A stretch of 64,000 nucleotides of DNA from a virus. Positions 1 through 64,000 of the stretch are shown piece after piece. The DNA is taken from UHGV virus genome UHGV-1378817; one strand, 5' to 3'. Position 1 is the stretch's first letter. Each line of letters starts with the position of its first letter. The position numbers and the translations under genes are program-made. The notes beneath the pieces are model-generated. The model saw only the letters and a program-made list of their open reading frames with translations. It was not told where the DNA came from and did no database searches.

Positions 1-1202
1 AAGGTCCCTAAGAAACCTTCTCTGTGGATGCCTTGGAAATAAACACTTTCTGTCCAGCTAACTGGCAGGCGTTGCTCAACATATTTAGCTGTAGCAAGAG
101 CTTGATAGTGGATAAAATTTGCCCTAGGGCTATTGTTTGCAGATTGTGCACCAATATCATTACACAAGTTGCGAGAGAATCCACGATACTGCTTAGTGCC
201 ATTGTTGAAGAAAATGCCACTTGTGCCGTACCCACGAGCCATTATTACCTCATGGGTGTAGGTGATATTTAAGGAACGCCATGTGTCATCTCCCCAGACG
301 TCTTGCCCGTAGAATACGTTAACAAGCTGCTGGTCATTGGGTGTGTGCATCCTCTGTGTGGCAATTATTGCCCCGTTAGGACCGCACATAAACCCTTTCC
401 ACTCCTCATCTGCAGGAATGCCTCTCAAATCGTTACGAGTAATCTGCACAGGAGGCCAAACAAGGTCGTTTCTACTGTTATTTCTCAGAAAGTCGTATCC
501 AGCAATCCAGAAACCTCTAGGACCACCGAAAATAACAGAGTTGTCATGAACTTCACAATTAATTCTTGGATTTTTCCAAGGACCTGTCTCTGGACTTTCA
601 GATGTTTCACCGATCTTTACAGGGGTTGCATGCTGATTTTTATCTACATGCAAAGATCCGTAGGTGTTGTTACCAGATCCATACAGGTTCAGTATGCCAG
701 TGCCTTCTGCTTCTGCAATAACCCAGACCGTGTTGTTAATACCTCCCATCACCTCAATAAGGCGCTCTGGGTGGGTGTCAAGGTGCAACCCTTTAACGAT
801 CTGTTCAGGAAGAGGTGTCCACTCTCTTACACAAACATCATTACCGCCTGCAGCATCAGACCCAATAAGCCCTGCCGTGCAGCCGATGTAGAAAAACTGG
901 TTATCAAAAGTTCGGATCACAAACGCACGGTCTGCTCTCCACACATGATCAACGTTCCAGGCAGCCTCGTTGGGATAGTTTATCGTGTCAAGATCCCCAG
1001 TGCGGCACTCTCCGAACCTGTTATAGCCCGTGATATTAAGTTGACCATCATCAAAGAGTATAGCTAAGCTATTTACATAGGATACTGTGTTGCTTGTACC
1101 ATCACTGTTGTCTATTGGGTATGACAGAACAGCAAGTTCCTTAATTCCACCCCTCTTATCGAGGAAATGACGACCAAGTTTTAGCAAAGGGATTGGAAGC
1201 AT
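1..1202 (-). CDS. tail fibre/spike-like structural protein, partial (C-terminal part runs off the window edge)
   Basis: Minus-strand frame is open from ATG (plus 1200-1202) to position 1 with no stop, checked codon by codon; GGAGA 7 nt upstream of ATG; absent from ORF track because it has no in-window stop; lies at distal end of the fibre cluster. Confidence 0.4.
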   Translation of the reverse strand, partial: MLPIPLLKLGRHFLDKRGGIKELAVLSYPIDNSDGTSNTVSYVNSLAILFDDGQLNITGYNRFGECRTGDLDTINYPNEAAWNVDHVWRADRAFVIRTFDNQFFYIGCTAGLIGSDAAGGNDVCVREWTPLPEQIVKGLHLDTHPERLIEVMGGINNTVWVIAEAEGTGILNLYGSGNNTYGSLHVDKNQHATPVKIGETSESPETGPWKNPRINCEVHDNSVIFGGPRGFWIAGYDFLRNNSRNDLVWPPVQITRNDLRGIPADEEWKGFMCGPNGAIIATQRMHTPNDQQLVNVFYGQDVWGDDTWRSLNITYTHEVIMARGYGTSGIFFNNGTKQYRGFSRNLCNDIGAQSANNSPRANFIHYQALATAKYVEQRLPVSWTESVYFQGIHREGFLGT

Positions 1203-1220
1203 TGTGTTCTCCAGATAAGA

Positions 1221-1246
1221 AAACCGCCCCGTCAGGAGCGGTTAGA
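1221..1246 (-). terminator. candidate intrinsic terminator
   Basis: On minus transcript: stem AACCGCUCC / GGGGCGGUU with UGAC loop, followed by U-rich UUUUCUUAU; sits between stop of 1251..2996 and next start. Confidence 0.35.
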
Positions 1247-1250
1247 TATA

Positions 1251-2996
1251 TTAACGTTGTGCAATTACCACGTCTACGATATCACCAACACCGCAATACG
1301 TTAATTGCAGCAAGGTAACACTGTTAGCCTTGTTGTTAATAACAGGTGTTGCCGACAGGATAGCATACTTATCGTGCAAAGTCACGTTGTGACCTACAGC
1401 ATCCTGAATGACATAGATAACTGCAGTGAATGGATAAGGTTTATCTTCCGCTGATGTACCAGGCCATTGCCCTATTGTAAAATCCCCTTTCGCGTGAACA
1501 ACATACATGCTGGCCTGCCCGTTAGGTGTCCATGTCCCACTGGACGCGTCAACCTCCTCTAAATCAAAATCTACCTTTCCTGCGTGGAAAGTAGGGGCAG
1601 TAATGGTTTTACCCGCCTCAATTTCTTGAGAGGTGGTTATCTTACCACTGGAGTTAATGCCATTACAAACAAAGTTGACATTAGAGAAGTCTGGCAGCCA
1701 CCCAGTCACTGTGCCGGATATTTCAAGGTTGTGAAGGTAGGTGGTGCCCGTCCCTGCTGCGTTTAAACTAACATCTCCATTTACCTGCAAGTTTCTGGTA
1801 ACGTTGCAGTTTTCAGAGTTTGCAGTTGTTGCAGTTAAAGTAGTGGTTGTCAGCTCGGTAATTACACCTTTGTTGGCTGTAAGCCCTTCCCCTTCAAAAG
1901 TTGCACGCTCATTGACTCTTAGGGTATTCAGAGCTATGTTTTGGATAGAGGCTGTACCTCGAATAACTACAGATCCGCCAACTTCTAAATCACCATTTAT
2001 TAATGCGTCCCCCGTACTTTCAATATAGCTAGGGTAGATCATGGTGCCATCGACAGAGTAGGTTATCCCTGTAACAGTGCCTGTCACCTCAAGGTTCTTA
2101 ACCCTGGTGGTTCCATCTACCTGCAATGTCGGTTCGGTTGCTGCCTTCATGGCATTACCACGAATGTACACGTAGTCAAAAAAGTTATTACCTAGACCAT
2201 CAAAATGCACATCGTTATTATTAGCCACTGGTTTCCCAGAAGTTATAGTGTCAGCTATAACCCTGTGGGTGGACACTTCATGAGGTTGCAGCTCTGTGCT
2301 TCTCCAGTCTGCATGTTTAGGATCGCTCCACGCAAAAGTAAGTGTAGAAGTATTTGCCGTGAGGATTAGGTTCCTGAAGCGTGCAGTAGAATCTGCTCCA
2401 TTAACAGGCCCATGTAAGGTGAGTGTGCCCCCAACTATGGTGTTAGCAAGTTCTGTAAGACCTTTTACCACCAAAGACCCTACAGTAACTTTCATTCCCT
2501 CCATGGCTTCAAATATGCTATCCACATAGTCAACAACAAACTCTGTGTTTGCTATAGACTCAGACTTATCGTCCATTGGAGGCGTAGGTACTCGCGGGTC
2601 ACCTTCGAACCTCGGGCTGTTAAGTTTTGCGTAGTATTTTGCCATTACTGCAGAATCGGTATATAATCTCCAGTTTGGAGATTGTGAAGGATCTGCTGGC
2701 ATTCTAACAGGGTTAGATTTTGATGCTGCGGGAGCGTACCACCACTGAGGACCTGTGTCCCCTTTAAACTCGTACAGCTGGTTAAAAACTGTTGTGGATG
2801 CGCCATACGCCCAAGGGATCGGTGGCGTTTTAAAATAAAGGTTGTCAAGCATGGCTTTTCGTACCGTAGGGATGGTGGTCCCATCCTCTACGACAACTTC
2901 ATCCACAGCGTTACCGTTGACAACCAAGTGCAAACGTTCAGAATCAACAATTACTTGATCTACCGCCTGCTCAAAGCTTGTCATGTCTTGCGCCAT
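1251..2996 (-). CDS. tail fibre / tailspike protein (581 aa)
   Basis: Long ORF in fibre cluster; Gly/Thr/Asn-rich repetitive beta-type sequence (e.g. TGTVTGITYSVDG, GDLEVGGSVVIRG) typical of fibre/spike shafts. Confidence 0.55.
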   Translation of the reverse strand: MAQDMTSFEQAVDQVIVDSERLHLVVNGNAVDEVVVEDGTTIPTVRKAMLDNLYFKTPPIPWAYGASTTVFNQLYEFKGDTGPQWWYAPAASKSNPVRMPADPSQSPNWRLYTDSAVMAKYYAKLNSPRFEGDPRVPTPPMDDKSESIANTEFVVDYVDSIFEAMEGMKVTVGSLVVKGLTELANTIVGGTLTLHGPVNGADSTARFRNLILTANTSTLTFAWSDPKHADWRSTELQPHEVSTHRVIADTITSGKPVANNNDVHFDGLGNNFFDYVYIRGNAMKAATEPTLQVDGTTRVKNLEVTGTVTGITYSVDGTMIYPSYIESTGDALINGDLEVGGSVVIRGTASIQNIALNTLRVNERATFEGEGLTANKGVITELTTTTLTATTANSENCNVTRNLQVNGDVSLNAAGTGTTYLHNLEISGTVTGWLPDFSNVNFVCNGINSSGKITTSQEIEAGKTITAPTFHAGKVDFDLEEVDASSGTWTPNGQASMYVVHAKGDFTIGQWPGTSAEDKPYPFTAVIYVIQDAVGHNVTLHDKYAILSATPVINNKANSVTLLQLTYCGVGDIVDVVIAQR

Positions 2997-3005
2997 GATT
3001 TCTCC

Positions 3006-3272
3006 TTAAGCTTTTTGCTCTTCGTTTTTAACGTGGTCAGGGTGCTGGCAACCCCACCGGAGCGAGATGAATTTGCTAATAAGCTGGGGGCAAGCTACTG
3101 AAGGTGCATATATCCACGCATACCATTCGGGAAGCGTATCATTGTACCCCATATGAATAAACACCCCAGTCATCACCGCCATGCCTATGTTCGACCATAG
3201 CTTAGATTGGGACACTTTCGTAGGGTCATCAGATGCCGCAACCAGCCCCCATAAAAACTGAGTTAGTTTCAT
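3006..3272 (-). CDS. hypothetical small protein (88 aa) with one hydrophobic segment
   Basis: ORF tightly packed between two fibre genes; hydrophobic stretch WSNIGMAVMTGVFIHMGY; no recognisable motif. Confidence 0.35.
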   Translation of the reverse strand: MKLTQFLWGLVAASDDPTKVSQSKLWSNIGMAVMTGVFIHMGYNDTLPEWYAWIYAPSVACPQLISKFISLRWGCQHPDHVKNEEQKA

Positions 3273-3283
3273 TTACCCTCTTT

Positions 3284-4327
3284 TTAAGCATAAGATATAG
3301 TGATCCATTGACCATTTACAAGTTTTTGGATAGCACCTGTCCAGTAATCACCTTGATAAGGGTGTTTATAAGCGTAGTTACCAGAGCACATCACATGTCC
3401 AGGGTAGACTCTTGACTCTCTGTAGGTGGTTTTGAAACGATTTGCTATCCTTACATCATCAACCCCTCTACTGGGCATAGGGATAGTAAGGTTACCACTA
3501 CCGTCTGCGCTGTTACCATTTACCCTGCGGACCACGTTTCTTCCACCAACTGTTGCATATTGGCCCCTAACGGTTTCATCGTTACAATCAACTCTTTCAC
3601 CTATTTGAGCGCTTCCGCAGGATTGTTGTCCGTTGACAGTTGCTCTTGGTATCGTGACCGCATTGGCATTTGCAGAGGAACTTTTTGCATCATTGCATTC
3701 AAGATTTCCTTGGATAGCCAGTCTTGCACGGTTGGCAGTTATAGCATTGAGCTTCATAGCCGAAAACACAGGCTGCCCACCAGAAGGTTGAAATCTCCAA
3801 CGGAACCCGTCTATTTGGTGAGAAGGATCATCAAGATCTGTGCCGTCAGCACCACCGATGTTGTCCATAATCCAGAAATCCATTGTCGTCTTGTCTGGAG
3901 TTATGGTGGTATATATTGCCGCACTATCTGTTGACGCAGATGCAAACTCGATTCTTTGAAGACCTAAAGTTTGAGTCTGAGTCATTATGTCTCCAGACTT
4001 GTCAACATATAGATCGTCCATTTCTTCAGGCGAGTATACATTGAGAACTTGACGTGCAGCAGCTTTGTCTGGAACGTCTGCTAGATTATTAGTGACCCTT
4101 AAGAATCTATTATCCCATCCTGGGACAACATCTTCTGTTAGATGCTTTAACCACGCAGAAAGCATGTGAAGTTCAAAGTTAACAACTTCACATGCCATTC
4201 TTTGTGTCATATCCCAACCTTTCAATCTCTCTTCTTTTTTTGGTTGAGACTTATTCAACTCTCCCGTATTTTCAAGCACAACATCCTGATTGGCCCAAAT
4301 ATCAAGAGGGATAACTGGTTTAGTCAT
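3284..4327 (-). CDS. tail fibre protein, paralog A
   Basis: N-terminus (PLDIWA..QDVVL.NT....GWD) and C-terminus (QKLVNGQWITISYA) match 5342..6382; GDIMTQTQTLGLQRIEF resembles the GDTMTG motif of phage fibres; start taken at ATG 4327 (AGGAGA 5 nt upstream) rather than GTG 4330. Confidence 0.7.
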   Translation of the reverse strand: MTKPVIPLDIWANQDVVLENTGELNKSQPKKEERLKGWDMTQRMACEVVNFELHMLSAWLKHLTEDVVPGWDNRFLRVTNNLADVPDKAAARQVLNVYSPEEMDDLYVDKSGDIMTQTQTLGLQRIEFASASTDSAAIYTTITPDKTTMDFWIMDNIGGADGTDLDDPSHQIDGFRWRFQPSGGQPVFSAMKLNAITANRARLAIQGNLECNDAKSSSANANAVTIPRATVNGQQSCGSAQIGERVDCNDETVRGQYATVGGRNVVRRVNGNSADGSGNLTIPMPSRGVDDVRIANRFKTTYRESRVYPGHVMCSGNYAYKHPYQGDYWTGAIQKLVNGQWITISYA

Positions 4328-4357
4328 CACGTTCTCCTGAGAAAATTCCTTAGGACT

Positions 4358-4389
4358 ATTTTAACACTTTAGAGAACAAAATGCAAGAA
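4358..4389 (-). promoter_or_regulatory. candidate promoter (TTGCAT-17-TGt-TAAAAT, extended -10) for fibre paralog A
   Basis: Minus strand: -35 TTGCAT (plus 4381-4386), 17-nt spacer, TGT then TAAAAT (plus 4358-4363); about 30 nt upstream of the ATG. Confidence 0.35.
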
Positions 4390-4406
4390 CGGAGTCCTTT
4401 CCGTTC
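4371..4406 (-). terminator. candidate intrinsic terminator downstream of 4417..4731
   Basis: Minus transcript hairpin GAACGGA-AAGGACU-CCGUUC followed by UUGCAUUUUGUUCUCU. Confidence 0.4.
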
Positions 4407-4416
4407 TGACCTTTGT

Positions 4417-4731
4417 TTACCTTTTACTATGCTCTACGAGCATGTGCAAAATCTTTTGTACATCAGCTCGGATACCGGAAACATCTGTCCTGACATCCTG
4501 CTTAAGGTCGTTAATATCGGCCTCTAGCTTGCTTAACCGGGTCTCGATAACGGAATCAAGTCTATCTTTTGTAACCATACTGTTTTTCACTAAGATGAGG
4601 TCTTTCTCCAGCTCATCCAACCTCTTGGAAATGCCTTTCCATTTGGTGTGCCACTGGTTGAAAGCCCATACACAGATCGGGACAACGGTACCCATGCAGA
4701 TACCGTACAATGCCGCCAAATCCAACTCCAC
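4417..4731 (-). CDS. membrane-anchored coiled-coil protein (104 aa), function unknown
   Basis: N-terminal hydrophobic helix (LYGICMGTVVPICVWAF) followed by heptad-rich charged region (ELEKDLILVKNSMV..LSKLEADINDLKQDV). Confidence 0.5.
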   Translation of the reverse strand: MELDLAALYGICMGTVVPICVWAFNQWHTKWKGISKRLDELEKDLILVKNSMVTKDRLDSVIETRLSKLEADINDLKQDVRTDVSGIRADVQKILHMLVEHSKR

Positions 4732-4742
4732 AACACCTCCTC

Positions 4743-5327
4743 TTAGAGGGTAGGTCGCTCCGGGAAGAAAATGTCAGGGGCTTTAGATGTATCTATTTCA
4801 AGAAGTTTTACCCTGTACATTTTCAAATCTCTGATGTTACGTTTCTGGTCATCAGTAAGATCATATTCAAGGTCAATCATGTCTTGATAGGCACCAATTC
4901 TAGCAGTAGCCCAAGCAAGTTCTGTCTCTATGACACCCTCTGCCTGTTGAACAAAGAATTCATTGTCTGTGACAAATTCATCACCAACTAAACGCAAAGC
5001 GTCGTGGTGAAGCATAATGTTTTCTGGTACCTCTTCTTTTTTGGCGATAACCACACGAAGACCTGGAGCAGGCCATAAGGCATCAGGTTCTTCTGTAGAT
5101 GTCTTAAGAATTCCCTTTTCGTCAACAAGTAGGAAGATACAACCCGGATTTTCTTGTCGTAATGTTCGTGACTGCACATACCAATCGCCATCATCATTAC
5201 GTAAAAAATACCCAGTGTATGCGGTGTAATCCTCAACCTCTTGAGGGGTCAGCTCTTTGGTTTCCTTGTTGGCGTGGTATTCGCCAGATCCCGGTTGGTA
5301 AAGTTTAAACTCTTGAAGTATTTTCAT
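4743..5327 (-). CDS. tail fibre assembly protein (Tfa-type chaperone)
   Basis: C-terminal region MYRVKLLEIDTSKAPDIFFPERP matches the conserved C-terminal block I recall for Caudovirales tail-fibre assembly proteins; located immediately downstream of fibre gene 5342..6382. Confidence 0.6.
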   Translation of the reverse strand: MKILQEFKLYQPGSGEYHANKETKELTPQEVEDYTAYTGYFLRNDDGDWYVQSRTLRQENPGCIFLLVDEKGILKTSTEEPDALWPAPGLRVVIAKKEEVPENIMLHHDALRLVGDEFVTDNEFFVQQAEGVIETELAWATARIGAYQDMIDLEYDLTDDQKRNIRDLKMYRVKLLEIDTSKAPDIFFPERPTL

Positions 5328-5341
5328 GCTAGTCCTCCGAT

Positions 5342-6382
5342 CTATGCATAATTAACAGTGATCCATTGACCGTTTACAAGTTTTTGTAAAGGTCCTGCCC
5401 AGTAAGTTGAACCACGCATCTCTTTTTTGTCACCGAAATGCCAGCCTGTGACAACGTAGCCGTTGCGGATTGGAGATTCAGAAACGCCGTCCACAAGTCT
5501 TGCACCGATTCTGATGTCTTGCACACCTGTCTGTGGGATAGTGATCGTTACATCACCGTTACCGTTAGCCGTCACCCCGTTCACAGAGCGAACCACATTT
5601 CTGTTACCGACAACACAGTGCTGGCTTCTTACAACCATACTGTCACAACTTGCACCACCATTAACATATACTGACCCAGCCGTCAACTGACTAGCCACAT
5701 TACAGTTGGTGAATGTTGCGGTATTGCTGATAGTAAGGTTATTGCACCTCATGTTATCGACAACTTCAACATTGCCTACCACTTTCAACAGCGCACGGTT
5801 AGCCGTGATCGCGTTAAGGTACATCAAAGTGAACTCCGGATTAATATCCGGCTGAGTTGGCTGGAATCTCCAACGAAACGCATCTATTGTAGATGTGCCA
5901 CCATCATCAAACGCCCCAATATTATCACTTAACCCAAAGTCGAGAGTTGTCTTATCTGGGCCAATGGTTGTCTCTATCCAAGCCTTATCTGTCTCGGCAG
6001 CTTTAAAGTTGATACGTTGCAAACCCAATGGGCCTGTCATTGTATCACCTGTAACTTTTACATACCTGGCGTCTGCCTCTTCCTTAGTAATAATCCCAAG
6101 GTTTCTACGGGCAACAGGGATGTTCAAAAGATCACTCAAGTTATTATCACGTACCAGATAACGACCTTCTTGAGCGGGGATCTGCTCGTCAGCAATGTAT
6201 TTTGCCCAAGTCCCGAGCATATTGAAAATATAGTTAAGCTCTTCGCACGAGGGCTTTTGACCAAGATCCCAACCTTTTCTCCACAAATCATCAATCGGGC
6301 GTAGCCTGTTCTGTCTGTGGGTGTTAGGCAGAACCTGATCCTCCTCTGCCCAAATCTCTAATGGAAAACTAGGTTTTGACAT
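5342..6382 (-). CDS. tail fibre protein, paralog B
   Basis: Shares N- and C-terminal blocks with 3284..4327 (PLEIWA..QVLPNT....GWD ... LQKLVNGQWITVNYA); contains GDTMTGPLGLQRINF. Confidence 0.7.
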   Translation of the reverse strand: MSKPSFPLEIWAEEDQVLPNTHRQNRLRPIDDLWRKGWDLGQKPSCEELNYIFNMLGTWAKYIADEQIPAQEGRYLVRDNNLSDLLNIPVARRNLGIITKEEADARYVKVTGDTMTGPLGLQRINFKAAETDKAWIETTIGPDKTTLDFGLSDNIGAFDDGGTSTIDAFRWRFQPTQPDINPEFTLMYLNAITANRALLKVVGNVEVVDNMRCNNLTISNTATFTNCNVASQLTAGSVYVNGGASCDSMVVRSQHCVVGNRNVVRSVNGVTANGNGDVTITIPQTGVQDIRIGARLVDGVSESPIRNGYVVTGWHFGDKKEMRGSTYWAGPLQKLVNGQWITVNYA

Positions 6383-6394
6383 TTTATCTCCTGA

Positions 6395-8467
6395 TTATGA
6401 GAAGTCTGGCGGGACAACATCTTCTACATACCCTTTCAAAGCAACCTGCCCCATATGAAGCACGGTAGAATCTCTAGCGGTAACAGTGATGCTGTCGGAC
6501 ATTACTTGCGGGTATGCCCACACATACTGTTTTACCTCAGGGTATCTATACTCTATAGTTGCCATGTTTCCGCAAATACATCTCCATAAAAATTCTTGGT
6601 AATTCCTAGTTGGGTCGTAGCCATATACCGGAGCAAGCTCTTTACTAGGAACGAACCCTGCAAGGTATTGTATTTCGGACGGTTGCCAACCTAACTTAAC
6701 GATAGGTATGTTTACAGACTCTTTTGCCTTTTCAATACCTCCCTGCATCACCCAATCGTAGCACTCGGTGCAGAAGAAATCAAGAGCACCTGCTTCCTTT
6801 TTATATTGGTCAGCAAGGTTCAGCTTTTGTGTAAGCTCAGTTTCCATAATGGTTGGGAAAAACAGCAAAGCTGTCATCTGAGCTGATGCAGCGTGTGCCT
6901 TTATTGCCTTTGAAATAGCCGCAATACGAGCGCCAAGCTTACCACGACAAAATGCTACATACTTGTCGTAAACACCACCAGTTTTAGGATCGTCAATAGT
7001 CCCAATATCTAATGCATACTCACCTGTCTCATCATAAAACGCCTGCTTTGTAGGGTAATCATAAATACAAGGTCTACGAGTATCGGTATTGTACCACCAC
7101 CACGGTTCACCAACCTGCATAATCACTGGCAGGTTGTTTCTCATAGCGGCTGATGCAAAATTCTTAAATACTGCAGTAAGGAAATTCATACCCTCTTCAA
7201 TGGTTGGGGACAGGAGGTAGCTACAAGGTGTATACCCTGTTTTAGCGTAGTTATCGTTCCAGTCTCTTTGGGTCCATTCCAACGGGCAGGCATCGCTGAA
7301 AAGCTCAAAACTTACAGATTGCATAACGTCGAAGTTATGTCGTTTGGCATTGTACATAAAATCATCATGCCATTTATAAGCTGCAGCGTTTAGAGCCCCT
7401 GTTCTGTTTATAGACCATTGGGTTCCGGACCATGTGTAGTCATAATAATGACTCATACCAACATAATGGTTTATGGTTCCGGTATAGCCCAGACGCTTGA
7501 TATTGTTCAACACCCTTAAAGGAGACACGTTCCACATATCGTCATATGCGGTGCAGATCCCAACGTCGTGCTCTCTCACCTGGATATTGTTAAGTTGCAT
7601 CATTTTCCAGCCTGTGTCTGGCTGAAGCAGATCTAGGCGCAACTCACACTCTACATTTTCCGTTCTCGGGTCTGTGCTGTTACTTACCCAGTCTTTAGGC
7701 ATAAGTGGTATTAAAATCCTTCTCACCTGCCGAGGATCAACACCCATCATGCTGTTATTCTGGTCCATCCCGACGCAGTCCTCAAAATCAATATGAATTT
7801 CTGCAACATTCTTATCCTCTGAGATGCTGACAGCATATTGAGCTAAAGGAACATAGATGATTGTGCCATCAACAAGGTCTACAGTCATAATCATCTTTTC
7901 AGGAGTGGAGAAGTTGCTGGCGTTGGTTATTGACATTCTGAACCAAAGCTTGGTGTTTCTCATCTCATAGTGATCATCAAACCCAATACCGAAATGGTCA
8001 TACTTGTCAACTGTTTCCCAAATGCACCCAGCCATACCTCCATATGTTCTTGACACTAAACGGTTAATACAACAGTTGTTATCTGCAACAATACAGGTAC
8101 TTTCAGTCTGCTGAGTAGTTGTAACCCAATATCTTGGGTGAAACATTCTCTCCTCGACAGTATCCCAAGATATCCTGTCAAGATTCTCATCTGAAACTAT
8201 TGTACATTTCGCCCTTTGTGTCCCAATCATCACCCCTTGAGATTTTGATGAAAACTCCATAAAGAAGCTTCTTGGTAACCTGTTGGGTAATTTGTCAACA
8301 ATTTCCACTGGGATCTCAATACTGGTTGCCCCAATTGGGATAGTTACATCGCCCTCAACATGATTATAATCTCTACCAGGAACGGCAGTATCCTGAACTG
8401 TTCGGTAATGAAACTGTGCAGCCATTGTAGAGTAATCACGGTAAGGTTTAAAAACAGCTGTTGCCAT
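6395..8467 (-). CDS. tail fibre/spike protein (690 aa) with Calx-beta-like N-terminal segment
   Basis: TAVPGRDYNHVEGDVTIPIGATSIEIPVEIVD resembles the Calx-beta pattern; large Trp/Tyr-rich C-terminal region could be enzymatic; position in fibre cluster. Confidence 0.45.
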   Translation of the reverse strand: MATAVFKPYRDYSTMAAQFHYRTVQDTAVPGRDYNHVEGDVTIPIGATSIEIPVEIVDKLPNRLPRSFFMEFSSKSQGVMIGTQRAKCTIVSDENLDRISWDTVEERMFHPRYWVTTTQQTESTCIVADNNCCINRLVSRTYGGMAGCIWETVDKYDHFGIGFDDHYEMRNTKLWFRMSITNASNFSTPEKMIMTVDLVDGTIIYVPLAQYAVSISEDKNVAEIHIDFEDCVGMDQNNSMMGVDPRQVRRILIPLMPKDWVSNSTDPRTENVECELRLDLLQPDTGWKMMQLNNIQVREHDVGICTAYDDMWNVSPLRVLNNIKRLGYTGTINHYVGMSHYYDYTWSGTQWSINRTGALNAAAYKWHDDFMYNAKRHNFDVMQSVSFELFSDACPLEWTQRDWNDNYAKTGYTPCSYLLSPTIEEGMNFLTAVFKNFASAAMRNNLPVIMQVGEPWWWYNTDTRRPCIYDYPTKQAFYDETGEYALDIGTIDDPKTGGVYDKYVAFCRGKLGARIAAISKAIKAHAASAQMTALLFFPTIMETELTQKLNLADQYKKEAGALDFFCTECYDWVMQGGIEKAKESVNIPIVKLGWQPSEIQYLAGFVPSKELAPVYGYDPTRNYQEFLWRCICGNMATIEYRYPEVKQYVWAYPQVMSDSITVTARDSTVLHMGQVALKGYVEDVVPPDFS

Positions 8468-9153
8468 TAACCCTCCTGTCTAGTTGCGTTTACTGTAATA
8501 CTTTCACAATAAATGGTTGTGGTGTCCCAATCAGGTCTTACGTCAGGAACATATAGCAAAGTAGCCAGCCCACCAACTCCGAATTGGTTTTCTTCCCACA
8601 CTGATCCGAAGCCAAGAGCTGTAGAGTCCCCTTCAAAACCAAAAGCTTGCCCTTGCGATTCTGTAAGACGCAAATGACAAGGTAATGGTAGCATATCTAA
8701 GATCTGATCGATAGACTGCAATATGTCAAAGCAAGTTTTTCTAATATTTATGTCAAACCTGAAGTTGTCTCCTTTCCACGTATCGAAATTGTCTCTTCCG
8801 AACAATTGTCGCAAGGTGGAGATGACATCTTCGCGAGTCCCGCCCCTTGATGCTGCAGCCTGCTGAATAATTAGTGTGGCACGAAAATCAGCATCTGAAA
8901 GTCCATTCCTAAGAATACCAAGTTGATTACCAACTTCGTCAAGGTATCTTCCGCTGGCATTGTTAAGCAATCTTCCTTCAGCCAAACCTACCAGCATCTT
9001 ATCAACATCCTCCAACCTTTTAAGGTACACGGTTAAGAATGTGACTAAATTAACCTTCTCAGCCAGAAAATCTCCAGGCAGGTAGTCAAGACCTCCCTGA
9101 ACAAAATCTGGCAGAGTGTGGATGTGGTTAACATCCGACTTAATCTCTGCCAT
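8467..9153 (-). CDS. baseplate/tail structural protein (228 aa)
   Basis: ORF with 1-nt overlap to downstream gene (translational coupling); position between baseplate and fibre genes; no diagnostic motif. Confidence 0.45.
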   Translation of the reverse strand: MAEIKSDVNHIHTLPDFVQGGLDYLPGDFLAEKVNLVTFLTVYLKRLEDVDKMLVGLAEGRLLNNASGRYLDEVGNQLGILRNGLSDADFRATLIIQQAAASRGGTREDVISTLRQLFGRDNFDTWKGDNFRFDINIRKTCFDILQSIDQILDMLPLPCHLRLTESQGQAFGFEGDSTALGFGSVWEENQFGVGGLATLLYVPDVRPDWDTTTIYCESITVNATRQEG

Positions 9154-9164
9154 ATCTCGCCGCC

Positions 9165-10655
9165 TTAAATAGTTTGTTGGAAAGTTATATTACTTTCGTC
9201 GAGGTCAAACACCTCGGTCATGTTCGCAACAATATCGTTTGTAGTGTAAGCTTCATCAGAAGCTCCTACAGATTTAACTTGAATTACCAGTCTATTAAAT
9301 CTGCCTATTGACACAGCAGCAGATGCAGCACCGACCAATTGGATATTGTACAACGTATCTGCAACATCCAGCCCGTTAACAACCTGCAAAAGAGCCTCTA
9401 CAATGGCATCTTTTTCGGTTGTGGAAAGCGCAGCACCGGAGTAGGTAATTCTTACATCCAGGCGGTAGGTATTTGCCTTGGAGTAATAAATTCTTTCAGT
9501 TTGACCGTCAGATGTAGTGACATCGTAGAAAATATTACCATAAGTCCTGTTCGTACAGGCTATAGTTTGGTAAAGTGCTTGGCAAATGTCCTCCGTTGCA
9601 CCACCAAACACAACCACTTGGAACTTGTAAGGAGGTATACCTTTAGCATCAGTTTTATCAGTGTTGTTGGAGAACACTCTCACTTTCTCAACACCTTTCA
9701 CCTCGCTTACAGCGCTAAGGATTGCAGGACGGGTAGCCTTAGATGTTAACTGTTTTGTGCTGGAAGCTCTTAAGCGATACTCTGAGTCTTTCTCAACATC
9801 CCTGCCTTCATTGAACCTTTCTCGGTTGGTAAGCTTGATAAATCCACTGGGAGTAGGTGACATTGTTGTCACGGTTTCTGCCTCTCTTGACAGCTCACCA
9901 GCCTCGTTAGCGATAACATCCAGTGTGATAGTTCTTTCCCCTACAATCGGGGATACTCTGAAATCTACTCTACTATTAAGTCCAACTTGATCAAGATTCG
10001 AATTGTACCCTATCCACAACGTTCCTGTCAACATATCGATCTGAATCAAATCGTCGTTCAACAGGGTTGTATTATCGACAATGAATTGCTTAATCTCTCC
10101 GTAAAAGCTTGGCAAATCAGAAGAGTCCAGAGACTTATCTGTTAAAACCAGGCTTTTTGTTTTGATACTTCCATCTGTCTGGTTGGTAATTTGAAAGTTG
10201 TATTTACCAATCCTTAGGTCTGGAGCATTTATTCTGTGAGCAATAAGATTCCCTGCTACTTGCACATCGTTGCTAAGAACAAAGTTGCCACTGTCCAGCG
10301 TATAAGTTTTGGAATCATAAATCATATTGTACGGCACAGTTGTGTTGATTGTCAACTGGCAGGTACCTGATGATTTAGAACGGCCTCTTCGGTAAATACC
10401 CTGTCTTCCAAGAAGCTCATCCAGGTAAATACCTTCTGCCCCATACAGCGTCTGTGATGCGTATACAGATGCTGCCATAAGAATAAGTTGATACTCTCGC
10501 TCGTTGAAGATAGTGGTCAGCTTATCTGCAACGGAGTTACTCTGTACGTTGAAGTTTTCGCCAAAAGCACGGATCAGGCTTTGCTTAGTTTCAACGATTA
10601 GGTCATTTAGGGTTGGTATAACGAAACCAGCCTCTGTCAATCCATACTTAGCCAC
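9165..10655 (-). CDS. baseplate-associated structural protein (496 aa)
   Basis: GTG start with GGAGGA 7 nt upstream; large structural ORF directly after a terminator-promoter cassette; function by position only. Confidence 0.45.
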   Translation of the reverse strand: MAKYGLTEAGFVIPTLNDLIVETKQSLIRAFGENFNVQSNSVADKLTTIFNEREYQLILMAASVYASQTLYGAEGIYLDELLGRQGIYRRGRSKSSGTCQLTINTTVPYNMIYDSKTYTLDSGNFVLSNDVQVAGNLIAHRINAPDLRIGKYNFQITNQTDGSIKTKSLVLTDKSLDSSDLPSFYGEIKQFIVDNTTLLNDDLIQIDMLTGTLWIGYNSNLDQVGLNSRVDFRVSPIVGERTITLDVIANEAGELSREAETVTTMSPTPSGFIKLTNRERFNEGRDVEKDSEYRLRASSTKQLTSKATRPAILSAVSEVKGVEKVRVFSNNTDKTDAKGIPPYKFQVVVFGGATEDICQALYQTIACTNRTYGNIFYDVTTSDGQTERIYYSKANTYRLDVRITYSGAALSTTEKDAIVEALLQVVNGLDVADTLYNIQLVGAASAAVSIGRFNRLVIQVKSVGASDEAYTTNDIVANMTEVFDLDESNITFQQTI

Positions 10656-10688
10656 GTCACTCCTCCGGTATGAAAATCTCTACAAGGT

Positions 10689-10717
10689 ATTTTACCAAAT
10701 TTTGTAACAATAGTCAA
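10689..10717 (-). promoter_or_regulatory. candidate promoter TTGACT-17-TGG-TAAAAT
   Basis: Minus strand reads TTGACT ATTGTTACAAAATTTGG TAAAAT; -10 at plus 10689-10694, -35 at plus 10712-10717; TGn extended -10; about 30 nt upstream of the GTG start at 10655. Confidence 0.45.
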
Positions 10718-10723
10718 TCTGAG

Positions 10724-10752
10724 CATAAAAATAAACCCCGCCGAAGCGGGGC
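10724..10752 (-). terminator. intrinsic terminator (UUCG tetraloop hairpin + U tract)
   Basis: Plus CCCCGC-CGAA-GCGGGG (10736-10751); on minus transcript GCCCCGC-UUCG-GCGGGGU then UUUAUUUUUAU; immediately after stop of 10761..14600. Confidence 0.6.
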
Positions 10753-10760
10753 TTTAAAGG

Positions 10761-13700
10761 TTAGTCGTGAGACTCGTTCCAAGGTCCTTGGAAACTAGAG
10801 TTAGAACGGCTTACCACAACAGTAGGACAGGATATTGCGACCCCTGTTACAGAAGACGTTGACCATGGTGTGTAGATTTCAACAACAATATCTATGGTTT
10901 GTTCACCAAGACCCGTTATCCCTACCGCACACATGCCGTTGTTGTCGTTTCCGTACTTCTTACCTGCAAGGATTTGATGTCCGGCTATCCAAACGTTAAG
11001 CTGGGAGCTGGCAAGAGTACCATTCAGTTTAAAGAAGAATGTTACGTTCTTACCCTGACCTGAAACGTTATCTACGTATCTCCACCTCCAACGGCAAACC
11101 CTTTGCTGGGAGTTATATACTGGAGCACAATCTCCGTAAGTCCTGTGTGCAACAATTGCACCTTCGAACTGGTTAGCGCGGATAACAGAAGCTTCTACAC
11201 GACCACGGAAGGTACCTCCGGTTGCATCTATGGTGCCTCTAAAGCTACCATTATTGGCATAAACATCCCCACGGAAGGTACCACTAGTGGCGTTAACTGC
11301 TCCTGTGAAGTTACCAGAACTGGCGTTGATGTTGCCTTTCACCCACACATCCATAAATTGGGCGTGCCCGTTCTTGTTAATATACCAACCGTATTTATGG
11401 TACCCGTTGCCATCGTAGTTGTTTGACGAAATTTCTTGTGCAATCTTGGCAGAGGAGATCGTGCCATTCTCTATAAAAGCGTCTTTCAAGAACGCTTGGT
11501 TGTTCTTGATTGCGAAAGCAAGGGTTGCTGTTCCATTGCCAGGGTTGTATACCGCAAAATTGTTTGCGCTAACCATGAAGTAGGATTGAACTTGGCCTCC
11601 AGACCCTTCCATCCCCAACTGAATACCTGCAACATATTTATTCCCTGCGGAGTCTACCTGTATTTTTGTGCCCCATTGAGCATTTACTTTACCCTCTAAG
11701 TCGGTTACAGCCTTAGATGTTGTAGCTACTGCAGCCCTGATCTCAGACACATCCCCAACATCATCAATGATCTCCTGCTTAGCAACAGCAAGTTCTTGAC
11801 GAATAGCTGACGCTGTGCCGTTGATAAGGTCCACAGTGGCTTTATTGGTATCGGAAATTGTAGCATCCAGCGCTGTTTTTGTGGAGGTCAGTTTTCCATC
11901 CAAAGCATCAATCGCTTGCTTGTTGGTAGAAATCTCCCCACGTGCAGAAGTTATCTGCTCTGACAGTGCAGATGTTTTCTGATTCAACAAGTCAGTGGTG
12001 GCCTTGTTGGTATTGGCAATCAAGGTGTTGAGGTCAGTTTTTGCGGTAGTTATCTTGCCGTCAAGGGTGGTATAGTTTTTAGATACCGTCGCGTTTGTCT
12101 GACTAATCTTTTGATCCAGAGTTTCAGATGTCCTGTTCAAAAGATCCACAGTGGCCTGGTTAGTGCTCAAGATGCTTGCGTCAAGTTCTGTTCTCTGAGT
12201 ATTGATCTTACCATCCAGAGTTTTATCTCCGGCTAAATACCCGCTCTCAACTCCCTCTATCTGCTCTACCAGCTCACCTTTGGCGGCAACCAATTTCTCA
12301 TCTAAAGCCTCTGTCTTTTTGTTCAGAAGATCAGTAGTTGCTTTATTGGTTGTCTCGATTAGAGATGCCAGTCTGCCACTTTCAGTGTTCAGATCGTTGG
12401 TGAATTTGTTCTGTGCAGCAACAAGTTTCCTATCCAGCGCTGTGATATTGCCATTGACATCCTCAAACTTCTGAGTTGTCTCTGTAACTACCGCACCTAT
12501 TCTGTCTCCAAGTTGCTGGAATGCCTCATCTACCCTACCATCCATGTACCTGTTAAGTTCTGTGACACGATTTTCAACCTCTTCAATAGAGGAATCCAAA
12601 GTGCTCATCAACTCTTTATAAGTTTCTGTCTTTTTGAATTCAGCATCTATCTGAGGCATCAAATCCTCAATAGAGGTGTAGCAGCGTGCAGCGCATTCTA
12701 CAAACTGAGAACTACCAAAAGCGTTTGTGGTTCGAATATACCAATAATAAACCTTATCGTTCTGCAGACCTGAAGATGTCCAAGTTGAACCAACACCCAT
12801 ACGGGTGGCGTTCGAAGTAACGGTTGCATCACTGGTGTCGGGCAACCTTGTCATACCAGATGTCCAAAAGTCATACTGGGTGCTAACACTTGCTAAATCC
12901 CTACTATGCGGAATCAAGGTGATAGCAAAGTATCCTTGCTTAACCTCTACAGAAACCGGAGCTTCAGGTGCCTGAATGTTAAACTCACAATACGCTTCTG
13001 GAGATACACCACCTTTATAAGATGTTGCAACCACGGTTGCTGTGTATGACCCTTTTGTCAAACCTTCTACTCTGACAAACTGCTCAACTGTCTGTGCTGT
13101 CCAAACAATCTCTCCGTTCTTTCTTACCTGCACAATATTTTGAGCGTAAGTCCCAACGTTGTCCCAGGCCAAAACACCGTGAGTTACTTCCCCAGCTTGG
13201 AGAACGGAGTATCTGAAGTTTTGCGGCTGAGCTACACCGGACGGGGATATCGGAATATCTACATCGCCGGAATCCGGAAGTTGCCCTGTGGCATCATTCC
13301 ACTCTTTAGCATCTTGACGAAGTTTTACCTTGACACCGCCCTTTTTGGTGAACTCCCATTCAAGAACCCTCATTTCTTGGCCCACTATACCAATACTTGG
13401 GAGATTCATTGTAACGTAACGGCCAGGCTTAAATTTAAAACCTCGCATATTGCAGGTGACTTCAATAATCCTGCCAGCTCTAGCGCGTCTTAAGAAGATT
13501 GCAGAAACACGCTGAGCTTGATAAGGGCTGGTAACAAAGCGATAGTCTATATCGATTATCTTTCTTTCTCCATCCTTCTCTATCCACTCTGGGACAAACA
13601 CTGATGGAAAATCTGTTTCAGAATACCCTTTGGTCGGACTAGTGAATCTGCCAGTTATTGTGTTGGATCTTTTGTCAAATGAGGCTTCAGGATAGATCTT

Positions 13701-14600
13701 AACCTCACCACAGACACAGTCCTCACTCAGTGTCATTGTTGCAGGGCCATAGTATGCACCAACCAGCAAACCATACTTACCAGCAACATAACTAAGATCT
13801 GCACCGCAAGCTTTCAGCATTTCTGCCATAATACTTGCTGGGGCCTCATCCATATCGAACTCACCATTAATGGTGTAACGGCGCTCACTGGTTCCGTCCG
13901 CGTTTCTTACCGCCTCATCGCATATGTTAGCAGCCTCCTTGAAGGACTCCCAGTTGATGGTTTCGTCAGGACATTTAAGGTACGTTCTTAAATAGTCTAG
14001 AATCACCAAGGCCGCGTTATTGGTATACACCTCTTTACTGATACGGGGATCATAGCATTTTTTACCAACCTTGACGAGTGTAACGTTTGGCAACCCAAAA
14101 GGGAACTTGTTAGGGTCAAACCTGAAGCTGGCACGTAGCCAACTGATCCCTCTACCTATCATGTCTGGTGACCACGATGGACAGTGTGTACCCATGAAAG
14201 GATCAGCTGTTTTTCTGTCGTTATGTAGCTCCCACGATACCAAATCCCCATACGAGGAAATAGGATTACCGTCGATGAGTATATCTTCTATACCTTCCAG
14301 AGGGTGATTGGCAAGAACAATAGCACAGTGGAGAGTTCTGTCTCTATCCTGCTCCAAAAACGCAAGCAATCCGGATGTGCGTGTCTTCCCATACACTACA
14401 GAGCAAGGTGCAGCAGAAGATCTGAGAAGCTTTTGTCTATCTTGCTGACTTCTGTAAGATTTGTTGCCCTCAAAAATCTTATCCAAAGTTCTGGTGGTCA
14501 CAGTGTTCAGGCTGTCAGCCAGAGCTGCCTTGGATGCGTTCCAGTCATAACTTGAAGATCTTGCAGAAGCAACGATGTTATCAATCATTGCAATTGGCAT
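10761..14600 (-). CDS. large tail tip / host-specificity-like fibre protein (1279 aa)
   Basis: 1279-aa ORF; N-terminal globular part, central coiled-coil repeats, C-terminal Gly-rich repeats (SGNFTGAVNATSGTFRGDVYANNGSFRGTIDATGGTFRG). Confidence 0.55.
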   Translation of the reverse strand: MPIAMIDNIVASARSSSYDWNASKAALADSLNTVTTRTLDKIFEGNKSYRSQQDRQKLLRSSAAPCSVVYGKTRTSGLLAFLEQDRDRTLHCAIVLANHPLEGIEDILIDGNPISSYGDLVSWELHNDRKTADPFMGTHCPSWSPDMIGRGISWLRASFRFDPNKFPFGLPNVTLVKVGKKCYDPRISKEVYTNNAALVILDYLRTYLKCPDETINWESFKEAANICDEAVRNADGTSERRYTINGEFDMDEAPASIMAEMLKACGADLSYVAGKYGLLVGAYYGPATMTLSEDCVCGEVKIYPEASFDKRSNTITGRFTSPTKGYSETDFPSVFVPEWIEKDGERKIIDIDYRFVTSPYQAQRVSAIFLRRARAGRIIEVTCNMRGFKFKPGRYVTMNLPSIGIVGQEMRVLEWEFTKKGGVKVKLRQDAKEWNDATGQLPDSGDVDIPISPSGVAQPQNFRYSVLQAGEVTHGVLAWDNVGTYAQNIVQVRKNGEIVWTAQTVEQFVRVEGLTKGSYTATVVATSYKGGVSPEAYCEFNIQAPEAPVSVEVKQGYFAITLIPHSRDLASVSTQYDFWTSGMTRLPDTSDATVTSNATRMGVGSTWTSSGLQNDKVYYWYIRTTNAFGSSQFVECAARCYTSIEDLMPQIDAEFKKTETYKELMSTLDSSIEEVENRVTELNRYMDGRVDEAFQQLGDRIGAVVTETTQKFEDVNGNITALDRKLVAAQNKFTNDLNTESGRLASLIETTNKATTDLLNKKTEALDEKLVAAKGELVEQIEGVESGYLAGDKTLDGKINTQRTELDASILSTNQATVDLLNRTSETLDQKISQTNATVSKNYTTLDGKITTAKTDLNTLIANTNKATTDLLNQKTSALSEQITSARGEISTNKQAIDALDGKLTSTKTALDATISDTNKATVDLINGTASAIRQELAVAKQEIIDDVGDVSEIRAAVATTSKAVTDLEGKVNAQWGTKIQVDSAGNKYVAGIQLGMEGSGGQVQSYFMVSANNFAVYNPGNGTATLAFAIKNNQAFLKDAFIENGTISSAKIAQEISSNNYDGNGYHKYGWYINKNGHAQFMDVWVKGNINASSGNFTGAVNATSGTFRGDVYANNGSFRGTIDATGGTFRGRVEASVIRANQFEGAIVAHRTYGDCAPVYNSQQRVCRWRWRYVDNVSGQGKNVTFFFKLNGTLASSQLNVWIAGHQILAGKKYGNDNNGMCAVGITGLGEQTIDIVVEIYTPWSTSSVTGVAISCPTVVVSRSNSSFQGPWNESHD
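11760..12520 (-). repeat. in-frame tandem coiled-coil repeats inside 10761..14600
   Basis: Roughly 50-aa units repeat about 3-4 times (..TNKATTDLLNxKTxALxExI....LDGKxTxxKTxL..); coordinates approximate, placed from the protein sequence. Confidence 0.4.
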
Positions 14601-15037
14601 TAATACCTCCAGACATCAACAACGATAGAATCTTTCATGTCGAACATAAAGACCCCTTTATCACCTTTAGCCAAAATCTGGTTGTTCCAGAACACACCAG
14701 CGGTGAGCCCGTTCAGACCTTCGAAAATGACAATATCTCCACGCTGAACCTGTTTAGGAGTATCCAGCCGAGTCATAAAGAGATCAAAAATAGTAGGCAG
14801 GTGTGTGGTCTTGAAGCGAAGCATGCACCATCTTTTGCTTTCCAACTCTGTTTTATACGTTCCTTCAAAGCTAGAAAGAAAATCTGTTCCGTATTGGGCA
14901 TCAACACACTTAGCTGCAAATGTGCAACAATCGTGGAATCCCCATTCAAAAGGTATGGTGGCCTCTTCGTCAAACACTTTCCACAATCTTTCTTGCCAAT
15001 CCACTAAACGAGGGTGTGTGCTCATTAAACCTCCCAA
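14600..15037 (-). CDS. minor tail protein (145 aa)
   Basis: ORF overlapping neighbours by 1 and 13 nt (coupled); one of three small genes just upstream of the large tip protein. Confidence 0.4.
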   Translation of the reverse strand: MGGLMSTHPRLVDWQERLWKVFDEEATIPFEWGFHDCCTFAAKCVDAQYGTDFLSSFEGTYKTELESKRWCMLRFKTTHLPTIFDLFMTRLDTPKQVQRGDIVIFEGLNGLTAGVFWNNQILAKGDKGVFMFDMKDSIVVDVWRY

Positions 15038-15591
15038 ATGATCGGGCGGCTCGCCACCTGATCCACATATTTAAAAAATCTGTCGTTATCGTTTCTTGAG
15101 CTGTGGCTTTCCTCCGTGTACCGATAAGGAAAACCTCTTAACCAGCTGTTGAAGATGGAAGAGATGGATATGGACAAAGCACTATTCTCCCCTGTCTGAA
15201 TAGCCATATCTGTTATAAGGCCGTCAAACAAGCCATTAGTTGTAACAGGTAGACCATTCTCCATGGCGGTAATGTACAACGTGGCACGACAACCAGAATA
15301 CTCCGTCTTCAGCAGATCACCTACATACTTAGGATCAAACCCGTTCAATGTTGCTACCACAGATCCGAAGTTGGTGGCATCTTTCTCAGACACAGCGGTC
15401 AATGTTGCTGATCCACCTATCCCTATAAAATGTTGCCCCTCAATTACTACAACACCAGTGCCTGAGCACACCCTGACAGTTCCTGTCGGTAGCTCCAGCT
15501 TTGCAGCAATTAAGATCTCAACACCATCAAGCTCCAGCTTTTCAAGAAATAAATTATCTAATGGCGCTCTGATCATCTTAGAAATCCTCAA
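15025..15591 (-). CDS. minor tail protein (188 aa)
   Basis: ORF in coupled array upstream of the tip protein; no diagnostic motif. Confidence 0.4.
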   Translation of the reverse strand: MRISKMIRAPLDNLFLEKLELDGVEILIAAKLELPTGTVRVCSGTGVVVIEGQHFIGIGGSATLTAVSEKDATNFGSVVATLNGFDPKYVGDLLKTEYSGCRATLYITAMENGLPVTTNGLFDGLITDMAIQTGENSALSISISSIFNSWLRGFPYRYTEESHSSRNDNDRFFKYVDQVASRPIIWEV

Positions 15592-16168
15592 AGAAGTTGA
15601 TAACTATATTATCACCTTTTTGCATAGCATCGACTTTTTGCTTAATTTTATAAATATCTCTGATATGAAACCTACCCTTCGGGGATTGAGTTATTATCTT
15701 CATAGTGTCCCCTGCTGCAATAGGTTTTCTAAGTCTTGGAGATATGCTTATAACAGCAGACCCAACACCATCGCTACGCACTGGAGCTGTTACCACTTTC
15801 AATTCATCATTGACAGATATTTTATCCCCAGCTCTGGCTATGTCTCTGTTTGGCTCCCATCCGACCGTCTTCAAAAAATCGTCGTTACCAGTAGGCCCAA
15901 GGGCGATTGGCTCATTAGCTGTTACTGAGTGACCGTAAGTTTTAATGAGAAAAATGTTCCCATCTTTATACACCTGATCAACAAAGCTCTTAAGCTCTAG
16001 CAACTGTGACTCGCTGATATTGGAGACCGTCAAAGTGCCTTTCCAGTTAGGTGTGGCATAGGTTACTTTTTGCGTCTTACCTGTAAACGGACTTTTAAAC
16101 GTAACAATATCTGCCAGCAGCTCCAATCTGATATCTGGAAGGTATCTAGGCCTTTCCCATAAAAACAT
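15578..16168 (-). CDS. minor tail protein (196 aa)
   Basis: ATG with CCTCC-complement SD (GGAGG) upstream; first gene after a terminator-promoter cassette. Confidence 0.4.
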   Translation of the reverse strand: MFLWERPRYLPDIRLELLADIVTFKSPFTGKTQKVTYATPNWKGTLTVSNISESQLLELKSFVDQVYKDGNIFLIKTYGHSVTANEPIALGPTGNDDFLKTVGWEPNRDIARAGDKISVNDELKVVTAPVRSDGVGSAVISISPRLRKPIAAGDTMKIITQSPKGRFHIRDIYKIKQKVDAMQKGDNIVINFFEDF

Positions 16169-16199
16169 TGTGCCTCCAGGTTAAACAATCATGATAGTT

Positions 16200-16228
16200 A
16201 TTTTACCAGATTTTGAGTTAATACGCAA
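16200..16228 (-). promoter_or_regulatory. candidate promoter TTGCGT-17-TGG-TAAAAT
   Basis: Minus strand: -35 TTGCGT (plus 16223-16228), 17-nt spacer, TGG + TAAAAT (plus 16200-16205); shares TGGTAAAATA with three other late-region sites. Confidence 0.4.
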
Positions 16229-16230
16229 TA

Positions 16231-16260
16231 CAAACAAAAAGCCCCCGCCGAAGCGAGGGC
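16231..16260 (-). terminator. intrinsic terminator (UUCG loop)
   Basis: Plus GCCCCCGC-CGAA-GCGAGGGC (one mismatch); minus transcript hairpin followed by UUUUUGUUUG; directly after stop of 16268..20068. Confidence 0.5.
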
Positions 16261-16267
16261 AAAACAG

Positions 16268-19200
16268 TTACTTCAATTTCTCTTGCAATCCAGTAACAAC
16301 CTCTGTCAATTTTTTAACCTGCTCCTCAAGGGCGGTTATTTTATCGTCCTGTTCCCTGCAAACCTGGACAAGCAAGCCTGTTACAGCTGCGTAGTCAACG
16401 TTATAGAACCTTTCCTCAGTCATTAAAGGAATGCCGTCTTGAGTAGGACCTTCTATTTCCTTCCTTTTCACGAAAGATCCTACTGCCTCTGGCAATGCTT
16501 CCATAACCTCTTGAGCAATCACGCCTGCATAAGGCATACCATTCTCTTTCAAGGTGTAGGTATAGCCTTTCATCTTTCTAATTGCTTCCAGAGCGTTAGG
16601 TATGACCTCTATGTTATCCTTCAGGTCCCTATCGGAACTTTGGCTAACAGTAGTACATTCTACCGTGCCGTTGACAGCAAAATATCTTGATTTAGCCTCA
16701 TCTGCCTTAGCGCCACAGTGGAATACCCAGCTGGCGACTGTTGAGTTATCACTTATCTGAAACTCCAGCACATTCTTCCTATCTGCGCCATTACCCCAAT
16801 AGTACAACCTGCCTGTATTAGAAGGCATGTTGGAAGTGTTGGTAACATCCGTCCCACCACCTGTGTGTATTGTGAACTCCGGCTCAAGATTGGATCCTTG
16901 AGTTTTTAAAGTGATACCTTTACCACCAAGCTGCTGCCAATGGCCCCATGTGAAAACACCACCTATCGTTGTTCCGTAACGCAGGAATTTTTCTCCAAGA
17001 TATGTCGTATATTCCTGTACGCAACTCTCTGGAACGTTGGCATAGTTTCTGTAGACAACTAGAGTACCTGCCTGGGAGCATGGGTAGTTTTTATCAAGTG
17101 CGGCTTGAGCATTAGCCTCTTGATGATAAAAACCCTCTCTATCCCCTTTGTAGTCATTAAGGTCATTAGTCCCCAGCCCTTGACCACGGTGCTGAATAAC
17201 CTTGTTCCATGCCCTATGGTTACCACCCTCGATAGACCTGGTGTATAACTGATCAAGGCGACCAGCCATTTGGAAGGCATAGTTTCCAGAAAACGCCACA
17301 GACAGTCCGCCAACAACCATCGAACCTTCAGGTCCGTTGACGTTGCCAGCCATTATTTTGGACGGATTATTATTCCCGAACTGGTTGTTCCAGTCTGCAC
17401 CTGTGTGGCATACAAAACCACCCGGTGCTGAGAAAGTACCATCTTTGTTGAAATTGTAAAATCTGTGAGCAGAACCTACAATATCGCGAACAATAACTTG
17501 ACCAGCCTCTGGAGTAGATCTGAACTCTGCCTGACCTTTGAGACCAGCACCATTACCGCATTTAGAGGTAAACGTACCGTTAGTCAGATCCTCTGTCCCA
17601 TCGGATGCGCACTGGAATCCTGCATTAGAGAATAACGCCTTTCTAGGACTGCCGTAGCACAAATAGTCAAGACCGTCTGCCCATAGCTCGACTTTTGGCA
17701 TATTCATTTTGCTCATCACAGCATAGCGTTCAGCAGTGCCTATATAGTGCCACTGTGTGCCGCCGCCAGTGTAGAACCCTGAAGTACCTTTGAAGTCAAC
17801 AATAGGTCTGGTATTGGTGTTGTTATCTCCAAGAATAGCAAGATTCAAATCTGCTGACTGAAGAGGTGCAACGAACTTAACCCCATCCTGATTGTCTGTT
17901 ACAGCCCCGACCTGGTAATCTTGCTCTCTGGTAAACACTTCGACAACATTTCTACTTGCGTATATGCTGACAGGGAAAGCACGAGCTTCTACATAGAAAG
18001 CAACATACTCTTGTTTACCCCTTGTTGGAGCAACCATCCCAAGAAGTGCTTTTTCATTCTGGTAGAAATTTACTACCCCGTAGAAAGAGTCTCCTCTGTC
18101 TGTCCAGCCACCAGTTCTATAGTGACACTGCAGAGTGGCACAGTTCATAGGATCATTTCCAGATGAAGACCTGGTGACTATAGTAATATCTGTACCTGTC
18201 GAAGGGGCGTAATACGGATCTGTTCTAACGATGATTGGGTAGTATTTCCCATCTTCCATCCCTGCGGTTCTTGGCAGTGTTAAGAAGTCTTTTACACCTG
18301 CTGCTATAGGAACTTTGAACAGATTCTGAGCATCTGCTAAAGTTGTAGCCCCGGTGCCACCTGCGGCTTGAGGTAGAGGTTCCCACTTGGCCTTCCGGTT
18401 GTTATAAACACCCCATTCCAGAGTGCCGTTACCGGATTCGTCCATCCCGCCATCCCAGACAACCATCTTGGCGGCTTTCTTGGACCCCCAGAAGCCTCTT
18501 TCTGCCCCTGAACTACGGATCCACTCTCCAAGTCCCCAGTTTGTCAGCTGACCAGTAAGATCCCCAACCTGCATATATTTAGGACAGTCTAATACACCGT
18601 CTTCGCGGAAACCTAAATATCTATGAGTTTCAGATCCTTTTGCACCTTTGTGCAGGTGGATTGTCAACCAAGCCTTATTGTCGTTTCTTACCTCAGAGTA
18701 GATCCTATATCCATGCTCAAGGACACCGTCAGCGCTGTATTTGTCCCCGTTAACAATACCTGATGCTGACTTAACATCAGCAGAGCTTTGAGACAGGTAA
18801 AGGTGCCCGAAGGTAGGGGTATTTCTAGGCCCAAGACCGATGTGCGATCTAAAGGTATCATCGTTACGAGGTCTGACCATCGGCTGCCATGCAGTCCACT
18901 GGTTTGTGTTGGCCTGATAGGTTCTCAAATACCAAACATCTACGTTAGAGAATGGATAGTATTCCTGACGACAACCTGTACCGCCGTTAGCATTGTTCTG
19001 CCAAACAATCAAGTGACCAGCACCAGAACCTGCAGGGTAACCATTTGCCTCAGTTGCATTAGCAGTCATCGGCTGGTAGTACACACCATCCTGATTACCA
19101 GTCAAGTTATTGATATTGAAATTTGCCTCAAGGGCTGCACGTTGCTTATAGAAAGCCCCTAAGTTAATGCGTGCACCTGCGGCATCTCTGGCACCTGTAC

Positions 19201-20068
19201 CGCCTTGCTCTATAGCAAGAGGTTGCCACGAGGCTGTTTGTTGGTTCCACATACCCCAACGACCTGTTGCGTCAAGCTGCAAGTACCCTGCCGTGTTTAA
19301 ATCATCTCCAGCACGAATAACTGTTCTTGTTGGGTTATTTGCCTCTAGGCGTTTAAATTCATCACGAAGTGCTATTCTTTTTGTTGTTGCTACACCGTTG
19401 GTTACTGCAATGGTATACATTGCTCCGGAGGTAGCGCCACGGAAAATACCATCAACAGTTGTAGTATCACGACGAGATACCACACCGTTCAGAAATTTTT
19501 CACCAGCTGCTACAGAAGGGTAGTTGGTAGTTCTTCCCTCTTCAATAACTGCAGCGCCAACAAAGTTATCAAGGTGAATAACATCGCCTACAGTATGCAC
19601 TGTACCAAAATCTACACGCTGTGCAAGGGCTTTAGCATCGTTAGCTGTCTGAACAGTAACATCCATTACATCCTGCACAGACTGCCCTTCAGCTGTCATG
19701 ATCATAGATGCGCCAATGGTGGATTCCAGCTCCTCCCTTAGGGACGGGTCAGTATATACCATCCATGCAGCGTCAGTAATCCCACCATCGGAGTACGGTG
19801 AAGATAGTGCAGGAACAGTGTGTGGAAATTCGCCTTTCCAACGCAGGTAGAGGTCTTCCTCTTCGAAGTAGGCAAAATCCATTGGGCCGTTTAACTTACC
19901 ACCTTCCTTAAAGGAGATTACATGAGAAACAGTCCCATCCACATGGACAACATCGCCAATTTTTACACGACGAGTCAGGTCTGGTTGTTGAACAACCAGG
20001 TAATCATCCTCTGTCACTGCGGTAGTGGCAGGAAGAGATTCAATTCTGACAACTTTAATATCAGCCAT
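16268..20068 (-). CDS. long tail fibre with C-terminal intramolecular chaperone (S74-type autoproteolytic) domain
   Basis: 1266 aa; C-terminus has SDRDLKDNIEVI..GYTY..AQEV motif and a terminal coiled coil, matching the self-cleaving chaperone domain of endosialidase/L-shaped fibres; N-terminus has LVV..TRR.KIGDVV anchor-like motif. Confidence 0.65.
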   Translation of the reverse strand: MADIKVVRIESLPATTAVTEDDYLVVQQPDLTRRVKIGDVVHVDGTVSHVISFKEGGKLNGPMDFAYFEEEDLYLRWKGEFPHTVPALSSPYSDGGITDAAWMVYTDPSLREELESTIGASMIMTAEGQSVQDVMDVTVQTANDAKALAQRVDFGTVHTVGDVIHLDNFVGAAVIEEGRTTNYPSVAAGEKFLNGVVSRRDTTTVDGIFRGATSGAMYTIAVTNGVATTKRIALRDEFKRLEANNPTRTVIRAGDDLNTAGYLQLDATGRWGMWNQQTASWQPLAIEQGGTGARDAAGARINLGAFYKQRAALEANFNINNLTGNQDGVYYQPMTANATEANGYPAGSGAGHLIVWQNNANGGTGCRQEYYPFSNVDVWYLRTYQANTNQWTAWQPMVRPRNDDTFRSHIGLGPRNTPTFGHLYLSQSSADVKSASGIVNGDKYSADGVLEHGYRIYSEVRNDNKAWLTIHLHKGAKGSETHRYLGFREDGVLDCPKYMQVGDLTGQLTNWGLGEWIRSSGAERGFWGSKKAAKMVVWDGGMDESGNGTLEWGVYNNRKAKWEPLPQAAGGTGATTLADAQNLFKVPIAAGVKDFLTLPRTAGMEDGKYYPIIVRTDPYYAPSTGTDITIVTRSSSGNDPMNCATLQCHYRTGGWTDRGDSFYGVVNFYQNEKALLGMVAPTRGKQEYVAFYVEARAFPVSIYASRNVVEVFTREQDYQVGAVTDNQDGVKFVAPLQSADLNLAILGDNNTNTRPIVDFKGTSGFYTGGGTQWHYIGTAERYAVMSKMNMPKVELWADGLDYLCYGSPRKALFSNAGFQCASDGTEDLTNGTFTSKCGNGAGLKGQAEFRSTPEAGQVIVRDIVGSAHRFYNFNKDGTFSAPGGFVCHTGADWNNQFGNNNPSKIMAGNVNGPEGSMVVGGLSVAFSGNYAFQMAGRLDQLYTRSIEGGNHRAWNKVIQHRGQGLGTNDLNDYKGDREGFYHQEANAQAALDKNYPCSQAGTLVVYRNYANVPESCVQEYTTYLGEKFLRYGTTIGGVFTWGHWQQLGGKGITLKTQGSNLEPEFTIHTGGGTDVTNTSNMPSNTGRLYYWGNGADRKNVLEFQISDNSTVASWVFHCGAKADEAKSRYFAVNGTVECTTVSQSSDRDLKDNIEVIPNALEAIRKMKGYTYTLKENGMPYAGVIAQEVMEALPEAVGSFVKRKEIEGPTQDGIPLMTEERFYNVDYAAVTGLLVQVCREQDDKITALEEQVKKLTEVVTGLQEKLK

Positions 20069-20104
20069 TCTTTCTCCTGAAAGGGGGCAAACAGCCCCCC
20101 TATG

Positions 20105-22702
20105 TTAAAGGTACAATCCACGGTATTGAGCATAAAGGCCCAGACCGCGAAGGATTTCGCCAGAGTGATAGCCAACCGGATCAGAAACTGCCCAGCAGCC
20201 GTTTAAAATATTATCCCCATTAATGAAGTGGTGCTTTTGCAGTAGCTTCACACAGGCTTCCACAACAATATCTATTTGAGGTATTGTCTCTGAATACCCG
20301 CACAGACCTAGCCAGCAGCAACCTGCAAGCCATTCACCTACCACCCACATCCTGTCTCCTCTGTCCTGATAAGAATATCCCCCAGAGGTGTTAAAGTCTG
20401 TAGGCAGATTTCCTGAATGAGATGACTGGAATCTGTTGAGGAACCATGCCCATTTCTGGCAGAACAGGAATAGTCTTTCATCAACAGGTTCTTTATGTTT
20501 CTTGAGCTCATATATTGTGCGGCACGCAGCAACAAAAGATCTTGACTGGAGCTTAGAGTTATCTACCATCTCCCACCAACCAGTCAACCCTTCATTACCT
20601 CTTTGCCATACATAACGTGAGGCAACTGGACCCTCTGTCTTAAATGTATTATTATACCAGACTTGAGCGTCATACAGAAAGCCTATTGTATTTGACAATC
20701 TATGGCGATCTATGTTTTCTGCACCCATGCAGTAGACTGCTGGGTATTGCATACCAGGGTAGGGCCAATTTGGCCTTTCCTCTAAGAGATAGTTTTCCTT
20801 ATCTATCACCTTTCCGGCAGGGAACACACCCGGTGTGTGCCTGTATGCACCTTGCTTGTAGTTTCTGACATAGCAATCGCCAACCTTAGCGGTTGATTCT
20901 GTCTTGCTTGCCATCCATACGCTAAACCAGATTAGATAAGCATCCCTATCTGCAATATAAAATTGCGGCAGTGTGTTGACGCAATACAGATCAAACAAGC
21001 CATTACCTATCTGCCTGTCGCTTAGACTGAAATCTACAGAGGTTAGCCCCTTAGGATTAGCAAAGAAAGGTTTAATCTCTTCTTCGGTGTGATGAGGTTG
21101 TGTCGGATCTAGTTTGAAATCTCCTAGGGTAAGAGTTTCTGTTATCCATTGTCCATTGGTGGCATATAGATCAGCATACCATAACCACCTGTCTTTGTCA
21201 AGAAATTTGACCCTTACCATCTCATCATCTGATCGATAAGTTACTGAGTTTAAAGAAATCTCTCTTCCAAAATTGAAAGTTACTTTGCCTCTTGCTATAT
21301 TACAACGGGTGAAGTTGTCAGAGTGGTTGTAAATGTCGGTATCATACTGCATACTGACACTAGCACCACCGCTTACGGCAATGTTTTCCTCTTTAGGTAA
21401 GAGATACGGATTACCGTCTTTACCAACTACCTCTACGAAATCGGTAACCTTGGCAACTATTTCTGTTACCTCTGCCCCTCCAAAAGGAACCCCTATCCTG
21501 TACTGTTTTTTGTTATTGTTGCCATCATTAAGGATGAAATGTGGCTGGAATAGAACCCCTTCTCCTCCGAAATTCATAACAATTTCAGCATCTCTGCCTA
21601 TTTTGTATGTAGTCCCTTTTTGAATTATTTCGCAAGGCTGGCGTGCGTTCATTCTAAAATTGATATACCCGTCACTGTCCCTGCTCATGACAGGAACTGT
21701 TCCTGCAACAAGACAAGTACCATCTGTGAACGGTGCCTTAATCAGCGTGGTCTTTCTAAACAGCTTGTCGTAGGCGTTTATATCACTGAAATTAAGCAAC
21801 TTGTTGTAAGACTGTTTAAACGCGGTGTAATACTTTTCCTCACCTGTCAAGGTGTAGAGTTGATAACAAGCGTCACACCACATTTCTTCCCCGTCCAACT
21901 CTGGGGCCTGATTATCTGCAACCACGTTTATAGGATTTACAATTACAGGGGATCCTGCAGGTATCACCGATCCACCCTGCTCTTGAGGTAATCTTACACA
22001 ATAGGTCACCTTGTGGCTGCCTGTAACACCCTTATCTTGTAGTTGGATTGTGCCGAACTCTACAGACGTATGACCACTGTCGGCTATGCTACCGTTAGCC
22101 CAATAGCGGTTACCATCCCATGCTATATACCACTCAACCCACCAACTTAATCCGGATGTTGTCCAATCTGGGTTAGCATCTGTGCCACCGTAAACATCAG
22201 AGTCTACAGTGTTTCTTCCTAACACACCGTTATATGCTTGAAATGCCTTGTCTAGGTATTCCCCCCATGTCGGAGATCCAGCTGGGATTTTTCCTCTACC
22301 ATTGGTAAAAGACACCACCACATCTTTAAACCCACCATGTGATGGAACCCCATCTGTGGATAGAGGGTAGTGGGACAATCTTTGCATTTTACTTTCTACT
22401 GCATATGCACCCAGAAGATGGCTATTGTAAGCTTCCCAAGCATCTTTTGCCCTATCCAAGTAGAAATCGCTTTTCGATGCCCTGTATGCTTCAATGTACC
22501 CCAGAATCAACACAGCTTGGGACTCGTGCATTGCCCAATCATTATTTATCTTATTACCTGCCCACCCTGCAGCTATAAGACCATCAGGGTTTACTAGCTT
22601 ATTTTGTGTAGGGGTGTTGGTAATACCTGTGTTGTTATCGAGGCACTTCCTGTGCCCCTCAATCATCTGAAATACGTTATCAATGTTATGTTGAATACGC
22701 AT
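20105..22702 (-). CDS. large tail-associated protein (865 aa), possible enzymatic spike
   Basis: 865-aa ORF between fibre genes; Trp/Tyr-rich globular sequence without fibre-like repeats; function not assignable by eye. Confidence 0.4.
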   Translation of the reverse strand: MRIQHNIDNVFQMIEGHRKCLDNNTGITNTPTQNKLVNPDGLIAAGWAGNKINNDWAMHESQAVLILGYIEAYRASKSDFYLDRAKDAWEAYNSHLLGAYAVESKMQRLSHYPLSTDGVPSHGGFKDVVVSFTNGRGKIPAGSPTWGEYLDKAFQAYNGVLGRNTVDSDVYGGTDANPDWTTSGLSWWVEWYIAWDGNRYWANGSIADSGHTSVEFGTIQLQDKGVTGSHKVTYCVRLPQEQGGSVIPAGSPVIVNPINVVADNQAPELDGEEMWCDACYQLYTLTGEEKYYTAFKQSYNKLLNFSDINAYDKLFRKTTLIKAPFTDGTCLVAGTVPVMSRDSDGYINFRMNARQPCEIIQKGTTYKIGRDAEIVMNFGGEGVLFQPHFILNDGNNNKKQYRIGVPFGGAEVTEIVAKVTDFVEVVGKDGNPYLLPKEENIAVSGGASVSMQYDTDIYNHSDNFTRCNIARGKVTFNFGREISLNSVTYRSDDEMVRVKFLDKDRWLWYADLYATNGQWITETLTLGDFKLDPTQPHHTEEEIKPFFANPKGLTSVDFSLSDRQIGNGLFDLYCVNTLPQFYIADRDAYLIWFSVWMASKTESTAKVGDCYVRNYKQGAYRHTPGVFPAGKVIDKENYLLEERPNWPYPGMQYPAVYCMGAENIDRHRLSNTIGFLYDAQVWYNNTFKTEGPVASRYVWQRGNEGLTGWWEMVDNSKLQSRSFVAACRTIYELKKHKEPVDERLFLFCQKWAWFLNRFQSSHSGNLPTDFNTSGGYSYQDRGDRMWVVGEWLAGCCWLGLCGYSETIPQIDIVVEACVKLLQKHHFINGDNILNGCWAVSDPVGYHSGEILRGLGLYAQYRGLYL

Positions 22703-22703
22703 C

Positions 22704-23372
22704 TTAGATAGCTCCTGCGATAATCAGTGCCCCGTACCAAGTTAACCCGTTGTCGTAGGTTTCCAACTTGAAAATATCTGTTGCACCAGCTGTAAATGTT
22801 AGGATAGGATCTCTTCCGTAGGACCATTTAACATTACCAGGCCAATAGACTTTGTTGCCGCCAGAGGTCTGAGTAATGCATACGGTTATAGTTCTCGCCA
22901 CCCCTTCAAGACCTTCTGTTTGATTTTCAAAAGAGATTGTGGTATTTGAAGTTAGTCGAACCTTAAAGGTATCCGCAACTTCAAGATCCATATCAAGCTG
23001 ACCACCGATAGATCCGTAATCAACTATTCTGCCAGAAGAAGTTGCAGCAAGCTCACCAAAAACAGACCAGGCATTTGCAGACACGCCCCCAGCACCCTCT
23101 ACAGTGGAGTCTGGTAGGATTATTTTAGGATAATCCCCGTTCCACGTGTAGTAGCGCTTAGTCTCTGGGTCATAAGCAAAGTCCTTCTTGCTCTTAAGAT
23201 AACCACCCTCTGTGAAATAGACTATCTTAGTAATACTAAGATCGTTGACAACATCGTCAATCTTAGCCTTTCTTGTCCCATCAGTCTGGTTGACAACCAA
23301 GAAGTCATCACTCAGGACTGTTTCTGCATCTTCAAGATCTGGAATTGGTATTGTAGGATAAGCTACAGCCAT
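22704..23372 (-). CDS. short tail fibre-like protein (222 aa)
   Basis: N-terminus PIPDLEDAETVLSDDFLVVNQTDGTRKAKIDDVV parallels the N-terminus of 16268..20068 (ESLPATTAVTEDDYLVVQQPDLTRRVKIGDVV). Confidence 0.45.
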   Translation of the reverse strand: MAVAYPTIPIPDLEDAETVLSDDFLVVNQTDGTRKAKIDDVVNDLSITKIVYFTEGGYLKSKKDFAYDPETKRYYTWNGDYPKIILPDSTVEGAGGVSANAWSVFGELAATSSGRIVDYGSIGGQLDMDLEVADTFKVRLTSNTTISFENQTEGLEGVARTITVCITQTSGGNKVYWPGNVKWSYGRDPILTFTAGATDIFKLETYDNGLTWYGALIIAGAI

Positions 23373-23381
23373 GATTTCTCC

Positions 23382-24098
23382 TTAGTTAACATCAACAGCA
23401 CGACCAGACTGGTTGGCAATAGCCTCATCATTGGAGGTAGCAATAACACCAGAGTATTCGCGCTCATCTGGAGCAAGCGTCCAGGTATTGCGGTTAATGG
23501 TTTGTTCTGCCTCAGTCATCAGCAGATCTTTATCCTGAGTCAACAGAGAGCCTACAGGGATCGGGTTTTCCATCTCAGGACCAGCATACTGGTTCCACCA
23601 TGTGGCATCTCCGGTTCTAGGTAATCTGAAGTTGATCAGGTAGTACAGTTTATTAGCCCACTTAATCCAACCCTCATCATCACAGAGAGAGGTTGTCCCA
23701 GAATCAGGTTGTGGGTAGGTGAACTGATCAAGACCTACGAAAGCCAGCCTTACAATCTCGTTCTCTTTGGTAACAACCTCAAAGAACGCTTGGTATGTTC
23801 TCGATCTTCGATCCATGGTAGACTGGAAGTTTATGATGTTTAGCACATCCGGCTCTTGTCTTGCCACTTCCATGATCTTGTTATCAAGAACAGTCTTCAT
23901 GACCTTCTTACTGAGAAAGTCCATATAAGGGAAGCCAAACAACTCGTCAAAGTACCAGCTCCCCTTCCACGTATTAAACCTCATCCACAAGCGCTGGCGC
24001 AGACTTACTTGGTTTGAATCTATCAACTCAAGACCTTTGTCTATCGCCAAATCGCCTGTCTGTGGGTCCATTAATATATCACTATAAAGCGTAGCCAT
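23382..24098 (-). CDS. baseplate protein (238 aa)
   Basis: ORF in coupled baseplate array; position only. Confidence 0.4.
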   Translation of the reverse strand: MATLYSDILMDPQTGDLAIDKGLELIDSNQVSLRQRLWMRFNTWKGSWYFDELFGFPYMDFLSKKVMKTVLDNKIMEVARQEPDVLNIINFQSTMDRRSRTYQAFFEVVTKENEIVRLAFVGLDQFTYPQPDSGTTSLCDDEGWIKWANKLYYLINFRLPRTGDATWWNQYAGPEMENPIPVGSLLTQDKDLLMTEAEQTINRNTWTLAPDEREYSGVIATSNDEAIANQSGRAVDVN

Positions 24099-24110
24099 GA
24101 AAGCCCTCTA

Positions 24111-24788
24111 TTAGTGCGGTCCACTTGTCTCGCCATCAGGGCAAGAGTGGGTATGACCTTTATATTCTGCATAGAATGAATCCAAATCCACACCCGCAGC
24201 AGTTATAATTCTACCAGATGGGTCTATTGTGGCACCATTCATTCTGATATTTCCATCCACAGTAGCTCGCAAATTGGCAGCTCCGTTAGTGAAAGAAAAC
24301 TCCCCGCTACTGTCACACCGTAATGTCCCACCAGGTGTTTGAAGCTCAAAATCACCAGAAGGTGTCAGTTTAAAATAAACCCTATCATTCCATAACTCTA
24401 CGTTATCAGGATCAATCTGTAAAGCGTTTGAGTCTGAATGGACAGAGGTGATTGCCCACCCTGGAAACAGGCCGTGAGTTTGTTGATCGTCGTTATTGTT
24501 TTCATTTCTCTCTGAAAACTGCAATCCTACAACATCCCCAGCCTTAATAGGAAGTGTTAACCTTGCCTTTCCGCTGTTTGCAGACATCACCTGAATTGGA
24601 ACGTCATAGATAAGAGGGTATCTCTCCACATCTCCGTCATCAAACGTGGTTTCAGCTATTGGCTGCACGGCTGCAGAAGGTATACTGTAGTCAACACTGA
24701 CAACTCTGGCCCTGATACTGGTGTGGTAGTCCCTCATTATTTTTTCTATAAAGGATCTTACAGCAGCATCTTTCCTATTTATTGCCAT
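24111..24788 (-). CDS. baseplate central spike protein (gpV/gp5-like)
   Basis: 225 aa; C-terminal GHTHSCPDGETSGPH resembles the His-rich apex motif of phage/T6SS spike tips; position between hub and baseplate genes. Confidence 0.5.
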   Translation of the reverse strand: MAINRKDAAVRSFIEKIMRDYHTSIRARVVSVDYSIPSAAVQPIAETTFDDGDVERYPLIYDVPIQVMSANSGKARLTLPIKAGDVVGLQFSERNENNNDDQQTHGLFPGWAITSVHSDSNALQIDPDNVELWNDRVYFKLTPSGDFELQTPGGTLRCDSSGEFSFTNGAANLRATVDGNIRMNGATIDPSGRIITAAGVDLDSFYAEYKGHTHSCPDGETSGPH

Positions 24789-25792
24789 TATACCTCCTCA
24801 GTTTTGTCAACAACTCCACCCACTGTTTCCCCAAGGCCGAGCTCTGTAGTGTAATCACCACCTTCTATGGTGCCCTTATGATGCACCGTGATCACCTTGT
24901 AGAAGCCTGTATATTGCTTGCTTTTAAGATAAATAGTGGACTCTGGGAGGATAGCTCCGTTAAGGCATGTGGTTACAGTAAGGCCAACATCCTCTCTCGG
25001 GTTTTTCTTTTTCTTTTTAGATGTCGAACCACCTTTGGCAGCAGCTTTAGCTTTTCGTTTTTTAGCAGGTTCTGGGTTTTTAGGGGTGGGAGATCCGTGC
25101 ATCCCAGACTCTGCACTTATTTCAAACACAGAGTCTTTGAACCTTTTTCCAACCTTGGTCCAATACAAAGCCCCATCCTGAACGCTAAATGTGGAGTTGG
25201 TCAGCCTTGCAAACCTGCGGAGGTTCTCTGCAGTGTTTCCAGAGAAAGCCATAGAGTATTGCAAAGTCTGGTTTCCAAAACCAACAACCCTACCTTTTGG
25301 CAAGTTCATATCCTTCAGCAGGTCATTAAGCACAGAGTTCAGAGGTGTGCCTTTCTGATAAGATCTTGTGCTTTGGCACTTAATAATGTTCTCAGTGCCA
25401 TCCCCGAAGATGAACTTAGTTTTTCTGGTCGGACCTTCCCATCTGTCTTCAACAAACTCCACAGTTCCGGAGAATATTAACTGGTTCTCATTATCATAGC
25501 CAGCTTCAAACATAACTGCAAGGGCATCAGCCTGATGCATATCCAGATAGCTAACTGTATCGTCAGACAGGTTGTAAACTGTCACATAACCTTTGTTTGG
25601 CTCTTTGGTATTGTCCTTTTGTATGTCAAACTCTATATTGGCAGCACCAGTGTCCGAGCTAACTTCATAAACTCCGGAATCACTCTCCCCTTTCTTTTCA
25701 ACAGATTTTGGGATATTGGTTTTTGATTTACCGCCATGTTCTACAGGACGACCAAACAATAATCGCCATGTTCTACGTCTGTACTCTGCCAT
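24788..25792 (-). CDS. baseplate hub / tail protein (334 aa)
   Basis: ORF with Lys-rich low-complexity insert (AKKRKAKAAAKGGSTSKKKKK); coupled to neighbours. Confidence 0.4.
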   Translation of the reverse strand: MAEYRRRTWRLLFGRPVEHGGKSKTNIPKSVEKKGESDSGVYEVSSDTGAANIEFDIQKDNTKEPNKGYVTVYNLSDDTVSYLDMHQADALAVMFEAGYDNENQLIFSGTVEFVEDRWEGPTRKTKFIFGDGTENIIKCQSTRSYQKGTPLNSVLNDLLKDMNLPKGRVVGFGNQTLQYSMAFSGNTAENLRRFARLTNSTFSVQDGALYWTKVGKRFKDSVFEISAESGMHGSPTPKNPEPAKKRKAKAAAKGGSTSKKKKKNPREDVGLTVTTCLNGAILPESTIYLKSKQYTGFYKVITVHHKGTIEGGDYTTELGLGETVGGVVDKTEEV

Positions 25793-26172
25793 TATTCTAA
25801 CCCTTGCTGTTCCTTGTAAAGATCAACCGGGGTGCCGTATACAAGTTGTAGCTCAGATCTCGCCCCAAGGTTATATCTTCCAACCCTGCCCCAATATTGA
25901 TCGTCTTTAAACGACAGCGCCATCAGTCTACCTTTCGGTAAATCATCTCGGTAATGCAGTCCGTCTAAAATATCTTGACAAGCTGTTACTTTTCTGGTTA
26001 CTAAAGGGCTGTCACCTACTGGACCAAGAGATAACCACCAGGACTCATCCCTCTCATTCCATTGCATACGCATTTCATACGTTTCATTGTCTAAAACAAC
26101 ACGCATGGTTTGATCAGGAAAGCCGTCAATGTCCCACACAAAGGTGATTATGCACCAATCTTTAAGCTCCAT
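25792..26172 (-). CDS. tail protein (126 aa)
   Basis: ORF coupled to downstream gene by 1-nt overlap; position only. Confidence 0.4.
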   Translation of the reverse strand: MELKDWCIITFVWDIDGFPDQTMRVVLDNETYEMRMQWNERDESWWLSLGPVGDSPLVTRKVTACQDILDGLHYRDDLPKGRLMALSFKDDQYWGRVGRYNLGARSELQLVYGTPVDLYKEQQGLE

Positions 26173-26184
26173 TATACGCTCTCC

Positions 26185-27069
26185 TTATTTCCCGTTAACT
26201 TTGTTGTAGTTTCCCTGCTCAGAGGGGACTATGGTAGAAGGTCTTCCATATTCCTGATAATACCAATCCGCAGCCGATTGGGTAACACCGTTTTCATCTG
26301 TCCACATCATAGATTTGTATGGCTGCCACTCCTCTGCAGCGTTTGTGGATGCAGTGTCTGCGAATGCTCCTGTGTCCCTCTTGTTACCCACGTTACTGCC
26401 ATTCTTACAGTCGTTGACAGCACCTTTTTGCTGGGTTTTGCCTACTTTCTTAGGATTGCTGTATACAGTTGCATTAACAACCTTATTCAAGTAGAATGTG
26501 CGGAACTCTGTAAGCTCTACATCAAACACCATTGCAGCACCTTCACCAACAGACTTGTTGGCAGAAAGACTGGTTATGATGTAGTTCTCAAGAAGTCTCT
26601 CCTCGGTAACCAAAGAAACCAACTGTCGCTTATTGATAATCTCAGTCAAAGCCTCCAATGCAGCGCCTGGTCGCATAGATGCTGCAGGGTTTTTAGAGTC
26701 AGTATTCCTATCAATGTAGTTTTGCTCATAAATTATGTGTGGGGATGTATTTACCCTACCAGTAAAAGAAAATACACCATCTTTAATTACAGCGTGGTCT
26801 GACAGGGTAGATTTATCTTCCACCGCAAACCCAGTCTTATCAACAGAATGTTTGAAAGAGTAATTCTCAACCTGATCGAAGATAATGGCAAGATCGTTAG
26901 TAAAGTTTTTACCCTTCATCTCCGTATTGCGACCGCCATAGTTAAGACCGCTGACAAACATAGTGTACTTTACATCGCTTTCAGTTTGCTGCTCTGCCTT
27001 TTCAGCCTTTGGAGATTTAACCTCTTGAGGCTTGTACAGGTCTTTTTCATCAACTATATTGCTTGGCAT
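26185..27069 (-). CDS. tail protein downstream of tape measure (start revised to internal ATG)
   Basis: Track ORF 26185..27096; the upstream promoter -10 would put the transcript start at about 27096, so ATG at 27069 with GGAGAGG upstream is preferred. Confidence 0.4.
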   Translation of the reverse strand: MPSNIVDEKDLYKPQEVKSPKAEKAEQQTESDVKYTMFVSGLNYGGRNTEMKGKNFTNDLAIIFDQVENYSFKHSVDKTGFAVEDKSTLSDHAVIKDGVFSFTGRVNTSPHIIYEQNYIDRNTDSKNPAASMRPGAALEALTEIINKRQLVSLVTEERLLENYIITSLSANKSVGEGAAMVFDVELTEFRTFYLNKVVNATVYSNPKKVGKTQQKGAVNDCKNGSNVGNKRDTGAFADTASTNAAEEWQPYKSMMWTDENGVTQSAADWYYQEYGRPSTIVPSEQGNYNKVNGK

Positions 27070-27102
27070 AACCTCTCCAGGACACTCCGATACCATCTAG
27101 AT

Positions 27103-27131
27103 ATTGTATCATAAAATAGCCGTTTTTACAA
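27103..27131 (-). promoter_or_regulatory. candidate promoter TTGTAA-17-TGa-TACAAT
   Basis: Minus strand: -35 TTGTAA (plus 27126-27131), 17-nt spacer, TGA + TACAAT (plus 27103-27108). Confidence 0.35.
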
Positions 27132-27135
27132 CACC

Positions 27136-27163
27136 GATAAAATAAAGGGGGCCGGAGCCCCCT
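27136..27163 (-). terminator. intrinsic terminator after tape measure gene
   Basis: Plus AGGGGGC-CGGA-GCCCCCT (27146-27163); minus transcript hairpin followed by UUAUUUUAUC. Confidence 0.55.
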
Positions 27164-27173
27164 GCACAGTTTA

Positions 27174-29510
27174 TTACCAAAGGTCGGTAGACATGAAGTT
27201 GATATCTTTATTGTTCTCCCACTCAAGTTTTGCATCAAATATTTTGTTAAACTCACCCTCATCTATTGAAATCGTGATTTTCCCATCACTGATCTCTAAA
27301 GGTAGCATTTCCATAGTTCTTAATTGAGAAGCAAAACCAGGGCCACCCGGCAACGGAAGAGTCCCGCCCGGTAAGGTGTCCAAAGGATTAACAAACCCGT
27401 TACCTCCCGATATGATATCTTTGCGAATCATATCGCTGATAGTATCCAGCTGCTGATTTCTTTCACTTAGTGGGTTGTAACGGTCATTAAATAATTCCCC
27501 GGCGCTTAGTATTGTACCGATAATGCCCAGCTTACCGAGCAGACCAACTTTGCCACCAGGTGTCTTGAGACCACCTCCACCTTTTCCTGCCGGAGCTCCA
27601 CCACCAGATCCTTCTGTAGTAGCGGCACCCGCTGCTCCAGCTGCACCTCTTAGAGAGTTAAGGAATTTAAAGGTTTTTACAAGCATGGATGCCATGACAA
27701 AACCTTTTGTTAGGGCGTTGACTACCAGCATGATGGCAGCAGCAAACCCTGCCCATTTAGCATAGCTAAAGGTGTCATGAAGCTCTTCAGAATATTCCTT
27801 CGTCTTAGCTGTTATGAATCCCCATTTAATCCCCCATTCAAGGAAAAACATGCGGATCTTGACTATAGTGTTGTTTAGTTCACCAACTACCCAGTTAAGG
27901 CCTCTCACAAACCCGCTAACAAAATCACCAGAGGCATCCCACACAAATTGCAGAGTCTCACCCGTGCGGATTAGTGTATAATAGAACTCTGTTAGTTCGT
28001 CAGACCAACGGGTGAACAGTTTCTGACGAGTCAGTTCGATGAAGGTTTTCAGTCTGTTTTCTGCCAGCACGTTAGACTTCTGCATTCTTTCATAACCAGC
28101 TGCAGATGCCTCGTTCATGTACTTAGCCACATACTTCATGATCTTGGCTGTTTTAACCTCACCTTTCTTCATCATGTCCATGAACTGATCCATGGAGAGT
28201 TCAGAAAGACCAAAAGCCTCTTTGGTGGCCTTGATAAAAGGTTCGTATGCACCAGGCAAGGCTTCAGCAAGTTGTTGCTTCAGTTCTTCGGACATTACTT
28301 GTCCCTTGCCAAGCATCTGTTGGATTGCCATAATACCGCGCTGGTATTTTACCTCATCAGCACCATAAGCAGCAGCGTACTGGGAGTATGCAGAAAACAG
28401 CTCATGCACTTCCTGATTTGTCATCTGGTTTTTGGCGTTTACCGACATCTGGGCGTAACCTTGAAGACCAGATTTGAGATCAAAACCAAGACGCATAGCC
28501 TCTTGCTGGACAAACGCAACCTCACTGTTGGCTTTGTTTGGATCTCCAGTAACAGCAGTAAGAGCAGCACTTGCCCCCTCCATCATGTGACCGGATCTAT
28601 TAACCGCAGCAAATCCAGAAAAAGCTGTATACGCAGCTGTTGCATTAATAACAGATCTACGTAAGTCTCTCATGGCATCGCCTAGTGTAAGCGTTTGGCT
28701 GGTGGCGCTTTTAAACCCAGACTGCAGCGCTGACAGGTGGGCGTTAAAGGTTGACTTTTTCATCTCCCCGCGAGCAAACCTGGACTCTAACTCTGAGTAT
28801 CCTGGCAAGCTTCCACGGAATCCGGCCCCATACTTGGCAGAAAGTCTTATCGCGGAGTTGTAGAGGTGGGTTCTTCTTGCCTCACGATCCGACATAAGCC
28901 TATTATCCATACCAGCTTTACCATCCCTTCTTAGCTGTCTATGATAACGATTCATAGCAGCTGTCTGAGCTTTTACAAGATTAGGGTCGGAAGCCACACC
29001 ACCCATATTAGGGTTACCGGGGATATATTTGAAAGCTTTGGCATTAGCCAGAACTCTTGCCTTAGGTGCCTTATAACCGCCGTAAGACACTGGTGCAGAT
29101 TTGGCAGCCTTTTTGGCCTCTTTAGCTTGCTGCTGGTAGAACTTACGCATCCTAGCCATTTCTGGATTTTTAGCGGTAAGATTACCTACAGCTTGTTTAC
29201 GTCTCGCATTCTCCCTACGTTCTATTGCAGCCCTTACTGCAGCCTCTTTCTTGGCCTGTGCTACGCTCTCCCTGTGAAGTTTAGCATTTGCCTGAGATTG
29301 CTGTCTGGCAACCCTCTGCATTGTCTGCTGGGTTTTAACAGCTACCGCCTGCCATCTACTCATGGGGTTGGCTGAGTTAAAATCCTCACCTAGTTTCCTG
29401 AACTCCCTCCCAATACTGCGAATTTTCTCTACAGCTTTTTTGTAGGAGGAGTTCTCTATCTCAAAGCCAATCTTGTTGACTGTTGTGGCAACTATTTTGT
29501 TTGTAGCCAT
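27174..29510 (-). CDS. tail tape measure protein (778 aa)
   Basis: Long alpha-helical Ala/Gln/Lys-rich N-terminal half, central hydrophobic segments, Gly-rich tract (GAAGAAGAATTEGSGGGAPAGKGGGG), directly downstream of G/GT chaperone pair. Confidence 0.7.
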   Translation of the reverse strand: MATNKIVATTVNKIGFEIENSSYKKAVEKIRSIGREFRKLGEDFNSANPMSRWQAVAVKTQQTMQRVARQQSQANAKLHRESVAQAKKEAAVRAAIERRENARRKQAVGNLTAKNPEMARMRKFYQQQAKEAKKAAKSAPVSYGGYKAPKARVLANAKAFKYIPGNPNMGGVASDPNLVKAQTAAMNRYHRQLRRDGKAGMDNRLMSDREARRTHLYNSAIRLSAKYGAGFRGSLPGYSELESRFARGEMKKSTFNAHLSALQSGFKSATSQTLTLGDAMRDLRRSVINATAAYTAFSGFAAVNRSGHMMEGASAALTAVTGDPNKANSEVAFVQQEAMRLGFDLKSGLQGYAQMSVNAKNQMTNQEVHELFSAYSQYAAAYGADEVKYQRGIMAIQQMLGKGQVMSEELKQQLAEALPGAYEPFIKATKEAFGLSELSMDQFMDMMKKGEVKTAKIMKYVAKYMNEASAAGYERMQKSNVLAENRLKTFIELTRQKLFTRWSDELTEFYYTLIRTGETLQFVWDASGDFVSGFVRGLNWVVGELNNTIVKIRMFFLEWGIKWGFITAKTKEYSEELHDTFSYAKWAGFAAAIMLVVNALTKGFVMASMLVKTFKFLNSLRGAAGAAGAATTEGSGGGAPAGKGGGGLKTPGGKVGLLGKLGIIGTILSAGELFNDRYNPLSERNQQLDTISDMIRKDIISGGNGFVNPLDTLPGGTLPLPGGPGFASQLRTMEMLPLEISDGKITISIDEGEFNKIFDAKLEWENNKDINFMSTDLW

Positions 29511-29517
29511 GGTTTCC

Positions 29518-29561
29518 TCATAATAAAAAGGGCCAGATCCCAGAAAAGGAATCCGGCCCTT
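29518..29561 (-). terminator. candidate terminator/hairpin between chaperone and tape measure genes
   Basis: 7-bp stem AAGGGCC/GGCCCUU with large internal loop, then UUUUUAUUAU on minus transcript, then GAGGAAAC SD and the tape measure ATG. Confidence 0.35.
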
Positions 29562-29564
29562 AGA

Positions 29565-29813
29565 TTATCCTCTCCTGCGCTTAGCTTTCGCAGCAGCTGC
29601 GGCAGCCTTCTGCTCCCGCTCCATTTCCCTGTTTTGGACGGTATCTAGGAATTCTTCGATATCAAGATACTCACAGAGCTTCAGGAAATACGCCATATCT
29701 GCAAGATTTAGCGATTCAAAATTTTCCCCTTTGAAATTCTTGAGCACCCTGCACCAAAGAAAGTCGAACCAGTTAAGTGAACTGTTCTTGGCTGCCCACT
29801 CACTGGCCCTCAC
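29565..29813 (-). CDS. tail assembly chaperone -1 frame extension (gpT-like), probably expressed as a fusion with 29825..30298
   Basis: This frame is -1 relative to the upstream chaperone ORF and stays open from the slippery site (plus 29924-29930) to the stop at 29565; C-terminus Ala/Lys/Arg-rich. Confidence 0.5.
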   Translation of the reverse strand: MRASEWAAKNSSLNWFDFLWCRVLKNFKGENFESLNLADMAYFLKLCEYLDIEEFLDTVQNREMEREQKAAAAAAKAKRRRG

Positions 29814-29824
29814 AACAACCTTGC

Positions 29825-30298
29825 TTATTCCTGCTCTTCCGGAGTCTGATCCAGGTTGTTCACCTGCTGAATCATACCCATCTGCTGTAACATCTCCAGA
29901 AGGCTTCCTAAACCGTCTTGTGTGAAAAAACAGCCGTAGTTAACCTCCAGAACCTTACCTGCCAGCTTAATCATCTCCAGCAGATGCCCTGCAAACACAA
30001 CATCCGGGTTAAGCTTATCCACACCATCTACGGTAATATCTTCGAACAAAATTTTAAATAACTCTTCAATAGAGTTATCATCAAGTTCTTGGAACAGGTA
30101 AGCCAGAGCAGTAGGAAGGACTTCTGCCATGTTCTGACCGCCTGAGATAATAGATCCGCCGATAGCACCTAGCGGGACAGCCACAATCTTACCGATTTTA
30201 GGCATGTTTTTCATTGCTTTCATCGGTCCCCAGTGGGTGATCACAAAGTTGTGCCCTGCTAAATCAATCTCTGTTGTAGGTCTAAAGTTTATAGCCAT
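29825..30298 (-). CDS. tail assembly chaperone (gpG-like, 157 aa)
   Basis: First gene after promoter at 30342-30370; acidic C-terminus; immediately upstream of tape measure gene; contains slippery heptamer. Confidence 0.55.
   Translation of the reverse strand: MAINFRPTTEIDLAGHNFVITHWGPMKAMKNMPKIGKIVAVPLGAIGGSIISGGQNMAEVLPTALAYLFQELDDNSIEELFKILFEDITVDGVDKLNPDVVFAGHLLEMIKLAGKVLEVNYGCFFTQDGLGSLLEMLQQMGMIQQVNNLDQTPEEQE
29924..29930 (-). promoter_or_regulatory. candidate -1 ribosomal frameshift slippery heptamer U_UUU_UUC
   Basis: In the zero frame of 29825..30298 the sequence reads tgT TTT TTC (C-F-F); the heptamer fits X_XXY_YYZ and the -1 frame is open downstream. Confidence 0.5.
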
Positions 30299-30341
30299 TT
30301 TATAGCATCCTTATTAGTCATGTTGTGCACCATATTTGTGT

Positions 30342-30370
30342 ATTTTACCATGATTATGGTGCATTGTCAA
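30342..30370 (-). promoter_or_regulatory. near-consensus promoter TTGACA-17-TGG-TAAAAT
   Basis: Minus strand reads TTGACA ATGCACCATAATCATGG TAAAAT; sits between tube-gene terminator and chaperone gene start (30298). Confidence 0.5.
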
Positions 30371-30410
30371 TTTAACCTTTCAAGCAATTCAAGAACGTGT
30401 GTCAAAACCA

Positions 30411-30442
30411 TAAAAGCAAAAAGCCCCACCCGAAGGTGAGGC
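30411..30442 (-). terminator. intrinsic terminator after tail tube gene (UUCG loop)
   Basis: Plus GCCCCACC-CGAA-GGTGAGGC; minus transcript hairpin followed by UUUUUGCUUUUA. Confidence 0.6.
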
Positions 30443-30460
30443 TTATGCTAAAGTGTGCCC

Positions 30461-30934
30461 TTAGATAATACCTGCAAGACCTGCGAGGCCAGTAAGAGCA
30501 CCAGTGATGTTATCACGGTTGAGCCATGCATCCAGAATACCGATATCCCAGTCCAGTTGACCTACTTCGGTTCCGTAAGTCAGGTCAGGCTGTTTCTGGA
30601 TCCAACCGATTGTGGAAATACCAGGACCCTGGCTACCTTCCAGCAGAACCGGGAAGAATACCAGGCCAGTAATCGATGCCTGTTTCTGCCAGTCAGAAAG
30701 GTAAGCGTTCCATACAGAAGTGTTCTGCAAAGACACGGTCATAACACCGGATTGGTTACGGGACAGAGCCGCAGACATTTCACCATCCACACCGACGTGA
30801 GGATAAATGTTGTCTTCGTTTCTTGAAACAACAATCTTGGTGTCAGCAGCGAAGCCAGTGACACGCTGCTGCATCAGATACAGTTTGACCTTTTTAGGGT
30901 CATACGCATAAGGAGTTAAAATTTGAGTTTCCAT
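30461..30934 (-). CDS. tail tube protein (157 aa)
   Basis: Size and position (between sheath and chaperones); strong terminator downstream as expected for an abundant structural gene. Confidence 0.6.
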   Translation of the reverse strand: METQILTPYAYDPKKVKLYLMQQRVTGFAADTKIVVSRNEDNIYPHVGVDGEMSAALSRNQSGVMTVSLQNTSVWNAYLSDWQKQASITGLVFFPVLLEGSQGPGISTIGWIQKQPDLTYGTEVGQLDWDIGILDAWLNRDNITGALTGLAGLAGII

Positions 30935-30944
30935 CTAGGCTTCC

Positions 30945-32321
30945 TTATTCAGTCATTGCAACAGCATTGGTGGATTTAGAACCAACTTTGTCCAGAAGGA
31001 CGTTGATCCGGATACGAACGAAGTGCAGGGCGTTATTATACACCAGTTCTACTTTCACACCTTCCAGAACACGAGCAGCCAACTGATTGGTTGGGATTTC
31101 TGCACGTTTAGGAACTGTGATGATCGGGTCGTAGAATACATTATTGTCTTCGTCGAAACCTGTCAGGATCGCACCATTCTTAATGCCAGTGTTGATTGGG
31201 TTGTTCATCAGGACAGACTTGATAACCGGAAGATCATCATCAGACATCTTCATGCTTAAACCCATATTAGAGCGACGATGCATGTACCCAAACATAGATT
31301 CTTCAGATCTGAACTTGATCCAGTGTGCAAAACGAATAGCGTCTGCATACTGGCCTGAAGCACACTTGCCTTCCCAGAAAGCACCAACACCGTTAATCAT
31401 TCTGTAGAAGTTAACGTGGTTTTCCCAAATCGCCATACGCTGAGTTAAAGTCATAGATGGTGCAATCACACCCGGCATCTGTTTTAAATGCAAGCTGTCA
31501 CCGTAAGACGGATCGTTGGATGCCATAGCGCCTACGATACCACCCTCTGGAAAATCTTTATCAGCACGAGGGTCGTACATGCCAACACTGTCATATTGTG
31601 CAGCCATCAGTTTGGTGGCGATGTTATTATCTTTACCAGTCACATCTTCTGCAGTAGAGTAGACATGCAGTTTGTAGTTAGCCTGAGCCCACTTAGCACA
31701 TGCTTCAATGTCGGTGTGGTCTTCATGGCACAGGAAGTACCAATTGTCACGCTCAGCATTGATCTTATCAACCACTGTAGAAGGTTTTTCAGCATTGGCG
31801 ATATTTTTGATTGTATAGTTACCGGTATGGTAACCAACAGTACAGTCACCAGTGATAGTGATAACACCATCATCAGCCTCTACGGTGATATCGTTCAAGC
31901 TATCATCTGCTTCAATTTTAGTCTTCATTGACTCTGCAATCTGAGTTGCACCTGTTCCACCAGAGATAGGTACTATCAAAGAAGTATTGTAGCTACCTTT
32001 TGCAATAGTCATTACGACATCGGTATCAGCTGCGGCAGCAATACCTTTAAAATCTACAGTGGTCTTTTCTTTGGCCTGTCTGCCGATCATAACGTATTGT
32101 GGAGGGAATACACCACCAAAAGCTTTTGCTGCAAACTCATACGCTGCAGAGCCTTGTGCGAAACCATCTTCCACCATCTGATCCAGCTCTGCATATACGC
32201 GAGCTCGCTCAGTAAAGTTGTTGTGGATAGCGATGAACAGGGGAGTTTCGAAACCTACAGTGTCTATAGGCTGGGTTCCGAGGTTAACTGTAACATCTAC
32301 CACTTTATCTAAATATGGCAT
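30945..32321 (-). CDS. tail sheath protein (458 aa)
   Basis: 458-aa ORF immediately upstream of tube gene; AAGAGGAAAC SD; order sheath-tube-chaperones-tape measure typical of contractile tails. Confidence 0.6.
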   Translation of the reverse strand: MPYLDKVVDVTVNLGTQPIDTVGFETPLFIAIHNNFTERARVYAELDQMVEDGFAQGSAAYEFAAKAFGGVFPPQYVMIGRQAKEKTTVDFKGIAAAADTDVVMTIAKGSYNTSLIVPISGGTGATQIAESMKTKIEADDSLNDITVEADDGVITITGDCTVGYHTGNYTIKNIANAEKPSTVVDKINAERDNWYFLCHEDHTDIEACAKWAQANYKLHVYSTAEDVTGKDNNIATKLMAAQYDSVGMYDPRADKDFPEGGIVGAMASNDPSYGDSLHLKQMPGVIAPSMTLTQRMAIWENHVNFYRMINGVGAFWEGKCASGQYADAIRFAHWIKFRSEESMFGYMHRRSNMGLSMKMSDDDLPVIKSVLMNNPINTGIKNGAILTGFDEDNNVFYDPIITVPKRAEIPTNQLAARVLEGVKVELVYNNALHFVRIRINVLLDKVGSKSTNAVAMTE

Positions 32322-32362
32322 TTGTTTCCTCTTAATATCTGTGCACGGATATCAAACACGCA

Positions 32363-32389
32363 GTGTAATCATTACACTACACAATTATA
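32363..32389 (-). promoter_or_regulatory. candidate -10 element (TATAAT) followed by palindromic 5' leader element upstream of sheath gene
   Basis: Minus strand TATAAT (plus 32384-32389) then palindrome GTGTAAT-G-ATTACAC (plus 32363-32377); -35 region is weak. Confidence 0.3.
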
Positions 32390-32393
32390 ACGA

Positions 32394-32945
32394 TTACTGA
32401 CCACTGTCTGTAACCGCTTTACCAGAATTGGGTGAAGGGAAGTGTGTGGTTATTTCAGCCTTAATTCCCTGAAGATCCTCAAAAGCCCCAATGTCTGTTT
32501 CAACAAACCTTACGTTAAATGTCAGCATCACAGTGGCTCTATTTTCATACATCTGCTTATTCAACGGCACTCTTTGAGGTGAGATTGTTGAATTGTTAGA
32601 GTAGGCAAAGCACGATCCCAGAGGGAAATACTTGTCATAAAACATTGGAAGGTTTATTGCTTGCAATACTCTGCTAAGTGCAGCATATGCCCTGCCACGA
32701 TAAGCTGTTAACAGATAAGTAACAGTATAGCTGTGGGTGACGTAAGCATTACCCTCCGCGTCTTGAAACTCATTATCTTCCCAAGTGGTTGGATTGATCG
32801 CCAAGGTTTGTAAAAGTACAAACTCACCTTCCGGCTTAGGTATGGTAGAGCTTTCTGCCAGAACTACAGTTCTTCCTGTGGCAACCTTGACGAGCTTGGC
32901 AATGGTTGTTTCAAGATCAGAAAAAACTTTTTCGAAAGCTTCCAT
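32394..32945 (-). CDS. neck / tail completion protein (183 aa)
   Basis: ORF between head-tail joining genes and sheath; position only. Confidence 0.4.
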   Translation of the reverse strand: MEAFEKVFSDLETTIAKLVKVATGRTVVLAESSTIPKPEGEFVLLQTLAINPTTWEDNEFQDAEGNAYVTHSYTVTYLLTAYRGRAYAALSRVLQAINLPMFYDKYFPLGSCFAYSNNSTISPQRVPLNKQMYENRATVMLTFNVRFVETDIGAFEDLQGIKAEITTHFPSPNSGKAVTDSGQ

Positions 32946-33370
32946 CAGTTTTCTCCTTCAGGCTCTTCTACCACAAAAAATCTATATCTCCCACCACCAG
33001 AGGTAACATATGCATCGCATTTTAAAACAGTAAACCATTTCAAGTCACCACGGATGTCGGGCAGCTGAATTTGGTCAGCCATTGCATATGTTCCTTCATC
33101 CGGACTGTACAACTTGGTTGAGGAGTAAACTGTAAAAGCCTCGTACTGTCTGTCACCTTCAGGGTTTATTTGAGAGGAGTAATCTTTGGCTGCCCTTCCT
33201 GTCAACGGCTGCACAACACACTCTAAGACATCAAACTCTTCATACTCAAGTTCTAACCCCTCGTTGGCAAAAGGGCCACCAACTGTTTTGTTATACACTC
33301 TGTGGCGACCTTTGAATGTTTTACGAGGTATTAGTCTGTTCTTTCCTATCAGCTTATAACCTGCTGCCAC
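32945..33370 (-). CDS. head-tail joining protein (141 aa)
   Basis: ORF coupled by 1-nt overlap to downstream gene; position only. Confidence 0.4.
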   Translation of the reverse strand: MAAGYKLIGKNRLIPRKTFKGRHRVYNKTVGGPFANEGLELEYEEFDVLECVVQPLTGRAAKDYSSQINPEGDRQYEAFTVYSSTKLYSPDEGTYAMADQIQLPDIRGDLKWFTVLKCDAYVTSGGGRYRFFVVEEPEGEN

Positions 33371-33385
33371 TCAACCCCCTTATTT

Positions 33386-33844
33386 TCACTGTCCGATTTT
33401 AAAGGTTGCAGATTCAAGCAGCACATCGTAATGCCGCATAGCCTCGTTGAAGCCCTTTTCTTGTGCCCACTGCTCACTAACAGTAGGATTACTAAACTGC
33501 CCAGCCTCAATAACAAACTGAATAGCTTTGGCCCCTGTGTCCCCCATCTGCTTAAGAATATCCTCTGCACTTGATCCTCTAGCCATAGCTCTCAACAATT
33601 TTTCTGTCAAGGTCTGTAGTTGAGTACTATGAAATGCAAAGGCTGTCTCCATGAAATTGCGAACAGGCAGCCCGTTCCAACCGAAGTTGTGAATGGCTGC
33701 CAATGTTGCCATATTTAAGCCTGACGGGTGAGGTTCGTCATAAAAGCCGTAGGTTATTGTTTTACTTTCAAGTCTCACAAGGTCTTTGTAGAAGCGATCT
33801 AAACGCTTTAGGTTGAACCTTGTTTGACATTTAACCTTTAGCAT
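33386..33844 (-). CDS. head-tail connector region protein (start revised to ATG 33844)
   Basis: Track ORF starts at GTG 33856; ATG at 33844 has GAGGGA SD upstream and lies just downstream of a TGGTAAAATA promoter-like site. Confidence 0.4.
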   Translation of the reverse strand: MLKVKCQTRFNLKRLDRFYKDLVRLESKTITYGFYDEPHPSGLNMATLAAIHNFGWNGLPVRNFMETAFAFHSTQLQTLTEKLLRAMARGSSAEDILKQMGDTGAKAIQFVIEAGQFSNPTVSEQWAQEKGFNEAMRHYDVLLESATFKIGQ

Positions 33845-33862
33845 TATATCCCTCACTAATGT

Positions 33863-33891
33863 ATTTTACCACAAAGATACATCAAAAGCAA
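33863..33891 (-). promoter_or_regulatory. candidate promoter (weak -35 TTGCTT, TGG-TAAAAT extended -10)
   Basis: Minus strand TGTGG TAAAAT ACATTAG; shares TGGTAAAATAC with the promoters at 10689 and 30342. Confidence 0.3.
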
Positions 33892-33897
33892 CAATTT

Positions 33898-34518
33898 TTA
33901 AAAACTGCGTTTGCGTCTTGGGTGGCGAGGAGGTTGGTTATTTAGACCACTGATAGGTGTAATCCCCTGGACATCAAACGGTCCGTTGCTGTTTTCATTA
34001 AATTTAACCCGAATTCCTTCGTCTACACGAACACCACCAATGATAATCATTCTGCTGTAAGCATCCAGTTCAGAATCTACATAGTCAGGGTGTGCCAGCA
34101 GCCAATCAAGGAAATCTTTCCATTGGGCGTAGGAAGATCCACCACGAATCTCTATGGTCTCATCACCTATTTTTTCCAGACGGGAAGTTATACTTGCATT
34201 ACCGCTGGACACTTCCTGCATCATCAGCCACCTCACAAGCTGCACAAGCACATTGTACTTAAGCAGAGGTAGCTTATCAGGATCTGCCGGATAATTTAGT
34301 TTCAGCTTCTCCATGTCAAGGAATGTTTTAATTACCTCGTCAGGGAGGGTTTCCTCATCAACATTGCCAAGCAACAACCTCATAATATTAATAAGAGGTT
34401 GATCTGGATCAGGTTCCGGAGGTACAGGATCTTCTTTTGGTGGTTCTTCTGGGGTATCAACTACACCATCATGGTTAGGCGGGGACGGGATAATCTCTTC
34501 ATCTTCATACCATGCCAT
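33898..34518 (-). CDS. structural protein with Pro/Glu-rich N-terminal linker (start revised)
   Basis: Track ORF extends through an upstream terminator to 34575; ATG at 34518 (MAWYEDEE) follows the terminator and a GAGG SD. Confidence 0.4.
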   Translation of the reverse strand: MAWYEDEEIIPSPPNHDGVVDTPEEPPKEDPVPPEPDPDQPLINIMRLLLGNVDEETLPDEVIKTFLDMEKLKLNYPADPDKLPLLKYNVLVQLVRWLMMQEVSSGNASITSRLEKIGDETIEIRGGSSYAQWKDFLDWLLAHPDYVDSELDAYSRMIIIGGVRVDEGIRVKFNENSNGPFDVQGITPISGLNNQPPRHPRRKRSF

Positions 34519-34530
34519 TTGAAAATACCT

Positions 34531-34568
34531 CGTAAAAATAAAGCCCCATTCCTGATTTGGAAGGGGCC
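34531..34568 (-). terminator. intrinsic terminator
   Basis: Minus transcript GGCCCCUUCC-AAAUCA-GGAAUGGGGCU then UUUAUUUUUACG; downstream of stop of 34578..35426. Confidence 0.5.
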
Positions 34569-34577
34569 TTAACAAAA

Positions 34578-35426
34578 TTATGCCAGTGCAGCCTCAAAAT
34601 CTTTCATCATATTTTGGAAAGTTTTTGCCTTACTTAAGGTAACACCGTACTCTTTGGCGAAGGCTTGAAGTGCATCTTTTGAACCACTTTTGTCATCTTC
34701 GTTGTTAAGAGCTGCTGCCTGCTGTAGCAGGGCATCAACATCACTGCGAGAAGATCTTGATTCTTGTGCCTGTTCAGGATCCTGCTCAGTGCCTTCCTCC
34801 GGTACAGTCGGGCCTTGGGATTCTTCACCACCACCACCAGGTTCAGTAGGACCTACAGGCGGCTCCGGCTCTGGTTCAGGCGGTGGAGCTATCGTAGAGA
34901 CCAGTCCAAGATTTACAACCTGAGAACGTTTCTTAGGCCACTCAATGGTGAAAGTTTGGGTATCTTCTTCATAAACAATGCTGCATTGCTCATCGTTTAT
35001 GGTCACTTTTTTAGGCATCCCTACAGGGTCCCATAGATGGCCCTCTGCCACGGAAACTTGGAAAGCCGCATCTACCTCTTTAAACACTGACGGGGTGAGT
35101 GTGATATTGACATCCCCGCTTTGCAGTGTTAAAGTGCTTTCATCAAGGTTCTCTGTGAAGAACAGAAGAATAACACCCATACGGATAGTTGAAATACCAG
35201 TATCAATTGGCAGTCCTGTATGTTTTGCAATCTTCTCGAAGAAGTCTACAATCGTTCTGCACGGATAGTGAACACTGCCGATAACGAATTCTGTTGGTGG
35301 CAGCAGGGCTGATAAACCAACATTGATTTCTGGATTATATTGTGCTAAAAATTGATAAAAACTTAACTGATTGTTGAAAACTCTTAATAGAGGATCATAC
35401 TCAACTGGGTAGACGGTTCGCTTCAC
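34578..35426 (-). CDS. head-associated protein with acidic Pro-rich linker (282 aa)
   Basis: GTG start with AGGAG SD; PPPEPEPEPPVGPTEPGGGGEE low-complexity linker; first gene after capsid-gene terminator. Confidence 0.4.
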   Translation of the reverse strand: MKRTVYPVEYDPLLRVFNNQLSFYQFLAQYNPEINVGLSALLPPTEFVIGSVHYPCRTIVDFFEKIAKHTGLPIDTGISTIRMGVILLFFTENLDESTLTLQSGDVNITLTPSVFKEVDAAFQVSVAEGHLWDPVGMPKKVTINDEQCSIVYEEDTQTFTIEWPKKRSQVVNLGLVSTIAPPPEPEPEPPVGPTEPGGGGEESQGPTVPEEGTEQDPEQAQESRSSRSDVDALLQQAAALNNEDDKSGSKDALQAFAKEYGVTLSKAKTFQNMMKDFEAALA

Positions 35427-35447
35427 GGGACACTCCTGTTAAACCCT

Positions 35448-35483
35448 AATAAATAAAAAGGGGAGGGGGAGAACCCCCTCCCC
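35448..35483 (-). terminator. strong intrinsic terminator after major capsid gene
   Basis: Perfect 10-bp GC stem GGGGAGGGGG-AGAA-CCCCCUCCCC (plus 35460-35483); minus transcript followed by UUUUUAUUUAUU. Confidence 0.65.
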
Positions 35484-35507
35484 ATATGGGATGAATCACA
35501 TCAGTGA

Positions 35508-36518
35508 TTATTCACCACCTTTCAGAGTTGCTTTAACAACCAGCTCTGGACGGGTGTTAACTGCCAGCATGGAAGTTTCAGATTCAATCTTCTCTTCACG
35601 CAGGTATGCAGAGTGTTTATACCACATGTACAGTTCCTGTGCTGGAGTGTTTGCTTCGTTAACATCGTCTGCCGGAGCAAAGTGCAGCTGGAACATCTGA
35701 TCAATACCCATCGGCAGAATGCGAGCTTCTTTCTTAGGAATATTGCCAGAGATATCTTCAATAAAGGTGATACCTTTATGCTCAAACACACGGTATACGC
35801 TGTCTTGACCGCCAGCACCCAGACGGCGACGCAGAGGTTCCTGAGCAGAGCCGTAATAGGTGTATGCCAGTTCTACCAGCGGGTGATGAGTAACAGCACT
35901 GAAGAACTCCGGTGAGCACAGAGCTACAATGCGATAGCCAGCTGCGTTATCACCAGCTTGCAGTGCGATGTGCAGACGAGCTTCTTCCAGAACCTCCATA
36001 GGATCCTGATCTGCTTTTGCAGGGTCGATCTCAACAGACTTCTGAGACACACCCCACAGAGTGTAGTAATCATACTGGCAGGTAGCGTCACCAGGTGCAT
36101 AGGATTTACCAAGAATAGCCTGGAACAGCGCTTTCTCACGCAGTGCTTCATGGGAAACACGGATACGGCGAACAACGCGGGTTACTACGTCCTGAACAGT
36201 TTTCGGAGCATCAGGAGTGAAGTAACGACGGAAGTTCTGGACATCTGCAGCAGTGATACCTTTATCCAGAGGGAAGAACGGGATGTTCAGGTTTTTAACC
36301 TGAGCACGTTCATTACCAACGTAGTTACGCTCACCACCACGACGGCGTGCCGGAATGTCGGTTACAACTTCATCAACACGCTCAATCTGAGCAATTGTTG
36401 AGGTGCCAAGACGAGTTTCGAACAGATCCATGCCGGTAATCAGGCGAAATTGACGCGGAACAAGGTCCAGAGTAGCACCTAAATCGACAATGCCAAATTC
36501 ATCTTTACGAGTAATCAT
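35508..36518 (-). CDS. major capsid protein (336 aa)
   Basis: Size, position after scaffold/decoration genes, GGAGAAATAA SD, and a very strong terminator immediately downstream. Confidence 0.65.
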   Translation of the reverse strand: MITRKDEFGIVDLGATLDLVPRQFRLITGMDLFETRLGTSTIAQIERVDEVVTDIPARRRGGERNYVGNERAQVKNLNIPFFPLDKGITAADVQNFRRYFTPDAPKTVQDVVTRVVRRIRVSHEALREKALFQAILGKSYAPGDATCQYDYYTLWGVSQKSVEIDPAKADQDPMEVLEEARLHIALQAGDNAAGYRIVALCSPEFFSAVTHHPLVELAYTYYGSAQEPLRRRLGAGGQDSVYRVFEHKGITFIEDISGNIPKKEARILPMGIDQMFQLHFAPADDVNEANTPAQELYMWYKHSAYLREEKIESETSMLAVNTRPELVVKATLKGGE

Positions 36519-36569
36519 TTATTTCTCCAAAGTAAAACTTAAATATTTTCCCGAACAATTTAGGGCTTA

Positions 36570-36956
36570 TTATTCACCAAGAGTCTGGACGTGAACTTTG
36601 TTACCTAAAGCTTCCAACTTATCCAGAATTCTTTGGTCTGCTTTAGCTCCATCTGCACCTAACAGCATGTCTTTTGCAAAGGTAACACCATGGACGGCAA
36701 CAACCAGGTTATAGGATTGGCCTACTTCTAACGGTTTTGCAAGATGGACCGTACCAGCATCTTTGACAAGAGCACGGTCAACAAGAACGCCGTACACATC
36801 AGAACCGTCTGCGTTAGCGATGGTACCAGTTTTTGTTACAACAGTGCCAGCGTGGTGATGCTCTGTCAGTGTTACCTTAATCTCTTTAAAATTGTAGCCA
36901 GCATCGCTAGAATCAACTTTGCCGAGCACGATATCAGAATATTGAGCGGTAATCAT
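36570..36956 (-). CDS. head decoration-like protein (128 aa)
   Basis: Small Gly/Val/Ala-rich ORF between scaffold and capsid genes. Confidence 0.4.
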   Translation of the reverse strand: MITAQYSDIVLGKVDSSDAGYNFKEIKVTLTEHHHAGTVVTKTGTIANADGSDVYGVLVDRALVKDAGTVHLAKPLEVGQSYNLVVAVHGVTFAKDMLLGADGAKADQRILDKLEALGNKVHVQTLGE

Positions 36957-36976
36957 TTATTTCCCCCGTTAATGTC

Positions 36977-37954
36977 TTATTTGGTAGATTCTGCACGTGC
37001 ACGAGCAAGTGCTTTTGCAACGTTTTCAGCAAGAATTTCTTCTGCGGATTTCGCAATATCATCCACAACAGGTTCGCCATCATTACCATGTTCAGTGGTG
37101 GCAAACTCTTCTTTGGTTTTATGCACCTCTGCTTCCAGCTCTTCAATTTTTGCTTGAGCTTTCTCCAGCATAGCTACGATAGGTTCGTTAGCTTTTTCCA
37201 GCATGAAGTCAACCAGGGTTGCATGATCTTCTTCACCAACAAAGCTTAAAGCTTGAGCCTTAGTCAGCATTTTAGCTTTTTCAACTTCAACCTGGGCCTT
37301 GATGATTTCTTCAGCTTTACTCTGGGTTGCTTTCAGCTCTTCTACTTGCTTCAGCAGATCCAGATACTCTTTAGTTTTGGTTACGTCCACCGGATTCTCC
37401 TCGGTATTTGCGGATTTTGCAACATCATCCACCTCGGCAGTTTTATCCACCTCAGCAGGTTCCTGTACCGCCTTGATCAGGTTCCCTTCTTTATCGAAGA
37501 GATCAGCGGTTACTTGTTCAAAAATCTGTTGTGTTTTTAACAGGCTGTACTGATCTACCACGCTAAGCTGCTTACCTTCTTTTGCAGCTTTATGAATGGT
37601 CACGTTATCACAACGCTCTTCCAGCCATGCAATACAAGACTCTGCGTCAGCTTGCGCCCATTCCCAATCAGGATGCTCTTTAGCCCAAGCCTCCTCTTCA
37701 ATCTCAAAACCAAGCATGTGTGCAAGTGCTTTAGCATCATCATACCACATATCAAAGAAACGACGCAGGTATTCTTCAAAACTAAGCTCCACAGTAACTT
37801 GGCGAAGTGCCTTAACAATATCGTCTGTTAACTGCTCAGGCTTAAGATCACTCTTCATCAAAAGAGATACAGGTCTGTTGTTAGCGCTATAGCCTTGCGC
37901 CTTATGGCACAGGGCAATCCCCTTCTCTTTAATAGTAATCGTTTTTTCAGACAT
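36977..37954 (-). CDS. scaffolding protein (325 aa)
   Basis: Highly acidic, alpha-helical, Glu/Lys/Ala-rich sequence with coiled-coil segments; position between portal-side genes and capsid gene. Confidence 0.55.
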   Translation of the reverse strand: MSEKTITIKEKGIALCHKAQGYSANNRPVSLLMKSDLKPEQLTDDIVKALRQVTVELSFEEYLRRFFDMWYDDAKALAHMLGFEIEEEAWAKEHPDWEWAQADAESCIAWLEERCDNVTIHKAAKEGKQLSVVDQYSLLKTQQIFEQVTADLFDKEGNLIKAVQEPAEVDKTAEVDDVAKSANTEENPVDVTKTKEYLDLLKQVEELKATQSKAEEIIKAQVEVEKAKMLTKAQALSFVGEEDHATLVDFMLEKANEPIVAMLEKAQAKIEELEAEVHKTKEEFATTEHGNDGEPVVDDIAKSAEEILAENVAKALARARAESTK

Positions 37955-38385
37955 TATTCATTGCCCTCTTCTACAACACTGATCCCGAAGTTTACGTTGG
38001 TAATTTCACCAGTTTCTTCATCAACATTACCTGTTGCCTGAATGCTTAGGCCACCAACAATGCCAGCCTTCTTAGCTTCCCATAATTCAGGATTATTGTA
38101 TTTAACTTTAGCAACCCAAGAGCCAGCCTTGATGACCTGCTCAGTGCCAATTACTACAACATCAAACTCTTCTTGAATCCACGTCTTTTCAATAGTGAAA
38201 GAATCTGTAGAGGTCAAGTGAAAAAGGTTTTCAGAAACTAGGCCTGCGGCGTATGCTGCGTCCCAGTTATCTTTAGCCTTTTTGATGGTGTCTTTACTCA
38301 TCCACTCACCGTGAGCATCTTTAGTGTCAGGTTCGTAGATGATTTCGTAGGAAATCATTTCTTCCTGTGGCATCTTATTCCCCAT
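37954..38385 (-). CDS. head morphogenesis protein (possible prohead protease/assembly factor), start uncertain
   Basis: Track ORF 37954..38529 overlaps the portal gene by 89 nt; first ATG downstream of the portal stop is at 38385. Confidence 0.35.
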   Translation of the reverse strand: MGNKMPQEEMISYEIIYEPDTKDAHGEWMSKDTIKKAKDNWDAAYAAGLVSENLFHLTSTDSFTIEKTWIQEEFDVVVIGTEQVIKAGSWVAKVKYNNPELWEAKKAGIVGGLSIQATGNVDEETGEITNVNFGISVVEEGNE

Positions 38386-38440
38386 GTGGATTATTTTATC
38401 ACGCCAAAGGAGGTTTTGCAACCCCCTGTGTTGATAATTT

Positions 38441-39997
38441 TTAATTTTCCATGTTGGATATGGAATTATCTCTGGTTGATGACATCTTAGAAGTGCCGTT
38501 GCCAGTGGATCCTGCAGCCATTCCATCACCAGCCCTACTAATGTCCTGGCCCAAGAGCTTCATCAGCTCTTCCTGATCCATGTCCTCGTCAAATCTTTCA
38601 TCAAACCCGCCTACTTCAAGAATCTTATTAATTACTGCAGGAGTTTTTGGCAAGTAACCTACAGCACCGATCCTCTGGACAAACTTGGAGAAGCTCTCCA
38701 TATCCACTTCTTCAATCAGACCAGGTTTCAGTTTAGGCATATCATCATCTTCAAGGATGATACCATTCAATGCCAGAAGCTGTGGAATAAGATCTTTATT
38801 GAAGGCCTCAGTGATAATATCTATATCACGCTGAACAAAATGACCATGGATAGACTGTTTTGACTCAGACAGAGAGAAGGACCCAACGTTATCGTTACCG
38901 AGGTTAATAAAGCCAGCACCGAAACGGTCAAGAATCGCCTTCTTACGGGCATCAATCAAATCTTTAGTGGAATACTGCTTACCCATACCGTCAACCCCCT
39001 TCAGGGTCATGGAGTAAAGCTCTTTACCAGACTTATCTCTATCAGACGGAAGTATAAAGAAACTTTGCTCACCACTATGGGCGTTTGCTGCGTCAAGCAT
39101 AAGGTCTGCAACCATTCTCCCTTCCATTGAATTCGGGTCAATGCTGGCCTTGTTCAAAATATTGGAAGGAATTTTCAGCTCAAGCACACCACCAAGGTCT
39201 TTGGAACAGCCAACAACCTCAAGGTTTTCAATCAGAACTTTCTCACGGAAAGATCTGTAGCAACCTATCATCGGTGACACACCTGCAGGGTTAGATTCTG
39301 TTCCTGACAGGGTCATGAGCATAAGCTTTTTAGCAGGGATGAAAATTTCAGGCTCATTAAAGCCTTTTGAAGGCATTGCAGCAAGAGGTCCAGCCCAGCG
39401 TGCATTCTGAGTGTTTAGAAATGCATTAGGTGATTGATAAATACCTGTCAGTGTTCTACTATTCTTGTCAAAGACAAACGGCTCTGATCTGGACAAACTG
39501 GCCTGAGGTCGGAATGCAATTTTATCAATAAGAAGCATCCCGGTATATTTACCTTCTTTCTCTCTGCGGTATACTTTCTCAAACAGTGAAAAACCATACT
39601 CGTTAAAGGTAGCTGCGCTTCTTGCAATATCTCGAAGAGTTTGTTGGTTTGCCAAATTACGCAAAGAATACTCTATAAGCTCTGCAGCTTTCTTAGAGTC
39701 TTCACTTTTAACATTATAAAGGATCTTAAAATCATTGAATGCTTTCGTGATGAAAACATATTTTGTATCTAAGGCAGTAGCAACTGTGGAATCACATTTC
39801 ATAGTCTCCACTGTGGCAATCAGCTGAGGCCAACGCAATTCCTCAACCATCATAGATTGCGATTCTGCCATAATTTGGGAAAGTGCGCCAGAACCGATCT
39901 CACTCATACGAACATTATGAGTTGGTGCGCCTGCGTTCCCAGATTTATTCACAGTTTTGGCTGTGGCGTTGTGTTTCCTGCGGTTCTTTTTGGACAC
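38441..39997 (-). CDS. portal protein (518 aa)
   Basis: Approx 500-aa ORF immediately downstream of large terminase; basic N-terminus, acidic C-terminus. Confidence 0.65.
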   Translation of the reverse strand: MSKKNRRKHNATAKTVNKSGNAGAPTHNVRMSEIGSGALSQIMAESQSMMVEELRWPQLIATVETMKCDSTVATALDTKYVFITKAFNDFKILYNVKSEDSKKAAELIEYSLRNLANQQTLRDIARSAATFNEYGFSLFEKVYRREKEGKYTGMLLIDKIAFRPQASLSRSEPFVFDKNSRTLTGIYQSPNAFLNTQNARWAGPLAAMPSKGFNEPEIFIPAKKLMLMTLSGTESNPAGVSPMIGCYRSFREKVLIENLEVVGCSKDLGGVLELKIPSNILNKASIDPNSMEGRMVADLMLDAANAHSGEQSFFILPSDRDKSGKELYSMTLKGVDGMGKQYSTKDLIDARKKAILDRFGAGFINLGNDNVGSFSLSESKQSIHGHFVQRDIDIITEAFNKDLIPQLLALNGIILEDDDMPKLKPGLIEEVDMESFSKFVQRIGAVGYLPKTPAVINKILEVGGFDERFDEDMDQEELMKLLGQDISRAGDGMAAGSTGNGTSKMSSTRDNSISNMEN

Positions 39998-40099
39998 AAG
40001 CTTTACCCCTCAAAACAGTATAACAAAATAGCCCTCGTGTTAGAGGGCTAGTATCTCCGATTACTCTATTCTACCACATCTAATTAAGATTGGCAACAC

Positions 40100-41647
40100 T
40101 TAGATAAAACGCTTGAACATAGAAGGTGATGAGATTGATGGAATCACACAAGGAAGTGCTACCTCCTCTTTCTCCAGGAAATTAATCGCAGAAGCTACAC
40201 AGTCGGCCCAGTCGTCTTTTCTATTAAATGTTGATCTTTCCCCGTTGAATTTTTCAAGTTCAGTCAGAAATGCTTCCAGAGTATCAGGATGGAAACTGGA
40301 TTTTACAATCCTCACCATTCCTTGTTGGGCAAGATTGGCAAAAGGTGAGAACCTTGTCAGTTTAGATTTGTTGGAAGGCATTGGGTCTTCTTCAACCCTA
40401 AACCCTTCGGCGAGCAAGGATCTAGAGGAGGTTAAGAACTCACTCTTACCTGCCTGACCTGGGTCCACAGAGAAGACGATTATGCAATCATCACCATCAA
40501 ACTGCGCCTGTTTCCTGATGATCACATCTCGTTCACCAGCCTTTTTACAGAACTTGCCTTCCAGACCTGTGGAATACCTCCCGTCATCCACGTTCTCAGG
40601 ACAATAATCACCGGACAGGTAATAAAAGCCGTCGCTATCTTTACTTACCTTAACACTGGCGGTAAAGTCAGGAAACTTATTACCAGAAGTTCTCTCGGTT
40701 CCTGCCTTATCCCATGCCCTACAAGATACTGATCCAAGGGGCACTCTGTCGGCATCACGAAGGAAAGATCTTTGAAAATAGTTTGCACCCTCAGGCTTTG
40801 CAAACCAGTTACCATGGAGAAGCTGAGCTTTTTCAAGCTCGGGCAGACCTTCAAGGAAAGCAAGGTATTCTGGGTTGTCTCTTAAGCAGACAGGATTATC
40901 GAATATTGTTGCGCCTATAAACGAGAATGACAACGGTCTTGGCTTGATCTCCACACCCAGTCCGTTAACCGTGGTGTATTTCTCTATCAACTCTTCTTTA
41001 GAGTCTCCCCAGATAAATTCACCGTCGCGTCGGATAAAATATCTTTTCTTACCACATTTCTCCGGATCTGGATACCCTTCATCGTCCAACCACCATCTAA
41101 CCAGTTTGGCAAGCATGTGTTCTGAATCGGGGTTACAGCTGATAACCATTCTTGATGGATACTTTGACTGAGATCGCAGACGAGACATCAGATAGTCTAT
41201 CTGCTCCCATTCGAACTGCGTGCCCTCATCGAAGCAAACCATGGTATACTCAAGCCCTTGATGGTTAAGCTTATCTTGTACATACTCCATGTGGCAGTAT
41301 TTTACAACAGCTCCCTTTTTGCTTCTATCCCACTTGCCAGTGTTCGGATCAAACCGTGGAAAAATGAACTTATGATCCTTCTCTCTGAACTTTGGCTTAA
41401 TGTTTTCAGGCAGATCACTATAAATAGCTACTGCTTTAGGCCATAGTCCACCCTCACCTTCCAACTGTGGGGTTGTTCTTCGGAACATAACCACAGAGCT
41501 GTGGGGGTCATCAATAATTTTAAGTGGCATCAATTGCAAGAGGAACGACTTGCCAGACCCTGCGGCACCGCCGATTACCAAAATATCTGCATCGTTTTCG
41601 AGGATCATCTTCTGCTTTTCAGAACACGGTCCGTAAATCTTAGACAT
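40100..41647 (-). CDS. terL: terminase large subunit
   Basis: Walker A GGAAGSGKS near N-terminus (ILVIGGAAGSGKSFLLQ); 515 aa; followed by portal gene. Confidence 0.75.
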   Translation of the reverse strand: MSKIYGPCSEKQKMILENDADILVIGGAAGSGKSFLLQLMPLKIIDDPHSSVVMFRRTTPQLEGEGGLWPKAVAIYSDLPENIKPKFREKDHKFIFPRFDPNTGKWDRSKKGAVVKYCHMEYVQDKLNHQGLEYTMVCFDEGTQFEWEQIDYLMSRLRSQSKYPSRMVISCNPDSEHMLAKLVRWWLDDEGYPDPEKCGKKRYFIRRDGEFIWGDSKEELIEKYTTVNGLGVEIKPRPLSFSFIGATIFDNPVCLRDNPEYLAFLEGLPELEKAQLLHGNWFAKPEGANYFQRSFLRDADRVPLGSVSCRAWDKAGTERTSGNKFPDFTASVKVSKDSDGFYYLSGDYCPENVDDGRYSTGLEGKFCKKAGERDVIIRKQAQFDGDDCIIVFSVDPGQAGKSEFLTSSRSLLAEGFRVEEDPMPSNKSKLTRFSPFANLAQQGMVRIVKSSFHPDTLEAFLTELEKFNGERSTFNRKDDWADCVASAINFLEKEEVALPCVIPSISSPSMFKRFI

Positions 41648-41934
41648 TAACCTCTCTCCTTTGGAAACAGTGTTCTAATATAGTCTTGCAAAATGATCAA
41701 TTTAGCTCTATCATTGCTACAAGACAGATTATTATCCCTCATAATGCCAGAATTCACTGCATCTGGAGCACCTTTCTTCAAAGGCATAGCTTTAGCAGGT
41801 GGTTTCATGGCACCTTCCGGGGGTTTAACAATCAACCTTCCTACATCCGGAGGGTCAATCTTGTATTCTCTCTCAACGCTGGTTGCACACCCACATAATA
41901 ACAAGCACACAATAAACAGTGTAGCAACTCTCAT
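41647..41934 (-). CDS. outer-membrane spanin (Rz1-like lipoprotein)
   Basis: Signal peptide with Cys-containing lipobox-like LLLCGC; Pro-rich mature part; 4-nt overlap with upstream i-spanin-like gene. Confidence 0.55.
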   Translation of the reverse strand: MRVATLFIVCLLLCGCATSVEREYKIDPPDVGRLIVKPPEGAMKPPAKAMPLKKGAPDAVNSGIMRDNNLSCSNDRAKLIILQDYIRTLFPKERG

Positions 41935-42329
41935 CGATCCTCCTGATTGATACTCTCATTATAAATATCTATAAGCTGATCAGGGAGTGTTGACTTCTTG
42001 CCTTCAGGTGATTGGAGGTAGATAATCTGCTTTTCTTTACCTGCCCTCTCAGCCATATTTAATTTATCCTGCAGATCAGAAAGAGATTTTTCAAGGTTTT
42101 TAACCTCCTCTGCGTGGCCCATTTTAATTTTGTCGGCCTGCTTTTGTTGCTGATCAAGGATCCGTTCCCACTTTAACTCTGTTGCTGACACACCCTCTTG
42201 GTAGGCATCATTAAGCTTGGAGTTAAACCAATACACGGCCCCAAGATAAGCTGTACCTATCGCAGCTGCAAAAACTAAACCTTTTATGATCCCTCTATAC
42301 CTACTCAGCCATGTTAAAACTGAAATCAT
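41931..42329 (-). CDS. inner-membrane spanin (Rz-like)
   Basis: N-terminal TM helix (GLVFAAAIGTAYLGAVYWF) followed by coiled-coil periplasmic domain; paired with overlapping lipoprotein gene. Confidence 0.5.
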   Translation of the reverse strand: MISVLTWLSRYRGIIKGLVFAAAIGTAYLGAVYWFNSKLNDAYQEGVSATELKWERILDQQQKQADKIKMGHAEEVKNLEKSLSDLQDKLNMAERAGKEKQIIYLQSPEGKKSTLPDQLIDIYNESINQEDR

Positions 42330-42345
42330 TTTAAGGCTCCAGAAA

Positions 42346-42380
42346 CGAAAAAACCCCGCAGCTATACAGCTAACGGGGCG
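42346..42380 (-). terminator. candidate intrinsic terminator
   Basis: Minus transcript stem CCCCG/CGGGG with 15-nt loop followed by UUUUUUUCGUUUCUGG. Confidence 0.4.
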
Positions 42381-42434
42381 GGTTAAAATTGAGTAACCTA
42401 AATAGATCGAAACTAACTAAAAGGAGACTAATAC

Positions 42435-42704
42435 TTATCGAGGCACTCGGTGGATGATTCTAACAGTAACTGCATTTTCATTCATCAAGTATGCATCTAC
42501 ATCTCTGTAAATATAAAACTTCTGCTCACTATCAACAACACAAGCTACCGCCCCTTCAGAGTTGTCTTCAAAAAAGACCACCACTGCATCGCAGCTGAGT
42601 TCATGATATGACTCTCGAAGATTTACAGCCAGAGGATTGAAATCGTCACGAAAATCTACGGTATGGGTTGGATTTACACGCTCTACAATTTTAAGTGTAT
42701 ACAT
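42435..42704 (-). CDS. hypothetical protein (90 aa), start revised
   Basis: Track ORF 42435..42794 would overlap tRNA-Pro; internal ATG at 42704 has AAGGAA SD 8 nt upstream. Confidence 0.4.
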   Translation of the reverse strand: MYTLKIVERVNPTHTVDFRDDFNPLAVNLRESYHELSCDAVVVFFEDNSEGAVACVVDSEQKFYIYRDVDAYLMNENAVTVRIIHRVPR

Positions 42705-42750
42705 TTTAAAGGTTCCTTTTGTTTGTATATGTTTAAAGTATAACTGAAAG

Positions 42751-42827
42751 TGGTCTCCACGGAGTGATTCGAACACTCGACCTCCTGATCCCAAATCAGG
42801 CGCTCTACCAAGCTGAGCTACGCGGAG
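42751..42827 (-). tRNA. tRNA-Pro (anticodon UGG)
   Basis: Hand-folded cloverleaf: acceptor CUCCGCG/CGUGGAG (one G-U), D-arm GCUC..GAGC, anticodon loop UUUGGGA, T-arm GAGUG-UUCGAAU-CACUC, encoded CCA. Confidence 0.8.
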
Positions 42828-42838
42828 TATTTATTATT

Positions 42839-42913
42839 TGGTGGCCCTGGGTGGAATTGAACCACCGTCTGGCGATTATGAGTCGCTTGCTTGAACCTTC
42901 CAGCTACAGGGCC
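42839..42913 (-). tRNA. tRNA-Met (anticodon CAU; elongator Met or Ile2, G1-C72 paired)
   Basis: Acceptor GGCCCUG/CAGGGCC perfect, anticodon loop CUCAUAA, T-arm GGUGG-UUCAAUU-CCACC, encoded CCA. Confidence 0.75.
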
Positions 42914-42914
42914 A

Positions 42915-42990
42915 TGGTGCTGATAGCAGGACTCGAACCTGCAACCTATTGATTACAAATCAATTGCACTACCAATTGTGCTACATCAGC
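42915..42990 (-). tRNA. tRNA-Thr (anticodon UGU)
   Basis: Acceptor GCUGAUG/UAUCAGC (one G-U), D-arm GCAC..GUGC, anticodon loop UUUGUAA, T-arm GCAGG-UUCGAGU-CCUGC, encoded CCA. Confidence 0.8.
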
Positions 42991-42995
42991 AAAAA

Positions 42996-43094
42996 GGTGC
43001 TAGGTGATGGAATCGAACCACCTATGTATTCAACGACTACCTCGTCTATTTTCAGGATTAAAAATCCTCGCCCTTGCCAAAGGGCTTACCTAGC
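42996..43094 (-). ncRNA. atypical tRNA-like gene (98 nt), possible pseudo/variant tRNA with UUU anticodon-like loop
   Basis: Perfect 7-bp acceptor GCUAGGU/ACCUAGC, D-arm GCCC-UUUGGCAA-GGGC, T-arm GGUGG-UUCGAUU-CCAUC, but 3' end is CC not CCA and there is a 30-nt extra region between anticodon and T arms. Confidence 0.35.
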
Positions 43095-43100
43095 TCAGTA

Positions 43101-43189
43101 TGTTGACCATGTTGCTAGTCGGCGATGACGACTGTAACATTTGATAATCCGGTTCTGCTTCCGGCTTTCGCTTAATTACAAGGTCAACA
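43101..43189. ncRNA. candidate structured RNA element inside tRNA cluster
   Basis: 8-bp terminal helix UGUUGACC...GGUCAACA encloses about 72 nt with two internal hairpins (AGUCG/CGACU and CCGG/CCGG); does not fold as a canonical tRNA by hand. Confidence 0.2.
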
Positions 43190-43192
43190 ATA

Positions 43193-43283
43193 TGGCTGAG
43201 GGTAATGGAATCGAACCATCATCGAGTCATCCTCAACGGGACGGTTTTCAAGACCGCTTGAGCACCATTGCTCCCTACCCTCA
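43193..43283 (-). tRNA. tRNA-Ser (anticodon UGA), type II
   Basis: 91 nt; acceptor UGAGGGU/ACCCUCA, anticodon stem GCGGU/ACCGU with loop CUUGAAA, long variable arm, T-arm GAUGG-UUCGAUU-CCAUU, discriminator G, encoded CCA. Confidence 0.7.
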
Positions 43284-43397
43284 TTTATAAACAATACTGA
43301 TAATGACACTGATTTTCGAGCAGTTAGTGACTAGTATAAACGACGATAAATATCAATGCCATTATCTGTATGATTTATGCATTTAAAACTATAAATT

Positions 43398-43484
43398 TGG
43401 TGGGGAGTGGTGGAGTCGAACCACCCGAGTCGCAATGACAATAGATTTACAGTCTACACCGCTACCTCTACGGGATAACTCCCC
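43398..43484 (-). tRNA. tRNA-Tyr (anticodon GUA), type II
   Basis: 87 nt; acceptor GGGGAGU/ACUCCCC, anticodon arm GUAGA-CUGUAAA-UCUAU, long variable arm, T-arm GGUGG-UUCGACU-CCACC, encoded CCA. Confidence 0.8.
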
Positions 43485-43488
43485 AATT

Positions 43489-43563
43489 TGGCACCCCGTA
43501 CTGGACTCGAACCAGTGTCAACGGCTTAGAAGGCCGCTGCTTTATCCACTAAGCTAACAGGGC
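43489..43563 (-). tRNA. tRNA-Arg (anticodon UCU)
   Basis: Acceptor GCCCUGU/ACGGGGU (two G-U), D-arm GCUU..AAGC, anticodon arm GCGGC-CUUCUAA-GCCGU, T-arm CUGG-UUCGAGU-CCAG, encoded CCA. Confidence 0.75.
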
Positions 43564-43621
43564 ACTGGGTGGCTTTCTTTTACACCTTAGCCGCCAGAAA
43601 AGGTGGGAGACCATGTTTACA

Positions 43622-43650
43622 ATATTACACTGTTAAGCAAAGTTTGTCAA
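43622..43650 (-). promoter_or_regulatory. near-consensus sigma70-type promoter for the tRNA cluster (TTGACA-17-TAATAT)
   Basis: Minus strand reads TTGACA AACTTTGCTTAACAGTG TAATAT; predicted start about 50 nt upstream of tRNA-Arg 5' end. Confidence 0.5.
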
Positions 43651-43659
43651 GAAAATATT

Positions 43660-43998
43660 TTAGCTATTGCCAACAGGTTGTATTTCTGTGGTAAATGGCA
43701 TAAAAGGTGCTGGTTTTTCAGCCTCTTCTACTACCACCTCTTCCTCTTCACCAAACATCTCATCATATTCTTCCTGCATTCGGTCTGCCTTATCAAGAAC
43801 ATACTCTGCAATGCTTTGACGAATATTTTGTTTGGTTTTCGGGTCCAACATCAGCTCTCTTAAAACTTTGTGAGCTTCTGGAACCATCGCTATAAAAGAT
43901 TCCTTCATATCAAGGATGTTCTTCTCTAGCTGAATGGCGTTGGACTCCTCTTTCAGAGGTCTGCCTCTACGGCGACGCTTTTTAGTTGTATCCGCCAT
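43660..43998 (-). CDS. small AT-hook-type DNA-binding protein (112 aa), start revised
   Basis: ATG at 43998 with GGAGGA SD; N-terminal KKRRRRGRPLK (AT-hook-like GRP core); acidic C-terminus; track ORF extends upstream without SD. Confidence 0.45.
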   Translation of the reverse strand: MADTTKKRRRRGRPLKEESNAIQLEKNILDMKESFIAMVPEAHKVLRELMLDPKTKQNIRQSIAEYVLDKADRMQEEYDEMFGEEEEVVVEEAEKPAPFMPFTTEIQPVGNS

Positions 43999-44039
43999 GT
44001 TTCCTCCATTATCACGTGATAGGTGGATTTTATCATAGC

Positions 44040-44300
44040 AAATACTGATTGTCAAGTTCGCCGCAGGGTGGTATTCCCTGCGACTTGCCCAGCGTCCTGG
44101 ACCAGCAAGACCCAACAAGTGGGTTTTCCAGCTATACCCATTACCGCACACAGGCTCGACCTTATTACAGGTTGGCTGGGGTCACATCGTCATGTGCTGG
44201 CTGCCCCTACCATTTTAAGTGTGGTGCACTATCAAGCCCTCTAAGGGGAACTCAGCCTTCTCCGAACCCTGTTTCAAAGCATCCGGAGATAAAGCCATCA
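44040..44300. other. GC-rich non-coding island (candidate structured RNA or acquired fragment)
   Basis: Visibly GC-richer than flanking AT-rich phage DNA; local hairpin GCAGGG-UGGUAUU-CCCUGC; overlapping plus-strand ORFs lack SD/start context. Confidence 0.2.
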
Positions 44301-44346
44301 AATTCATCTTTAAATTGGATATTCATCATAATACACGAAAACAACC

Positions 44347-44589
44347 TCATTGTAAAGCACAAATAAATAAAACATACTTAATTTGTTTGTTATCAGGCTC
44401 AGGGTAGAAGTAGAAGATCTTGCTATCACCGATCTGAACACCACCATCCCAACAGCATAGCCCATAACCCGTATTCATACAAGCTAAGTCGTTGGCAAAA
44501 TCTATTGCATCATCCAGTGCACGAAATTCACCTTCATCTTCTAAATAATCCTCATTCATGGAACGAAAAACGAGCTTAACCTTAAACAT
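44347..44589 (-). CDS. hypothetical protein (80 aa)
   Basis: ORF from track; acidic, Cys-containing; no motif recognised. Confidence 0.35.
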   Translation of the reverse strand: MFKVKLVFRSMNEDYLEDEGEFRALDDAIDFANDLACMNTGYGLCCWDGGVQIGDSKIFYFYPEPDNKQIKYVLFICALQ

Positions 44590-44665
44590 AGCATTACCTG
44601 TAGACCTCGTAAGTTAAAATTGTATCACATCATATTGCAGATCTTATCAGGTAACATTATTTTTG

Positions 44666-44875
44666 TCAACAGATTCCGGCCTTATCTCGCCTGTCTGCGT
44701 ATTCTTTAATCGCAACCTCCTCGGCATGGGTGACTAAATCTTCAAAGTAACTCTCAAGCTCCTCGTCAATGTCAGGAAACCAACTCTTTTTCCTGTCAGT
44801 GTGAATCGCAGACTTGTTGAATTTATTACAGTTCTTTGCTACCGGATTGTTCATTAATCGCCCCTCAGCGTTCAT
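44666..44875 (-). CDS. hypothetical protein (69 aa)
   Basis: ORF from track, overlaps upstream gene end by 11 nt. Confidence 0.3.
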   Translation of the reverse strand: MNAEGRLMNNPVAKNCNKFNKSAIHTDRKKSWFPDIDEELESYFEDLVTHAEEVAIKEYADRRDKAGIC

Positions 44876-45443
44876 AGTAAATCTTATTTAACATTACCTC
44901 ATCCTTTGCAGAGAGAATACCGAGATATGCATCACCGAACCTACCTGCAACAACCTCTACATGATACATAACTTCGTTAATATCGTCAAGAGTGATAACT
45001 GGATGACCGTATCTCTCTGAGTATTGTCTCAGAGTGCGATGTAGGGAATCATCATCGTAGGCAGACTTTTTAATATCACAAACACGACGAATAGCCTTGA
45101 TGTCGAAAAACCCTGTGCGATACCAACCAAGAAAAAGGTTTCGTACAGTGTCAACACCTACATCAACACCGTCAAGAACCTTATCTACAAGATAGCTGTC
45201 ATCCTTTGGACCTGCTTCCTTAGTTCGAATGTAGTTGCCATCTTTTCCAGGTGACAGCTCCTTCTCATCACCAACCTGAATGCCATCATTTGGCGGTGTT
45301 AACCACTTATCCGGATGCTTACGATCACGAGCGTTAGAATGATTACGCTGGAAACCTGGCTTCCACTTGAAAGTTTTCTCCATCTGTTCTTCATTCTGAT
45401 AACGTTTTGCAATCTTTTCACGGTCATCTTTGCGTGGACTCAT
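44865..45443 (-). CDS. hypothetical protein (192 aa)
   Basis: ATG with GAGGAGG SD; basic N-terminus; first gene downstream of the long non-coding region. Confidence 0.45.
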   Translation of the reverse strand: MSPRKDDREKIAKRYQNEEQMEKTFKWKPGFQRNHSNARDRKHPDKWLTPPNDGIQVGDEKELSPGKDGNYIRTKEAGPKDDSYLVDKVLDGVDVGVDTVRNLFLGWYRTGFFDIKAIRRVCDIKKSAYDDDSLHRTLRQYSERYGHPVITLDDINEVMYHVEVVAGRFGDAYLGILSAKDEVMLNKIYYER

Positions 45444-45539
45444 AACTACCTCCTCTTCAAGTTATAGAAAAACTCACTGTATCGCTTTGTAACGAGCTTT
45501 TCTATCAAACTGGTGCGATTGCCTTACCTGGTATAGTTT

Positions 45540-45820
45540 ATATAGCTGTGGAGCGATTTAGGTGCCTTCTTGTCCGTTTCCACACATAAACTTCATCCAA
45601 GCTCGCGCGGGAGACTCTCAACCGACTCCTTACGGCGCTGGCAAGCTTTCGTCGGTGGTCCACATCAGTGCTCGGCCTTTGGCCTGCGCTATCGCTTCGC
45701 TCCCACACATGTTAACAGACCTGCATGTATGCACTTCTGTTATTGTGTGCACCAGGGAGGCCCGGCATCTCGCCCCTCGTAGGCGAGTGCCAATGAAGGG
45801 CCGACACTACCCATAGTAAG
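45540..45820. other. GC-rich non-coding island (candidate structured RNA)
   Basis: GC-rich block within an AT-rich intergenic region; plus-strand ORFs 45562..45816 and 45570..45782 lack SD and look like composition artefacts. Confidence 0.25.
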
Positions 45821-45846
45821 TAATAAATTTAAAACATGGTACTTAG

Positions 45847-45904
45847 GATCTAGTATATTCTACATAAGTTAAGTATATGTACTTAGTACCATAAGTACTA
45901 GATC
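45847..45904. repeat. 9-bp inverted repeat (GATCTAGTA ... TACTAGATC) spanning an AT-rich tract
   Basis: Arms at 45847-45855 and 45896-45904 separated by 40 nt of AT-rich sequence containing repeated GTACTTAG. Confidence 0.4.
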
Positions 45905-45946
45905 TTTTATTTTTTATTATTTAGTTATTTTAGTTATATTCTTTAT

Positions 45947-46029
45947 GTGTCCGTATCACGGACAGTTAGTGTCCGTATTACGGGCAGATGTGTCCGCGTG
46001 ACGGACAGTAGTGTCCGTATCACGGACAG
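45947..46029. repeat. four phased dyad-symmetric iterons (candidate operator array or origin iterons)
   Basis: GTGTCCGTATCACGGACAG at 45947, variants at 45969 and 45990, exact repeat at 46011; each has arms TGTCCGT/ACGGACA; spacing 22, 21, 21 bp. Confidence 0.6.
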
Positions 46030-46103
46030 TTACTAACCTCTGTTCCATAGCGAACATAAAACATACGAATCCTTATAGTACAGATATTTAAGTTTTTACT
46101 GGT

Positions 46104-46454
46104 CTAACCAGTTGTTGACATTCGAATAACCTCTTCTGGTGGCAAAACTTTGGAAAATGTGCATCTTTTACCTCTCCCTTGTGTGGATATTTCAACCACT
46201 CCTGCACATTCTAAAGTTTTAACGCACGCTGCTGCTTTTGTTTTCTTTATCCCAACATCTGCTGCAATTTTCCTTGTGCTGGGTGTGAAGCGTGAACTTC
46301 CTCCAAGCTTATACCAGTTGTGCAGGTAGCAGTATACGATCTTGTCATACAAGTCAAGAACAACAACCTCCCCAGTTGTGTCATTCAAAACTTTTGACAT
46401 AGACAGTATTTCAAGGGGGACTTTAAGATATAGCAGCTTATCCCCATCTTTCAT
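46104..46454 (-). CDS. putative helix-turn-helix DNA-binding protein (116 aa)
   Basis: Segment SSRFTPSTRKIAADVGIKKTKAAACVKTLECAGVVEI resembles an HTH/winged-helix recognition unit; iteron array lies 75 nt downstream of its stop. Confidence 0.45.
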   Translation of the reverse strand: MKDGDKLLYLKVPLEILSMSKVLNDTTGEVVVLDLYDKIVYCYLHNWYKLGGSSRFTPSTRKIAADVGIKKTKAAACVKTLECAGVVEISTQGRGKRCTFSKVLPPEEVIRMSTTG

Positions 46455-46501
46455 ATCTCCTGATTCTCCTTGTGTGGCAATTTTCTTTAAAATAGCAGGG
46501 A

Positions 46502-47056
46502 TTACTCCCCGCTGTCAATAGCAAGACTCATTGCAATACTGTATGCCTCTTCTAATGGTAAGAGTCTACCCCACACATCCCAACCGACATCAAACTGCCT
46601 GCCAAACAACTGTTGTGTGGTTCCGTGAGCATGACCGAACAGTTGTACTGATCCGTGAGGCTTTCTGTTCCACTTTGCAAACTGGTAATGGCTCATACAG
46701 ATCAAATTCTTGTTGTGGCGAAGCTCGTAATAATCTACAACCTCATGATAGAACTCTTTCATAATTCTGACAGTCGTCCTTGTGTCATGGTTGCCACGAA
46801 CAAGAATAATATGTCCGTTCAACATATTTAGAATATCTGGAAGTAAGTTGTTGATATTTTTATCAGTAGTGCACGCAATATCTCCCAAGTGGAACACAGT
46901 GTCTGCAGGTGACACAACAGAGTTCCACTCGGCGATGATTCCCGCATTCATACTGTCAAGATTGTGATCATACTGAGATCTGTGTTTTTGACATGAATCA
47001 AACTCCATGACCCGCTGGTGGAGAAAGTGTGTGTCGCTTGTTACAAAGTATTTCAT
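46502..47056 (-). CDS. calcineurin-like metallophosphoesterase (candidate RNA-repair phosphatase), start revised
   Basis: Motifs SDTHF, HLGDIA, VRGNHD, FGHAHG; ATG at 47056 (MKYFVTSDTHF) lies just past the stop of the kinase gene; track ORF extends to 47161. Confidence 0.65.
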   Translation of the reverse strand: MKYFVTSDTHFLHQRVMEFDSCQKHRSQYDHNLDSMNAGIIAEWNSVVSPADTVFHLGDIACTTDKNINNLLPDILNMLNGHIILVRGNHDTRTTVRIMKEFYHEVVDYYELRHNKNLICMSHYQFAKWNRKPHGSVQLFGHAHGTTQQLFGRQFDVGWDVWGRLLPLEEAYSIAMSLAIDSGE

Positions 47057-47063
47057 ACATTCC

Positions 47064-47474
47064 TCATTTAAGTTTAATGCAGTTTTTAAGCTGGCGTTCC
47101 ATACGATCCACAACCCTGTCTGGAACATCATGAATGCTTTTATTACCGTGTCGGTTTTCAACCACGATTACGGTATAATTATACCCATGGCTGATTGCCA
47201 TGTCAACATATTCTTGCACATGTTTTTCTTTTGTAAACGTATTACTTACCACGATACGGTCGTATCCCATACGCATCATATCTTCTACGTTATCTTTGCA
47301 CCATTTTGCTGCAAGTGTTACTTTACTTGCATCCCAGTTGTAATTGCCGTCATCGTCGTACCAGAACATGTCGTTCTCAAAATGTGGATACAGACCTTCT
47401 AAAGATAGCGCATTTGCCAGTGTTGATTTGCCAGACCCTGGTAGACCACGCACGATATATAGCATTTTAGACAT
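47064..47474 (-). CDS. P-loop kinase, polynucleotide kinase-like, start revised
   Basis: Walker A GLPGSGKST (as in T4 Pnk kinase domain); ATG at 47474 with GGAGG SD; track ORF extends to 47531. Confidence 0.6.
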   Translation of the reverse strand: MSKMLYIVRGLPGSGKSTLANALSLEGLYPHFENDMFWYDDDGNYNWDASKVTLAAKWCKDNVEDMMRMGYDRIVVSNTFTKEKHVQEYVDMAISHGYNYTVIVVENRHGNKSIHDVPDRVVDRMERQLKNCIKLK

Positions 47475-47502
47475 AGTAATCCTCCGTTTTAATTTCAAAG
47501 AT

Positions 47503-47531
47503 AGTATACCTAACTGTTTTGTTAATTTCAA
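47503..47531 (-). promoter_or_regulatory. candidate promoter TTGAAA-17-TATACT for kinase/phosphatase operon
   Basis: Minus strand reads TTGAAA TTAACAAAACAGTTAGG TATACT in the 100-nt divergent intergenic region. Confidence 0.4.
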
Positions 47532-47592
47532 GTGTTGACACTAGGTTATTTGTGTGGCAGGATAGACTGACAAAATGACAAATGAGGAACGT

Positions 47593-48510
47593 ATGATGAA
47601 GTATTTTAATGCAGACGACCTAGTTGACAAAGGTCTTGTAACCAGTAGATATTACCCAGATCTTGGGTTAAAGATCTATAAATACGCCAGAAAAGTATTT
47701 TACAACAATTTATGGCATTTGTCCCCTCGTTTACTGGAGTGCCGAGGCATTGTTGTCGGTAATGAAGGAAATGTTGTGGCATGGCCCTTCACAAAAGTGT
47801 TTAACTTGGGAGAAAACTCCACCAACCTGCCTGACAATAAGCTTGTGACGGCGGTAGAGAAAAAGAACGGATTCCTTGGTGTGGTATCATCTCATAAAGG
47901 TGAACTATTGTTCTCAACAACCGGATCTCTTGATTCTCCATATTGTAACCTTGCAAAGGAAACCATCCAGGAGCAATGCGGTAATTTAGATCTTATCAAG
48001 AAGGTTATGGGCAATGAAAACATGACATTCATGTTTGAAATTTGTCACCCTTCAGATCCGCATATTGTTCAGGAAGATCATGGCGCATATTTGATAGGTT
48101 GCAGGTATAATGATTCTGGAATAATGCTACCAGAGGCAGCTTTAGATGGGATTGCCAAATACCTTGGTGCAAAACGTCCTCACACTGTGCGTGAAATTCC
48201 GTTCAGCTATGCAAAAGAATTGGCTGCAGAAACAAGAGGTGAAGGGTATATGATTCGTAAGCCTTACTATCCTTATGATCTGCAGCTGAAGATCAAGTCT
48301 CCATACTATCTGGCACGGAAGGCCGTAATGAGGGGTAAAGCTTGGAAGATTTGGGATGATGATATCTTTAAACGTGTTGACGAAGAGTTTTACGGCATGG
48401 TAAACTTCATTCGCAACAACTACACAGAGGATGTATGGAACTGCCTCCTGGAGCAGGAACGCCGTGAGATACTTGACTACTATTTCCACAACGAGGACTA
48501 TATGCAATGA
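47593..48510 (+). CDS. nucleotidyltransferase-superfamily ligase, RNA-ligase-like
   Basis: Motif I KKNGF (KxNG), motif IV-like EGYMIRK, motif V-like LKIKSP; start taken at ATG 47593 after GAGGA (track 47575); a TTGACA -35-like hexamer lies upstream at 47535. Confidence 0.5.
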   Translation: MMKYFNADDLVDKGLVTSRYYPDLGLKIYKYARKVFYNNLWHLSPRLLECRGIVVGNEGNVVAWPFTKVFNLGENSTNLPDNKLVTAVEKKNGFLGVVSSHKGELLFSTTGSLDSPYCNLAKETIQEQCGNLDLIKKVMGNENMTFMFEICHPSDPHIVQEDHGAYLIGCRYNDSGIMLPEAALDGIAKYLGAKRPHTVREIPFSYAKELAAETRGEGYMIRKPYYPYDLQLKIKSPYYLARKAVMRGKAWKIWDDDIFKRVDEEFYGMVNFIRNNYTEDVWNCLLEQERREILDYYFHNEDYMQ

Positions 48511-48857
48511 AGAAGTTGATTGTGTGGCTGGATGACTTGAGAGACCCGTCAAATTATGGGCTCCCAGACGCTATTTGGCTAAAGAATTCCTCCGAGTTTA
48601 TGGATTTTATTAACGATAATAGAAAGCTCTACAGACGCGTTTCTGAGTGGCATATGGACAACGACCTTGGAGAGGTATTAGAAGGGTACGATTGTCTATC
48701 TATGTTGGAGGAAAAATTTGTATTTGGTAAGCCTCCTGTAGTTGACAACGTGAAGATTTTCGTGCATACTTCTAACCCATCAGCTGCTCGTAAATTCATG
48801 CTTGCAGCTGACTCGTTTAAAAAGTTTGGAATAGAGATTAAACAAAACATCTACTGA
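48507..48857 (+). CDS. hypothetical protein (116 aa), receiver-like fold suspected
   Basis: ATGA overlap with upstream gene; pattern IVWLDDLRD...WHMDNDLG...VKIFVHTSNP loosely resembles a CheY-like receiver topology (weak). Confidence 0.4.
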   Translation: MKKLIVWLDDLRDPSNYGLPDAIWLKNSSEFMDFINDNRKLYRRVSEWHMDNDLGEVLEGYDCLSMLEEKFVFGKPPVVDNVKIFVHTSNPSAARKFMLAADSFKKFGIEIKQNIY

Positions 48858-48865
48858 GGACACTT

Positions 48866-49627
48866 ATGCGACGACTTATTATTATCTCCGGTGCTGGTTT
48901 GAGCGCTGAATCTGGTATTCCCACTTTCCGATCTGGTAGCACTGCAATGTGGGAGAATTTCAGCATCGATGAGGTGTGCAACATCCACACCTTTGCCAAG
49001 AACTACTATAAGGTGCATGACTTTTACAATGCACGTCGTGTAGCTCTAGGCAGTGTTGAGCCTAACCTTGCACATCTTCGGATCGCTGAGTGGTATTCCC
49101 GCTGGTCTGGTCGTGTGATCAACCTTACCACCAATGTAGATGATTTGCTGGAGCGTGCTGGTGTAAAACATGAAGATATTTTACATGTCCACGGGTATTT
49201 GCCAGAAATAGTCTATGAGGACGATGAAGGAAGTGACGTCATTAAGGACATTGGATACTCTGAGGTAGACGCAGGAAAGTATACCTGGGTTAAGCCTAAT
49301 GTGGTGTTCTTCGGAGAAGTAGCTCCGAAGTATACAGACATGTATGACCTGTTGACTTCTCTTACGAGCAATGATATGGTTATCCTTGTAGGGTGCTCCA
49401 ACACAGTTATCAATTTTAACTGGGAGCTATTCCCTGCCTGCAATAAGGGAACAAAACTGCTGATCGTTAACAAATACGACTCACAGCAGCTAGGGGAGAA
49501 TGGCATTTCACGTAGTGATATTTACCAATATGAGGATCGCGGCATCCCAGTTTGGTTTAACGGGGCGGTTGATGCTTTCTCTGATAAAACATTCATTGAG
49601 ACCGTAGAAAACTTTATGGAACTTTAA
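48866..49627 (+). CDS. Sir2-family NAD-dependent protein (sirtuin-like)
   Basis: GAGLSAESGIPTFR matches the sirtuin GAGIS..SGIP.FR motif; later TTNVDDLLERAG and HG..P blocks; GAGGA SD. Confidence 0.7.
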   Translation: MRRLIIISGAGLSAESGIPTFRSGSTAMWENFSIDEVCNIHTFAKNYYKVHDFYNARRVALGSVEPNLAHLRIAEWYSRWSGRVINLTTNVDDLLERAGVKHEDILHVHGYLPEIVYEDDEGSDVIKDIGYSEVDAGKYTWVKPNVVFFGEVAPKYTDMYDLLTSLTSNDMVILVGCSNTVINFNWELFPACNKGTKLLIVNKYDSQQLGENGISRSDIYQYEDRGIPVWFNGAVDAFSDKTFIETVENFMEL

Positions 49628-49640
49628 AAGGAGACCTTTA

Positions 49641-50354
49641 ATGCTGAATACCAAATTAATTGACAACCTGGAAAAACTGTCCCAACCTGAAAACTACCTT
49701 TGGTCTGCCAACTGGGTGGAAAACTGGAACCGTGTGGCAGCTAAAGTGAAAAAATCATACACACCATTCGAATTACAGCTTAGCTTCATTGAGGAAGAGT
49801 TCAATGAAGTTTTGGAAGAGCTGGAGAAAGGTGATGGCGGAGATCACCTGCTAAAAGAGGCCTGCGATCTTCACGTTGTCACAAGTTATGCCGCTTATCT
49901 TGTTAATGATAATCACGAAAAGTGGTCAAACCTGTTTGATAATCCACAGGGTCTTAAGTTCAAGATCGGTGAGTTCTATGATACACTGATCGCTGCGAAA
50001 AACACCTCTAAGCAAAAAGCGTCCGCTTACCGCTTAGCAGAGTTGTCAACAGCTTTGCTGTTCCAGCTTCGCGGCGATGTGTGCGGGATGATGCGTAAGG
50101 TTCTCAAATCGAATGACAGCAAGTTTGCACGGGTCAACCATCTACGGTATTCACACGGTGCCAGTGCAGATATGCCTGCTGAACAACTCATCGAGTTGGA
50201 GATTAAAGATCTTGAGCGACGCTTTGATGGTCGATATGAAGGTTTTGTTGCTAAGGAAGAATTCTACAACGGTAATAAAGTTATCATATTCCTTGACAGC
50301 AAAGGTAAGATCATGAAGCCTTCGAGCTTCAAGGATGTAACAGAGTATATTTAA
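49641..50354 (+). CDS. MazG-like all-alpha NTP pyrophosphohydrolase domain protein
   Basis: EEEFNEVLEELEKGD ... EACDLH fits the ExxE...ExxD metal-binding pattern; AAGGAG SD. Confidence 0.4.
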   Translation: MLNTKLIDNLEKLSQPENYLWSANWVENWNRVAAKVKKSYTPFELQLSFIEEEFNEVLEELEKGDGGDHLLKEACDLHVVTSYAAYLVNDNHEKWSNLFDNPQGLKFKIGEFYDTLIAAKNTSKQKASAYRLAELSTALLFQLRGDVCGMMRKVLKSNDSKFARVNHLRYSHGASADMPAEQLIELEIKDLERRFDGRYEGFVAKEEFYNGNKVIIFLDSKGKIMKPSSFKDVTEYI

Positions 50355-50360
50355 CAACAT

Positions 50361-50386
50361 AGCCGGGATTACCCGGCTTTACTTGT
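50361..50386 (+). terminator. intrinsic terminator
   Basis: AGCCGGG-AUUA-CCCGGCU followed by UUUACUUGUUG immediately after stop of 49641..50354. Confidence 0.5.
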
Positions 50387-50417
50387 TGTGGAAAGTATGC
50401 AAGTGAGGAAGATAGTT

Positions 50418-50726
50418 ATGTACAAGCACTCTAGAGATCTTGAAAACGATGCTGTGTTTGGGGATCAGATGAAAGAGTTGGTTAAACTCATAGGCAGGAT
50501 AGAGGATAAGTTTGACACTAAGATCTACATCGACAGCAAAGTATTCAACCACAAAATATGGACAAATCTGTGTGTTGGACTACATGGAGATAAAGATGTG
50601 GTAAATTTAGTTGTAATTAAGTTCATAGTGTGGCAGAATAAAACTATAAATTATTACGATCCACACCTGCTTGTTTACCCGATAAAAGACCTATTAGATA
50701 AGGAGGACTGCAGTGCCGTTATTTAA
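50418..50726 (+). CDS. hypothetical protein (102 aa), start revised
   Basis: Track start GTG 50388 lies inside terminator tail; ATG 50418 has GAGGAAG SD. Confidence 0.4.
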   Translation: MYKHSRDLENDAVFGDQMKELVKLIGRIEDKFDTKIYIDSKVFNHKIWTNLCVGLHGDKDVVNLVVIKFIVWQNKTINYYDPHLLVYPIKDLLDKEDCSAVI

Positions 50727-50982
50727 TCTTGCTAAACCTGTAGAAGCACACCAGTTTGACGGAAGCTCTTCATCAGTATCTGATCTGCAACGGTGGATTG
50801 ATACAGGTGTGTTTACATCGTCACCTGTTCGTACCAGAGATCTTCGTCGCATGTGTGAGCTTGTCGAGCCGTTTGGTAACCTGGTCTTGTACCAGGGAGA
50901 TTGGTTAGTTGACTTTATGGGAGACTGGTTGGTAATGAGTAAAGAAGAGATGTTTAACATTTTTAAGGAAGAGGCCGAGTAA
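50713..50982 (+). CDS. hypothetical protein (89 aa)
   Basis: GTG start with AAGGAGGA SD 6 nt upstream. Confidence 0.4.
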   Translation: MPLFNLAKPVEAHQFDGSSSSVSDLQRWIDTGVFTSSPVRTRDLRRMCELVEPFGNLVLYQGDWLVDFMGDWLVMSKEEMFNIFKEEAE

Positions 50983-52265
50983 TGCATCAGATCAAAACAA
51001 CACTGTACGCACTGAACAAAGATGGCAGCTACCAACAGTGGAAAGTATTCACGGATGGTGATAAGGTTATCGTAGAGTTTGGCAAGCTTGATGGTAAACT
51101 GCAATACAAAGAGACGGTATGCACGCCTAAGAACGTAGGTCGTGCCAACGAGACTACCGCTGAGCAACAGGCCGAGCTTGAGGCTATTAGCAAGTGGGAA
51201 AAACAAGTCCGTCTTGGGTATGTTGAGAATATGGAAGATTGCGAGCAGGGTGTTGACCTTTTACCCATGCTGGTGCATGACTACCTGAAGCGTGGCAAGG
51301 CTCTTAAATTACCTTGCTGGATCTTGCGTAAGTTAGATGGCCTTCGTCTACTTGTTGTTTTCCAGAATGGTGAGCCCAAATTTATTTCCCGTGGTAATAA
51401 GTCCTACCCTATTCAAGGAAAGCTTCTGGAGCAACTTCGCTCTTTCCACCTCACCACTGGGATTAAACAGCTCGACGGAGAGCTCTATATTCATGGTCTG
51501 CCTCTGCAGAAAATAGTTTCTCTTGCTAAACGATGGCGCACACAGGAAGAAATTCAGGCCGAGATCGATAAAGACTACAAGGCAGATAAAAAACGCCGTC
51601 AGGCTGCTATTAAGGCAGGTTTAGCAACATACAAAAACTTCAATAAGATGGACATTCCTGTTGATGTTGAGCCTGTTCGTGATGATTTGCGTTACGGAGG
51701 GTATTGCAGCTACGACTTAGAGTATCATATTTTCGATATCCCTAGCGATAAGGTGTGGTGGGATCCTGAAACAGAGTCTGGGCGCTGTAAGGATCTTATG
51801 GAGGCAAATGGTGCCATTTCTTCTTTGATGCTTGATCATATTAAGGTTGTTGATGCAGAGCTTGCATATACAGTTGATCGGTGCGAAGAGTCTGTTGGTA
51901 TATTTATGTCTGAGGGATATGAAGGTACCATTATGCGTAACTTCTGTGGTAAGTATGAGTATGGTCAGCGAACATCTGAAGCATTGAAATGGAAAAAGTT
52001 CAACGACGCAGAGGTGAAAGTTATTGACGTTGAGAAAGATAAGAATGATGAAGGTGTTCTTATCTGTGTTGACAAGGAGGGTGTTGTTGTTAAAATGAAG
52101 ATGAAAGGCACGCACGAGGAGCGTAGCTATGACAGGATGCAGGAAATGATCGGCAAGTTTGTCACCTTCAAATATCAAGCAAGGACAGAAGACAACAATT
52201 ACCAATTCCCTGTCGGTATCTGCGTCCGAAATGTTAACCCGGACACTTGGGAGGTGCTGGAATGA
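50982..52265 (+). CDS. ATP-dependent DNA ligase
   Basis: Motif I KLDGLR (KxDGxR adenylation lysine) at about aa 115; 427 aa. Confidence 0.7.
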   Translation: MHQIKTTLYALNKDGSYQQWKVFTDGDKVIVEFGKLDGKLQYKETVCTPKNVGRANETTAEQQAELEAISKWEKQVRLGYVENMEDCEQGVDLLPMLVHDYLKRGKALKLPCWILRKLDGLRLLVVFQNGEPKFISRGNKSYPIQGKLLEQLRSFHLTTGIKQLDGELYIHGLPLQKIVSLAKRWRTQEEIQAEIDKDYKADKKRRQAAIKAGLATYKNFNKMDIPVDVEPVRDDLRYGGYCSYDLEYHIFDIPSDKVWWDPETESGRCKDLMEANGAISSLMLDHIKVVDAELAYTVDRCEESVGIFMSEGYEGTIMRNFCGKYEYGQRTSEALKWKKFNDAEVKVIDVEKDKNDEGVLICVDKEGVVVKMKMKGTHEERSYDRMQEMIGKFVTFKYQARTEDNNYQFPVGICVRNVNPDTWEVLE

Positions 52266-52279
52266 TGTAGTGAGGTTCA

Positions 52280-52327
52280 GTAGGTAACGGTAGCCAATTG
52301 AATGATGGTTTTTCAATTGGCACCTAC
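52280..52327 (+). other. long imperfect hairpin downstream of DNA ligase gene
   Basis: Inner 10-bp stem GCCAATTGAA/TTCAATTGGC with 9-nt loop plus outer 6-bp GTAGGT/ACCTAC and a 7-nt bulge; no U tract follows. Confidence 0.3.
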
Positions 52328-52389
52328 ATAACCACACTATGTAGTGTTGTTGATCGGGTTAGTTATGAGTAAACTGGAGAGTATGAAAG

Positions 52390-52860
52390 ATGAAACTTGA
52401 TAAAAATGTTCAACGAAAAGCTTTCTTGGATATGATCGCATATTCGGAAGGCACAGATAATGGTAGACAACCTACCAAGGATCGGGGGTACGATGTCATA
52501 GTCGGAGGCAAGCTGTTCAGCGATTACAGCAAGCATCCCGGTGTTTACGTTAAGCTAAATGCTAAGCTTACCTCCTCCGCTGCTGGGCGTTACCAGGTTT
52601 TGGAGAAGTTTGCTAAACACTACATGAAACAGTTAGGATTACCAGATTTTGGCCCTGCCAGTCAGGACAAGATTGCGTTGCAACTGATCCGTGAGTGCAA
52701 GGCTCTCGCCGACATTGACGAAGGGCGTATCCACGAAGCTATCCGCAAATGCCGTTCCCGCTGGGCTTCGTTACCCGGTGCCGGATATGGTCAGCATGAA
52801 CAGAAGATCGAGAAGTTGATCGAGGTGTTTAAAAAGGCAGGCGGCATTGTTCTGGATTGA
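52390..52860 (+). CDS. endolysin, lambda R-type lytic transglycosylase
   Basis: Near-colinear match to lambda R as I recall it: QRKAFLDM..SEGTDNGRQ..GYDVIVGG..AGRYQ..KQLGL.DF..WASLPGAGYGQ. Confidence 0.85.
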   Translation: MKLDKNVQRKAFLDMIAYSEGTDNGRQPTKDRGYDVIVGGKLFSDYSKHPGVYVKLNAKLTSSAAGRYQVLEKFAKHYMKQLGLPDFGPASQDKIALQLIRECKALADIDEGRIHEAIRKCRSRWASLPGAGYGQHEQKIEKLIEVFKKAGGIVLD

Positions 52861-52863
52861 TCA

Positions 52864-52892
52864 TTGACATAACCACACGGACGTGGTATTGT
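52864..52892 (+). promoter_or_regulatory. candidate promoter TTGACA-17-TATTGT
   Basis: TTGACA at 52864-52869, 17-nt spacer, TATTGT at 52887-52892, then AGGAGGG SD and ATG 52924. Confidence 0.4.
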
Positions 52893-52923
52893 TACCTCAT
52901 AAGATGTTCAGGAGGGTTTAACC

Positions 52924-53130
52924 ATGAAAGATTTTCTGTTGGCAATTTTGTTCATGGCAGCATGTCTGTCCTGTGGTGTCGTGTTTGCAGGTGAAACAGC
53001 GTATCTTGTCGATGTGTATCGGGACAATGGTAAACGTATTTGCCTTTATGAGACAAGCCAAGGTGAGCTCTACGAGCTTGTGAAACAAGGCGAGGCAGGT
53101 TCCTGCCCTCGCACCCATTTCTTTGAATAA
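52924..53130 (+). CDS. small secreted/lipoprotein-like protein (68 aa)
   Basis: N-terminal signal peptide LLAILFMAACLSCG with Cys near cleavage region; strong SD; own promoter; directly downstream of endolysin. Confidence 0.5.
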   Translation: MKDFLLAILFMAACLSCGVVFAGETAYLVDVYRDNGKRICLYETSQGELYELVKQGEAGSCPRTHFFE

Positions 53131-53139
53131 GGGGGATAC

Positions 53140-53604
53140 GTGGAAGACGGACGTTTAATGAAGTCTGAACGCAGGCTTATTGTGCAACTGATCCCAGAAA
53201 CAGCTTGGTATAATAACCTCCGAAACGCTGTGAAGAAGAGTGAGTGGGATAAGATCCGTAAGAAGTGCTACAGAGAAGCCAACTACACTTGTGAGGTGTG
53301 CGGCGGTAAAGGCAGCAAACATCCAGTGGAATGTCATGAACTTTACACTTTCGAAGAGGGAGTGATCCGGCTTGTCGGACTGATAGCGTTGTGCCCAGAT
53401 TGTCACACATCTGTGCATCCTGGGTTAGCAAATATCCGTGGAAAGTATGCTCAGGCAGTTAGTCAGTTGGCTAAGGTGAATAAGATCACTAAGGGTATGG
53501 CAGAGGCGTATTACCGAGACTGCTTTGCAGAGTGGCGTGAGCTTAGTAAAGTTCCGGAATGGAAGACTGACTTTTCTTGGATACATCAGTATTTGGAGAG
53601 TTAA
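53140..53604 (+). CDS. HNH endonuclease-like zinc-finger protein
   Basis: CEVCGG...HPVECH...LIALCPDCHTSVH fits the CxxC...H...N/L..C..CH HNH pattern; GTG start after AAGGGGGAT. Confidence 0.45.
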   Translation: MEDGRLMKSERRLIVQLIPETAWYNNLRNAVKKSEWDKIRKKCYREANYTCEVCGGKGSKHPVECHELYTFEEGVIRLVGLIALCPDCHTSVHPGLANIRGKYAQAVSQLAKVNKITKGMAEAYYRDCFAEWRELSKVPEWKTDFSWIHQYLES

Positions 53605-53606
53605 GT

Positions 53607-54461
53607 GTGGTATACTACAATGACAATGATAAAGATGCAGTTGCTTGGTTGAAGAATCTAATATCTTTAGGACTACTTCCTCAAGGCGAGGTGGATGATC
53701 GTTCTATTACAGAGGTTACTGTAGAAGATCTTAGAGGTTTCACTCAGTGGCACTTCTTCGCTGGCATAGGTGGATGGCCTTTGGCCTTGAAACTTGCTGG
53801 CATTCCAGAAACTTGGTCGGTATGCACAGGATCTCCGTGCTGCCAACCTTTCTCTCAGGCAGGTAAGCAACGTGGAAAATTTGACCCAAGACATCTTGCA
53901 CCAACATACCTCCGGCTCGTTAAACAGCTTAAACCTGAGTTCATGTTTGGAGAGCAGGTTGCAAAAGCGGTTGAATCTGGATGGCTCGACGATATGCAGA
54001 ATGAAATGGAAAACTCTGGTTACAGCTTCGGGGCTTCCATACTTAATGCTGCAATCCTCAACGCCCCGCACCGCCGCGAACGACTTTACTTCGGGGCAGT
54101 TAGCAACGTGGTTAACCCCTACGGTAACTCAGGTAGGGTGCAGATCTCAGGAAGCGATGGAAAGGCGCAAGCAACAACGCTTAGCAACTGGCAGGAAGTC
54201 ATTAAGTCCTGGGAATCTGTGGGAGCAGGTGAGGATGTATTACGGGTGTGGGAGCATACAAGACAGTATCTATGCCGAGACGGAAAATGGCGTAAACTTC
54301 CTGAACCCGGCATTCCCTTGTTGGTTGATGGGCTATCCACCCCAATGGGATTGTCTCGCCACAAAGGCTTCGGTAACGCTATAGTTCCGCAAATAGGGGC
54401 ACTTTGGGTGCAAGAGTTTATGAAGTCAGTGGATGATTGTGTAAGAGGTGAGTATGGCTAA
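53607..54461 (+). CDS. DNA (cytosine-5)-methyltransferase
   Basis: Motif I FFAGIGGW, motif IV GSPCCQPFSQAG (PCQ), motif VI-like FGEQV; start ambiguous between ATG 53577 (overlaps HNH gene) and GTG 53607. Confidence 0.75.
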   Translation: MVYYNDNDKDAVAWLKNLISLGLLPQGEVDDRSITEVTVEDLRGFTQWHFFAGIGGWPLALKLAGIPETWSVCTGSPCCQPFSQAGKQRGKFDPRHLAPTYLRLVKQLKPEFMFGEQVAKAVESGWLDDMQNEMENSGYSFGASILNAAILNAPHRRERLYFGAVSNVVNPYGNSGRVQISGSDGKAQATTLSNWQEVIKSWESVGAGEDVLRVWEHTRQYLCRDGKWRKLPEPGIPLLVDGLSTPMGLSRHKGFGNAIVPQIGALWVQEFMKSVDDCVRGEYG

Positions 54462-54744
54462 GAAACCTGTAAAAGAGAAATTTGATAAGACAGCTTTTGT
54501 ATTCGATACACCTCTGGACGACATCATCAGAGGTATGCAATCCTTGTATCGGAAGGCTGAATCTGAGCAGTTGTCTGAATCAGAACTTTACTGGCTTGGT
54601 TGGTGGGAGTTAAACCTGCCTAAAGCTGAAAGTTCTTGTCTGAGAACTGTTAAAACGTGCGCCCAAGAAAACGCTGCACTTGGAATCTACCACAAAAGGA
54701 AAAGATCAACAAAAAGCTCTCCAAGAAAGACCAAAAAGTCTTGA
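54454..54744 (+). CDS. hypothetical basic protein (96 aa)
   Basis: ATG 54454 with AAGAGGTGAG SD, overlapping methyltransferase stop; Lys/Arg-rich C-terminus. Confidence 0.4.
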   Translation: MAKKPVKEKFDKTAFVFDTPLDDIIRGMQSLYRKAESEQLSESELYWLGWWELNLPKAESSCLRTVKTCAQENAALGIYHKRKRSTKSSPRKTKKS

Positions 54745-54770
54745 CAAAAGTGTTATTAATCTGATATTAT
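54741..54770 (+). promoter_or_regulatory. candidate promoter TTGACA-18-TATTAT
   Basis: TTGACA at 54741-54746, TATTAT at 54765-54770, then AGGAGA SD and ATG 54804. Confidence 0.45.
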
Positions 54771-54803
54771 CGGTCAGATATCTATAAACTAGGAGAACTA
54801 GAT

Positions 54804-55112
54804 ATGCTTAAAATTTTTATTGTTGAAGATAAAGATATTGTCCAGTTGTATGCAAACGAGAATCATAAAGGTATGATTCTGAAGAAGGCAAGCAACCTTC
54901 ATGAAAACACAATTCAACCTGGCGATGTAATTAAGATCTGTGGTTATATGATATCAGACTCCTTGATGAAAATAACCCACCACTGGGGGTCTAATCCGTT
55001 CCTTTTTGAAAAGTATTGGGATGTTGAGTCACTTATTGCAGAGAGTGATGATGCATTCCATTACAGCATCCAACCATCTTGCAGAATAACTAACAGGAGG
55101 GTCTTTGAGTAG
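54804..55112 (+). CDS. hypothetical protein (102 aa)
   Basis: ATG with AGGAGA SD downstream of promoter; no motif recognised. Confidence 0.45.
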   Translation: MLKIFIVEDKDIVQLYANENHKGMILKKASNLHENTIQPGDVIKICGYMISDSLMKITHHWGSNPFLFEKYWDVESLIAESDDAFHYSIQPSCRITNRRVFE

Positions 55113-56244
55113 AGAATATCCACTTATTGAGTCCATAGATTGTCTGGCTGATCTTCTTGAACCTGACGCTATAGTTTATTATGACTTCGATCAAGTTGCA
55201 TATCAAGCTGCAGCAAGTTGTGAAAAAAGGACAATTGAGGTAACACACAAAGCCTCCGGACGTAAGAAGATGTTTAAAACACGAACAGAGTTCTGGGGGC
55301 GGCAGAAGAACACCGTTGGTGGTTGGTTAAAAGCTGAGAATACCAACCGTGAAGCTGCATGTAAAAAGGCTGGCAAGGAGTTTATTCCGTGGACACGAGA
55401 AGATTTCGATGTCTTGGATATCCAAACCCCTGATCCTGTAGAGAACTGCTTGCACACAATTAAGTGTAAAGCTAATGCAGTCCTTAATTATCTCGGTATT
55501 CCGGAAGATCGGTGCGTGGGGGTACTTGGAGGCACAGGTAATTTCAGACTAGATCTTCCCATGCCGGAAAGATATAAAGCCAACCGTAACAATACTCTTC
55601 GACCACTGCTGCTTGGAGATGCAAGACAGTATCTCCAAAAGCAGTATAATGCTCAAGTGATCAACGGTATCGAGGCTGACGACTGGTTAGCTATCCAGCA
55701 ATTTGAAGGTTGGAACCACTACCAAAAAACAGGTAAGTTCAACAAGTTTATTATCTCTATTGATAAGGACCAAAGAACACTACCGGGGCTTGTGTTCGAT
55801 CCCATGCGAAACGATAAGGGAGATTTTGTAAGAGAAACCCCTATGCTGATCGATAACGGTATGGGAAACATCTTCATGAAGCCTAATGGAGAGGTTGGTG
55901 GTTACGGAATGCTGTTCTTCGGATACCAAATGCTGTGTGGTGATTCTGCTGACAACATCAAGCCGTATCAGGGACTTATCGGTAAGGGTAAGTTCGGAGA
56001 TGCCTCAGCATTCTACCTACTGTCTCAGTGCAGCACTCCAAAGGAGATGTGGATGGCTATTATTGATCAGTACAAGAAGTGGTTCCCGAAAGGTGTTGTT
56101 AAGTATACTGACTTCAATGGTATTGATCGTAGAATTTCCGTAGGTCAATGGATGAGTATAATTTTTGACTGTTTGTATATGAAGCGAACATTCAATGATC
56201 AAACAAAACTTGTTAACGTTCTTAGAAATGTTGGAGCAATTTGA
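55105..56244 (+). CDS. 5'-3' exonuclease / flap endonuclease (RNase H-like)
   Basis: GIEADDWLA matches the conserved acidic EADD block of FEN/T5-D15-type nucleases; TTG start with AGGAGGG SD. Confidence 0.6.
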   Translation: MSREYPLIESIDCLADLLEPDAIVYYDFDQVAYQAAASCEKRTIEVTHKASGRKKMFKTRTEFWGRQKNTVGGWLKAENTNREAACKKAGKEFIPWTREDFDVLDIQTPDPVENCLHTIKCKANAVLNYLGIPEDRCVGVLGGTGNFRLDLPMPERYKANRNNTLRPLLLGDARQYLQKQYNAQVINGIEADDWLAIQQFEGWNHYQKTGKFNKFIISIDKDQRTLPGLVFDPMRNDKGDFVRETPMLIDNGMGNIFMKPNGEVGGYGMLFFGYQMLCGDSADNIKPYQGLIGKGKFGDASAFYLLSQCSTPKEMWMAIIDQYKKWFPKGVVKYTDFNGIDRRISVGQWMSIIFDCLYMKRTFNDQTKLVNVLRNVGAI

Positions 56245-56576
56245 TGACTAAAAATTCTGTAGATAACGCAATTATGGAAGCTGTTTTTGAGGATGATCAC
56301 ACAACAGGGACACTTAAAACAAAAAATACATTCGTTGTTGCCACAGGTATGTGGCGGTTGTATGAAGATGACACCATTTCATACATCCTGTACACGGATG
56401 ATTACGCAGATGACCGTGTATGGTCTGCTGTTTTAAAAGAGGATTGTGAGCTGATTGAGGGCGAGCGGTTATGCATGTTCACCAGTGTGGAAACAGATGT
56501 TAAGCTTTGCTCTCTCGTATTGTTCAAAGATAAGGCTTATGCTCCTGATGAAGGAGAGGAGGATGAGGAAGCATGA
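56241..56576 (+). CDS. hypothetical acidic protein (111 aa)
   Basis: ATGA overlap coupling with upstream gene; acidic C-terminus. Confidence 0.4.
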   Translation: MMTKNSVDNAIMEAVFEDDHTTGTLKTKNTFVVATGMWRLYEDDTISYILYTDDYADDRVWSAVLKEDCELIEGERLCMFTSVETDVKLCSLVLFKDKAYAPDEGEEDEEA

Positions 56577-57202
56577 GAGAGCGTCTATTATCCATAGACC
56601 AGTCGTTGACACACACAGCTTGCGTTGTATGGGACGATGGAAAGCCTGTTCATAAGGTTGTGTTACGAACTCAAAGCTCATCTGCAAAAGAGAAGAAACC
56701 AGGGACGGTTTCTTTTGCAACAGCTGCTGAGCGTATTGACTGGATCTGCAAACAGGTCAGATATTATATCCACACGCACGGCGTTGACACCGTAGTTATG
56801 GAAGGGCTTTCCTTTGGATCACGCGGGGATGCCACACGTGAACTGGCTGGGTTGTTTTACGGTCTTGAAGTTATGCTTTGGGATGCCTTAGCTGATTGTG
56901 AAAATGACGGCCTGTTTAAGGTCCACACAGTGACACCAACAACTGCCAAAAAGTTTGCTCGTAGTCATCTTCCTGAGGAACTGGCTTTCGAGGAGAAGAA
57001 AAAGCTTGACAAAAAGACAGGTAAAGAGCATACTGTGAAGAAACCTGTTACAATGGATAAAAAGTTGATGGTTAAGGCCTGCGAAGTATCTGAACCTGGG
57101 TTCCTAGATGGGATCAATTTGGTACAAGGTAAGGCCGATCTCGCAGATGCTTATTGGATAGGCAGGGCGCATCTGGAGGGATTATCGCAAAGCGTAAAAT
57201 AA
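56573..57202 (+). CDS. RuvC-like Holliday junction resolvase (tentative)
   Basis: N-terminal LSIDQSLTHTACVVW resembles the RuvC beta-1 Asp motif; later VVMEGL acidic residue; overlap coupling. Confidence 0.4.
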   Translation: MRERLLSIDQSLTHTACVVWDDGKPVHKVVLRTQSSSAKEKKPGTVSFATAAERIDWICKQVRYYIHTHGVDTVVMEGLSFGSRGDATRELAGLFYGLEVMLWDALADCENDGLFKVHTVTPTTAKKFARSHLPEELAFEEKKKLDKKTGKEHTVKKPVTMDKKLMVKACEVSEPGFLDGINLVQGKADLADAYWIGRAHLEGLSQSVK

Positions 57203-57759
57203 GAAAGAAAGCTGTCAAAGCCCCCGTTCATAACGGGTGGTTAAAAGATTCTAAGGACATAGCCAACTTTCGAAAAGAATTGTCAGAGGAGCAGGATGGT
57301 CTTGATCCGATCTTGTGCGAGCCACTTCGTAAGCCTTGTTTGGATCATGACCATCTGACTGGTCGTTGCAGGGGTGTTTTGTCACAATGCACTAATACCT
57401 TTGAGGGGTATGTGCTTAAATACTGGATGAAATACTGTAACGAGTATACAGATTGCAGTTTATCAGAGGCGTTGCGCCGGATGGCTGACTATTTGGAGAA
57501 AGACTACAGCGACTTCCCGCTCCACAAAAACTACAGAGATGATATGACAAAGTTCTTGAGGAGATGCTCTAAAGCTACGATCATTGCACGAGCAGAATCA
57601 GATCTCAATCTTGTCATTAATCCAGAGTGCACCAAGCATGAGGCTATTGAGTTCTACATGCAGGAGTTTATAAAGAAAACTGAGGAGAGAGATTTCTATG
57701 GGGATGAAAAAGGTATTCAATCCTTGCGACTCAGTCCTGATCAGGATGAAATACCGTAA
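57154..57759 (+). CDS. endonuclease VII-like recombination endonuclease
   Basis: ILCEPL...CLDHDHLTGRCRGVLSQCTNTFEG parallels T4 endo VII CLICQREL...HLDHDHELNG..RGLLCNLCN; start uncertain (TTG 57154 overlaps upstream gene). Confidence 0.55.
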   Translation: MDRQGASGGIIAKRKIRKKAVKAPVHNGWLKDSKDIANFRKELSEEQDGLDPILCEPLRKPCLDHDHLTGRCRGVLSQCTNTFEGYVLKYWMKYCNEYTDCSLSEALRRMADYLEKDYSDFPLHKNYRDDMTKFLRRCSKATIIARAESDLNLVINPECTKHEAIEFYMQEFIKKTEERDFYGDEKGIQSLRLSPDQDEIP

Positions 57760-57919
57760 CTGGAAAGGTGTTGTTGCAGATCGCTGCGTTACTGAGCCTA
57801 ATTTATGGTTTGGCTCTACAGAGTATCATAAAGAAGAGCAGTGGTTGATGCGTGCCTTCGATGTAGACAAGGGCGAATATCGTGACTTCGCTTTAAAAGA
57901 CATTCTTCAGTTTTACTAA
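57746..57919 (+). CDS. hypothetical small protein (57 aa), start uncertain
   Basis: Track ORF 57698..57919 overlaps upstream gene by 62 nt; internal ATG 57746 chosen; weak SD. Confidence 0.3.
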   Translation: MKYRNWKGVVADRCVTEPNLWFGSTEYHKEEQWLMRAFDVDKGEYRDFALKDILQFY

Positions 57920-57931
57920 GGAATCTTAACG

Positions 57932-58915
57932 ATGATGACAAAGTTAACTCTTGAGCAAATTTTAACACTAAAGCAACAGGGATACACTAATAGACAAATT
58001 GCTCGTGAATTTTTAGGCCGTGAGTCACGTGAGAGCTGGATCCGACTACAGCTTAAACGTGCACAAGAGAATATGTCAGAGATTGTAGGAGAAGCAACGG
58101 AGCGCTTCCTTGAAGAGCACAAAGGTGCTAAAGTTTGGGTGTATGATACAGAGACATCTCCAACAAACGGCTGGTTCTTTGGGCACTATAAGACCAACAT
58201 TCAAACCTGCGGTATTGAAATTATGCCCTACATGCTAACTTTCGCAGGTAAGTGGTTAGACAGTCCTAGTGTGGTTGACTGCGCTCTTCCTGATTACAAA
58301 ATGTGGGATGAGGATATTCACAATGATCTCGAATTGATTCAGGATTTGTGGTATTATCTGGATACATGTGATGTCGCAGTAGCCCACAATTCAGGTTTTG
58401 ACTGTGGGTGGGCCAACCAACGATTTGCATTTCACGGATTGCCTCCAACAAGCCCCTACAAAGAGGTTGACACCCTTAAAATGATCAAGAAGGCATTCCG
58501 TTTGAATGCAAACACTTTGGAGTATGCATGCAAATACTTCCAACTTGCCCGACAGAAACTGATTGACCACACATTTGAAATGTGGATCAAGTGTGTTCAC
58601 GGTGATCTTGAGGCGTTTAAACAGATGCGGGAGTACAATGTTGGCGATATCCTATCTCTGGAAGGCCTGTATTTGCTGGCTCGCCCGTTTGCTAAGCAGC
58701 ACCCCAACATGTCATTGTACTACCAGGATGAGGAGCCAAAAGTTCGTTGCCCACGCTGTGGTGGAGAACACCTTCACGAGGAAGAAGCTTTGGCGTATAC
58801 TCAACTGAGTGCATTTAAAACATACCGCTGCGAAGGTTGTGGATCTGTTGTTCGTGACCGTAACAACATCCGCACCAGAGAAGAAATGAAAAATACCCTG
58901 ATTCAGATAATCTAA
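57932..58915 (+). CDS. DEDD-family 3'-5' exonuclease with N-terminal HTH
   Basis: Exo I VYDTETS, Exo II AVAHNSGFD, Exo III region HGDLEAF..Y..D; N-terminal LKQQGYTNRQIAREF HTH-like. Confidence 0.6.
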   Translation: MMTKLTLEQILTLKQQGYTNRQIAREFLGRESRESWIRLQLKRAQENMSEIVGEATERFLEEHKGAKVWVYDTETSPTNGWFFGHYKTNIQTCGIEIMPYMLTFAGKWLDSPSVVDCALPDYKMWDEDIHNDLELIQDLWYYLDTCDVAVAHNSGFDCGWANQRFAFHGLPPTSPYKEVDTLKMIKKAFRLNANTLEYACKYFQLARQKLIDHTFEMWIKCVHGDLEAFKQMREYNVGDILSLEGLYLLARPFAKQHPNMSLYYQDEEPKVRCPRCGGEHLHEEEALAYTQLSAFKTYRCEGCGSVVRDRNNIRTREEMKNTLIQII

Positions 58916-58923
58916 CAATTATA

Positions 58924-58951
58924 GGGAGGCTTGCGCCTCCCTTTTCCTTTT
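58924..58951 (+). terminator. intrinsic terminator
   Basis: GGGAGGC-UUGC-GCCUCCC perfect 7-bp stem followed by UUUUCCUUUU, directly after exonuclease stop. Confidence 0.6.
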
Positions 58952-58960
58952 GGAGGCACT

Positions 58961-59779
58961 TTGAGCAAGAAAGAGTCCAACGACAAATACTACACAAACC
59001 CTGAGTATGCAGAATATCTTGTTGGTAAAGTAAAAGATAAGTATGGGAATTGTGCATACGTTGAGCCTTCTGCTGGAAGGGGTTCTTTTTCAAAACTATT
59101 TTCAGAGATACTGTCGTACGATTTAGTACCAGATCCTGAATTTGAAGGACCAACACCGTGCATTCAGGCAAACTTCTTGGAGGTGCATCCCAAGGCAGAT
59201 GTCTTCATAGGTAACCCACCATTTGGCAAGAATTCATCCTTAGCTTGCAAATTCTTTAACCATTGTGCATCATTGCTAGAGCTTGGAGGGGCTATAGCCT
59301 TCATCTTGCCACGGACATTTGAAAAAATATTTTTTGCAAACAAACTGGACATGTCGATGCACCTTGTCTACAGCGAAAGGTGCCCTAAGAATTCGTTTTT
59401 ACTTAATGGCAAACCTTATGACGTGCCATGTGTTTTCCAAATTTGGGAGAAAAAGGCGTGCAATAGGGATCCTGTAGAGATTGGAGAGAATAAGTTATTT
59501 TCTTTTAGCACACCAGATGACTACGACTTCTGTGTAAGACGTGTTGGGTATAATGCTGGAAAAGTATTGGGGGATGATGACCCAAAATCTGAAGAATCAA
59601 CATATTTCATAAAATCTTTAGTTAACGGTGTTGACAGAGTGTTTGCTGAATGCTATTCTTCTTTTCAAGAAGAAGCAGGTAAGACTGCTGGAATGAAGAG
59701 TATAGGTAAGAAAGAACTACAATACATTTTGGAGACCAGGTATGATCAAAAGCATAGACTTGACCAAAGAACTTACTGA
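58961..59779 (+). CDS. DNA amino-methyltransferase (N6-adenine or N4-cytosine class)
   Basis: Motif I YVEPSAGRGSF then motif IV FIGNPPFGK (NPPF); start moved from track 58931 (inside terminator hairpin) to in-frame TTG 58961 after GGAGG. Confidence 0.6.
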   Translation: MSKKESNDKYYTNPEYAEYLVGKVKDKYGNCAYVEPSAGRGSFSKLFSEILSYDLVPDPEFEGPTPCIQANFLEVHPKADVFIGNPPFGKNSSLACKFFNHCASLLELGGAIAFILPRTFEKIFFANKLDMSMHLVYSERCPKNSFLLNGKPYDVPCVFQIWEKKACNRDPVEIGENKLFSFSTPDDYDFCVRRVGYNAGKVLGDDDPKSEESTYFIKSLVNGVDRVFAECYSSFQEEAGKTAGMKSIGKKELQYILETRYDQKHRLDQRTY

Positions 59780-60200
59780 TGCAAAAGCTTTTGGTGAGAC
59801 AGCGGTACAAAGAGGACAGGCGATGGGACTGGCACTACCTTTCGTCTTAAAAGAGCACTTTACAGATTTTCAACTTATCAAAGGTGATAAGGGAATGCTT
59901 ATCCTGGAGCATAAGTTGAGTAAGAAACGCTATAAAGTCGTTTTTAATTCTAAAGCTCCAACAAAACTGGGATTCAGAACTTACAATCTTAACCCTTCCT
60001 ACACTAAGGGTGTTGGAAGGGTAGAACAACAGCATTTCAGTGCCAGAGCTTCTTTAGCCCCTTTGATGCTAAATTTCTCAGGGGTGGCTTTAGGATACCT
60101 TGATAAGAAAAGGGTTCTTCATGTTCGTTTCACAGACTTTGTAACGCTTTTAGCTAACAACGAGGTTGATGAGAAGGGACGTGTAAAAACAAACTTCTAA
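59742..60200 (+). CDS. hypothetical protein (152 aa)
   Basis: ORF from track overlapping methyltransferase end; no motif recognised. Confidence 0.4.
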   Translation: MIKSIDLTKELTDAKAFGETAVQRGQAMGLALPFVLKEHFTDFQLIKGDKGMLILEHKLSKKRYKVVFNSKAPTKLGFRTYNLNPSYTKGVGRVEQQHFSARASLAPLMLNFSGVALGYLDKKRVLHVRFTDFVTLLANNEVDEKGRVKTNF

Positions 60201-60215
60201 TAACGCATAGTATGA

Positions 60216-60419
60216 TTGGAGACCGAAATGACACTAGAGTTAACAATTCCAGACAGCTTTTCAGAAAACTTTATCCCAGAAATGATGAGTAAGATGCGAT
60301 CATTGCTTGATCAGATTGAGGAGGCTGTTTGGGAAGACGATGCTGTAGTGGCTAACGAGCTGGTAGATAAGTGTAAAAGTATTATTGATGCAGTTGAAGA
60401 ATACCACGGAGGTTTTTAA
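60216..60419 (+). CDS. hypothetical small acidic protein (67 aa)
   Basis: ORF from track with GGAGA SD; coupled to downstream gene. Confidence 0.4.
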   Translation: METEMTLELTIPDSFSENFIPEMMSKMRSLLDQIEEAVWEDDAVVANELVDKCKSIIDAVEEYHGGF

Positions 60420-61033
60420 TGGATATTATTGTTCTTAACGCCCCACCCAGCAGTGGTAAGGATCACATTGCAGATCTCTTGTTGGAAGCTATTCCTAACT
60501 CACACCACCGTGAGGTTAAGGAAATGCTCTTCAGTGTGGCAATTAAGGCAGCTGGTGTAACTCCTCAACTCTGGAATGCACTTTATGACCGCCACTACAA
60601 AGAAGAGCCTTGCCCTTTCTTAATGATAGACGGCAAGCATGTTTCTCCGCGAGAATGGATGATCCATTGTAGTGAAAATCTGATTAAACCTATCTTTGGT
60701 GAAGATGCTTTCGGTAAAGCCGCAGTCGCATCTTTGAAGAAAGATTTCCCTGAAGGTAAAGGGGTTATTGTTTACTCCGATGGGGGATTCAAAGAGGAGC
60801 TGGCATGCCTTAGCGAGTACGCATACAGCACAGGTGGAGATCTGTTGTTGTTCCGTATTCACCGTGTAGGATATGACTGGGGAAATGATTCCAGAACCTA
60901 TCTAAGTCTGGAAAAGAACGGAATAAAAGGGGTTGAGTTTGATGTTGTAAACCCTGAAGGTGCACCTTGGGAGTGTGCATCGGAGATTGTGTGCAAGTAT
61001 ATTGATGCTAAAGAGGCCCAAGAAGAATGTTAA
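60419..61033 (+). CDS. deoxynucleoside monophosphate kinase-like
   Basis: N-terminus MDIIVLNAPPSSGKDHIADLL parallels T4 gp1 MKLIFLSGVKRSGKDTTADF as I recall it. Confidence 0.55.
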   Translation: MDIIVLNAPPSSGKDHIADLLLEAIPNSHHREVKEMLFSVAIKAAGVTPQLWNALYDRHYKEEPCPFLMIDGKHVSPREWMIHCSENLIKPIFGEDAFGKAAVASLKKDFPEGKGVIVYSDGGFKEELACLSEYAYSTGGDLLLFRIHRVGYDWGNDSRTYLSLEKNGIKGVEFDVVNPEGAPWECASEIVCKYIDAKEAQEEC

Positions 61034-61620
61034 TCGGAATTGATGTAGATCTGACACTGGTAGATTCAGGAACAGCATGGTGGGAGTGGTTGGAGCGTTT
61101 GTATGGTCCAGCCAGTAAGACAGTAGCTAAACCTTCTAATGGGCTAATGTATTACGATTTGTCAAAGTATTGGCCTGATCGTCCCAAAGAAAACATCATA
61201 GGACCTTTTGATTTCTGGAGTGATCCGTTCCTCTACGACTTCCTTAAGCCTGAAGAGGGGGCTATTGAGGTTATGAAAGATTTGGTGGCTCGTGGTCACA
61301 AGCTTGCATTTATCTCGGTATGCAAGAAAGGTCACCTTGCATCTAAATCAAGGTTCTTAAAGCGTTGGACCAGTGATTTTATGGACCTGGACGATCACAC
61401 CCAGGGCCACGGCTTCTACGCCACACATTTCAAAGGGAATGTGGCTGTAGATGTTATAATTGACGACAGGCATGAATACCTGAACCAATTCGCTTCACGA
61501 CCTGAAGTTATTAAAATCCTAAAAGATACGCCTTATGAGCAATTCGAGGAGTTAAAGGTCAGTGTTGACTATACCGCTAATAGCTGGTATAAAATAGGAA
61601 AATTTTTAGAAGGTATTTGA
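61027..61620 (+). CDS. HAD-family phosphatase, 5'(3')-deoxyribonucleotidase-like
   Basis: N-terminal IGIDVDLTLVDS fits HAD motif I DxDx(T/V). Confidence 0.5.
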   Translation: MLIGIDVDLTLVDSGTAWWEWLERLYGPASKTVAKPSNGLMYYDLSKYWPDRPKENIIGPFDFWSDPFLYDFLKPEEGAIEVMKDLVARGHKLAFISVCKKGHLASKSRFLKRWTSDFMDLDDHTQGHGFYATHFKGNVAVDVIIDDRHEYLNQFASRPEVIKILKDTPYEQFEELKVSVDYTANSWYKIGKFLEGI

Positions 61621-61621
61621 A

Positions 61622-61822
61622 ATGGGCAGATGTTCTAAAGGTGGCGATCCTGTAGTCAGATACGGTGACTGGCTAGAGGTGTATGATCTAGGAGGTAAGC
61701 TAGTGTATGCCTCTAGGATCACCCAAGATATGTGCTCTGACATGTTCAACAGATACCTTGCATTTAAGGCCAACATAAACCCAGACGAAATTTCCAAAAT
61801 TAAAACAAGGAGAGCTAAATAA
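61622..61822 (+). CDS. hypothetical small protein (66 aa)
   Basis: ORF from track, coupled to ThyX-like gene start. Confidence 0.4.
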   Translation: MGRCSKGGDPVVRYGDWLEVYDLGGKLVYASRITQDMCSDMFNRYLAFKANINPDEISKIKTRRAK

Positions 61823-62805
61823 TGCTAAAACTGTGCACTGCAAAGATTATTGCTGACAGCATTTCCGAGAAAGGTAAGCGTATCACCACTTTTGAACTAG
61901 AGTATCCTCGAATTATTCACTCAGAGCTTATGACGCACCGAGTGTTCAGCCGAAACGCCATGTCTTCCCGTGCAGTACCTGTCGGCAAGATGCTGCAACA
62001 GATTGTGGAGAATCCGGCAATGCCAGTTCGCTTCGGTGTAAATAAGCGAGGAATGGAAGATGGTGGGGAACACGATCAAAAGATCCGTGTAGAGTACACT
62101 GACATGGAGCTAACTCCTGAAGAGTTTTGGAAAGAAGCTGCAAAAAACGCCGCTTGGCATGCAGAGAAGTTCGCCCTTGCTGGTTACCATAAGCAAGTAT
62201 GTAACCGCTTAGTGGAGCCGTTCCAGCGCATGAAAACAGTTGTAACAAGCACCGAGTGGAATAATTTTTTCCACCTCCGTTGCTGGCACGATGCGGATCC
62301 TACGATTCAGATGTTAGCTAATTGTATGTGGGAGGCTCTTGAGAATAGCACTCCTGAAATCCTTAAACCGGGTCAATGGCACACCCCATATGTAGAGCAC
62401 GTTTATTTGGACGGAGAGTTTAACTACGCTGTACGTGACACAGAAGGAAAGCTCTGCATTCTCGATACTAAAGAAGCTCTGTCTATCAGTGCTAGTTGCT
62501 GTGCACAAGTATCTTATCGAAATATTGACAGCACGTTTGAAAAGGCAGATAGTGTGGCTAAAAAATTGATTGGTGGGGATCGTATTCATGCAAGCCCTTA
62601 CGAGCACCAGGCAACACCTATGGATCACGATAACGCAATGGAACGTTTAAACTACTACCTGTCTTCATGTGAAATCACACAAGACATCAGTACTTGGCAG
62701 GAAGGTGTAACCCATCAAGACCGTGATGGTAAATTCTGGTCTGCCAACTTTTGTGGGTGGGTTCAGCACAGACAACTGCTTAATAACCACTTCGTGAAAG
62801 GTTAA
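61822..62805 (+). CDS. thyX: flavin-dependent thymidylate synthase (ThyX-like)
   Basis: SELMTHRVFSRNAMSSRA aligns with the ThyX RHR..S.N..S.R signature; GGAG SD. Confidence 0.7.
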   Translation: MLKLCTAKIIADSISEKGKRITTFELEYPRIIHSELMTHRVFSRNAMSSRAVPVGKMLQQIVENPAMPVRFGVNKRGMEDGGEHDQKIRVEYTDMELTPEEFWKEAAKNAAWHAEKFALAGYHKQVCNRLVEPFQRMKTVVTSTEWNNFFHLRCWHDADPTIQMLANCMWEALENSTPEILKPGQWHTPYVEHVYLDGEFNYAVRDTEGKLCILDTKEALSISASCCAQVSYRNIDSTFEKADSVAKKLIGGDRIHASPYEHQATPMDHDNAMERLNYYLSSCEITQDISTWQEGVTHQDRDGKFWSANFCGWVQHRQLLNNHFVKG

Positions 62806-62806
62806 T

Positions 62807-62823
62807 CCTATCACAGTGATAGG
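62807..62823 (+). terminator. perfect palindrome CCTATCAC-A-GTGATAGG (terminator hairpin or operator)
   Basis: 8-1-8 dyad immediately after ThyX-like stop, followed by TAACTTTTGTG; overlaps region upstream of a consensus promoter. Confidence 0.4.
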
Positions 62824-62834
62824 TAACTTTTGTG

Positions 62835-62863
62835 TTGACTAATAGTATTAGATAATCTATAAT
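62835..62863 (+). promoter_or_regulatory. consensus-like promoter TTGACT-17-TATAAT
   Basis: TTGACT at 62835-62840, 17-nt spacer, TATAAT at 62858-62863; the track ATG at 62865 lies only 2 nt after the -10. Confidence 0.45.
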
Positions 62864-62903
62864 AATGGCTCACTTTGTTGGTGAGCCAGAAATGGAGACA
62901 GAT

Positions 62904-63365
62904 ATGAGTAATGTTATGATTCCTAAAAAGACATTTATTTCAGTTACTTTAGATTTTCTATCTACCGTCCCCGGGTTTAACGTTCGCACACGAAACGGTC
63001 TCCGAGCTGCACTCTTTGCCGTAGGGTTTGATTTAAAAAGTATTGATGTTCTTCGTGGAAAAAACGTTCGATGCAAAAATAAGCCAACACATTATCGAAA
63101 GGCAGATGTATTTGCTGGTGTCATGCGTGCAGACTTTAGATACCCACAAATGTATAACGGTGTAGATATTTTAGATGTAGATAAAGCACCTGGTGAGGCA
63201 ATGCTTGTTCAAGATCTCCCGTATGATATCCCCGTAGAGGATCGTGTTAATGTAAGAAAGTATACAAAACAATCTGAAAAGGCTGAAGATATTCATATTG
63301 TTGATGAACCTTTCAATTTTGAAGATCTGCATCGCCTGGAAAAATTATTCGGTATTGAAAGCTAA
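62904..63365 (+). CDS. hypothetical protein, start revised to internal ATG
   Basis: Track ORF 62865..63365 would begin upstream of the predicted transcript start; ATG 62904 (MSNVMIPKK) is preceded by GGAGA. Confidence 0.35.
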   Translation: MSNVMIPKKTFISVTLDFLSTVPGFNVRTRNGLRAALFAVGFDLKSIDVLRGKNVRCKNKPTHYRKADVFAGVMRADFRYPQMYNGVDILDVDKAPGEAMLVQDLPYDIPVEDRVNVRKYTKQSEKAEDIHIVDEPFNFEDLHRLEKLFGIES

Positions 63366-63375
63366 GGTGGTGAAG

Positions 63376-63606
63376 ATGAATCATAACTCCAAGTGGAAGG
63401 ATCTTGGTTTTGCAAGTCGGGCAGAATATGTTGGTTGGCTTTGGTTCAACGGCCTGACAAACGATATTAAAATGTATGATGATGTTTATTATGACGAGTA
63501 TACAGGTAAAATTATAAATATCTCTGTAGAAGAGGATACCTTTATCCAGCAAGATACTGATACCTGCCTTGATAAATACGTTAATGAAGTGGAGGAAGCA
63601 AATTGA
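63376..63606 (+). CDS. hypothetical small protein (76 aa)
   Basis: ATG 63376 with GGTGGTGAAG upstream; in frame with track ORF 63298..63606. Confidence 0.4.
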   Translation: MNHNSKWKDLGFASRAEYVGWLWFNGLTNDIKMYDDVYYDEYTGKIINISVEEDTFIQQDTDTCLDKYVNEVEEAN

Positions 63607-64000
63607 TCACCAAGGTAATTAAAAGCAACGGATGTGAAGTGGCATTCGATCCAGAACGTTTAAATAAGGCAGCTATTTTCGGTGACGACGGTAACGGCAA
63701 TTGGTCACACATTGCACTGGATGCATACAAACGACTGTATGATGGATGTACAACCAAAGAAGTTAACCAAGCTATCATAGACTCCTGTGTTAGCCGTAAA
63801 GACGAAGCACATTCCCGTATGGCTGGTCGTGTTCTTATTGGTCAGATTTATAAAGAGGCTTTTGGAGGGTTTACAAAGATCCCTTCCTTACCATCATTTT
63901 ACAATGACATGGTTGAGAAAGGTTATTGGGAGGATATGGGTTATAGCTTTACCGAGCTAAACACTTTAGACGCTGTTATTGACCACAGTAAAGATCTCGG
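63603..64000 (+). CDS. nrdA: ribonucleotide reductase large subunit, N-terminal ATP-cone region (partial, continues beyond window)
   Basis: TTG start with GGAGGA SD 6 nt upstream; ITKVIKSNGCEVAFDPERLNKA ... resembles the ATP-cone N-terminus of NrdA-type reductases; no stop before window end. Confidence 0.55.
   Translation, partial: MITKVIKSNGCEVAFDPERLNKAAIFGDDGNGNWSHIALDAYKRLYDGCTTKEVNQAIIDSCVSRKDEAHSRMAGRVLIGQIYKEAFGGFTKIPSLPSFYNDMVEKGYWEDMGYSFTELNTLDAVIDHSKDL

What the first reader, a model, noticed from the sequence alone, without database searches (positions are those of the whole stretch)
44040..45820. Two GC-rich non-coding islands in an AT-rich context
Segments around 44040-44300 and 45540-45820 are conspicuously GC-rich relative to the surrounding phage DNA, contain stable local hairpins, and carry only composition-driven ORFs with no ribosome-binding context. 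They could encode structured non-coding RNAs or be horizontally acquired fragments.
Basis: seen in the sequence. Interest (0 to 1): 0.45.

Follow-up and report, generated by a model that had tools for sequence, protein, structure and literature searches.

The report
Two conserved structured non-coding phage elements
The two GC-rich patches in this rV5-like coliphage are conserved, non-coding, hairpin-rich elements: one carries an undescribed 47-base RNA motif also present in T4 and other enterobacterial phages, usually beside tRNA genes, and the other is shared with small plasmid-like elements that look like satellites of this phage group.

Summary
Island 2 is the most GC-rich 200-nt stretch of the 64-kb window (0.60, z 4.4). 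Island 1 is among the top five (0.555, z 3.2). The window is a Vequintavirus (rV5-like E. coli myophage).

The ORFs inside the islands lack the third-codon-position bias seen in the neighbouring genes. No Rfam family, tRNA or tmRNA matches either island.

Island 1 (about 44300 to 44056, minus strand) is a multi-hairpin RNA locus. It is built around a 47-nt three-helix core at 44179-44133, which has covariation support. The same core occurs in T4 itself, in about 540 T4-like records, and in phi92-like, Pylas-like and roughly 47-kb phages. Outside the T4-likes it lies within 1 kb of tRNA arrays on the same strand, in some phages with its own promoter or terminator.

Island 2 (45820-45540) follows a small Rep-like winged-helix gene, four phased palindromic repeats and a conserved AT-rich stretch. 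Two of its hairpin modules recur, with compensatory stem changes, in 13-kb E. coli plasmids. Those plasmids carry homologues of rV5-like structural genes but, as annotated, no terminase or portal gene.

Function is unproven for both islands. My best guess is a stable protein-binding small RNA for island 1 and a cis-acting origin- or leader-linked element for island 2.

The parts
44056..44300 (-). Island 1: multi-hairpin non-coding RNA locus lying between ORF75 and the ORF74 promoter.
   Evidence: GC 0.54. The minus strand folds better than the plus strand (-93.4, z -1.86, against -78.5, z -0.73). No codon-position bias. Conserved in about 119 rV5-like genomes.
44133..44179 (-). 47-nt three-helix core motif. 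It consists of P1 (variable), P2 ACCU-GUAAUA-AGGU, junction CGA, P3 GCC-NNN-G(Y)GC and junction GGUAA.
   Evidence: Covariance model R1 scores 67.3 bits (E 1e-19) and this is the only copy in the window. On 33 distinct sequences, 90.9% of cells are paired, 6 pairs show double changes, and 0 of 500 shuffles reach the observed values.
44178..44207 (-). P0 hairpin domain 5' of the core (GGGG ... CACAU-GACG-AUGUG ... CCCC).
   Evidence: The same architecture occurs with different sequence in T4-type A (GGGAA/UUCCC with CCUCAU/AUGAGG), in L022 (GGGAG/CUCCC) and in L056 (GGAAC/GUUCC with CUACG/CGUAG).
44260..44288 (-). 5' hairpin CUCCGGA...UUCGGAG.
   Evidence: In the divergent L003 a G-C pair becomes G-U while the putative mini-ORF takes non-synonymous changes. 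The hairpin is absent from L056, where a promoter sits at that position.
44062..44124 (-). Three 3' hairpins: ACCCA-CUUGU-UGGGU, CUUGC..CCAG-GACG-CUGG..GCAAG and CGCAGGG-AAUACCA-CCCUGCG.
   Evidence: L003 has compensatory changes (A-U to U-A in the first hairpin, C-G to U-A in the second) and L033 has a wobble change.
44328..44356 (-). Sigma-70-like promoter TTTACA-17-TATTAT that could start the island-1 RNA near 44321.
   Evidence: Promoter scan, 10 of 12 matches. Conserved in the rV5-like sequences. Consensus match only.
44027..44055 (-). Strong sigma-70-like promoter TTGACA-17-TAAAAT (with TG extension) for ORF74, marking the 3' boundary of island 1.
   Evidence: 11 of 12 matches. Conserved in L056 as TTGACA-17-TAAACT. 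Annotated as P74 in rV5.
45540..45820 (.). Island 2: multi-hairpin non-coding element; strand and molecule unresolved.
   Evidence: It is the highest-GC stretch of the window. It folds equally well on both strands (z -2.1 and -2.7). ORF78 inside it shows no coding signature.
45759..45802 (-). Island 2 module A: long hairpin GGCCC..GCA CUCGCC-UACGAGG-GGCGAG UGC..GGGCC.
   Evidence: Plasmid CP020521 has UCA/UGA and CUCUCC/GGAGAG at the same places, which is two compensatory G-C to U-A changes.
45604..45665 (-). Island 2 module Z: AUGUGGACC-[ACCGAC-loop-GUCGGU]-UGAGAGUCUCCCGCGCG. This is the part best conserved with the plasmids.
   Evidence: BLAST gives 85% identity to four E. coli plasmids. The stem is GCUGCC/GGCAGC in the plasmids (three double changes) and GCCGAC/GUCGGU (a G-U pair) in L007/L163. 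In CP134895 it is replaced by another 8-bp hairpin.
45821..45947 (.). Very conserved AT-rich stretch with short palindromes, between the repeats and island 2.
   Evidence: Only 7 variable columns per 100 among 10 genomes, against 26 to 36 per 100 in the flanks. GC 0.32-0.36. The scan found no sigma-70 consensus here.
45948..46028 (.). Four phased palindromic repeats (TGTCCGT-N3-ACGGACA, about 21-22 nt apart), acting as operators or iterons.
   Evidence: Sequence and regex. Copy number is 3 or 4 among the rV5-like phages.
46104..46454 (-). ORF79: a 116-aa winged-helix protein, the likely binder of the repeats.
   Evidence: PHROG 12838, named 'replication initiation protein', E 8.5e-80. It also has weak hits to PHROGs 8102, 9088 and 22534, which the plasmid Rep also hits. 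Pfam HTH_36 is below its cut-off.
42751..43563 (-). Array of seven tRNA genes downstream on the same strand; this is context for island 1.
   Evidence: ARAGORN and Rfam.

Best explanation
The two islands are separate, conserved, non-coding structured elements. They are not junk and they are not genes for proteins.

Island 1 is a small-RNA locus read on the minus strand, the same direction as the flanking early genes and the tRNA array. The RNA is about 170-260 nt long. It consists of a 5' hairpin domain, a 47-nt core of three helices with almost invariant junction and stem bases, and three 3' hairpins. This architecture and its conservation are shown.

By inference, the island-1 RNA is made with, or next to, the phage tRNAs as a stable small RNA. 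The invariant core would then be a docking site for a conserved protein or RNA partner of enterobacteria or their phages, possibly one linked to tRNA or RNA metabolism.

Island 2 is a string of GC-rich hairpins. It lies directly after a Rep-like winged-helix gene, four phased binding-site repeats and an AT-rich stretch. Two of its modules are shared with 13-kb plasmid-like elements, which place them after their own, different, iterons and before their rep operon.

By inference, island 2 acts in cis, as single-stranded RNA or DNA, in starting replication or in controlling the downstream operon. On this reading it is the handle through which helper phage and satellite respond to the same factor.
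For: Non-coding status: the codon-position test; no Rfam, tRNA or tmRNA match in either island.

Island 1 core:
- Model R1 finds one copy in the window at 67 bits.
- The covariation test on 33 distinct sequences gives 0 of 500 shuffles reaching the observed values. The P1 closing pair is AU 20, CG 5, UA 4, UG 4, with no unpaired cell.
- P2 and P3 each keep pairing through double changes in L064, L060b, L003 and L062b.
- G-U pairs and the fold asymmetry between strands point to the minus strand.

Island 1 distribution: T4 itself, about 543 further records that are mostly T4-like, IMG/VR phages of 46-96 kb, and Klebsiella phage Pylas and phi92-like phages.

tRNA link: in 8 non-T4 loci and in the window, the motif lies within about 200-750 nt of tRNA genes on the same strand, and in L064 it lies inside the array.

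Signs of a discrete RNA gene: L056 has a strong promoter immediately upstream, and in L057 an intrinsic terminator follows the motif.

Island 2:
- Context next to a Rep-like gene, repeats and an AT-rich stretch.
- Homologous modules in five plasmids and two metagenome contigs, with five double compensatory changes and one wobble change.
- Three-hairpin modules repeated within the plasmids differ by compensatory changes.
- The plasmid Rep and the phage ORF79 hit the same winged-helix PHROGs.
- The plasmids encode homologues of proteins encoded in the window: 50%, 43%, 26% and 24% identity.
Against: No expression data were available, so transcription, RNA ends and stability are all inferred.

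Island 1:
- No partner or ligand is identified.
- In T4-like phages the motif is about 6 kb from the tRNA cluster and always sits upstream of vs.8. That arrangement fits a cis-regulatory leader as well as a small RNA.
- The window has no terminator after the RNA.

Island 2:
- Both strands fold equally well.
- One tested pair favours the opposite strand in several genomes.
- Part of the middle is deleted in rV5 itself.
- ORF79 has a single winged helix and its sites are palindromes, which is as typical of a repressor and its operators as of an initiator and its iterons.
- No origin has been mapped in this phage group, as far as I found.
Confidence: 0.55

Rival explanations
1. Island 1 is a cis-acting leader, riboswitch-like or protein-operated. 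The core would sense a ligand or protein and control the gene downstream: vs.8 in T4-like phages, ORF74 in rV5-like phages.
For: In T4-like phages the motif is always just upstream of vs.8 and is followed by two conserved hairpins and the ribosome-binding site. Some T4-like genomes carry two tandem copies (L060, L062), as some riboswitches do. In L057 a terminator follows the motif and then a gene. The core, a small junction with invariant unpaired bases, looks like an aptamer.
Against: In the window and in L056 a strong promoter for the downstream gene lies after the element, so the element is not in that gene's shortest leader. Downstream genes differ between lineages, and vs.8 and ORF74 are unrelated. 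In several phages the motif sits among tRNA genes. I found no alternative pairing that would hide the ribosome-binding site or form an anti-terminator.
Confidence: 0.2
2. Island 2 works only at the DNA level, as part of the replication origin. Its hairpins would form in unwound single-stranded DNA and serve as a priming or helicase-loading signal, like the single-strand initiation sites next to plasmid origins, or would stabilise an R-loop primer.
For: It lies adjacent to a Rep-like gene, phased repeats and an AT-rich stretch in the phage, and next to iterons and a rep gene in the plasmids. The fold is equally good on both strands. Hairpins are kept by compensatory change, which requires a single-stranded state. 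A satellite that must be copied by the helper's replisome would benefit from carrying the helper's loading site.
Against: No origin has been mapped. ORF79 with its palindromic sites may be a repressor and operator set. The plasmids lack the phage repeats. Some G-U pairs in the gene-sense strand are also compatible with RNA. The middle of the island is dispensable in rV5.
Confidence: 0.3
3. Island 2 is the packaging recognition site (pac or cos) of the phage. The 13-kb elements, which have no annotated terminase gene, would have copied it so that they are packaged by the helper.
For: The plasmids have no annotated terminase or portal gene, yet share this non-coding element with the phage. Known satellites such as P4 carry their helper's cos site (my own knowledge).
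Against: For the rV5-like phage LL12, read analysis places a 459-bp non-permuted terminal repeat at 104,966-105,424 (PMC6658697). Island 2 lies near 64.8-65.0 kb in that record, about 40 kb away. Compensatory changes in stems are not expected for a double-stranded protein-binding site.
Confidence: 0.05
4. The islands are inert remnants, mosaic joints left by recombination between phages, and their GC content and hairpins have no function.
For: Phage tRNA regions are mosaic. The islands vary about as much as neighbouring genes within the genus. Part of island 2 is deleted in rV5.
Against: The core motif is nearly invariant across unrelated phage families while its flanks differ completely. Helices are preserved by double changes. 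The orientation is always that of the neighbouring genes.
Confidence: 0.05

Closest known systems
T4 stable RNAs species 1 and 2 (rnaC, rnaD)
   Same: They are phage-encoded small structured RNAs of unknown function placed beside tRNA genes on the same strand (annotation).
   Different: No similarity was found: model R1 has no match in rnaC or rnaD. In T4 the island-1 core lies about 6 kb away, between denV and vs.8.
ROOL and GOLLD large RNAs (Rfam families)
   Same: They are structured non-coding RNAs often found in phages near tRNA genes (PMC12286853 abstract and my own knowledge).
   Different: They are 500-800 nt long and ornate. Their Rfam models do not match either island, even at E up to 10.
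Small three-way-junction riboswitch aptamers such as the purine riboswitch
   Same: They share the layout of a closing helix plus two hairpins with conserved junction bases, and can occur as tandem copies.
   Different: P2 and P3 are only 3-4 bp, the P3 loop is free to vary, and the stem sequences themselves are invariant. There is no shared expression platform or consistent downstream gene, and no Rfam riboswitch match.
Iteron-type origins with an adjacent AT-rich and GC-rich segment or single-strand initiation signals (RK2 oriV, lambda ori, the R1 G-site, the G4 complementary-strand origin); from my own knowledge
   Same: The order is the same as at island 2: initiator-like gene, phased repeats, AT-rich stretch, then a GC-rich hairpin-forming segment. 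The plasmid versions contain three-hairpin units.
   Different: No sequence similarity was tested or is known. The phage repeats are palindromes, ORF79 has only 116 aa, and origin activity is unproven.
Helper-satellite sharing of a cis element (P2 and P4 cos; cos-type SaPIs); from my own knowledge
   Same: A small element that lacks key virion or packaging genes carries a non-coding segment homologous to one in a large lytic phage whose structural genes it partly mirrors.
   Different: Here the shared segment is not at the reported genome ends. The small element is a plasmid with its own Rep and iterons, and no helper dependence has been shown.

Membership tests
Any Rfam 15 family | A covariance-model score at or above the family's gathering threshold. 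| tested here: not met
   Only tRNAs reach threshold in the window. At E up to 10 over 43550-46150 there are only weak chance-level hits. The best, rli43, scores 23.9 bits against a cut-off of 100 and lies mainly over the AT-rich stretch. The T4-like loci also give none.
tRNA or tmRNA | A cloverleaf or tmRNA detected by ARAGORN or RF00005. | tested here: not met
   All seven tRNAs lie at 42751-43563; none lies in either island.
Group I or II intron with an internal ORF (the two islands as intron halves) | An intron core recognised by Rfam, a homing-endonuclease or reverse-transcriptase ORF, and an interrupted host gene. | tested here: not met
   There is no intron hit. ORF77, ORF76 and ORF75 have no endonuclease or RT domain. 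The two islands occur independently in other replicons.
Riboswitch | A conserved aptamer, an expression platform with mutually exclusive pairings, and a consistent regulated gene class. | tested here: inconclusive
   There is an aptamer-like core with covariation. vs.8 is consistently downstream in T4-likes. No platform was found, and in other lineages the neighbours are different genes or tRNAs.
T4 rnaC/rnaD stable RNAs | Sequence or structure similarity to rnaC or rnaD. | tested here: not met
   A search of T4 59-75 kb with R1 hits only 64,856-64,902 and not rnaC or rnaD.
Iteron-type replication origin | An initiator gene next to phased direct repeats and an AT-rich unwinding region. | tested here: inconclusive
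   ORF79 matches PHROG 12838, named 'replication initiation protein'. There are four repeats about 21-22 nt apart and a stretch of 32-36% GC. However, the repeats are palindromic and the protein has a single winged helix.
Iteron-type replication origin | Demonstrated origin activity. | not testable with these tools
   This needs marker-frequency analysis, two-dimensional gels or a plasmid replication assay.
Packaging site (pac/cos) | A position at or near the physical genome ends or next to the terminase genes. | tested here: not met
   The LL12 terminal repeat is at 104,966-105,424 (PMC6658697), while the island-2 homologue is near 64.8-65.0 kb.
Host-derived fragment (REP/BIME or another E. 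coli sequence) | Similarity to E. coli chromosomal DNA. | tested here: not met
   A search of 5,426 complete E. coli genomes gave no chromosomal match, only four plasmids. The core 50-mer gave no match at E up to 10.

The most novel reading that the evidence does not exclude
Island 1 carries a new and widespread class of enterobacterial-phage RNA. It would be a 47-nt junction motif, present even in T4, that binds a specific host or phage factor tied to tRNA biology, for example as a decoy against tRNA-targeting defence or as a sensor.

Island 2 would be the shared recognition element through which a previously undescribed family of plasmid-borne satellites exploits rV5-like helper phages.
Probability: 0.3. 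Interest if true: 0.8.

Novelty: new variant of a known kind. Interest (0 to 1): 0.62.

Why it matters
T4 and its relatives are among the best-studied viruses. A covariation-supported RNA motif sits unannotated in T4, inside the annotated start of vs.8, and recurs in at least five other enterobacterial phage lineages beside tRNA genes. It gives a concrete new target for work on what phage tRNA clusters and their companion RNAs do, a question open since the T4 species 1 and 2 RNAs were found.

The island-2 link exposes a set of 13-kb E. coli plasmids. They carry capsid, tail tape-measure, tail-completion and baseplate-like genes related to those of rV5-like phages, together with a shared non-coding element. 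If they are satellites, they would be the first reported for this therapeutically used phage group, and island 2 would be the place to look for the helper-satellite handshake.

Tried and rejected
- Rfam at gathering and at permissive thresholds gave nothing real. ARAGORN found nothing in the islands.
- Protein coding was rejected by the codon-position test. In addition, the divergent L007/L163 and the plasmids change the ORF78 residues non-conservatively while keeping the stems.
- The idea that the two islands are halves of one intron around a homing-endonuclease gene was rejected. The ORFs between them have no such domains and the islands occur separately elsewhere.
- Host origin was rejected.
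- RNAalifold's inner helix (GUA with UGC) in the core was rejected because several lineages would have A-C there. It was replaced by P2 and P3, which covary.
- A candidate helix in island 2 (GGAC with GUCU) was dropped because about half of the genomes mismatch.
- A link of the T4 copy to T4 oriC rests on rough proximity only. oriC is described as near rI.-1 (PMC3016281), about 5 kb from the motif. I did not pursue it.
- The packaging-site reading for island 2 was weakened by the published termini.
- Collection scans for island 2 gave little. The gapped pattern in genome contigs returned 9 chance hits in GC-rich genomes. The 18-mer in metagenomes returned 111 stretches, of which only 6 passed my flank filter for true homologues. 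One IMG/VR hit (L006) lies inside a 482-aa ORF and is chance.
- The 192-aa ORF has no relatives outside the genus, so it could not be used to reach distant loci.
- DnaA-box-like and CsrA-like (GGA in hairpin loops) resemblances were noted by eye but not tested statistically.
- Literature searches found no description of either element or of the plasmids.
Full report
**What the window is.** The region 43600-46100 is 97-99% identical to about 120 Vequintavirus records, the rV5-like E. coli myophages. All genes here run on the minus strand. In transcription order they are:

- RNA ligase 1, polynucleotide kinase and a phosphoesterase;
- ORF79, 116 aa (46454 to 46104);
- four palindromic repeats (46028-45948);
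- an AT-rich stretch (45947-45821);
- island 2 (45820-45540);
- ORF77, 192 aa; ORF76; ORF75;
- island 1 (44300-44056);
- a strong promoter (44055-44027);
- ORF74;
- seven tRNA genes (43563-42751).

**The observation.** The mean GC of 200-nt windows is 0.44 (sd 0.036). Window 45601-45800 is the richest in the whole window (0.60, z 4.4). Window 44061-44260 reaches 0.555 (z 3.2). Both islands fold more stably than dinucleotide shuffles on the minus strand (z -1.8 to -2.1).

Among 10 aligned rV5-like genomes, the real genes change mostly at third codon positions: ORF77 23/8/54, ORF75 1/0/8, ORF74 3/0/10. The ORFs inside the islands do not: ORF78 7/14/7, the + strand 84-aa ORF 7/18/10, the + strand 105-aa ORF 9/6/10.

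**Known RNA families.** Rfam 15 finds only the tRNAs at gathering thresholds. At E up to 10 it finds nothing credible. ARAGORN finds nothing in the islands.

**Island 1, shared core.** A BLAST search with island 1 hit 662 phage records. Of these, 119 are rV5-like and match full length. The rest match only 45 nt, at 91-95% identity, and are mostly T4-like phages of Escherichia, Shigella, Yersinia, Salmonella and Citrobacter. In those genomes the match lies in the spacer between an internal-head-protein gene (or denV) and vs.8.

Pattern scans of IMG/VR recovered further, more divergent copies in contigs of 46-47, 70, 75, 90, 96, 117 and about 150-177 kb. The 70-kb contig is Klebsiella phage Pylas. 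Related segments occur in phi92-like phages of about 150 kb and in coliphages of about 47 kb. None is annotated as an RNA feature.

**Island 1, structure of the core.** The copies align without difficulty. Read 5' to 3', the core consists of:

- P1, a closing helix of 3-5 bp whose sequence differs between lineages (CCA/UGG, CCCU/AGGG, CUGGU/GCCAG and others);
- P2, the hairpin ACCU-GURNNA-AGGU;
- the junction CGA;
- P3, the hairpin GCC-NNN-G(Y)GC with a freely varying triloop;
- the invariant junction GGUAA;
- the 3' strand of P1.

On 33 distinct sequences, 90.9% of pair cells are standard pairs and six of the eleven pairs show changes on both sides. None of 500 column shuffles reaches the observed values. 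Sliding the partners by one to three columns lowers pairing to 25-47%.

The P1 closing pair is A-U in 20 sequences, C-G in 5, U-A in 4 and U-G in 4, and it is never unpaired. P2 changes A-U to G-C in L060b. In L064, P2 changes U-A to A-U at one position and A-U to G-U at another. The middle pair of P3 is C-G in most sequences, G-C in L003 and U-A in L060b. The frequent G-U pairs would be C-A mismatches on the other strand.

A covariance model of the core (R1) finds exactly one copy in the window, at 44179-44133 on the minus strand (67.3 bits). It finds none in island 2 and none in the plasmids. In T4 itself it finds one copy, at 64,856-64,902 on the complement strand. That position is inside the annotated N-terminus of vs.8. 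The longer T4 ORF is not conserved in relatives, where vs.8 starts at the downstream ATG, so the T4 start is probably over-extended.

**Island 1, the rest of the RNA.**

- A hairpin domain lies 5' of the core. It has an outer helix, an asymmetric internal loop and an inner hairpin. The domain recurs with different sequence in T4-type A phages, L022, L056 and the window. Simple hairpins take its place in the 46-70 kb phages (GAAUG/CAUUC against GAGUG/CACUC).
- Three hairpins lie 3' of the core in the rV5-like phages. They show compensatory or wobble changes in the divergent L003 and in L033.
- A 30-aa mini-ORF overlaps the 5' part and is annotated in some genomes. It is cut to 6 codons in L056 and takes non-synonymous changes in L003 that keep a hairpin intact.
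- The minus strand folds clearly better than the plus strand (-93.4 against -78.5 kcal/mol; z -1.86 against -0.73).

**Island 1, context.** In every non-T4 locus where tRNA genes were found, the motif lies on the same strand as the array. It is about 200-750 nt away in L051, L053, L054, L056, L057, L061, L067 and the window, and between two tRNA genes in L064. L070 had no tRNA gene in the 3.3 kb held.

In L056 a strong promoter (TTGACA-17-TATACT with a TG extension) sits directly upstream of the conserved RNA, and a second promoter for the ORF74 homologue follows it. In L057 an 11-bp intrinsic terminator follows the motif. In Pylas the motif lies in a non-coding stretch of about 900 nt after the tRNA array, between roughly 20-bp stems that bracket other small modules, one of them tRNA-like. 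Two T4-like lineages have tandem copies.

These features fit a discrete small-RNA gene that travels with tRNA clusters. The fixed position before vs.8 in T4-likes keeps a cis-regulatory reading alive. vs.8 and ORF74 are unrelated and neither has a known function.

**Island 2, context.** ORF79 matches PHROG 12838, which is named 'replication initiation protein' (E 8.5e-80). It also weakly matches other initiator PHROGs. Its Pfam HTH_36 score is below the cut-off.

Downstream of ORF79 lie four copies of TGTCCGT-N3-ACGGACA, about 21-22 nt apart. Some genomes have only three copies. A stretch of about 125 nt at 32-36% GC follows, and it is the best-conserved part of the whole 2.5 kb, with 7 variable columns per 100. 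Island 2 comes next. Its middle part, 18 nt of one hairpin, is deleted in rV5 and in A147.

**Island 2, relatives.** A search of 5,426 complete E. coli genomes gave no chromosomal hit. It did hit four plasmids of 13.3-13.7 kb, one of them assembled as a 39.6-kb trimer. PLSDB added two more, and metagenomes added two contigs of 13.9 and 15.5 kb.

In these elements the homologous segment lies in a non-coding region of about 2.2 kb. It sits downstream of their own iterons, which differ from the phage repeats, and upstream of a promoter and an operon that includes a 288-aa O-like or DnaD-like initiator.

Two modules are shared with the phage:

- Module A (window 45802-45759) is found only in CP020521. 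It differs by two compensatory G-C to U-A changes.
- Module Z (45665-45604) keeps its loop and flanks, but its stem is ACCGAC/GUCGGU in the window, GCCGAC/GUCGGU in L007/L163 and GCUGCC/GGCAGC in the plasmids. That amounts to three double changes. In CP134895 an unrelated 8-bp hairpin takes its place.

Between these modules the plasmids carry one to three units of three small hairpins. Each unit is preceded by UGUGUGGG, and the units differ from each other by compensatory changes. The phage has three UGUGUGG-like copies on the same strand. A single-stranded form of the segment is therefore under selection.

Which strand, and whether RNA or DNA, is not settled. Both strands fold equally well (z -2.1 and -2.7), and the wobble evidence is mixed.

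**The plasmids.** Four of their proteins have homologues encoded in this window:

| Plasmid protein | Identity to the window homologue |
|---|---|
| 267-aa protein annotated 'baseplate' | 50% |
| tail-completion / Neck1-like protein | 43% |
| tape-measure protein | 26% |
| major capsid protein | 24% |

No terminase or portal gene is annotated. They look like plasmid-borne satellites, or reduced relatives, of rV5-like phages. I found no paper describing them.

A packaging-site role for the shared element is unlikely. The reported terminal repeat of the rV5-like phage LL12 lies about 40 kb from its island-2 homologue (PMC6658697).

**Interpretation.** The following are shown:

- both islands are non-coding, conserved and structured;
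- island 1 contains a new, widespread motif with covariation support and a consistent strand;
- island 2 shares covarying modules with plasmid-like elements related to this phage group, and in both replicons it sits next to an initiator-like gene and repeats.

The following are inferred:

- island 1 yields a stable small RNA whose invariant core docks a conserved partner, perhaps one linked to tRNA or RNA metabolism;
- island 2 acts in cis in replication initiation or operon control, and is the element through which phage and plasmid respond to a common factor.

The main rivals are a riboswitch-like leader for island 1 and a purely DNA-level origin signal for island 2.

**Novelty.** Neither element matches a described family. 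The kind of element, structured non-coding RNA beside phage tRNA genes or a hairpin-rich segment beside iterons, is familiar. I therefore rate the finding as a new variant of a known kind, with moderate to high interest. The reasons are that the motif is present in T4 itself and that the plasmid link points to an undescribed helper-satellite pair.

Noticed in passing
L004, L005, L039, L040, L041, L098, L118 (E. coli plasmids NZ_CP020521, NZ_CP043822, CP148565, NZ_CP035869, CP134895 and two metagenome contigs): These circular elements of 13.2-13.9 kb (plus one 15.5-kb metagenome contig) encode an O-like initiator. They also encode capsid, tape-measure, tail-completion and baseplate-like proteins that are 24-50% identical to proteins encoded in this window, but no annotated terminase or portal. 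They are probably plasmid-borne satellites of rV5-like phages. One record is an assembled trimer.
   Followed up: partly
L072 5857-5903 (T4 NC_000866 64,856-64,902, complement): The island-1 core motif lies inside the annotated N-terminus of T4 vs.8. Relatives start vs.8 at the downstream ATG, so the T4 start codon is probably annotated too far upstream.
   Followed up: partly
window 43284-43390, minus strand, between tRNA-Tyr and tRNA-Ser: A stem of about 16 bp (ACAGAUAAUGGCAUUG ... CAGUGUCAUUAUCAGU) encloses about 45 nt. Nearly the same stem arms bracket small RNA modules in Klebsiella phage Pylas (L053 10413-10530 and 10634-10730). It may be a processing site or a mobile module.
   Followed up: no
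window 43095-43190, minus strand: Another non-coding spacer inside the tRNA array has a long-range stem (UGUUGACC ... GGUCAACA).
   Followed up: no
window 42996-43094, minus strand: This is an unusual 99-nt tRNA. ARAGORN reports a four-base anticodon, Rfam scores it only 35.5 bits, and other records annotate it as tRNA-Lys(UUU). It has long D and extra arms.
   Followed up: no
window 45948-46028: The number of palindromic repeats downstream of ORF79 varies between 3 and 4 among rV5-like genomes, by whole 21-nt units.
   Followed up: partly
window 45821-45947: This AT-rich stretch is the most conserved part of the locus. It holds nested short palindromes (GATCTAGTA ... TACTAGATC; GGTACTWAG repeats) but no sigma-70 consensus. 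It may be a phage-specific promoter or an unwinding element.
   Followed up: no
Upstream of window 46454; annotated in related records L031-L038: RNA ligase 1, polynucleotide kinase/phosphatase and a phosphoesterase (an RNA-repair set) lie immediately upstream of the ORF79, island and tRNA block.
   Followed up: no
L060 5093-5250 and L062 9021-9179: Some T4-like genomes of 172-177 kb carry two tandem, diverged copies of the core motif upstream of the vs.8 homologue.
   Followed up: partly
T4-like loci (for example L008 about 4290-4340) and L051/L053 5' hairpin loops: Hairpin loops next to the core repeatedly contain GGA motifs (GAUACAUGGAUGA, CCAAGGAAUGG, AGCGGAUGAAA) that resemble the CsrA-binding consensus as I recall it. 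This was not tested statistically.
   Followed up: no
PLSDB record CP057073.1 (137,565 bp): A record deposited as an E. coli plasmid has the length of an rV5-like phage genome (137,565 bp) and matches island 2 like the phage records. It is probably a complete phage genome, suggesting a carrier state or contamination in that culture.
   Followed up: no

What the first reader, a model, noticed from the sequence alone, without database searches (positions are those of the whole stretch)
45821..46103. AT-rich tract plus four phased palindromic iterons next to an HTH gene: candidate origin or operator hub
Four copies of a 19-bp site (GTGTCCGTATCACGGACAG; arms TGTCCGT/ACGGACA) recur every 21-22 bp, i.e. 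on one helical face. Immediately adjacent is a strongly AT-rich stretch with a 9-bp inverted repeat and short direct repeats. The gene just upstream encodes a small HTH-like protein. Dyad-symmetric sites phased by two helical turns next to an AT-rich unwinding-like element is the architecture of iteron-type replication origins or of a multi-site operator.
Basis: seen in the sequence. Interest (0 to 1): 0.7.

Follow-up and report, generated by a model that had tools for sequence, protein, structure and literature searches.

The report
Candidate replication origin of rV5-like phages
A row of four repeated DNA sites next to the most easily melted stretch of this E. coli phage genome sits beside a small gene related to the DNA-binding part of a proven replication starter protein, so this is probably where rV5-like phages begin copying their DNA, a site that had not been located before.

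Summary
Four about 21-bp palindromic repeats lie at 45947-46032. They occur nowhere else in the 64 kb (4 hits against 0.14 expected). They are better described as eight alternately oriented TGYCCG half-sites, each one helical turn apart.

They abut a 131-bp tract of 20% GC, the least stable duplex in the whole window. The window is a Vequintavirus (rV5-like coliphage).

Across 16 Vequintavirus sequences the half-sites and the AT tract are almost invariant, while the adjoining spacer is hypervariable. One phage has exactly three repeats. Distant homologues in three other phage lineages each have their own palindromic repeats beside the gene, at the main strand switch.

Best reading (about 0.55): an iteron-type replication origin with a minimal, DNA-binding-only initiator. 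A pure operator array (about 0.25) is not excluded.

Side finding: a structured GC-rich element next to the AT tract is shared with 13-kb capsid-encoding circular E. coli elements.

The parts
46104..46454 (-). Gene for a 116-aa winged-helix protein: a stand-alone homologue of the PLE RepA N-terminal iteron-binding domain (Pfam DUF6945 / HTH_36 class). Proposed origin-binding protein.
46489..46518 (-). Sigma-70-like promoter (TTGACA, 18 nt, TATTTT, with TG) just upstream of the gene. It contains no copy of the repeat.
   Evidence: Consensus scan, 10 of 12 matches. The 47-bp intergenic stretch 46455-46501 has only 2 variable columns in 16 phages.
46033..46103 (.). Spacer between the stop codon and the array. 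Its array-proximal part (about 46033-46053) is hypervariable.
   Evidence: Mean pairwise difference 0.146, the highest of all segments compared; 21 of 71 columns vary.
45947..46032 (.). Iteron array. Four 17-bp palindromes lie at 45948-45964, 45970-45986, 45991-46007 and 46012-46028. Equivalently, eight alternately oriented TGYCCG half-sites lie 10-11 bp apart on one face of the helix.
   Evidence: In 16 Vequintavirus sequences every substitution falls in the central or inter-unit bases, or is TGTCCG<->TGCCCG. Phage BP9 lacks exactly one 21-bp unit. Uncompensated arm changes argue for a protein site, not a hairpin.
45816..45946 (.). AT-rich tract (20% GC), proposed DNA-unwinding element. It contains GATCTTTTATTTT (45901-45913, +), the dyad GATCTAGTA / TACTAGATC (45847-45855 and 45896-45904), three GTACTTA motifs and two GATC sites.
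   Evidence: Least stable duplex in the 64 kb. Only 12 of 132 columns vary in 16 phages. The only exact match in the window to the oriC 13-mer consensus GATCTnTTnTTTT. Motif counts.
45540..45815 (-). Conserved GC-rich non-coding element with a structured core (45594-45710) and a 5' hairpin (about 45756-45808). Its role is unresolved: possibly a priming or loading site of the origin, possibly an unrelated RNA or a packaging signal.
   Evidence: GC 0.54-0.63. No conserved ORF. No Rfam family. Core shared with small E. coli circular elements. A 6-bp helix has 3 compensatory pairs around an invariant 24-nt loop. CM match 136.7 bits.

Best explanation
This is the vegetative replication origin of rV5-like phages (genus Vequintavirus), built like an iteron origin.

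Inferred from homology: the 116-aa winged-helix protein encoded next door is a stand-alone version of the RepA_N-type, PLE-RepA-like DNA-binding domain. It binds as dimers to the lattice of eight TGYCCG half-sites. All half-sites lie on one face of the helix, so four dimers can pack into one cooperative nucleoprotein complex that bends or wraps the DNA.

Inferred: the strain is relieved in the adjacent 131-bp tract, the least stable duplex in the region, which opens. The phage's own replisome then enters. That replisome is reported for rV5 and comprises a T7-gp4-like primase-helicase, Pol A and a PIF1/RecD-like SF1B helicase. The protein has no C-terminal recruiting domain, so loading would rely on DNA remodelling or on another factor. 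The neighbouring structured GC-rich element may serve as the priming or loading site.

Shown here: the repeats, their phasing and uniqueness; the extreme meltability of the tract; the selective constraint on both; the homology of the protein; and the co-occurrence of homologues with their own repeats in other phages.

Not shown: binding, unwinding, or initiation at this place.
For: 1. Repeats are non-random and unique in the window, with eight half-sites at a 10-11 bp period.
2. The adjacent AT tract is the least stable duplex in 64 kb by a wide margin. It carries the only exact oriC-type 13-mer in the window.
4. In 16 Vequintavirus sequences the half-site positions 1, 2, 4, 5 and 6 never change and the AT tract is nearly invariant. 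The spacer next to the array is about 50% diverged in the most distant clade. One phage has exactly 3 units.
5. Homologues in phiPMW-like, Henunavirus-like and Aeromonas phages each sit beside their own 2-3 palindromic repeats, about 23 bp apart, at the main strand switch. That switch is where GC skew has its minimum (PMC5587285).
6. Long-form homologues end in D-[DE]-[IVF]-P-F, the C-terminal tip motif of E. coli SSB, which is a replisome-contact signature.
7. The array lies 1.5 kb from the cumulative GC-skew minimum and strand switch at about 47.5 kb.
8. A 13.7-kb circular E. coli element has the same order: iterons, then AT-rich DNA, then a homologous structured element. Its iterons are different and it has its own related wHTH protein.
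9. The rV5 paper searched for the origin by skew and could not define it (PMC3606486).
Against: - There are no experimental data on binding or initiation.
- The protein is only the DNA-binding domain. It lacks the C-terminal domain that RepA_N initiators are thought to use for replisome recruitment.
- Its Pfam DUF6945 score is below the curated cut-off.
- In the Henunavirus-like lineage the two sites sit directly upstream of the gene's ribosome-binding site, at the head of a PRPP-synthetase/NAMPT operon. That looks like an autoregulatory operator.
- There is no cluster of DnaA boxes.
- GC skew in this genome follows transcription direction, so its minimum is weak evidence.
- The 13-mer match is a single post-hoc hit.
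Confidence: 0.55

Rival explanations
1. A transcriptional operator array only. The wHTH protein would be a repressor or activator. It would coat the eight half-sites and so block read-through from its own gene. Alternatively it would control a promoter in the AT-rich tract that drives the GC-rich element, the downstream early genes and the tRNA cluster. Replication would start elsewhere or by another route, for example recombination-dependent.
For: - The geometry (dyad sites about 21-23 bp apart) is also that of lambda-type operators (established knowledge).
- In Henunavirus-like phages two sites lie between the AT-rich divergent region and the gene's ribosome-binding site, with weak hits to Pfam wHTH-PRTase_assc.
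- The protein has no domain beyond the DNA-binding fold.
- Many fold neighbours are MarR/ArsR-type regulators.
- GenBank submitters call it 'putative transcriptional regulator'.
Against: - In rV5-like phages the array is 3' of the gene. The gene's own promoter region (46455-46518) has no site.
- No sigma-70-like promoter or terminator overlaps the array or the AT tract. None is listed for this interval in the rV5 promoter table.
- The closest characterised relatives of the domain are origin binders, not regulators.
- Four dimer sites plus the most meltable 130 bp of the genome are more than a simple operator needs.
- The two roles are not exclusive: iteron initiators commonly autoregulate.
Confidence: 0.25
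2. The protein does bind the array, but the module serves another DNA transaction. It could act in competition or incompatibility with satellites that use related initiators, working as a decoy or handcuffing site. It could act as a recognition site for packaging. Or it could anchor the genome, without being the start point of replication.
For: - The same DNA-binding domain has been re-used for a non-replicative purpose in ICP1 Odn. P0013 is a GIY-YIG fusion.
- Small capsid-encoding circular elements related to rV5-like phages exist. They share the neighbouring structured element and carry a related wHTH protein with different iterons.
- Satellites typically share packaging signals with their helpers (established knowledge).
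Against: - The array lies in cis next to the gene and next to a DUE-like tract.
- It is conserved in all 119-121 Vequintavirus records found.
- No nuclease or other effector domain is attached.
- The satellite-like elements contain no TGTCCG-type sites that the phage protein could target.
- The gene sits among early nucleotide- and RNA-repair genes, far from the terminase and structural genes.
Confidence: 0.1
3. The palindromes act as RNA or DNA hairpins, for example tandem terminators or processing sites after the HTH gene, rather than as protein-binding sites.
For: Each unit can form a 6-7 bp stem with a 3-5 nt loop. The array follows a stop codon.
Against: - No U-tract follows any stem, and the terminator scan found none.
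- Arm substitutions are not compensated: TGTCCG to TGCCCG occurs three times independently with the partner unchanged.
- Variation concentrates in the 'loop' and between units, and the 10-11 bp phasing is kept.
- Dyads between units are as good as dyads within units.
Confidence: 0.03

Closest known systems
PLE RepA and the PLE origin (Vibrio cholerae phage satellite; RepA_N-type initiator; PDB 4RO3)
   Different: The rV5 protein stops after the N-terminal domain, whereas PLE RepA has a C-terminal domain thought to recruit the replisome. PLE has three iterons of about 30 bp converging on a poly-A tract. Here there are four units of about 21 bp, equal to eight half-sites with a 10-11 bp period and no poly-A centre. 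The element here is a 137-kb virulent phage, not a satellite. Function here is untested.
Staphylococcal RepA_N plasmid initiators (pSK41, pTZ2162; PDB 4PTA) and DnaD N-terminal domain
   Different: There is no detectable sequence match to Pfam RepA_N. There is no C-terminal domain. DnaD-NTD itself does not bind DNA.
Bacteriophage lambda ori and O protein
   Same: From established knowledge: four about 19-bp iterons, each with internal dyad symmetry, directly followed by an AT-rich unwinding region. They are bound by dimers of a phage-encoded initiator that wraps the DNA (the O-some). The anatomy here is the same in number, size and order.
   Different: There is no Pfam Phage_rep_O match. Lambda ori lies inside the O gene, and O has a C-terminal domain that recruits P-DnaB. 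Here the array is outside the gene and the protein is the binding domain only.
ICP1 Odn (gp88), origin-directed nuclease
   Same: It has the same DUF6945 DNA-binding domain (ICP1 ORF88 4.9e-35; Foldseek hit).
   Different: Odn carries a T5orf172/GIY-YIG nuclease domain and acts in trans on a foreign origin. The rV5 protein has no nuclease domain, and its presumed sites are in cis.
Lambda-type operator arrays (OR/OL)
   Same: From established knowledge: several dyad-symmetric sites about two helical turns apart, bound cooperatively by dimers.
   Different: Operators overlap promoters. No promoter-like site overlaps this array, and the array adjoins a DUE-like tract.

Membership tests
Iteron-type replication origin | Three or more direct repeats of about 17-22 bp, phased at about two helical turns | tested here: met
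   Four units at 22/21/21 bp, unique in the window. Three units in phage BP9.
Iteron-type replication origin | Adjacent AT-rich DNA-unwinding element | tested here: met
   45816-45946 is 20% GC and the least stable duplex of the 64 kb at three window sizes. It holds an exact oriC-type 13-mer.
Iteron-type replication origin | Cognate initiator encoded in cis and related to a proven initiator | tested here: met
   The gene lies 70 bp away. It is homologous to the DNA-binding domain of PLE RepA (PMC7145576).
Iteron-type replication origin | The initiator binds the iterons | not testable with these tools
   Only indirect evidence is available: half-site conservation, and homologues in other phages that have different repeats beside the gene.
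Iteron-type replication origin | Replication initiates at this site | not testable with these tools
   This needs marker-frequency sequencing, 2D gels or a plasmid replication assay. GC skew is confounded by transcription.
Iteron-type replication origin | DnaA boxes (present in many, not all, iteron origins) | tested here: not met
   No TTATCCACA-like site (up to 1 mismatch) lies within 45444-46103. Such 9-mers are scattered over the whole window.
RepA_N / PLE-RepA-like initiators (Pfam DUF6945 N-terminal domain) | Extended winged-helix N-terminal DNA-binding domain | tested here: met
RepA_N / PLE-RepA-like initiators (Pfam DUF6945 N-terminal domain) | C-terminal domain for host- or helper-specific replisome recruitment | tested here: not met
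   The protein ends 12 residues after the wing and last helix. It is therefore filed as an NTD-only relative, not as a full RepA_N initiator.
RepA_N / PLE-RepA-like initiators (Pfam DUF6945 N-terminal domain) | Semi-palindromic iterons whose inverted sub-repeats converge on a poly-A tract | tested here: inconclusive
   The repeats are semi-palindromic. The centres are ATC/ATT/GTG, not poly-A. The phiPMW-like (GGACAAAATGTCC) and Henunavirus-like (GCTCAATTTGAGC) relatives do fit.
Transcriptional operator array | Sites overlap or flank a promoter that they control | tested here: inconclusive
   No sigma-70-like promoter lies in or next to the array. Phage-specific promoter types are not covered by the scan. 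In Henunavirus-like phages the sites lie just upstream of the gene.

The most novel reading that the evidence does not exclude
The wHTH gene, iteron array, AT tract and structured GC-rich element together form one origin module. In it, a DNA-binding-only 'minimal initiator' opens the DNA, and the structured about 115-nt core is the entry or priming site for the phage replisome. The core has an invariant 24-nt loop closed by a covarying helix. The 13-kb capsid-encoding circular E. coli elements would be previously unrecognised satellites of rV5-like phages. They keep their own initiator and iterons but copy this core to hijack the helper's replication or packaging machinery. That would be an E. 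coli counterpart of the PLE-ICP1 system.
Probability: 0.2. Interest if true: 0.8.

Novelty: new member of a known kind. Interest (0 to 1): 0.55.

Why it matters
rV5-like phages (Vequintavirus) are among the most frequently isolated E. coli phages and are used in typing and therapy cocktails. Their origin of replication has never been located: the genome paper tried and failed.

This locus gives a precise, cheaply testable candidate of 86 bp of sites plus 131 bp of AT-rich DNA, together with a named binding protein. It extends the PLE-RepA/Odn DNA-binding domain family (Pfam DUF6945, a 'domain of unknown function') to large virulent phages of Escherichia, Erwinia, Pseudomonas and Aeromonas. It also suggests that this domain can work without a recruiting domain.

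A defined origin would help in engineering these phages, in building phage-dependent replicons, and in interpreting coverage profiles. The shared structured element and the small capsid-encoding circular elements point to a possible helper-satellite pair in E. coli that could be studied with standard tools.

Tried and rejected
- Chance or low-complexity repeat: rejected.
- Rfam families over the whole window, and permissively over 45400-46150: only tRNAs and chance-level hits.
- Intrinsic terminators or sigma-70 promoters in the region: none except the promoter upstream of the HTH gene. The rV5 promoter/terminator table has nothing in this interval.
- DnaA-box cluster: none.
- Protein-coding potential of the GC-rich element: no ORF is kept across 16 phages.
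- RNAalifold on Vequintavirus sequences alone gave no convincing covariation. Covariation appeared only after the plasmid copies were added.
- Word-indexed protein search with the rV5 protein found only close relatives. The exhaustive HMM search found 14 proteins, mostly weak.
- The first structure prediction, with 5 near-identical sequences, was unusable (pLDDT 44.9).
- The search for related loci in viral contigs: failed with the family alignment and found nothing with P0017, P0018 or the rV5 protein.
- Search of the big protein database with the 4RO3 fragment: nothing found.
- tblastn of the 4RO3 fragment against plasmids: no match.
- The covariance model of the structured core found no copy in the Erwinia, Pseudomonas, Aeromonas or ICP1 loci, and no second copy in the window.
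- Literature searches for Vequintavirus iterons, DUF6945 and Vequintavirus satellites found nothing relevant.
- The rV5 late-promoter motif TGGTAAAATA is not present in the AT tract.

Full report
**What the window is.** The 4 kb around the finding is 95-99% identical to 116 phage records of the genus Vequintavirus (rV5-like coliphages, about 137 kb).

Genes from the left of the window up to about 47.53 kb run on the minus strand. Genes from 47.575 kb onwards run on the plus strand. The cumulative GC-skew minimum lies at this strand switch.

Read along the minus strand, the local order is:
- PNK-like kinase, then a metallophosphoesterase;
- a 116-aa HTH gene (46454 to 46104);
- a 660-bp non-coding stretch;
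- a 192-aa ORF (45443 to 44865), small ORFs and a cluster of seven tRNA genes.

**Check of the observation.** The four repeats are real. They lie at 45947-46032 with spacing 22/21/21, and they are not chance. The pattern TGTCCGTNNNACGGACA, with up to two mismatches, occurs four times in 64 kb, all here. The expectation is 0.14, and 0 of 100 shuffles reach four.

A closer look changes the description. The conserved unit is a hexamer half-site, TGTCCG or its complement CGGACA. There are eight of them, in alternating orientation, at 45948, 45959, 45970, 45981, 45991, 46002, 46012 and 46023. That is every 10-11 bp. The dyad between two 'iterons' (CGGACA-N5-TGTCCG) is therefore as good as the dyad within one, and all half-sites face one side of the helix.

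The adjacent tract 45816-45946 has 20% GC. It is the least stable duplex of the whole window at 60, 100 and 130 bp. At 130 bp it scores -134.5 kcal/mol against a mean of -174.0 (sd 6.6), and the runner-up scores -148.4. The tract contains:
- the only exact match in the window to the E. coli oriC 13-mer consensus GATCTnTTnTTTT (45901-45913). This is a single, post-hoc hit;
- a 9-bp inverted repeat, GATCTAGTA/TACTAGATC, whose arms are the only two copies in the window;
- three of the window's five GTACTTA motifs.

One correction: the HTH gene is on the minus strand, so the array lies 70 bp beyond its stop codon, not in its promoter.

**Selective constraint.** I aligned the region from 16 Vequintavirus genomes and metagenomic contigs whose HTH proteins are 85-100% identical.
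- The 71-bp spacer between stop codon and array is the most variable segment (mean pairwise difference 0.146). A patch next to the array is about half substituted in the most distant clade.
- The AT tract is among the least variable segments (0.034; 12 of 132 columns vary). Only the 47-bp stretch upstream of the HTH gene is lower (0.020).
- Inside the array, every substitution falls in the central or inter-unit bases, or is the transition TGTCCG<->TGCCCG. That transition occurs at three independent half-sites without a compensating change in the partner arm.
- Positions 1, 2, 4, 5 and 6 of the half-site never change.
- Phage BP9 lacks exactly one 21-bp unit, and its remaining three units all have consensus half-sites.

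This is the pattern of a protein-binding lattice whose copy number changes by unit. It is not the pattern of RNA hairpins. The scan found no terminator-like site either.

**The protein.** Pfam gives only sub-threshold matches: DUF6945 at 24.9 bits against a cut-off of 28, and HTH_36. PHROGs places it in a family labelled 'replication initiation protein', and RefSeq uses that name.

The family is narrow. An exhaustive HMM search of 1.8 billion representatives gave 14 hits, mostly weak. An alignment of 22 relatives gave a usable AlphaFold model (pLDDT 79.5). It shows a beta-hairpin, a three-helix winged-helix core, a wing and a C-terminal helix.

According to PMC7145576, 4RO3 is the N-terminal domain of RepA of the Vibrio cholerae satellite PLE. 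[quoted passage not shown] According to PMC8263062, the same domain in ICP1 gp88 (Odn) directs a nuclease to those iterons, and in PLEs the domain co-varies with the origin. Pfam DUF6945 is this domain: ICP1 gp88 scores 4.9e-35 and 4RO3 scores 5.7e-23.

The rV5 protein is the domain alone. It ends 12 residues after the last helix, whereas PLE RepA and the staphylococcal proteins have a C-terminal domain.

**Relatives in other phages.** Distant homologues occur in three further lineages:
- Pseudomonas phage phiPMW (Plaisancevirus);
- Erwinia phage pEp_SNUABM_01 (Henunavirus, Vequintavirinae), with metagenomic relatives;
- Aeromonas phage 4L372XY (Plateaulakevirus).

Each has its own palindromic repeats beside the gene:
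- three GGACAAAATGTCC sites 33 and 23 bp apart in the phiPMW group;
- two GCTCAATTTGAGC-type sites 23 bp apart in the Henunavirus group. These vary with the protein and adjoin an AT-rich stretch that begins AGATCTTTTTTG;
- GACAATTTGTC-type palindromes in an AT-rich gap in the Aeromonas group.

In phiPMW and the Henunavirus group the module sits exactly at the main strand switch, next to RNA-ligase, PNK or phosphoesterase genes, as in rV5. For phiPMW the published GC-skew minimum (about 40 kb) is nearby.

The Aeromonas-group proteins all end in D-[DE]-[IVF]-P-F. Several metagenomic long forms end in acidic ...PF. This is the motif of the C-terminal tip of E. coli SSB (established knowledge), through which SSB contacts replication and repair proteins. 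That fits a replication role for the long forms.

The operator reading also draws on these relatives. In the Henunavirus group the two sites lie immediately upstream of the gene's ribosome-binding site, and the gene heads a PRPP-synthetase/NAMPT operon. There are weak hits to Pfam 'wHTH-PRTase associated'.

**Most likely mechanism.** I consider it most likely (about 0.55) that this is the phage's origin of replication.

The proposed sequence of events is inferred. Dimers of the 116-aa protein would fill the eight-half-site lattice on one face of the DNA. The resulting complex would bend or wrap the DNA and transfer stress to the adjoining tract, the easiest place in the region to melt. The phage's own replisome would then load on the opened strands. 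rV5 is reported to encode a gp4-like primase-helicase, a Pol A and a PIF1/RecD-like helicase. PLE replication likewise needs the helper's SF1B helicase.

What is shown is the anatomy, its uniqueness, its constraint and the homology. What is inferred is binding, opening and initiation.

The anatomy also matches lambda ori from established knowledge: four about 19-bp dyad iterons followed by an AT-rich region. No similarity to the O protein was detected.

**Rivals.**
- A pure operator array (about 0.25). It fits the geometry, the tiny protein and the Henunavirus arrangement. In rV5, however, the array is 3' of the gene, no promoter-like site overlaps it, and the domain's characterised relatives bind origins. 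The two roles can coexist.
- A different DNA transaction, such as satellite competition or packaging (about 0.1). The Odn precedent and the satellite-like elements described below suggest it. No effector domain is present, though, and those elements carry no TGTCCG sites.
- Hairpins or terminators (about 0.03). The substitution pattern contradicts this.
- Chance is excluded.

**Novelty.** Some GenBank records mark the array as a bare 'repeat_region', and RefSeq names the gene 'replication initiation protein'. The rV5 genome paper tried to find the origin by skew and found only strand switches. I found no paper on Vequintavirus iterons, on DUF6945, or linking these phages to PLE RepA.

I rate it a new member of a known kind: an iteron origin with a RepA_N-like binding domain. 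It has two variant features, an initiator reduced to its DNA-binding domain and a continuous half-site lattice.

**Side finding 1: the GC-rich element.** The non-coding element 45540-45815 is conserved in all Vequintavirus records. It has no conserved ORF and no Rfam match.

Parts of it are about 85% identical to non-coding DNA of five circular E. coli elements, four of 13.2-13.7 kb and one of 39.6 kb. In a 117-nt core (45594-45710, minus strand), a 6-bp helix has three pairs changed on both sides between the phage and plasmid copies, with every pair kept. The helix closes a 24-nt loop that is invariant apart from one G/T position. G-U pairs make sense only on the minus strand. A second hairpin, shared with one plasmid, shows two more compensatory pairs by eye.

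The element is therefore a structured RNA or single-stranded DNA element. Effectively only two lineages are compared, so the covariation evidence is modest.

**Side finding 2: the circular elements.** One of these elements, NZ_CP020521.1, is annotated with a major capsid protein, a baseplate protein and a tape measure protein. Three of its proteins are 50%, 43% and 25% identical to products of this window.

It has seven 19-bp semi-palindromic iterons of its own (CGGTAAATATTTCCG, mostly 23 bp apart). In the 39.6-kb relative NZ_CP043822.1, the corresponding 288-aa wHTH protein matches the rV5-protein family (hhalign probability 88.9%). The order of iterons, AT-rich DNA and structured element is the same as in the phage.

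These look like satellites or miniature relatives of rV5-like phages. I found no literature on them.

Whether the shared element belongs to the origin as a priming or loading site, or is a packaging signal or an RNA with another role, is open. A covariance model found it in no other lineage's locus.

**Limits.** No read-depth or transcript data were available, so binding and initiation remain untested.

Noticed in passing
window 45540-45815 (core 45594-45710, minus strand): Conserved GC-rich non-coding element with a covarying 6-bp helix around an invariant 24-nt loop. It has no Rfam family and no conserved ORF. It is shared with small circular E. coli elements. It could be a structured RNA or a single-stranded DNA signal.
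   Followed up: partly
L030 (NZ_CP020521.1, 13,689 bp, whole record); also L029, L031, L032, L033: Circular E. coli 'plasmids' of 13.2-13.7 kb, plus one of 39.6 kb. They encode a major capsid protein, a baseplate protein and a tape measure protein. Three products of NZ_CP020521.1 are 25-50% identical to proteins of this window. NZ_CP020521.1 has its own seven 19-bp iterons, and the elements carry a related wHTH protein. They look like undescribed satellites or mini-relatives of rV5-like phages.
   Followed up: partly
alignment A4; proteins P0020, P0021, P0026, P0032-P0035 and L013:2977-3468: Aeromonas-phage homologues of the wHTH protein all end in D-[DE]-[IVF]-P-F, the C-terminal tip motif of E. 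coli SSB. Metagenomic long forms (P0010, P0016, P0017) end in acidic ...PF. This suggests they recruit SSB-binding replisome proteins.
   Followed up: no
L026 (Escherichia phage BP9) 749-1387, versus window 45947-46032: A natural variant with exactly three repeat units instead of four (21-bp deletion). All three units have consensus half-sites.
   Followed up: yes
window 42996-43094 (minus strand): A 99-nt tRNA-like gene that ARAGORN reads with a four-base anticodon (atcc). Rfam scores it 35.5 bits. GenBank records call it tRNA-OTHER or tRNA-Lys. It may contain an intron or be a frameshift-type tRNA.
   Followed up: no
window 44056-44212: A second GC-rich (0.51-0.57) island in a gap between small ORFs, 1.4 kb from the first. 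It shows no detectable similarity to the first.
   Followed up: partly
whole window: DnaA-box-like 9-mers (TTATCCACA, up to 1 mismatch) are twice as frequent as in shuffles (42 against 20.0, sd 4.3). They are spread over the genome rather than clustered, so this is probably a k-mer or codon bias.
   Followed up: no
window 47575-49627 (plus strand): Directly across the strand switch lie an RNA ligase (RNA_lig_T4_1), a cREC_REC-domain protein and a SIR2-family protein. On the minus-strand side lie a PNK-like kinase and a phosphoesterase. Together they look like an RNA-repair and NAD-related cluster, possibly counter-defence genes.
   Followed up: no
phage collection hits to window 44000-48000: Eighteen records named 'Campylobacter phage' (host C. 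jejuni) are about 97% identical to these coliphage genomes. The host assignment or the purity of those isolates looks doubtful.
   Followed up: no
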